Positions 1 through 15,955 of a stretch of DNA of 15,955 nt are shown piece by piece. The translations under genes and the position numbers were made by a program. The notes beneath the pieces are model-generated. The model saw only the letters and a list, made by a program, of their open reading frames with translations, had not been told where the DNA came from and searched no databases. The stretch comes from Candidatus Sigynarchaeum calidifontis (lineage in GTDB: Archaea > Asgardarchaeota > Lokiarchaeia > Sigyniarchaeales > Sigyniarchaeaceae): NCBI GenBank assembly GCA_030587475.2, contig JAUQYZ020000140.1, forward strand, positions 1 through 15,955. Reading direction: 5' to 3'. The first letter of the stretch is position 1. Each line of letters starts with the position of its first letter.

Positions 1-667
1 GAAGATCCTTATAAAACGCCCAATCCGCCTCGATTGCCGATCGACATGCGACACCCGCCAGAACGCTGCTGCAACAATCGATGGTGACGCTCTTGAATTG
101 CGCGAGGTCGGCGGCGAGCTTTCGCCCAGATGCGGGGTCTCCCCCGGTCCGGGTCAAAGAATCGAGTAGAAGTCCCCGGATGGCCAGCGGAGGCTCGAGG
201 ATCCAGCCTTGATAATCGGGCTCCGCGAGCGCGACAAGCCACCCGCCGTCCCGAAGCACCCGGCGGGCTTCCTTGAGTATCGCCGCTCGCTTCTGGAGCT
301 GGTTCCACATGAGAAAATAGTGGCAGAACACGACATCGAACGAACCATCGGGGAAGGGCAATTGTTGTGCATCCACGTGCTTTAATTCTATGTTTTTAGA
401 GAGTTGATCGAGAACGGCGCGTGCTCTTTCCAGGAATGCTTGATTGTTGTCGATACCGACCAGGTGGGCTATTTTTCCGGATTCCAACCGGGGGATGACG
501 AACCGACGGGCGATCTCCTCGAGCAGTGCACCCGTACCGCAACCTAGCTCTAGGAAAGACGAGCGTCCTGCAAAATCCAGCTTCCGGTACACGAAATCGC
601 GGGTAGAACTCGTCCATTCAAGCTGCTGCTTGAAACGGGCGTGCCAGAGGCTCGTTGGCGCGTGCAC
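1..667 (-). CDS. Class I SAM-dependent methyltransferase (Methyltransf_11-like), 3'-truncated by the window edge
   Basis: Manual translation (absent from the ORF track because there is no stop in the window): GTG at 667, (M)HAPTSLWHARFKQQLEWT...FLELGCGTG (motif I)...LVGIDNN...HVDAQQLPFPDGSFDVVFCHYFLMW...EARRVLRDGG...EPDY. The frame is open to base 2. The start codon is inferred. Confidence 0.92.
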   Translation of the reverse strand, partial: MHAPTSLWHARFKQQLEWTSSTRDFVYRKLDFAGRSSFLELGCGTGALLEEIARRFVIPRLESGKIAHLVGIDNNQAFLERARAVLDQLSKNIELKHVDAQQLPFPDGSFDVVFCHYFLMWNQLQKRAAILKEARRVLRDGGWLVALAEPDYQGWILEPPLAIRGLLLDSLTRTGGDPASGRKLAADLAQFKSVTIDCCSSVLAGVACRSAIEADWAFYKDL

Positions 668-716
668 GCGTGACCACGCTCGGTTTATACCGCGTCTCTC
701 GGTGGCGAACTGGATA

Positions 717-723
717 CAAAAAA
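717..723 (-). terminator. Putative archaeal oligo-T terminator downstream of the radical SAM gene
   Basis: T7 run on the minus strand about 25 nt after the TGA at 747-749. Confidence 0.4.
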
Positions 724-746
724 GGAACCAAGACGAGCGAATGTTC

Positions 747-2150
747 TCAGTCGTTCGATCTGCAAATCGTGCCTTGATGCTCCACGTAAAGCGGGCAGCC
801 ACCGCCACAAGTGTCGAGCTGGTCGCACGATCTGCATTTTTCTTGCACGTTGTCCCGGTTACGTATGCGCTTGGCGAGCCGGTGGTTCCATATCTTGCCC
901 CACGAGTCCTTGAGAATGTTCCCGAGCGGCTCGAAATAGGACTGGCAAGGGAGCACGTCGCCATTGGGCTCTATTGCCATGGAAATGTCGGCAGCCGAAC
1001 AGCGCTTCGGGCCGAGGCCGTGGATGACGGGGTTGTACTCGCAATACTGCGTCGGGGAATACCAGATGAACTTGAAACCGTGCTCGCGGGCCTTTGCCAT
1101 GATGCGATCGAGCAACGGCTCCAGCTCGGCCTCGGGAATGCCGTTGCCAACCTCCTTGCCCTTGCCTGAATAGATGATGCCGTTACACGCGAACGTTCCC
1201 TCGAGGCCGATCTCGGCGAGGAAATCGATGGTCTTCTCGATCGTCGGCGCATTGAGCGCGCAGAGCGTCGTGTTGGTTATCGTGTAGACATCAGTAGCAA
1301 TCGCGTTTTTCAAGCCTTGAACGGTCTGCGCCCAGGTGTCGGCACCAACCATTTTGTTGTGAATCGCGGGATCGTGACTCTCGAGCGTGATTTGTATGTA
1401 ATCCAAGCCCGCATTGACAAGCTTCATGAGAAAATCGTTATCGGCGAGCTTGATACCGTTCGTCACGAGCCCGCAGATGATGTTGTTGTCTTGCGTGCAC
1501 TGGATGATGTCAGCCAGGTCGTCGCGCAAGGTCGCCTCGCCGCCCGTGAGGGTGACGTGCGGGACGCCTATGTCTCGCAGCTTCTGGATGACCCGCTTCC
1601 ATGAGTCCGTGTTCATCTCCGGGAAGCTTTTCCCGCGAGCCACGTAGCAATGGCCACAAGCATTGTTGCAACGGTAGGTCAATGCAAGATCCACCCGAGC
1701 GGGAGCACCCCGGCTCTTCATCGCGACCTCCGGCGTCACGCCTTGGAACACGACGGGGCATACATCACGCTGGTGGATGATCGTGTCAATGGTGGACTTG
1801 ATGTTGGCGTAGTCCTGGAGCACCTCGTCGGGTGGCACCTCGTACTTCGATGCCATGAAGCGGCCCACCTCATCGTCCGGTACCTTCTCGATGAACAAGC
1901 GGACGAGATCCGCCGCGGTCTGGTTGAGGTAGATCACCTTCTCGCCGTTGATGCTCAGCGTGCCTTGCCCGTCCGGGCTGATCCGGAGATGATACTTGAT
2001 GTTTCCGAGTTCCTTGTCCTCCACGAGTGCCGCATGGACGGTCGCTTCGCTATGACCTATGATGTTTTTCGGATTGAGGCCCGCGATGAATCCCGACATC
2101 TTTTTCTTGATTTTTTCCATGGTGCTCGCCAGCGCGTTGACGCAATACAT
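747..2150 (-). CDS. Radical SAM/SPASM protein with N-terminal PqqD-like (RRE) domain
   Basis: CxxxCxxC (CNNACGHC) and TGGEATLRDD. SPASM cysteines: CSAADISMAIEPNGDVLPC...CRSCDQLDTCGGGC. The N-terminal beta-beta-beta/helix segment YLNQTAADLVRLF...ASKYEVPPDEVLQDY resembles PqqD. The true start may be ATG 2120. Confidence 0.93.
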   Translation of the reverse strand: MYCVNALASTMEKIKKKMSGFIAGLNPKNIIGHSEATVHAALVEDKELGNIKYHLRISPDGQGTLSINGEKVIYLNQTAADLVRLFIEKVPDDEVGRFMASKYEVPPDEVLQDYANIKSTIDTIIHQRDVCPVVFQGVTPEVAMKSRGAPARVDLALTYRCNNACGHCYVARGKSFPEMNTDSWKRVIQKLRDIGVPHVTLTGGEATLRDDLADIIQCTQDNNIICGLVTNGIKLADNDFLMKLVNAGLDYIQITLESHDPAIHNKMVGADTWAQTVQGLKNAIATDVYTITNTTLCALNAPTIEKTIDFLAEIGLEGTFACNGIIYSGKGKEVGNGIPEAELEPLLDRIMAKAREHGFKFIWYSPTQYCEYNPVIHGLGPKRCSAADISMAIEPNGDVLPCQSYFEPLGNILKDSWGKIWNHRLAKRIRNRDNVQEKCRSCDQLDTCGGGCPLYVEHQGTICRSND

Positions 2151-2266
2151 CCATTCACGCGAGTGATAAAATACCTTTTGGATGCCCCGAACGAACCCAC
2201 GCGTGTTCGGATGGTGAATGGCTATAACCGTGAAAATATAGAAAAAATATTTCGAATCAGGGAAGT

Positions 2267-3089
2267 TTAACCCTCTTGCTGAGCAGTTCGCTGCTCTTGC
2301 TTCTTGCCGGGCTGGTTCCGGATCATGTTCACGCCAGTTGCCGCGGCCAAGCTACTAGCGAATCCCTCCAAGCCCGACGGGATGAGGATCATGAGGCTGT
2401 TTTGCTCGGCGCCGATCTCTTGCCACGTTTGTAGCTCCCGCAGCCGCAAAGCATTGGGTGTCTGCGAAATGATAGAAGCGGCCTCGGCAAACTTCTTGCT
2501 CGCCTCTACCTCGGCCTCTGCCTTGAGCTGGCGGGCGCGCTTCTCCCGGATGGCCTCGGCTTCCTTGGCCATGGCCCGCTTCATATTGGGCGGGACCTCG
2601 ACGTTCTTGATTTCCACGGCAGAGATGTTCACGCCCCAGGCATCGGTCGGGGCCTGGATGTCGTTGAGAATCGTGGCCCCGAGTTCTTTCTTGTTCACGA
2701 GCAAGTCATCGAGGGTTCGCTTGCCAATCACGTCTCGCAAGGCAGATTGAGCGAGCAGCGTTGCCGCGTATTCGAAATCCTTCACGTTGAGCTTCGCTTT
2801 CATCGTGTCGAAGACCTTGTAATAGACGACCGCGTCGACGGTAACCGTCGCGCTGTCCTTCGTTATGACTTCTTGTGGCCGCACGTCCATCGTTCTTATG
2901 CGCGTGTCGATTTTAACGAGTTGGGTGATTCCTGGGACGATCCTCGTCAAGCCATGTTGGCGCTTGCCGCGGTATTTTCCTAGCAAGAAAACAAGCCCCT
3001 CTTCCCACTGGGCGATCATGCGAAAGGCCGGACAAGAACCAGATAAACCCGATGAATAAAGCTATGCCGATGATAATGTACATGATCAT
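2267..3089 (-). CDS. SPFH/Band-7 stomatin (slipin) family protein with a +1 frameshift at ~3023-3026
   Basis: SPFH motifs QEVITKDSATVTVDAVVYY, AQSALRDVIG, WGVNISAVEIKNV, AMAKEAEAIRE, ALRLRELQT. GAGGTG SD plus ATG at 3089 encodes a TM anchor MIMYIIIGIALFIGFIWFLSGL. It joins RMIAQWEEG only if one base of GGC-CTT-T-CGC is skipped, giving 273 aa. Confidence 0.9.
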
Positions 3090-3144
3090 GGAATTACACC
3101 TCGTCGGGATACAAAATTCCCAAGCAATTCATGAAAGAATGAGA

Positions 3145-3172
3145 ATATAAAGCCTCGATCCCGGTTTTATAC
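3145..3172. promoter_or_regulatory. Back-to-back TATA-like boxes of a divergent promoter
   Basis: CTTTATAT on the minus strand (3145-3152, towards SPFH) and TTTTATAC on the plus strand (3165-3172, towards the large surface protein), in a ~120-bp divergent gap. Confidence 0.4.
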
Positions 3173-3210
3173 GTGCGCGTAATCATCAAATCTTCGACCA
3201 GACCGTGTTG

Positions 3211-6200
3211 ATGCCTTTCATGAAAAACCGAACCTTCACGCTCGTTTACATCGCATTCTTCGCTCTTCTTCTTACTGCTACGCCAGGGACCAATTTTCTT
3301 TTGGATTCGGGGATCGCCACCTCGGCAGGGGGTGATAAGAACATCAACTGGGACCCTTCCATAGCTCGCTCTTTCATCACGACCCGTATCGAAAAACAAG
3401 CGAGCCAAGCGAGTGATCTGGACAATTTCGACATTGAAACGCCATCGTACGTGGAATACACGAACATGACCTTGGAAAACATCGAGATCAAGCCGTTCAT
3501 TCATGATTATGAATCGGACATAACAACATCGCAAATGGCGAATGGCTTTTGGGTGACTGAATTTTATCAAGAGATCAAGGTCCCGACGAGTTGTTATATC
3601 CCTTGGATCGCGATCCAAACACAATTCGGGAACGTGGGAAGCAATGCTGACAACTGGACGATCTCCTTGTACTCCTCGATCCAGGAATCACCCTCGCCAC
3701 TGGCTAAACCAGACAAAGAAATTGCTGGAACGGCCGTTACCATGAATCCTGGCGACAACCGGTTCCCGTACAACAACGTGAATTATAACAAGCTGCACTG
3801 GGAAAACATCACGATGCCAAACGTTCTCCTCGACGTGTCAAACGCCTACTCGCCAGACGGGATTTCGTTTTCCTTTTTCGTTTGTGCGAGGATTCCAGCG
3901 CTGAGCGGCGCCCATCATCACTGGTATTGCAAGAACGACACCGAGACCGGGAGCACGGATGACGCGGGGAGGGCGTTTCAATATGTTTATGTCCCCCTCG
4001 TCGGGGCATTGTCTGAGTTGCCGGGGATCGATTTCACGCTCGTTGCCAAGCTCGTGCCTGCCAATGCACATCCAAACCCGTCGGATATCGCATTAAAGGT
4101 GAATGGTGAGCCAGTGATTGACACGGGTGCTGCCAAGGGCATTTATATCACGAACGAGCGATTCACCGCGGTGAACGGGAAGGTATCATACGCGATCTCG
4201 AGCAGGTGGAGCAATTTCGGGCCCGGATCCTTGCGCTATGACCTATCGGCCGATTGCATCCAAGGCACAGAGGTATATCCGAGCCTCAAGGCCGTTGTAC
4301 AAGATGCTGGAAGCCTCGTAAACTGGACATTGGATTACAACATCAGCTTCGTTCAAACCTCAGGGTTCAAGACCGCGAACTTGACCGCGTTTTTGCCACT
4401 AAGCTGGAATAGTATCATTTTCTTTAATGTATCGGGCGGATCTCCATCATTTTGGCCATCTATGACCGATATTACACCCACGGGAAAAACGCGTGAGTTC
4501 TTGGCAACGGGCATAGAGCCGGGCAAGTGGAGGATCTGCGGGGTTTCCAACCAACTCGCCGGGAGCGCCTCGTTGAACCTTGCTGGAGGCTCGATCAACT
4601 TGGATGCAGTCCTTTCCGGGAACATTTCGGTACCGAACGGGCCGAATGGAAGGACGACATCCCTAAGATCGGATTACGAGGGAGGTATACGCTCGTTCAC
4701 GGCATTGGCATCAGTCGCCAACGACACTTTCATGAAGCGGTTGTTATTGCTCGATAACAAGTCGATCCAATTCTCGAGCTCGTCAACCAACAATTTCTGG
4801 TCGTTGTTGTCCATGCTCAAACCGGAATTGCAAGACGACGTGATCGAGCTCGGCGTTGCAAACGAGATGGAGCTGTTCATCGATCCTACAGAGGGATTTC
4901 GCGCGGAAAACGTGCAAGATATCGAGATATTGCTAGATCACGAGCCATTCTGCAAAAATTTCTGGTTGATGAATGTTTCCGCGCTGGCCATGCAAGGGAA
5001 CACGCATTGGAACCAGGGCGGGGTGCCACTAAAAAATTACTTTTGGTTTGGACTGGGGTTCCTCGGCACGATCAACGTGAACTTCACATACGACAACGTG
5101 GGCAAGCATTACAGTGACTTCTACATGAACTTCACCGCGCGAATCCGCAGCAACATGACAAACGAGATAACCCGTGATCTCGTGAAAAACATATACCTCG
5201 ATATCAAGACCGATTTCCCGTTCGACACGACAACCCACGCGTTGTATATCAAGAACCAGAAGAGCGGGTCTTTTGTCAGGATGAACTCGACCTGGACCGA
5301 AAAAAACGCGCAAAACCAATCCCACGCCGTCTGGAATAGCACGGCCGAATTCGGATCCATGGACATCATTGATTTCATCAACCCGACGCGGAACACGGTC
5401 GAGACGTTCTTGCGCGTGACGAACACGACGACCTTGGGGTCAACAGCTCCAAGTAGCCACGTGGTTTACATGGTGGGCAGTTTCGAGTACGAAAATCCTT
5501 TCCAAAACCTCACCATGGTCCTTTATAATTGGACGAAACAAGCCTTTGATAAGCAGATCCTTTTTTCGGGTTTCACCCCTGCCAAAATTGCCACGCGATT
5601 CGATCTCGGGGGGTCGCTTCCAACAATATCGTCGTATTTCAATGCAAACACGAGCTCGGTTCGAATCACCATGCGGGGCTCGGCCATCGTGCCGCTGCTG
5701 AATAGCTTCAAGTGGGCAATCGACAGGGCGATGCTCAACGTCACTTACATCGATTTCGTTCGCGCCACGTGGCGCCAAACCGTGTACAAAGAGGACGGGG
5801 CCGCGGTGATGAATCAAGTGAACACCACGCTGTTTGATTCGCCAAGCAACAACTTCACGACGAACATCAAGGTCAACAAGTTCCTCGATTTTTGCGACAA
5901 TTACACCTACGAGATGTTCTGGCACAACGGGACCGACATCATGGAGGTCGAGGTTCCCTTCCAGGTGAACCGCACGTCGATTGGCCTCCGCATCATGACC
6001 ACGCTCGATGGCTCGCCGTTCCGTGCGGGGGATCTGCTCGATCTCAACGCCCGACTTTGGTACGTGGAAAACGAGACGAGTATTACTGGCAAGACCATCC
6101 TGTTCTCGTTCTCGATCGAGTACCGGAGCGGCTTGCACGGGACGGAGGTCTTCGCCGCGGTCACGGACGAATCGGGCGTAGCCGCGTGTCATGTGAAACT

Positions 6201-7101
6201 GCCAGATAGCTGGCGAAACTTTTACGTGATTGCGCGCTTCGATTCGGACAATCCCCGGCTACGCGATGCCGTCACGAATCCTACTACGAAATCTGACGTG
6301 CTAGACCTCGGCGAATACGTATTACACGTCATCACCCAGAATGCCCTTACCATCTCGATATTGGCAGCGCTCATCCTCACGATGGCTCTCGTCAAGCGCA
6401 AGCAAGACCAGAAGCGGCGCCGCGGGTGGATGATAGACGCGGGAAAGCTACGCGATGCAAGAAAGATACGAATGCTGATGGTCATCCACAAGGACAGTGG
6501 CGGCTGCATCTTTCAAAGGGCCTACACCCAACAAAGCCTCGATGGCGACTTGATCTCTGGATTTTTAACAGCGATCACCGACTTTAGCAAGGAAATCGGC
6601 CCGCGGGGAGGCGATGCACTGAAGGAAACCGATGCGATGTATTTCGATTATCAAAATTTCAAGATCCTCATTGCAAATGGAAATTTCTGCAGAGGAGCGA
6701 TCATCCTCGATGGTGAACCCACGGAGAACTTGAAGGCCAACTTGAAATACTTTATCCGCACGTTCGAGCAAAAATATAACATGGAGAATTGGCGCGGGAA
6801 CGTGGCCATGTTCTCCGACGCTGACGAGCTCGTCGAGGCTGCGTTCGAGGTCTCGCTCTTGCAGGCCCTCGTCGCCAAGAAAATGACGAGGCAAGAAGCC
6901 GAAAAATCCATCCCTTCTGGTTTAGGAAAAGCCCTCTTCCAGGTCGCTACATCCATCTCGGCGGAACAAGGTTACTTCGCGCTGTCCACGCTGGCCATGT
7001 ATGCCCCCACCAGCAAGAAAATATCGAAGGATCAAGTACTCGCCGAGATCTATCGCCTCAAGCGACGCGGGCTCATCGTACCATACCGATATTACACTTG
7101 A
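3211..7101 (+). CDS. Large single-pass membrane glycoprotein: sequon-rich ectodomain, Ig-like juxtamembrane domain, cytoplasmic longin-like plus winged-helix-like domains
   Basis: Signal or anchor MKNRTFTLVYIAFFALLLTA; about 29 N-X-S/T sequons in the ectodomain (manual count); Ig-like AVTDESGVA; TM ALTISILAALILTMALV followed by KRKQDQKRRR; longin-like IRMLMVIHKDSGGCIFQRAY...DGDLISGFLTAITDFSKEI; C-terminal QVLAEIYRLKRRGLIVPY. Start could be 3205, 3211 or 3220. Confidence 0.88.
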   Translation: MPFMKNRTFTLVYIAFFALLLTATPGTNFLLDSGIATSAGGDKNINWDPSIARSFITTRIEKQASQASDLDNFDIETPSYVEYTNMTLENIEIKPFIHDYESDITTSQMANGFWVTEFYQEIKVPTSCYIPWIAIQTQFGNVGSNADNWTISLYSSIQESPSPLAKPDKEIAGTAVTMNPGDNRFPYNNVNYNKLHWENITMPNVLLDVSNAYSPDGISFSFFVCARIPALSGAHHHWYCKNDTETGSTDDAGRAFQYVYVPLVGALSELPGIDFTLVAKLVPANAHPNPSDIALKVNGEPVIDTGAAKGIYITNERFTAVNGKVSYAISSRWSNFGPGSLRYDLSADCIQGTEVYPSLKAVVQDAGSLVNWTLDYNISFVQTSGFKTANLTAFLPLSWNSIIFFNVSGGSPSFWPSMTDITPTGKTREFLATGIEPGKWRICGVSNQLAGSASLNLAGGSINLDAVLSGNISVPNGPNGRTTSLRSDYEGGIRSFTALASVANDTFMKRLLLLDNKSIQFSSSSTNNFWSLLSMLKPELQDDVIELGVANEMELFIDPTEGFRAENVQDIEILLDHEPFCKNFWLMNVSALAMQGNTHWNQGGVPLKNYFWFGLGFLGTINVNFTYDNVGKHYSDFYMNFTARIRSNMTNEITRDLVKNIYLDIKTDFPFDTTTHALYIKNQKSGSFVRMNSTWTEKNAQNQSHAVWNSTAEFGSMDIIDFINPTRNTVETFLRVTNTTTLGSTAPSSHVVYMVGSFEYENPFQNLTMVLYNWTKQAFDKQILFSGFTPAKIATRFDLGGSLPTISSYFNANTSSVRITMRGSAIVPLLNSFKWAIDRAMLNVTYIDFVRATWRQTVYKEDGAAVMNQVNTTLFDSPSNNFTTNIKVNKFLDFCDNYTYEMFWHNGTDIMEVEVPFQVNRTSIGLRIMTTLDGSPFRAGDLLDLNARLWYVENETSITGKTILFSFSIEYRSGLHGTEVFAAVTDESGVAACHVKLPDSWRNFYVIARFDSDNPRLRDAVTNPTTKSDVLDLGEYVLHVITQNALTISILAALILTMALVKRKQDQKRRRGWMIDAGKLRDARKIRMLMVIHKDSGGCIFQRAYTQQSLDGDLISGFLTAITDFSKEIGPRGGDALKETDAMYFDYQNFKILIANGNFCRGAIILDGEPTENLKANLKYFIRTFEQKYNMENWRGNVAMFSDADELVEAAFEVSLLQALVAKKMTRQEAEKSIPSGLGKALFQVATSISAEQGYFALSTLAMYAPTSKKISKDQVLAEIYRLKRRGLIVPYRYYT

Positions 7102-7111
7102 AATGAATTAA

Positions 7112-7172
7112 TTCTTTTTTCTCATTCTTCTTCGGGGTGTTGCTCTATATACCGAACAAGAGCGGAAAAAAA
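7112..7172. terminator. Convergent oligo-T terminators
   Basis: T6 at 7115-7120 on the plus strand after the 7101 stop. T7 on the minus strand (A7 at 7166-7172) after the oxidoreductase stop. Confidence 0.45.
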
Positions 7173-7180
7173 GATGATGG

Positions 7181-8488
7181 TTAGAGATCTGCACGCAAGG
7201 GCTTCAATAACCGCTGGACCATCTCGTCGATGAGCACGTCCCGCGCGGAGCCAACCTCCCTCTCCATCTTCTCGCACCATGCGCGCAGCTCGGCCATGCT
7301 AGCCTCCTCGCCGTTCTTGAACGCGTTGGAGTAGTACGCGAGGGAGATCATCGATTGGAGGTTGCTTGCCGTCTCCTCGTTGGCCACGGATGGCCCCGTC
7401 TGGTTCAACACGATGTCGGTGAAGTAAAGTACCTCGCGCTCGTGGGAATCCCGGTTGCCGTACTTGTCTATCTTGGGGTGTATGGTCTCGAGCAGCTTGC
7501 CCTTCTTGTCGTAGACCTCGACGACTTGCTCTCCCCCCTTAATCACGTTGGGGGACAGCACGCCGTCCGTGCCCTCTATCTTGCACAAGCCTTGTATGGG
7601 CATGCACCACGCGGTCTCGAGATTGAGCTTGAAGTCGTAACCTTTCGGATGCCTGAGTTTCACGATGAACTTCGCGTAATCTTCGAGTTCCAGGTTTTTC
7701 CACGAGTTCTCGCCGATGTATGTCGTCATCTTGCGGGTCGTGTTGCGTTTTTCCATTTTCTTGACGCGAACCGACTGGACCTCGATTTTCTCGTTGGGTT
7801 TCCCCTTGAGCCATCCTAGCGAAGCCATGGCCAGGCCGAGCGCGTGCACGCCCAAATCCTGGGTGCAGCCGCCCCCGTTCAGGAGCGGGGTGAAAAAATG
7901 GCTGTTCCAGCCCCACGAGGGCCCCGTGTGGCCGAGCTGTGCTGTAACGGAGCGTATGTCCCCGATCTTGCCCGCGCACAGTGCCTCTCCCATCGCGCTC
8001 CAAAGAGGACGGAAGAATTCATTTTCGTTGATCTGGTAGAGGCCCTTGGATTTCTTGGCCACTTCGATGAGTTTCTGGGTTTCCCACCACGACCGAGCGG
8101 GCGGTTTCTCGGACATTGCCGACTTGCCGTGTTCCAACGCGATCATGGAGTACGGGATGTGAAACTTGTTCGGCGTGCAGATATCGAGCGCATCCACCTC
8201 GTCGAGCACTTCCCAGATGTTGTCCGAGACGCCGCGCTCCTCGAGCGACGTGACCGCGTATTCCAGTCGATCGATCATCGCCGTGTTTTCGGGCTCGTCT
8301 TCCTTGTAATATTCAAGGGCGGGCTTCAAGTGGCTGTTTAACATTTCATCGAAGGATTTCTTTGCCCTCGATGGATACACGTCGATAAAAGCTACCGGAA
8401 CTGCATTCATGTTTTCAGGATATGCTAGGGAGTGTGATCCAAAGATACCGCCACCTCCCACGATGCCAACTCGCAAATATTTTACCAT
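7181..8488 (-). CDS. Gfo/Idh/MocA family NAD(P)-dependent oxidoreductase
   Basis: Rossmann start LRVGIVGGGGIF, ICTPNKFH, SEKP motif and GGGCTQDLGVH. ATG 8488 is preceded by GGTG and is preferred over TTG 8506. Confidence 0.93.
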   Translation of the reverse strand: MVKYLRVGIVGGGGIFGSHSLAYPENMNAVPVAFIDVYPSRAKKSFDEMLNSHLKPALEYYKEDEPENTAMIDRLEYAVTSLEERGVSDNIWEVLDEVDALDICTPNKFHIPYSMIALEHGKSAMSEKPPARSWWETQKLIEVAKKSKGLYQINENEFFRPLWSAMGEALCAGKIGDIRSVTAQLGHTGPSWGWNSHFFTPLLNGGGCTQDLGVHALGLAMASLGWLKGKPNEKIEVQSVRVKKMEKRNTTRKMTTYIGENSWKNLELEDYAKFIVKLRHPKGYDFKLNLETAWCMPIQGLCKIEGTDGVLSPNVIKGGEQVVEVYDKKGKLLETIHPKIDKYGNRDSHEREVLYFTDIVLNQTGPSVANEETASNLQSMISLAYYSNAFKNGEEASMAELRAWCEKMEREVGSARDVLIDEMVQRLLKPLRADL

Positions 8489-8880
8489 GCACCATCGCAC
8501 TTCCAATGCTTGTTGTTCGAAGAAAGACGATCGAGAGCCAACGCGGGGTTTTCAAAAAGATATAGTTAGAAAGCGAATGGTCAAGAAATACAAGGAGGGG
8601 CATTTCTGCCTCGATTGCTTGATCCGCGTCCGCATCGCTAACAGCATTCACGGTTGTATATTCACACGGATCACCGGATTCACCTTTTTTTCCGCAAAGC
8701 TCAATGTTTTCAAGTTTTTCCTAGGACATTGAAATGTAGAATCTCGCAAGGTGAACCCATTTCTATTAACCGGGCAACATTGCTTCCGGTGAAGGCGGAC
8801 TGGATGGCGTCCGCCCTGGTGCTATGTGACCCGAACCATACGTGATCGATGCTCGCTATCGGGATTCGTCTCGCGGCCAT
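8415..8880 (-). pseudogene. Frameshifted hypothetical gene (~154 aa if the A5 run at 8715-8719 were A4)
   Basis: GGGGGT SD plus ATG 8880 gives 56 aa (MAARRIPIASIDHVWFGSH...ILHFNVLGKT*). The +1 frame continues LENIELCGKKGESGDPCEYTTVNAVSDADADQAIEAEMPLLVFLDH... to TGA 8415, filling an otherwise empty 400-bp gap. Its 74-nt overlap with the oxidoreductase start lowers confidence. Confidence 0.5.
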
Positions 8881-8914
8881 AATTCGTTACCCCCGATTCA
8901 ATAGCCGCGCGAAG

Positions 8915-9799
8915 TCATATCCGAGACAGCATCGTTTCGACGAGGGAGATTGCCTTGTCTATCCCGATCTCGATGCCAGCGTCATAGCGATCCAGCTCGA
9001 CGATCGGCTTCTGGGTCACCACGTTGTCGGAGATCCCGTGGATCGCGATGGCTGGAATGGCGGCACGGCGCGCCAGCAAGTAGAGGCAGCTCGTTTCCAT
9101 GTCGACCGCCTTCGCGCCGGCGGATACCCAGAACGCGACTTTCTCTTTTGACTCGGTGAACAAGCCATCTGTCGTCCAGATCGTACCTTCAACGAGCGAA
9201 ACTTGCCGGGTCGTGGAAGCAGCTCGCGCGGCCTCGATCAGGCCCGGGTCGCCTTGCACGGCGCCCGTGAGGCCGCGCGACGCCATCCACGAGTATACCG
9301 CATCCGGCGGGGGATTGTTAGCGAGGGATTGACCTTTCAAGAACTCGTAAGCAACCGGATCCGCGCTGATGTAGTGGATGGACGTGCCATCGCCGGGAAT
9401 TGCCGCCGTCGCCGTGAAGACAGCCCCGACGGGGATGTCTGGCAGCAGCGCGCCGGCGTAGTCAACGCGGATTATGGCCTTCGGCTTCACTTCCTTCAAG
9501 ACCTCCATCACGTTGGCCATCGAGGGGGTGCCCACCCCGGTCCGGATGAGCGTGACGCGCACGCCGCCAAGCAAGCCCGACTCGATCATGCCGTGCTTCG
9601 CGGCTTGCTTCAGCTTGTCGTGGAGCTTTTTCCAGACCGTGTGGGACGCGGGAAGCACGACGACGGGTTCGATGTTACTTGCCATGGTAGCGAAGAATAA
9701 CTGCGAGAGCTTGTCCTTCTTTGACATGTGTTTCAGTGCCAGGTTTATTGCGGCTCCCTTTATCTTTTGTGCAAACTCGTCAAGCATAGATTCATTCAT
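8915..9799 (-). CDS. Nucleoside phosphorylase family protein (PNP_UDP_1), divergent
   Basis: TGVGTPSMANVMEVL, IIRVDYAGAL, GTIWTTDGLFTE, GAKAVDMETS and ISDN motifs. The start overlaps the hypD stop by 8 nt. Confidence 0.88.
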   Translation of the reverse strand: MNESMLDEFAQKIKGAAINLALKHMSKKDKLSQLFFATMASNIEPVVVLPASHTVWKKLHDKLKQAAKHGMIESGLLGGVRVTLIRTGVGTPSMANVMEVLKEVKPKAIIRVDYAGALLPDIPVGAVFTATAAIPGDGTSIHYISADPVAYEFLKGQSLANNPPPDAVYSWMASRGLTGAVQGDPGLIEAARAASTTRQVSLVEGTIWTTDGLFTESKEKVAFWVSAGAKAVDMETSCLYLLARRAAIPAIAIHGISDNVVTQKPIVELDRYDAGIEIGIDKAISLVETMLSRI

Positions 9800-10910
9800 C
9801 CTCGTTGTAGATACTTGCGATCCGGCATGTACCCTCGTCGGAAACCATGCACGGGCCGATCGGGTATTGGGGGGTGCATCTCTTGTCCTTGAACAACGGG
9901 CACCCGGCGGGCTTCATCTGCCCCGTGATCACGAGGTGGCAGGAGCAGCCGGGGGGGATGCCCTTGTTCTTGCCGGCGCTGGCGCCGATCTTGGCATCGA
10001 GCTGGAACTTCACGTTGGCATCCCTATCCACGTACTTCGCACGGATGGATAGGCCACCGTGGGGCACGGGGCCGATGCCTCGCCAGACGGCCGTGCTCTC
10101 CTCGAACACCTCGTGCATTATCGAAATTGCTTCAGGGTTTCCAGCCGGGAACACGATGCCCGTGTACTCGTTCTCGTTCCGTGCCACGCCATCGTGGACT
10201 TGCCTTGCGATCATGGCCAGTGCTAGCAAGATATCGTTGGGCTGGAACCCCGCGGTCACGATGGGCATCTTGTAGGCCGTGGCAAAGAGCTCGTATGGCT
10301 TGGTGCCGATGATGGCGGAGACGTGGCCGGGCGTGATGAACCCGTCCAGCTGTATATTGCCAAGTGAAAGGAGGAGTTCCATTACAGGCGTGATCGTTTT
10401 GAGCGCGCACAAGAAGGACAAGTTGGGAGGCAAGTCGGACGCGATACTGCTGGCCACGACGGGAACGAACGTCTCGAACCCAACCGCGAAGAAGATAACT
10501 TCCTTGCGCAGGTTCTCGCGCGCGATCGCCACGGCATCATCGATCGCATAGACAACGCGGATGTCCTTGCCACCCGCACGCGCCTCTTGCAGTGAACCCT
10601 TCTCGGATGGCACCCGCATCATGTCCCCGAATGTTGCGACTATGTGTCCCTCGTCTGCAAGCAGCAACGCCTTGTGGATGTCAGCCGTGTGGCACACGCA
10701 AACTGGGCAGCCTGGCCCGCTGATGACTTCGACGTTCTTCGGGAGCAAGGCTCGTATACCTGCCTGGGCAATGACGTGCTCGTGCGTGCCACACACGTGC
10801 ATCACGCGAAGCGGGCGTTTCCCCATGTCAAGGTACTCGCTTATCTTGGCGAGTAACTTCGTGGCAACTGCCTTGTCGTGAAAGATGCCGGACTTGTCAA
10901 ATCGAATCAT
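9792..10910 (-). CDS. hypD: [NiFe]-hydrogenase maturation protein HypD
   Basis: HVCGTHE, SGPGCPVC, TFGDMMRVP, GFET, PGHVS, WRGIG and the C-terminal Fe-S region GCSC...CPLF...CTP...GPCMVSDEGTC. ATG 10910 is preferred over TTG 10922. Confidence 0.97.
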   Translation of the reverse strand: MIRFDKSGIFHDKAVATKLLAKISEYLDMGKRPLRVMHVCGTHEHVIAQAGIRALLPKNVEVISGPGCPVCVCHTADIHKALLLADEGHIVATFGDMMRVPSEKGSLQEARAGGKDIRVVYAIDDAVAIARENLRKEVIFFAVGFETFVPVVASSIASDLPPNLSFLCALKTITPVMELLLSLGNIQLDGFITPGHVSAIIGTKPYELFATAYKMPIVTAGFQPNDILLALAMIARQVHDGVARNENEYTGIVFPAGNPEAISIMHEVFEESTAVWRGIGPVPHGGLSIRAKYVDRDANVKFQLDAKIGASAGKNKGIPPGCSCHLVITGQMKPAGCPLFKDKRCTPQYPIGPCMVSDEGTCRIASIYNEDE

Positions 10911-10956
10911 GTGGTCAAGCAAGGAAACAGCGTTGCTGGTACAAAAAGGGTGTCGT

Positions 10957-12381
10957 TCAAGCGAACAAGATCGCCACTTCTATCGCGAGCACGGTGCAAG
11001 CCAGGGCGACCACGACGGGCATGATCTTGAACCCTTGCTTGGCGAATTCCTTGTAGGTGATCTTGATGCCATTGGTCGACGTGATCGAGGACCACATGAT
11101 GCCAGCCAGGGCACCGATCAAGGTAAAATTCGCCCCGAAATTGCTGCCCATGATGAGCGCGTACAGGCTCGCGATGACGATACCCGCGGGAGCTAGCGAC
11201 GTGAAACTGGTATCTTTCAACAAACGCGTGAAGAGGATGGTCATGGGCTGGTTGTTCATGATGTTGCACGTGAGCGCGGAGATGAAGCACATGGCAAACG
11301 TGCTACCGATGACACCGGCCGAGGAAAGCATCTCACCGAATGCGCTTGCTAGAAAGCTTACCCAGCCGGAATAACTGAGGATCTCGACCATGATGAACAT
11401 GCCGAACACGAAGGGCATGATCTTCCAAGGCATGCGCTTCGCGGCGACTTTCACCGAATGGAACAAGCCCCGGTTAGATCCCGGCTCTACAATCGGGTTA
11501 TCCTTCGTGGCAATGGCACGCCCCGCGCGGACACGTGCCTCGAACGCGATATCCTTCCCGATCATGATGATGGCGAAGATCAAGCAGATGATTCCCATGT
11601 CAAGGCCGATGATCGGGGCAACCATGAGGAAACCGAGGCAAGTGCCGAGCATGGCGATGCTGAAGACAGCACCTGGACGATCCTTGAGTGCATCTTCCGG
11701 CTTTATATCGGGCGGGGATAGCGGCTGGCAAATCTCTTTCCGGAAGGCGACCGCGAGGAGACCATAGCACGCAAACCCGGCCGTCACCGTCGGAAGGATC
11801 ATCCACGCGGAATATTGAACGAACGTCAAGCCATATGCTTGTGCCACGATGATGTTCGTGGGGTTTCCGATGTATAACGTTATGCTCCAGATATTCGCCG
11901 CAAAGAATTGCCCGATCAAGTAAGGAAATGGATTTTTTTTCGTGTATTTGCAGAAATACAGGATGATGGGCGTGATCGTGAGGATGACGATGTCATTGCT
12001 CGTGAAGACCGTGAGCACGCTGCTCAGCAAGAAAAAATACAAGAACAGCTTCTTGCCGGACGAGCCCGATTTTTTCGCGGCGCTCAAGGCGAGATACTCG
12101 AAAAAGCCAGTCAAGTCGATCGAGATGCAAACGTAGGCAAGGGAGAAAAACAAGATGATGATCATGTACGGCCGGATCGTCGCCGTGCCCAAGATGCCAC
12201 TGACGAGCACGGATGGTGGAACCTCGAACGTGAGCAACGTAATAGCGACGCCGATCAAGGGCGCATAGCCATAATCGAGCTGGAACGGCTGCACTCGCCC
12301 GGGTAGCTTTATACGGAGTGGCTTGAGGATGAGGATGATGACGAGGGCAAATACCACGAGCGAGATTATGGTGATAAGCAC
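10957..12381 (-). CDS. ArsB/NhaD (IT superfamily) anion permease
   Basis: Roughly 12 or more hydrophobic segments; FTSNDIVILTITP, ANIWSITLYIGNPTNIIV, MNNQPMT and GSNFGANFTLIGALAGIMW. GTG 12381 avoids overlap with the upstream gene. Confidence 0.9.
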   Translation of the reverse strand: MLITIISLVVFALVIILILKPLRIKLPGRVQPFQLDYGYAPLIGVAITLLTFEVPPSVLVSGILGTATIRPYMIIILFFSLAYVCISIDLTGFFEYLALSAAKKSGSSGKKLFLYFFLLSSVLTVFTSNDIVILTITPIILYFCKYTKKNPFPYLIGQFFAANIWSITLYIGNPTNIIVAQAYGLTFVQYSAWMILPTVTAGFACYGLLAVAFRKEICQPLSPPDIKPEDALKDRPGAVFSIAMLGTCLGFLMVAPIIGLDMGIICLIFAIIMIGKDIAFEARVRAGRAIATKDNPIVEPGSNRGLFHSVKVAAKRMPWKIMPFVFGMFIMVEILSYSGWVSFLASAFGEMLSSAGVIGSTFAMCFISALTCNIMNNQPMTILFTRLLKDTSFTSLAPAGIVIASLYALIMGSNFGANFTLIGALAGIMWSSITSTNGIKITYKEFAKQGFKIMPVVVALACTVLAIEVAILFA

Positions 12382-12403
12382 GCGCGCCCTAAACGCGGGC
12401 GGT

Positions 12404-12412
12404 CTTAAAAAA
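12404..12412 (-). promoter_or_regulatory. TATA-like box for a probably leaderless permease transcript
   Basis: TTTTTTAAG centred ~27 nt upstream of GTG 12381. The same TTTTTAAG occurs at 14424-14431, upstream of the TPR gene. Confidence 0.5.
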
Positions 12413-12448
12413 CCAGCCAGAATCGGGATATAGTAGTGAAAAAAAGGT

Positions 12449-13282
12449 TTAAGGGGGTCCCGTTTTCGCTGCAGCTTTCGACGGGCGTACGAAGCCAAAA
12501 TACATCATGACCGACATGCACAGCAACAAGATCGAGAGCAACAAGTCGAGCGGGAAGTAGACCTTCTTGAAAGCGACCGTACCCAACGCGGACAGGTAAA
12601 AAATCGCCGAATAGCCGATCATCGACAGCCCACGCTTCGCCCACTTGTCCGTTGTCCGCTTGACGAGCGCGTAGGTGGCGCGGAACTGCCACGTGCCGAG
12701 CGGAATGATGATCGCGATCATGAAAAAATAAGCGACATACGTGGACACGAGGACCGGCATTAACGCGGGCCATCCCATGAAGAAAAAAACTGCACACGCG
12801 TTCAACACGGCAAAAATGGTTTGGGAGATAGCGTGATCCTTGAACTTTAACGTGCCCGTGAAGATTTCTTGCAAAAACAAGAAGAGCATGATGATCGTCC
12901 ACGACAAGAAAATGAAGATAACGGCTTCCACGGCGTTCCGGAACACCTCCGACGTGAACGTCGTGTATTTCCTGATCCCGTCCCAGGTGAGTCCCCCGGC
13001 TAGCACGATGTTCATAGTGGCGAGCAACAACGGCGTGTCCTTCTTGTTGGACAAGAATTTTCCCAGGAGGGACAACCCGATGATCAACAACACGGCGGCC
13101 GCAGAAAACAAGAGGATGCTATTGATGACGACGAATTCCGCTGGTACCTTCGCCAGCATGTCCGCCTCCATTTGCCATGAAAAGCCCACGTCGAACCCGA
13201 GACTCGCGGCCTTGAGTAGGAGCCACGTGGGAAACAAGACGATGTACATCACGTTGATGATCCAGTAGTATCTTCGCTCCAC
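12449..13282 (-). CDS. Hypothetical polytopic membrane protein (~8 TM; 1+7 layout)
   Basis: Eight hydrophobic segments, ending MYFGFVRP. GAGGTG SD lies 6 nt before GTG 13282, and a T7 tract follows the stop. Confidence 0.85.
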   Translation of the reverse strand: MERRYYWIINVMYIVLFPTWLLLKAASLGFDVGFSWQMEADMLAKVPAEFVVINSILLFSAAAVLLIIGLSLLGKFLSNKKDTPLLLATMNIVLAGGLTWDGIRKYTTFTSEVFRNAVEAVIFIFLSWTIIMLFLFLQEIFTGTLKFKDHAISQTIFAVLNACAVFFFMGWPALMPVLVSTYVAYFFMIAIIIPLGTWQFRATYALVKRTTDKWAKRGLSMIGYSAIFYLSALGTVAFKKVYFPLDLLLSILLLCMSVMMYFGFVRPSKAAAKTGPP

Positions 13283-13297
13283 GTGCAGCACCTCTGT

Positions 13298-14368
13298 TCA
13301 AGTCTTGAACAAGTGGGCGCGGAACGGCTTTATCGACTTCGTGAACTCGTGCAGCTTCGGTTCCGTGATGATATCCTGCCCGACCGACTTGAAAAATTCC
13401 TGGAAGGCATCGTCGAATTTCTTGCAGACCATGTATTTCGTGTACAAGAACTTGAACTTGTCGCGCCTTTCGCTCGGGAAGCGCTCGTATAACTTCTCTA
13501 GCAGCACGAGCATCATGAAGATGAAATCCACCTTGAAGATGGCCTCCTTGTCGACCATTTTCACGAAATAATCGATCGTGTCCCCGATGTATTCCTTGAG
13601 ATAGTCGTATTCGAGCTTGTCGGAATGCAGCCTGAACAACTCGTTGAGCACCGAGAAACATTCGAGCCAGTGAATGAACTCGTGGCCAAGCAAGCGCAGC
13701 TGGGGCTGCTTGTAGTTCTTGAACTCGTCGTTGATGAGGTTGAAAAGCTCGTCGCGATGTTCCTCGTAATAGGGTTCCTTGAAGAGGTGGACGCGTCGCA
13801 AGTGAACGAGCAAGTCGGTAAACGTGTCATAGACGATGACGAAATGGTACTTGCGGCGCTTGGCGGGGATGCGCACGGTGCGGCCATCCTCGCCCGGTGC
13901 TTCTTTCATGTACTTTTCCATCTCCCAGAAAAATTGCATGCACGGCCGGTTGTTCCTGGCATCTTTCTTTTCGAAGACCATGACAGGCTTTCCTTCTTGA
14001 AAGAAATTGACCTGCTCGGGGGTTTCCTCGATCTTGTAGGCCTTGGGCTCGATCGTGCAGTTGATGAGGGCTTTCAGCGATGCAATAAGCCGGTCCGGGT
14101 AATTCGCCTTGACAAACACGAACTGGCGAAGGTGGTCTTGCCGCAAACCCTTGATCAATCGCCTTGCACGGCCGATGTCGATCGCTGGCTTCGGCTTGAT
14201 CCCTTGTTCCTTGAGCCGCTGGGCGCGCTGGATGATCTGGAGCCCATCATAGCCCTTGTTGATGGCTTGTTCATAATAATACAAGGCACGGTCATATTCC
14301 TTTAAGCCATAAAAATGGTTTCCTTTTTCGCACAGCGCGAACAAATTAGCCGTTTTGTTGCCGGTCAC
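13298..14368 (-). CDS. Hypothetical helical protein with an N-terminal TPR motif
   Basis: ALCEKGNHFYGLKEYDRALYYYEQAINKG fits the TPR consensus. The 356-aa ORF has protein-like composition and ends 15 nt before the next gene. Confidence 0.8.
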   Translation of the reverse strand: MTGNKTANLFALCEKGNHFYGLKEYDRALYYYEQAINKGYDGLQIIQRAQRLKEQGIKPKPAIDIGRARRLIKGLRQDHLRQFVFVKANYPDRLIASLKALINCTIEPKAYKIEETPEQVNFFQEGKPVMVFEKKDARNNRPCMQFFWEMEKYMKEAPGEDGRTVRIPAKRRKYHFVIVYDTFTDLLVHLRRVHLFKEPYYEEHRDELFNLINDEFKNYKQPQLRLLGHEFIHWLECFSVLNELFRLHSDKLEYDYLKEYIGDTIDYFVKMVDKEAIFKVDFIFMMLVLLEKLYERFPSERRDKFKFLYTKYMVCKKFDDAFQEFFKSVGQDIITEPKLHEFTKSIKPFRAHLFKT

Positions 14369-14438
14369 GAGAGATCACGTGTGATGTCTAGAGATGGACT
14401 CGTCAAGGATCTCGACGTGCTGGCTTAAAAACGCCGCG

Positions 14439-14717
14439 TTACATGTAGAAAGACTGGGCTGGCTCTTCTTCCTCTTCGATCTCCTCGTGCTTCTTGCCCT
14501 TCTTGCGCTTTTTCCTCGGCTCGACGAGGCCCTTCATCTCGGCGAGCTTGTCCAGCAGCAATTGCTCGATCTCGTCCTCGGAGAGCGATTTCAAGTAGTC
14601 GTGGCCCATCTCGTCTTCGAGATCCCATATTGCCTTCGACTTGTCCTCTTCCGAGACCGGAACGCTCAGCTTTCCGAGAATGCGCCGCCAATCGACATTT
14701 TCTGACCAGCACACCAT
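14439..14717 (-). CDS. Small charged hypothetical protein (92 aa) with a basic patch, acidic tail and C-terminal F-Y-M
   Basis: MVCWSENVDWRRILGKL...LSEDEIEQLLLDKLAEMKGLVEPRKKRKKGKKHEEIEEEEEPAQSFYM. GGTGG precedes ATG 14717. Confidence 0.8.
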   Translation of the reverse strand: MVCWSENVDWRRILGKLSVPVSEEDKSKAIWDLEDEMGHDYLKSLSEDEIEQLLLDKLAEMKGLVEPRKKRKKGKKHEEIEEEEEPAQSFYM

Positions 14718-14986
14718 GATTACAAGCCACCGCGACAAATATTTCTCAAATCATTAGAAACGGGGTGTTATTCTTCACGCATACCGCGAACGCGAGCCTA
14801 TAAAACAAGAGAGGTCACGATCGGTTAGAAGGGTTGTGATCATCATATATCTTTGCTTGCCGGTTAAAAAAGTCGCGTTAAATGTATATTTGATTCCTAT
14901 TTCCTTTTCGATCTCACGTCGGTCTCTCTGTTTTTTATACACCGTTCAGCTGAATAACTCCTATAATTTATGGCAAGATCGATTCG

Positions 14987-15113
14987 CTATATCAAAAGAT
15001 CAAACCAACCAAGTGCCCCGATATCTTCAAAATGAATAAAATGATAAACGGGCGAGGTCATTCAAGTTCCTCATTCGGTTCTCGCAGTAAGGGCATTCGA
15101 GGTATCGGGTCAT
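14987..15113 (-). pseudogene. Frameshifted C2H2-like zinc-finger micro-ORF
   Basis: MTRYLECPYCENRMRNLNDLAR, then either LSFYSF* (0 frame, stop 15027) or YHFIHFEDIGALGWFDLLI* (+1 frame at the T3 run 15046-15048). Confidence 0.45.
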
Positions 15114-15141
15114 GATTTTCTTGCTTCGATCATAGGAGATG

Positions 15142-15849
15142 TTAGATTTCGGTGTTGATGACGTAATTGCGCCCGGAGAAGCCCAGCTTCACTATGTTGA
15201 GCGCCCGGAGATTCTTCAAGAGCTGGACTGACTCGGGTCGCGACATGCCCATGACTCCCGCGATCCAATCCTCGCCAAAACCGAGCAATGCAAGTCTGGG
15301 ATTTTCAAGCAACTTGTAGATCAACGTGAGTTCTGTGGGCCGATCGGCAAGCAACTGCTGCACTTTTTGCTCGAATGTTGTCCATTGCTCCGGGCTGGGA
15401 TCTGTAACAGGTTTATCGAGCTCGAGTGGTGGCACGGCATGTTCCTCGATTGGGCTCTGGAGTTGAAAAACGAGGTCGCCAGCGATGTCGCTTTCCTCGG
15501 CTTGCATCGGAATTTTCGCCTTTTTTTCTCTTTTCCTACCGGCGGCGATCGCTTTGAGATAATAATTCTGCTTTTTACCGGCGGCGATCGAGATCAGTGA
15601 AGCGAAAAGGATTATCGCTGAAATGATCACCATTATGATGCCGCTGATGGGGGCTGGCCAACCTGCCAGCCACATGACGAGGCCGAACGGAATGCCGACA
15701 ATCGAGGTTCCAAGGCACACTGGGGCCAACGGCCAATTGCGCCGACCATATTTCACCCGGAACGGAGTCAACACGCACGATGCAATGCAACAAAAGAGGA
15801 TAACGAACGGCGCCAGGATGGTCATCCAAAAATCTCCTTGTAGCAGCAT
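15142..15849 (-). CDS. Membrane-anchored protein (3 N-terminal TM) with a C-terminal winged-helix-like domain
   Basis: Three hydrophobic helices, a basic and then acidic/Pro-rich linker, then ELTLIYKLLE...EDWIAGVMGMSRPESVQLLKNLRALNIVKLGFSGRNYVIN. GAGGAGG SD upstream. Confidence 0.8.
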   Translation of the reverse strand: MLLQGDFWMTILAPFVILFCCIASCVLTPFRVKYGRRNWPLAPVCLGTSIVGIPFGLVMWLAGWPAPISGIIMVIISAIILFASLISIAAGKKQNYYLKAIAAGRKREKKAKIPMQAEESDIAGDLVFQLQSPIEEHAVPPLELDKPVTDPSPEQWTTFEQKVQQLLADRPTELTLIYKLLENPRLALLGFGEDWIAGVMGMSRPESVQLLKNLRALNIVKLGFSGRNYVINTEI

Positions 15850-15856
15850 ATTTATC

Positions 15857-15955
15857 TCAATCCTCCTCTTTTTCGAGCATCGACCGGGACGTCTCGCCCT
15901 CGAAGCTGGCGTAGAAGCTGGCGACCTTCGTGGCGCGGCCGGCGGCGAGGGCTTC
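15857..15955 (-). CDS. 3' end of an upstream gene (partial, unknown product)
   Basis: Open frame from the right edge, EALAAGRATKVASFYASFEGETSRSMLEKEED*, with GC3-rich codons and TGA at 15857-15859, 7 nt before the next ATG. Confidence 0.7.
   Translation of the reverse strand, partial: EALAAGRATKVASFYASFEGETSRSMLEKEED

Follow-up and report, generated by a model that had tools for sequence, protein, structure and literature searches.

The window, i.e., the whole stretch of 15,955 nucleotides that was analysed, comes from an Asgard (Promethearchaeota) archaeon and includes the gene for a very long membrane protein (Table 1). According to the ORF list and its translation, positions 3205–7101 of the forward strand form one open frame. 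It is opened by a GTG at 3205, with ATG starts at 3211 and 3220, and a database record (P0002, 1293 aa) holds the identical protein with its start at 3220. We count from the ATG at 3211, which gives a protein of 1296 aa. A Pfam search of the whole protein found no family at E≤1.

Table 1. Features of the gene and its predicted product (window coordinates)
Feature	Coordinates	Strand	Basis
Whole gene, 1296-aa type-I membrane protein (predicted glycoprotein)	3211..7101	+	ORF list, translation, database record
Signal-peptide-like segment, basic n-region, hydrophobic residues 8–26	3211..3291	+	Hydropathy scan
Ectodomain, ~1,017 aa, 29 N-X-S/T sequons, no known family	3292..6342	+	Sequon count, homologues
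Membrane-proximal stretch, residues ~919–1020, common to otherwise unrelated giants	5965..6270	+	BLASTP
Single transmembrane helix, core residues 1045–1061	6343..6393	+	Hydropathy
Basic juxtamembrane helix, tail residues 1–24; conserved W12, A16, D21	6394..6465	+	AF2, column conservation
Longin-fold domain, tail residues 25–156, b1 b2 a1 b3 b4 b5 a2 a3	6466..6861	+	AF2, Foldseek, VIA
Small winged-helix-like domain, tail residues 157–235	6862..7098	+	AF2 of domain alone, VIA

Topology and ectodomain

By hydropathy, the protein has just two hydrophobic segments, the signal-peptide-like one and a second at residues 1037–1063, which is directly followed by a positive cluster (KRKQDQKRRRG). The first 1044 residues contain 30 sequons (one of them at residue 6, so outside the mature ectodomain) versus 14.3 ± 3.4 in composition-matched shuffles, and the 235-aa tail contains 0 versus 0.76 expected. 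Of the sequons, seven are present in 10/10 homologues and another five in 8–9/10. The asymmetry is also seen family-wide, with 3.87 sequons per 100 aa upstream of the tail module versus 0.46 inside it (8-fold), and 133/159 family representatives have a TM-like segment ≤45 aa upstream of the module. The gene product is thus a single-pass, sequon-rich surface protein (N-out/C-in) with a three-part cytoplasmic tail, and it has what is expected of an archaeal type-I surface protein: signal peptide, sequon-rich outside, single TM and positive-inside tail, with N-glycosylation as a prediction. A reading of the sequence made before this analysis (the sequence-only reading) had described a giant type-I protein with an ectodomain, one TM and a cytoplasmic tail, and about 29 ectodomain sequons versus none in the tail; hydropathy and sequon counts bear out this description, and the TM, the positive-inside cluster and the sequon asymmetry agree on the orientation.

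The ectodomain matched nothing in a PDB sequence search with its profile (A3), and among the 11 members of that profile the only Pfam match was a weak one to MG4, in the ectodomains of 2/11. An Atlas feature lead for the ectodomain reads 'Lectin_like + Big' (score 0.84), and it is a lead only. BLASTP alignments to protein P0009 and to paralogues begin at the membrane-proximal stretch, which is probably a beta-sandwich.

Fold of the cytoplasmic tail

AF2 modelled the 235-aa tail with a pLDDT of 92 and a pTM of 0.85, in the order bb-a-bbb-a-a. Behind a juxtamembrane helix at tail residues 2–24 (net charge +5 on average over 60 members), DSSP assigns E25-32, E38-43, H51-68, E82-86, E89-95, E99-105, H111-128 and H137-156, i.e., the five-stranded antiparallel sheet of a longin domain (b1-b2-a1-b3-b4-b5-a2(-a3)), and no N-terminal helix packs against this sheet. 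Foldseek's best 50 matches to this model consist solely of longin and roadblock chains (E about 1e-4, probability 1.00). VIA gives Z 9–12.6 over residues 19–156 (105–140 residues aligned, rmsd ~3 Å), with AP5/AP4/AP3/AP2 sigma or mu, TRAPP, CPLANE, VAMP7, Sec22, Mon1-Ccz1, SRX and the Asgard longin 8yqg among the matches. In VIA, the first residue of longin chains aligns with model residue 24 and the alignments reach residue 156, whereas roadblock chains (Z 9.5–11.4) align only from their own residue ~24, past the N-terminal helix, to model residue ~130. The modelled strand/helix order likewise fits a longin better than a Roadblock/LC7 domain (a-bb-a-bb(b)-a). The model therefore confirms a longin fold for tail residues 25–156, close to the ~6466–6846 first proposed, and the suggested AlphaFold and Foldseek check returned the expected sigma-adaptin, TRAPP and Mon1 matches.

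At the level of sequence profiles, the tail does not belong to any Pfam longin family (Longin, Sybindin, Clat_adaptor_s and others), and a PDB sequence search with its profile (A1) found no match. There were sub-threshold matches among members and paralogues to Sybindin (2/60 members at E 1e-3; one paralogue with 20.4 bits versus a cut-off of 25) and to MAPKK1_Int. Column conservation places the invariant residues in helix a1, with the signature D-x-D-L-I-S-G-F-L-x-A-I-x-x-F-x-x-E, and in loops.

Several known systems share parts of this arrangement. The tail resembles the eukaryotic longin platforms (AP sigma/mu, zeta/delta-COP, TRAPP Bet5/Trs23/sedlin, Mon1-Ccz1, CPLANE Fuzzy/Inturned, SRalpha SRX) in fold and strand order over ~130 residues and in its place at the cytoplasmic membrane face, but sequence identity is 6–18%, and here the domain is fused behind a TM to an ectodomain of >1,000 aa and followed by a winged-helix-like domain. 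It shares phylum and fold superfamily (Z 9.5–11.4) with soluble Asgard longin/roadblock proteins (PDB 8yqg, 9jue, 9jq8, 7yh1, 7f8m), and both lie within the known lineage-specific expansion of the superfamily. Longin SNAREs (VAMP7, Sec22, Ykt6; Z 8.7–11.6) are also membrane-anchored with a cytoplasmic longin domain. Their order, however, is longin, SNARE motif, TM, whereas here the TM of a giant-ectodomain protein precedes the longin and a globular 79-residue domain follows rather than a coiled coil with SNARE heptads, so we rejected a longin SNARE. A shared fold by itself shows no function, and longin-like folds are also found in SNARE regulators and coat subunits.

Two functional readings can be weighed on the longin domain itself. 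The tail could be a catalytic longin of the folliculin, SMCR8 or NPRL2 kind that turns off a Rag/Arf-like GTPase at the membrane, and its fold, a GATOR1 chain among the VIA matches (8fw5_C, Z 9.4) and an Arg100 kept in 50/60 members agree with this. We nevertheless consider it highly improbable. According to PMC12290439, Asgard FLCN/SMCR8-type longins carry an arginine finger and a GP motif; this motif is specific to GAP longins and sits where the b1-b2 loop ends or b2 begins. Here the GP motif is absent: the loop is H32-K33-x-S35-G36-x37, with K33 and G36 nearly invariant, and position 37 is V/T/A/L/G, never majority proline in 60 members. R100, the sole well-kept arginine, is inside strand b5 rather than in a loop, and the best structural matches are not GAP longins. 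The other reading is a small-ligand sensor, in which the alpha/beta sandwich would bind a metabolite and report cytoplasmic state to the ectodomain (inside-out). Longins have been grouped with PAS/GAF-like folds (PMC4917890), and in the AF2 model a single rigid helix leads from the TM into strand b1, an arrangement through which conformational changes can be passed on. The best 50 of Foldseek and of VIA, however, include no GAF or PAS chain, and we give this reading the least credence.

The C-terminal domain is less certain. AF2 of residues 157–235 alone gave a pLDDT of 89.8 with E5-7, H12-18, H22-38, E41, H43-47, H58-70 and E74-76, and the best 50 VIA matches are mostly titled winged-helix proteins (e.g., ORC/Cdc6 WHD, cullin WHB, Fur/PerR/Zur, MecI, ArsR-type, RPA32C, MCM-C), with Z of only 5.2–6.7, below the tool's reliability mark of 8. 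Foldseek found nothing for the domain model at E≤1e-3, and no Pfam HTH family matched. Of the wHTH-like end claimed earlier, the winged-helix-like topology stands in the AF2 model, but the structural matches are sub-threshold. An ESCRT-II-like module had also been suggested; no ESCRT-II chain is among the 50 listed winged-helix matches, so nothing specific favours it.

This domain raises the question of a membrane-tethered transcription regulator (ToxR/CadC-like or proteolytically released), whose winged-helix end would bind DNA upon ectodomain events. Many of the weak matches are DNA-binding regulators, the domain of this protein has a net charge of +8, and some members of related Atlas clusters have HTH_47 or TrmB, although these are leads only. 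Across the family, however, the net charge ranges from -8 to +8 (mean +2.3), and this lack of conservation speaks against DNA binding as a function of the whole family. Most conserved positions are hydrophobic rather than basic, many matches are protein-binding winged helices (cullin WHB, RPA32C, ORC/Cdc6 WHD), all Z are <7, and many paralogues have the longin part alone. We therefore regard a transcription regulator as very unlikely, and for the winged-helix-like end we favour a protein-protein module over a DNA binder.

History and spread of the tail module

The genes flanking this one are 78–94% identical to those at two syntenic loci (L032 and L033). The tail is 74–88% identical (88% to the close syntenic relative), versus ~34–35% for the ectodomain and, against the close relative, also for the TM. 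Along the alignment to protein P0004, identity rises from 35% at residues 1041–1060 to 90% at residues 1061–1080, which locates the conservation jump at the predicted inner membrane face. In a non-syntenic protein, which belongs to a more distant genome (aIF5B 79%), the ectodomain is 57% and the tail 45% identical to ours. Judged from these alignments, the ectodomain plus TM and the cytoplasmic part have had different histories at this locus: the cytoplasmic part tracks the genome, and the outer part was either replaced or diverged far past the genomic background. The sharpness of the break at the inner face shows that outer parts were exchanged or diversified over a constant inner module, as one would expect of recognition molecules.

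The module is widespread. A search at E≤1e-3 found 908 cluster representatives, mostly with the module C-terminal in proteins of 900–1900 aa, and there are also minimal TM+module proteins of ~250 aa. It occurs in 135/151 Asgard genomes (70/72 of the high-quality ones), all 30 of the confirmed loci within 185,579 species genomes are from Promethearchaeota, and so are the module's Atlas structural neighbours. For the genome at hand, the paralogue census that had been proposed gave 38 module matches, among them 6 giants, a single minimal form and some 12 multipass proteins whose C-terminal domain is a longin. The tail is thus a conserved three-part cassette (basic helix, longin-fold domain and winged-helix-like domain) that occurs behind many unrelated ectodomains throughout the phylum.

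Possible partners and role

Asgard archaea have dozens of longin/roadblock proteins and small GTPases. With about 75 small GTPases in this genome, there are many candidate partners. Neither the rest of the 16-kb contig nor the surroundings of the syntenic orthologues contain a GTPase, roadblock or longin gene, and near the 37 module loci of the genome small-GTPase genes are about as frequent as expected by chance (5 within 5 kb versus 4.3 ± 2.0, p=0.44). A GTPase link is present in some relatives only. On contig C118, a paralogue is followed by co-directional Gtr1/RagA-like and Ras/Rab-like GTPase genes with gaps of 87 and 43 bp. In another subfamily, a GTPase gene recurs 1.5–2.8 kb downstream, which may be inherited synteny because it is on the opposite strand and its block also holds an rRNA methyltransferase (RsmB/F) and DUF2070. 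The relay to GTPase or membrane-remodelling machinery put forward in the sequence-only reading therefore gains nothing from gene neighbourhood at this locus, genome-wide enrichment or a GP motif.

These results bear on whether the tail is simply a passive anchor or a sorting/clustering cassette, which would retain, oligomerise or sort envelope glycoproteins (e.g., into an unordered surface coat or protrusions, as in cultured Lokiarchaeia) with no GTPase partner and no signal. We take this to be a serious though somewhat unlikely alternative. Cultured Lokiarchaeia have no S-layer but numerous complex surface proteins (PMC9834061), GTPase linkage is missing at the locus and genome-wide, and a cassette found behind many unrelated ectodomains, or behind a bare TM helix, looks like a generic anchor. 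However, a 235-aa two-domain module that stays at 74–88% while the ectodomain is at 34% exceeds what anchoring needs, the C118 paralogue directly precedes its two GTPase genes, and the invariant residues in helix a1 and loops point to a specific binding surface.

Our best explanation overall, to which we give about an even chance, is a variable surface adhesin or receptor with a constant inner docking module. The ectodomain would be the variable part for recognition, adhesion or envelope, and the tail would be a membrane-tethered platform keeping a cytoplasmic partner at the site of the surface protein, thereby coupling surface proteins to internal machinery or positioning them relative to it. 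By analogy with every characterised longin platform, the likeliest partner would be a small GTPase of the Arf/Rag/Rab-like kind or a further longin/roadblock protein. The working model resembles Ragulator/LAMTOR-Rag and MglB-MglA, where a membrane-held roadblock/longin sandwich recruits a small GTPase, and the fold matches of the tail include chains of LAMTOR, MglB and the Rag C-terminal domain. Ragulator, however, consists of lipid-anchored roadblock dimers, whereas here the anchor would be the TM helix of a surface protein and the platform a longin variant. On the outside, the analogy is with variable type-I receptors and adhesins (integrin-like logic), which also combine a large, sequon-rich and exchangeable or fast-evolving ectodomain with a single TM and a conserved tail; it is analogy only, since Pfam and PDB sequence-profile searches found nothing that relates the ectodomain to integrins or cadherins.

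A more specific proposal, which we consider doubtful, is that the constant longin-winged-helix tail serves as docking site on the receptor side of an Asgard outside-in or cargo-sorting system. Exchangeable ectodomains would sense partners or surfaces, and the tail would locally recruit an Arf/Rag/Rab-like GTPase or a longin/roadblock partner. If true, such a system would be a forerunner, among prokaryotes, of the eukaryotic receptor-adaptor-GTPase logic in trafficking and adhesion.

The claim of an undescribed system holds for the architecture: the literature searched describes no TM-anchored longin behind a giant ectodomain, and the Asgard longins it describes are either soluble or joined to GTPases, TRAPPC3 or two-component domains. 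It does not hold for the longin expansion in Asgard archaea, which is already well known (PMC4917890; PMC10933270 = Tran et al. 2024; 10.1101/2020.10.19.343400), with 41 longin-like domains counted in Lokiarchaeum (PMC4917890). In cultured Asgard members, a coat of complex surface proteins covers protrusions that are believed to make the cell-cell contacts of interest for eukaryogenesis (PMC9834061). This pan-Asgard, multi-copy family is a concrete candidate for a physical connection of the cell surface to the eukaryote-like machinery inside, and the purified 235-aa tail would be a ready bait for finding its partners.

Topology and fold of the giant protein

The giant gene is a single long open frame in the window (3205–7101, + strand), on contig C90 of a 4.99-Mb assembly that is 89% complete. 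Translation from the ATG at 3211 gives 1296 residues, and an identical database record begins at the next ATG (3220). A hydropathy scan of the protein found only two hydrophobic segments, one signal-peptide-like and one transmembrane (TM). The first 1044 residues hold 30 N-X-S/T sequons, against 14.3 ± 3.4 in composition-preserving shuffles, an enrichment well beyond chance, and the 235-residue tail holds none. Seven sequons are conserved in 10/10 full-length homologues despite 30–58% overall identity, and across 159 family representatives the density per 100 aa is 3.87 upstream of the tail module and 0.46 within it. The sequence-only reading had claimed a sequon-rich ectodomain, one TM segment with a positive-inside cluster and a sequon-free tail, and hydropathy, shuffles and homologues bear this out. 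Given the two hydrophobic segments, the sequon contrast and the family-wide density, its type-I description is therefore correct: the tail lies inside the cell, and the protein is probably heavily N-glycosylated.

Sequence searches gave little to name the protein by. No Pfam family matched it at E≤1, none passed the cut-off among the giant protein, 60 tails, 11 ectodomains and 10 paralogues, and PDB sequence searches with the tail and with profiles of the tail module (A1), C-terminal domain (A2) and ectodomain (A3) returned nothing significant. The ectodomain's Atlas feature match, 'Lectin_like + Big', scored 0.84, a level often reached by shuffled proteins. A look-up of sequencing runs listed none that carries the gene, RNA runs included, which bears neither way on its expression.

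The tail, residues 1062–1296 at nt 6394–7098, was modelled with AlphaFold2 using A1 (an alignment of 60 modules), and the model was confident (pLDDT 92, pTM 0.85). The top 50 Foldseek matches in the PDB were longin and roadblock chains only (including AP sigma, zeta-COP, TRAPP Bet5/Trs23, VAMP7, MglB, LAMTOR and the Rag C-terminal domain). The exhaustive structure search VIA gave Z of 12.6–9.3 across model residues 19–156, matching small and medium subunits of AP5/AP4/AP3/AP2, TRAPP subunits, CPLANE, VAMP7, Sec22, Ykt6, Mon1-Ccz1, SRalpha SRX and the Lokiarchaeal longin 8yqg. In VIA, longin chains align their own first residue with model residue 24 and reach 156, whereas roadblock chains start to align only past their own N-terminal helix. 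Because of this behaviour and the strand order, the modelled domain is best assigned to the longin variant of the fold. The longin-like domain proposed from sequence was thus recovered by the AlphaFold and Foldseek check, with TRAPP, AP sigma and (in VIA) Mon1-Ccz1 among the matches; the structural interpretation was right and the observation is confirmed.

Conservation is strongest in helix a1 (D50, L53, G56, F57, A60, F64 and E67, in tail numbering), with Y86, I91, G96, A102, P109, F120 and E125 also strongly conserved, as are W12 and D21 in the basic juxtamembrane helix. This pattern fits a specific binding surface whose distance from the membrane is fixed. A two-copy complex prediction for tail residues 20–235 scored 0.01, which is evidence neither way.

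Tail residues 157–235 were modelled separately with A2 (pLDDT 89.8). In order, they give a short strand and a small helix, then a long helix, a bridge and a short helix, and finally a third helix and a terminal strand. The best 50 VIA matches were mostly entries with winged-helix proteins in their titles (the methionine aminopeptidase-2/Ebp1 insert, ORC/Cdc6, cullin WHB, Fur/PerR/Zur, MecI, RPA32C, the MCM C-terminus and the MccB N-terminal region). The helical or wHTH-like end claimed earlier therefore stands as winged-helix-like by the model, with moderate confidence, but Z was only 5.2–6.7, under the tool's reliability level, and Foldseek had no match at E≤1e-3. Across family members the domain's net charge spans -8 to +8, with a mean of +2.3 and a value of +8 for the giant itself, and the conserved positions of the domain are mainly hydrophobic, so across the family a protein-binding role is favoured over a DNA-binding one. 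An ESCRT-II-like module had also been suggested; the 50 listed VIA matches include no ESCRT-II chain, which does not exclude that family, so nothing speaks specifically for that reading.

Coordinates of the tail, its paralogues and the surrounding loci (G000, the window's own genome; C-numbers, its contigs; L-numbers, loci)
Feature	Location	Strand	Basis or remark
Signal-peptide-like segment	residues 8–26		hydropathy scan; after short basic start
TM segment	residues 1037–1063, core 1045–1061		hydropathy scan; KRKQDQKRRRG directly after
Juxtamembrane helix	tail 2–24		AlphaFold2; continues TM helix
Longin-part elements	tail strands 25–32, 38–43; helix 51–68; strands 82–86, 89–95, 99–105; helices 111–128, 137–156		AlphaFold2
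Longin-fold domain	nt 6466–6861	+	AlphaFold2, Foldseek, VIA; near-exact agreement with sequence-only placement
Small helical domain	after longin part to tail end		AlphaFold2
Methyltransferase and PqqD-like/radical-SAM/SPASM pair	window 2–2150; L032:5420–7661; L033:949–3181	- (window)	
Band-7/SPFH gene	window 2267–3019	-	between radical-SAM gene and giant gene
GFO/IDH/MocA oxidoreductase	window 7181–8506; L032:11812–13119; L033:7462–8805	- (window)	
Second giant gene, close relative	L032:13241–17002	-	1253 aa; faint InhA-like MAM match; after GFO/IDH/MocA gene
Giants with TM and module	6 in own genome		1296–2037 aa
Minimal TM-plus-module protein	1 in own genome		272 aa
Multipass proteins, 5–7 TM	about a dozen in own genome		~370 aa; longin part alone, C-terminal; no winged-helix part
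Multipass examples	L012:760–1887; L014:766–1881; L021:760–1878; L013:1375–2616; L025:1453–2673	+; +; +; -; -	
Soluble forms	several in own genome		
TGA-containing matches	C192:33446–33865; C53:33286–33696; C213:28775–29167; C118:6870–7304	-; -; -; +	G000
Paralogous giant and GTPase pair	L038 (G000:C118) 2149–8417	+	giant 1477 aa, same tail module
Conserved block	L035, L042–L055; up to 6 kb downstream of giant gene		other Asgard genomes

Distribution and paralogues of the tail module

A HMMER scan with the 235-aa tail over 1.84 billion cluster representatives found 908 relatives at E≤1e-3, of which 354 also passed E≤1e-10. The match of ~225 residues is mostly C-terminal in proteins of 900–1900 aa, and the module also occurs in ~250-aa proteins that consist of a TM helix, the module and nothing else. 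All named relatives are Asgard archaea (labels Sigyn-, Loki-, Hod- and Helarchaeota). When 185,579 species genomes were scanned for related loci with a closer tail set (A4), 30/30 confirmed loci belonged to Promethearchaeota, with bins of Odin, Hel, Thor and Loki among them. In the Atlas, the whole module has its three closest structural neighbours (TM 0.81–0.83) in Promethearchaeota clusters of hypothetical proteins. Within the phylum, A1 matched 135/151 sampled genomes at E≤1e-10 (70/72 of the high-quality ones), usually several times per genome; a search for short forms by word index, again with A1, gave only two proteins, both lacking taxonomy.

The sequence-only reading had asked for a paralogue census, and this gave 38 module matches in the window's own genome. 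The proteins with 5–7 TM segments, which match no Pfam family, are a second, multipass mode of membrane tethering for the longin domain. Only the paralogue on contig C233 resembles the giant over its whole length (36% identity); the others share with it only the membrane-proximal stretch, the TM segment and the tail. Four matches in this genome, three to the longin module and one to a Rag-like GTPase, each contain a single in-frame TGA; pseudogenes, assembly errors and recoding are possible explanations.

Outer and inner parts with different histories

Gene order is kept at two close-relative loci (L032 and L033): the methyltransferase and radical-SAM/SPASM genes are divergent from the giant gene, and the GFO/IDH/MocA oxidoreductase gene is convergent on it, as in the window. 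Flanking proteins are 69–94% identical to those of the two loci (78–94% for the nearer L032) and the tail is 74–88% identical, but the ectodomain is only 34–35% identical. Compared in 20-residue steps with the syntenic homologue P0004, identity is 35% at 1041–1060 (through the TM segment) and 90–95% from 1061. The cytoplasmic part has therefore had a different history from the outer part with the TM segment. A non-syntenic homologue, P0003, is 57% identical in the ectodomain and 45% in the tail, and comes from a more distant genome (its aIF5B is 79% identical to that of the window's genome). Two explanations fit: recombination replaced the outer cassette, or this cassette is diversifying extremely while the tail is held constant. 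A divergent outside with a constant inside is what would be expected if the protein serves recognition or adhesion and its inner function stays the same.

The surroundings have changed as well. The Band-7/SPFH gene is not at that place in L032 or L033 and is a local insertion beside a membrane-protein gene. Where L032 has a second giant gene, the window has purine-nucleoside-phosphorylase and HypD genes, so the locus surroundings were also rearranged. The flanking enzymes may act on the surface protein by peptide or sugar modification, or may simply reflect stable synteny. In the Sigynarchaeota-labelled contig of P0003, whose ectodomain is the closest to the giant's, an arrestin-like gene (Arrestin_N, with Arrestin_C faint; L031:189–1196, + strand) sits ~100 bp upstream of the P0003 gene and points in the same direction.

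Candidate GTPase partners and an apparently undescribed architecture

No characterised longin platform is known to lack a small GTPase, SNARE or coat partner. The window's own genome has about 75 small GTPase genes, and no GTPase, roadblock or longin gene lies elsewhere in the contig or beside the syntenic orthologues. Around 37 module loci of this genome, 5 GTPase genes lie within 5 kb, against 4.3 ± 2.0 at random (p=0.44). With no excess near module loci, GTPase neighbourhood is ruled out as support for a GTPase model of this gene and genome.

Elsewhere in the family, a link does appear. On C118, two co-directional GTPase genes come directly after a paralogous giant: a Gtr1/RagA-like one of 209 aa at a gap of 87 bp and, 43 bp further, a Ras/Rab-like one of 358 aa with a 180-aa N-terminal extension. 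This is the only giant of its genome with such neighbours, and the cluster shows that some family members are linked to GTPases. Another subfamily has a GTPase gene 1.5–2.8 kb downstream on the opposite strand at 10/13 loci. It belongs to a conserved block, in the order (RsmB/F methyltransferase), 270-aa unknown (+), 180-aa unknown (-), 175-aa Arf/Ras-like GTPase (-), 241-aa unknown (-) and DUF2070 (-). At 15 loci the whole block or just its first two genes are present, 11 of them with the GTPase, and block genes F1, F2, F4 and F6 did not match the tail profile. Because the RsmB/F methyltransferase and DUF2070 belong to the same block, inherited synteny is probable and explains the recurrence as well.

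GAP-type longins are marked by a GP motif (PMC12290439). In the tail, this motif is absent from the b1-b2 loop, which has the sequence H-K-x-S-G-x and almost no variation at K33 and G36, and a folliculin/NPRL2-type reading is unsupported for this subfamily. An NPRL2/NPRL3-like architecture (i.e., longin plus C-terminal domain) is likewise unsupported: the GATOR1 chain was a middling VIA match over the longin part only. We found no literature linking NPRL2 with a winged helix.

The census of Loki longins reportedly comes from Klinger et al. 2016. The Asgard expansion of longin and roadblock proteins is well documented, with 41 longin-like domains in Lokiarchaeum (PMC4917890), 130 Roadblock/LC7-superfamily asCOGs (10.1101/2020.10.19.343400) and solved structures of soluble members (PMC10933270). 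The Asgard forms in those papers are soluble or fused to GTPases, TRAPPC3, Vps28-C/adaptin parts or two-component domains, whereas here the longin domain sits behind a TM helix and a giant, probably glycosylated ectodomain. The papers searched hold no description of such a protein. We therefore rate it as a known fold superfamily, belonging to an expansion already recorded for this lineage, in a membrane-receptor architecture that the papers searched do not describe. What the window adds is the exact three-part anatomy of the tail, its status as a pan-Asgard cassette, a large paralogue set in one genome (multipass anchors included), the absence of the GAP motif and a sharp conservation break at the inner membrane face. 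As a candidate function, it is a reasonable hypothesis that the tail relays surface contact to GTPase or membrane-remodelling machinery.
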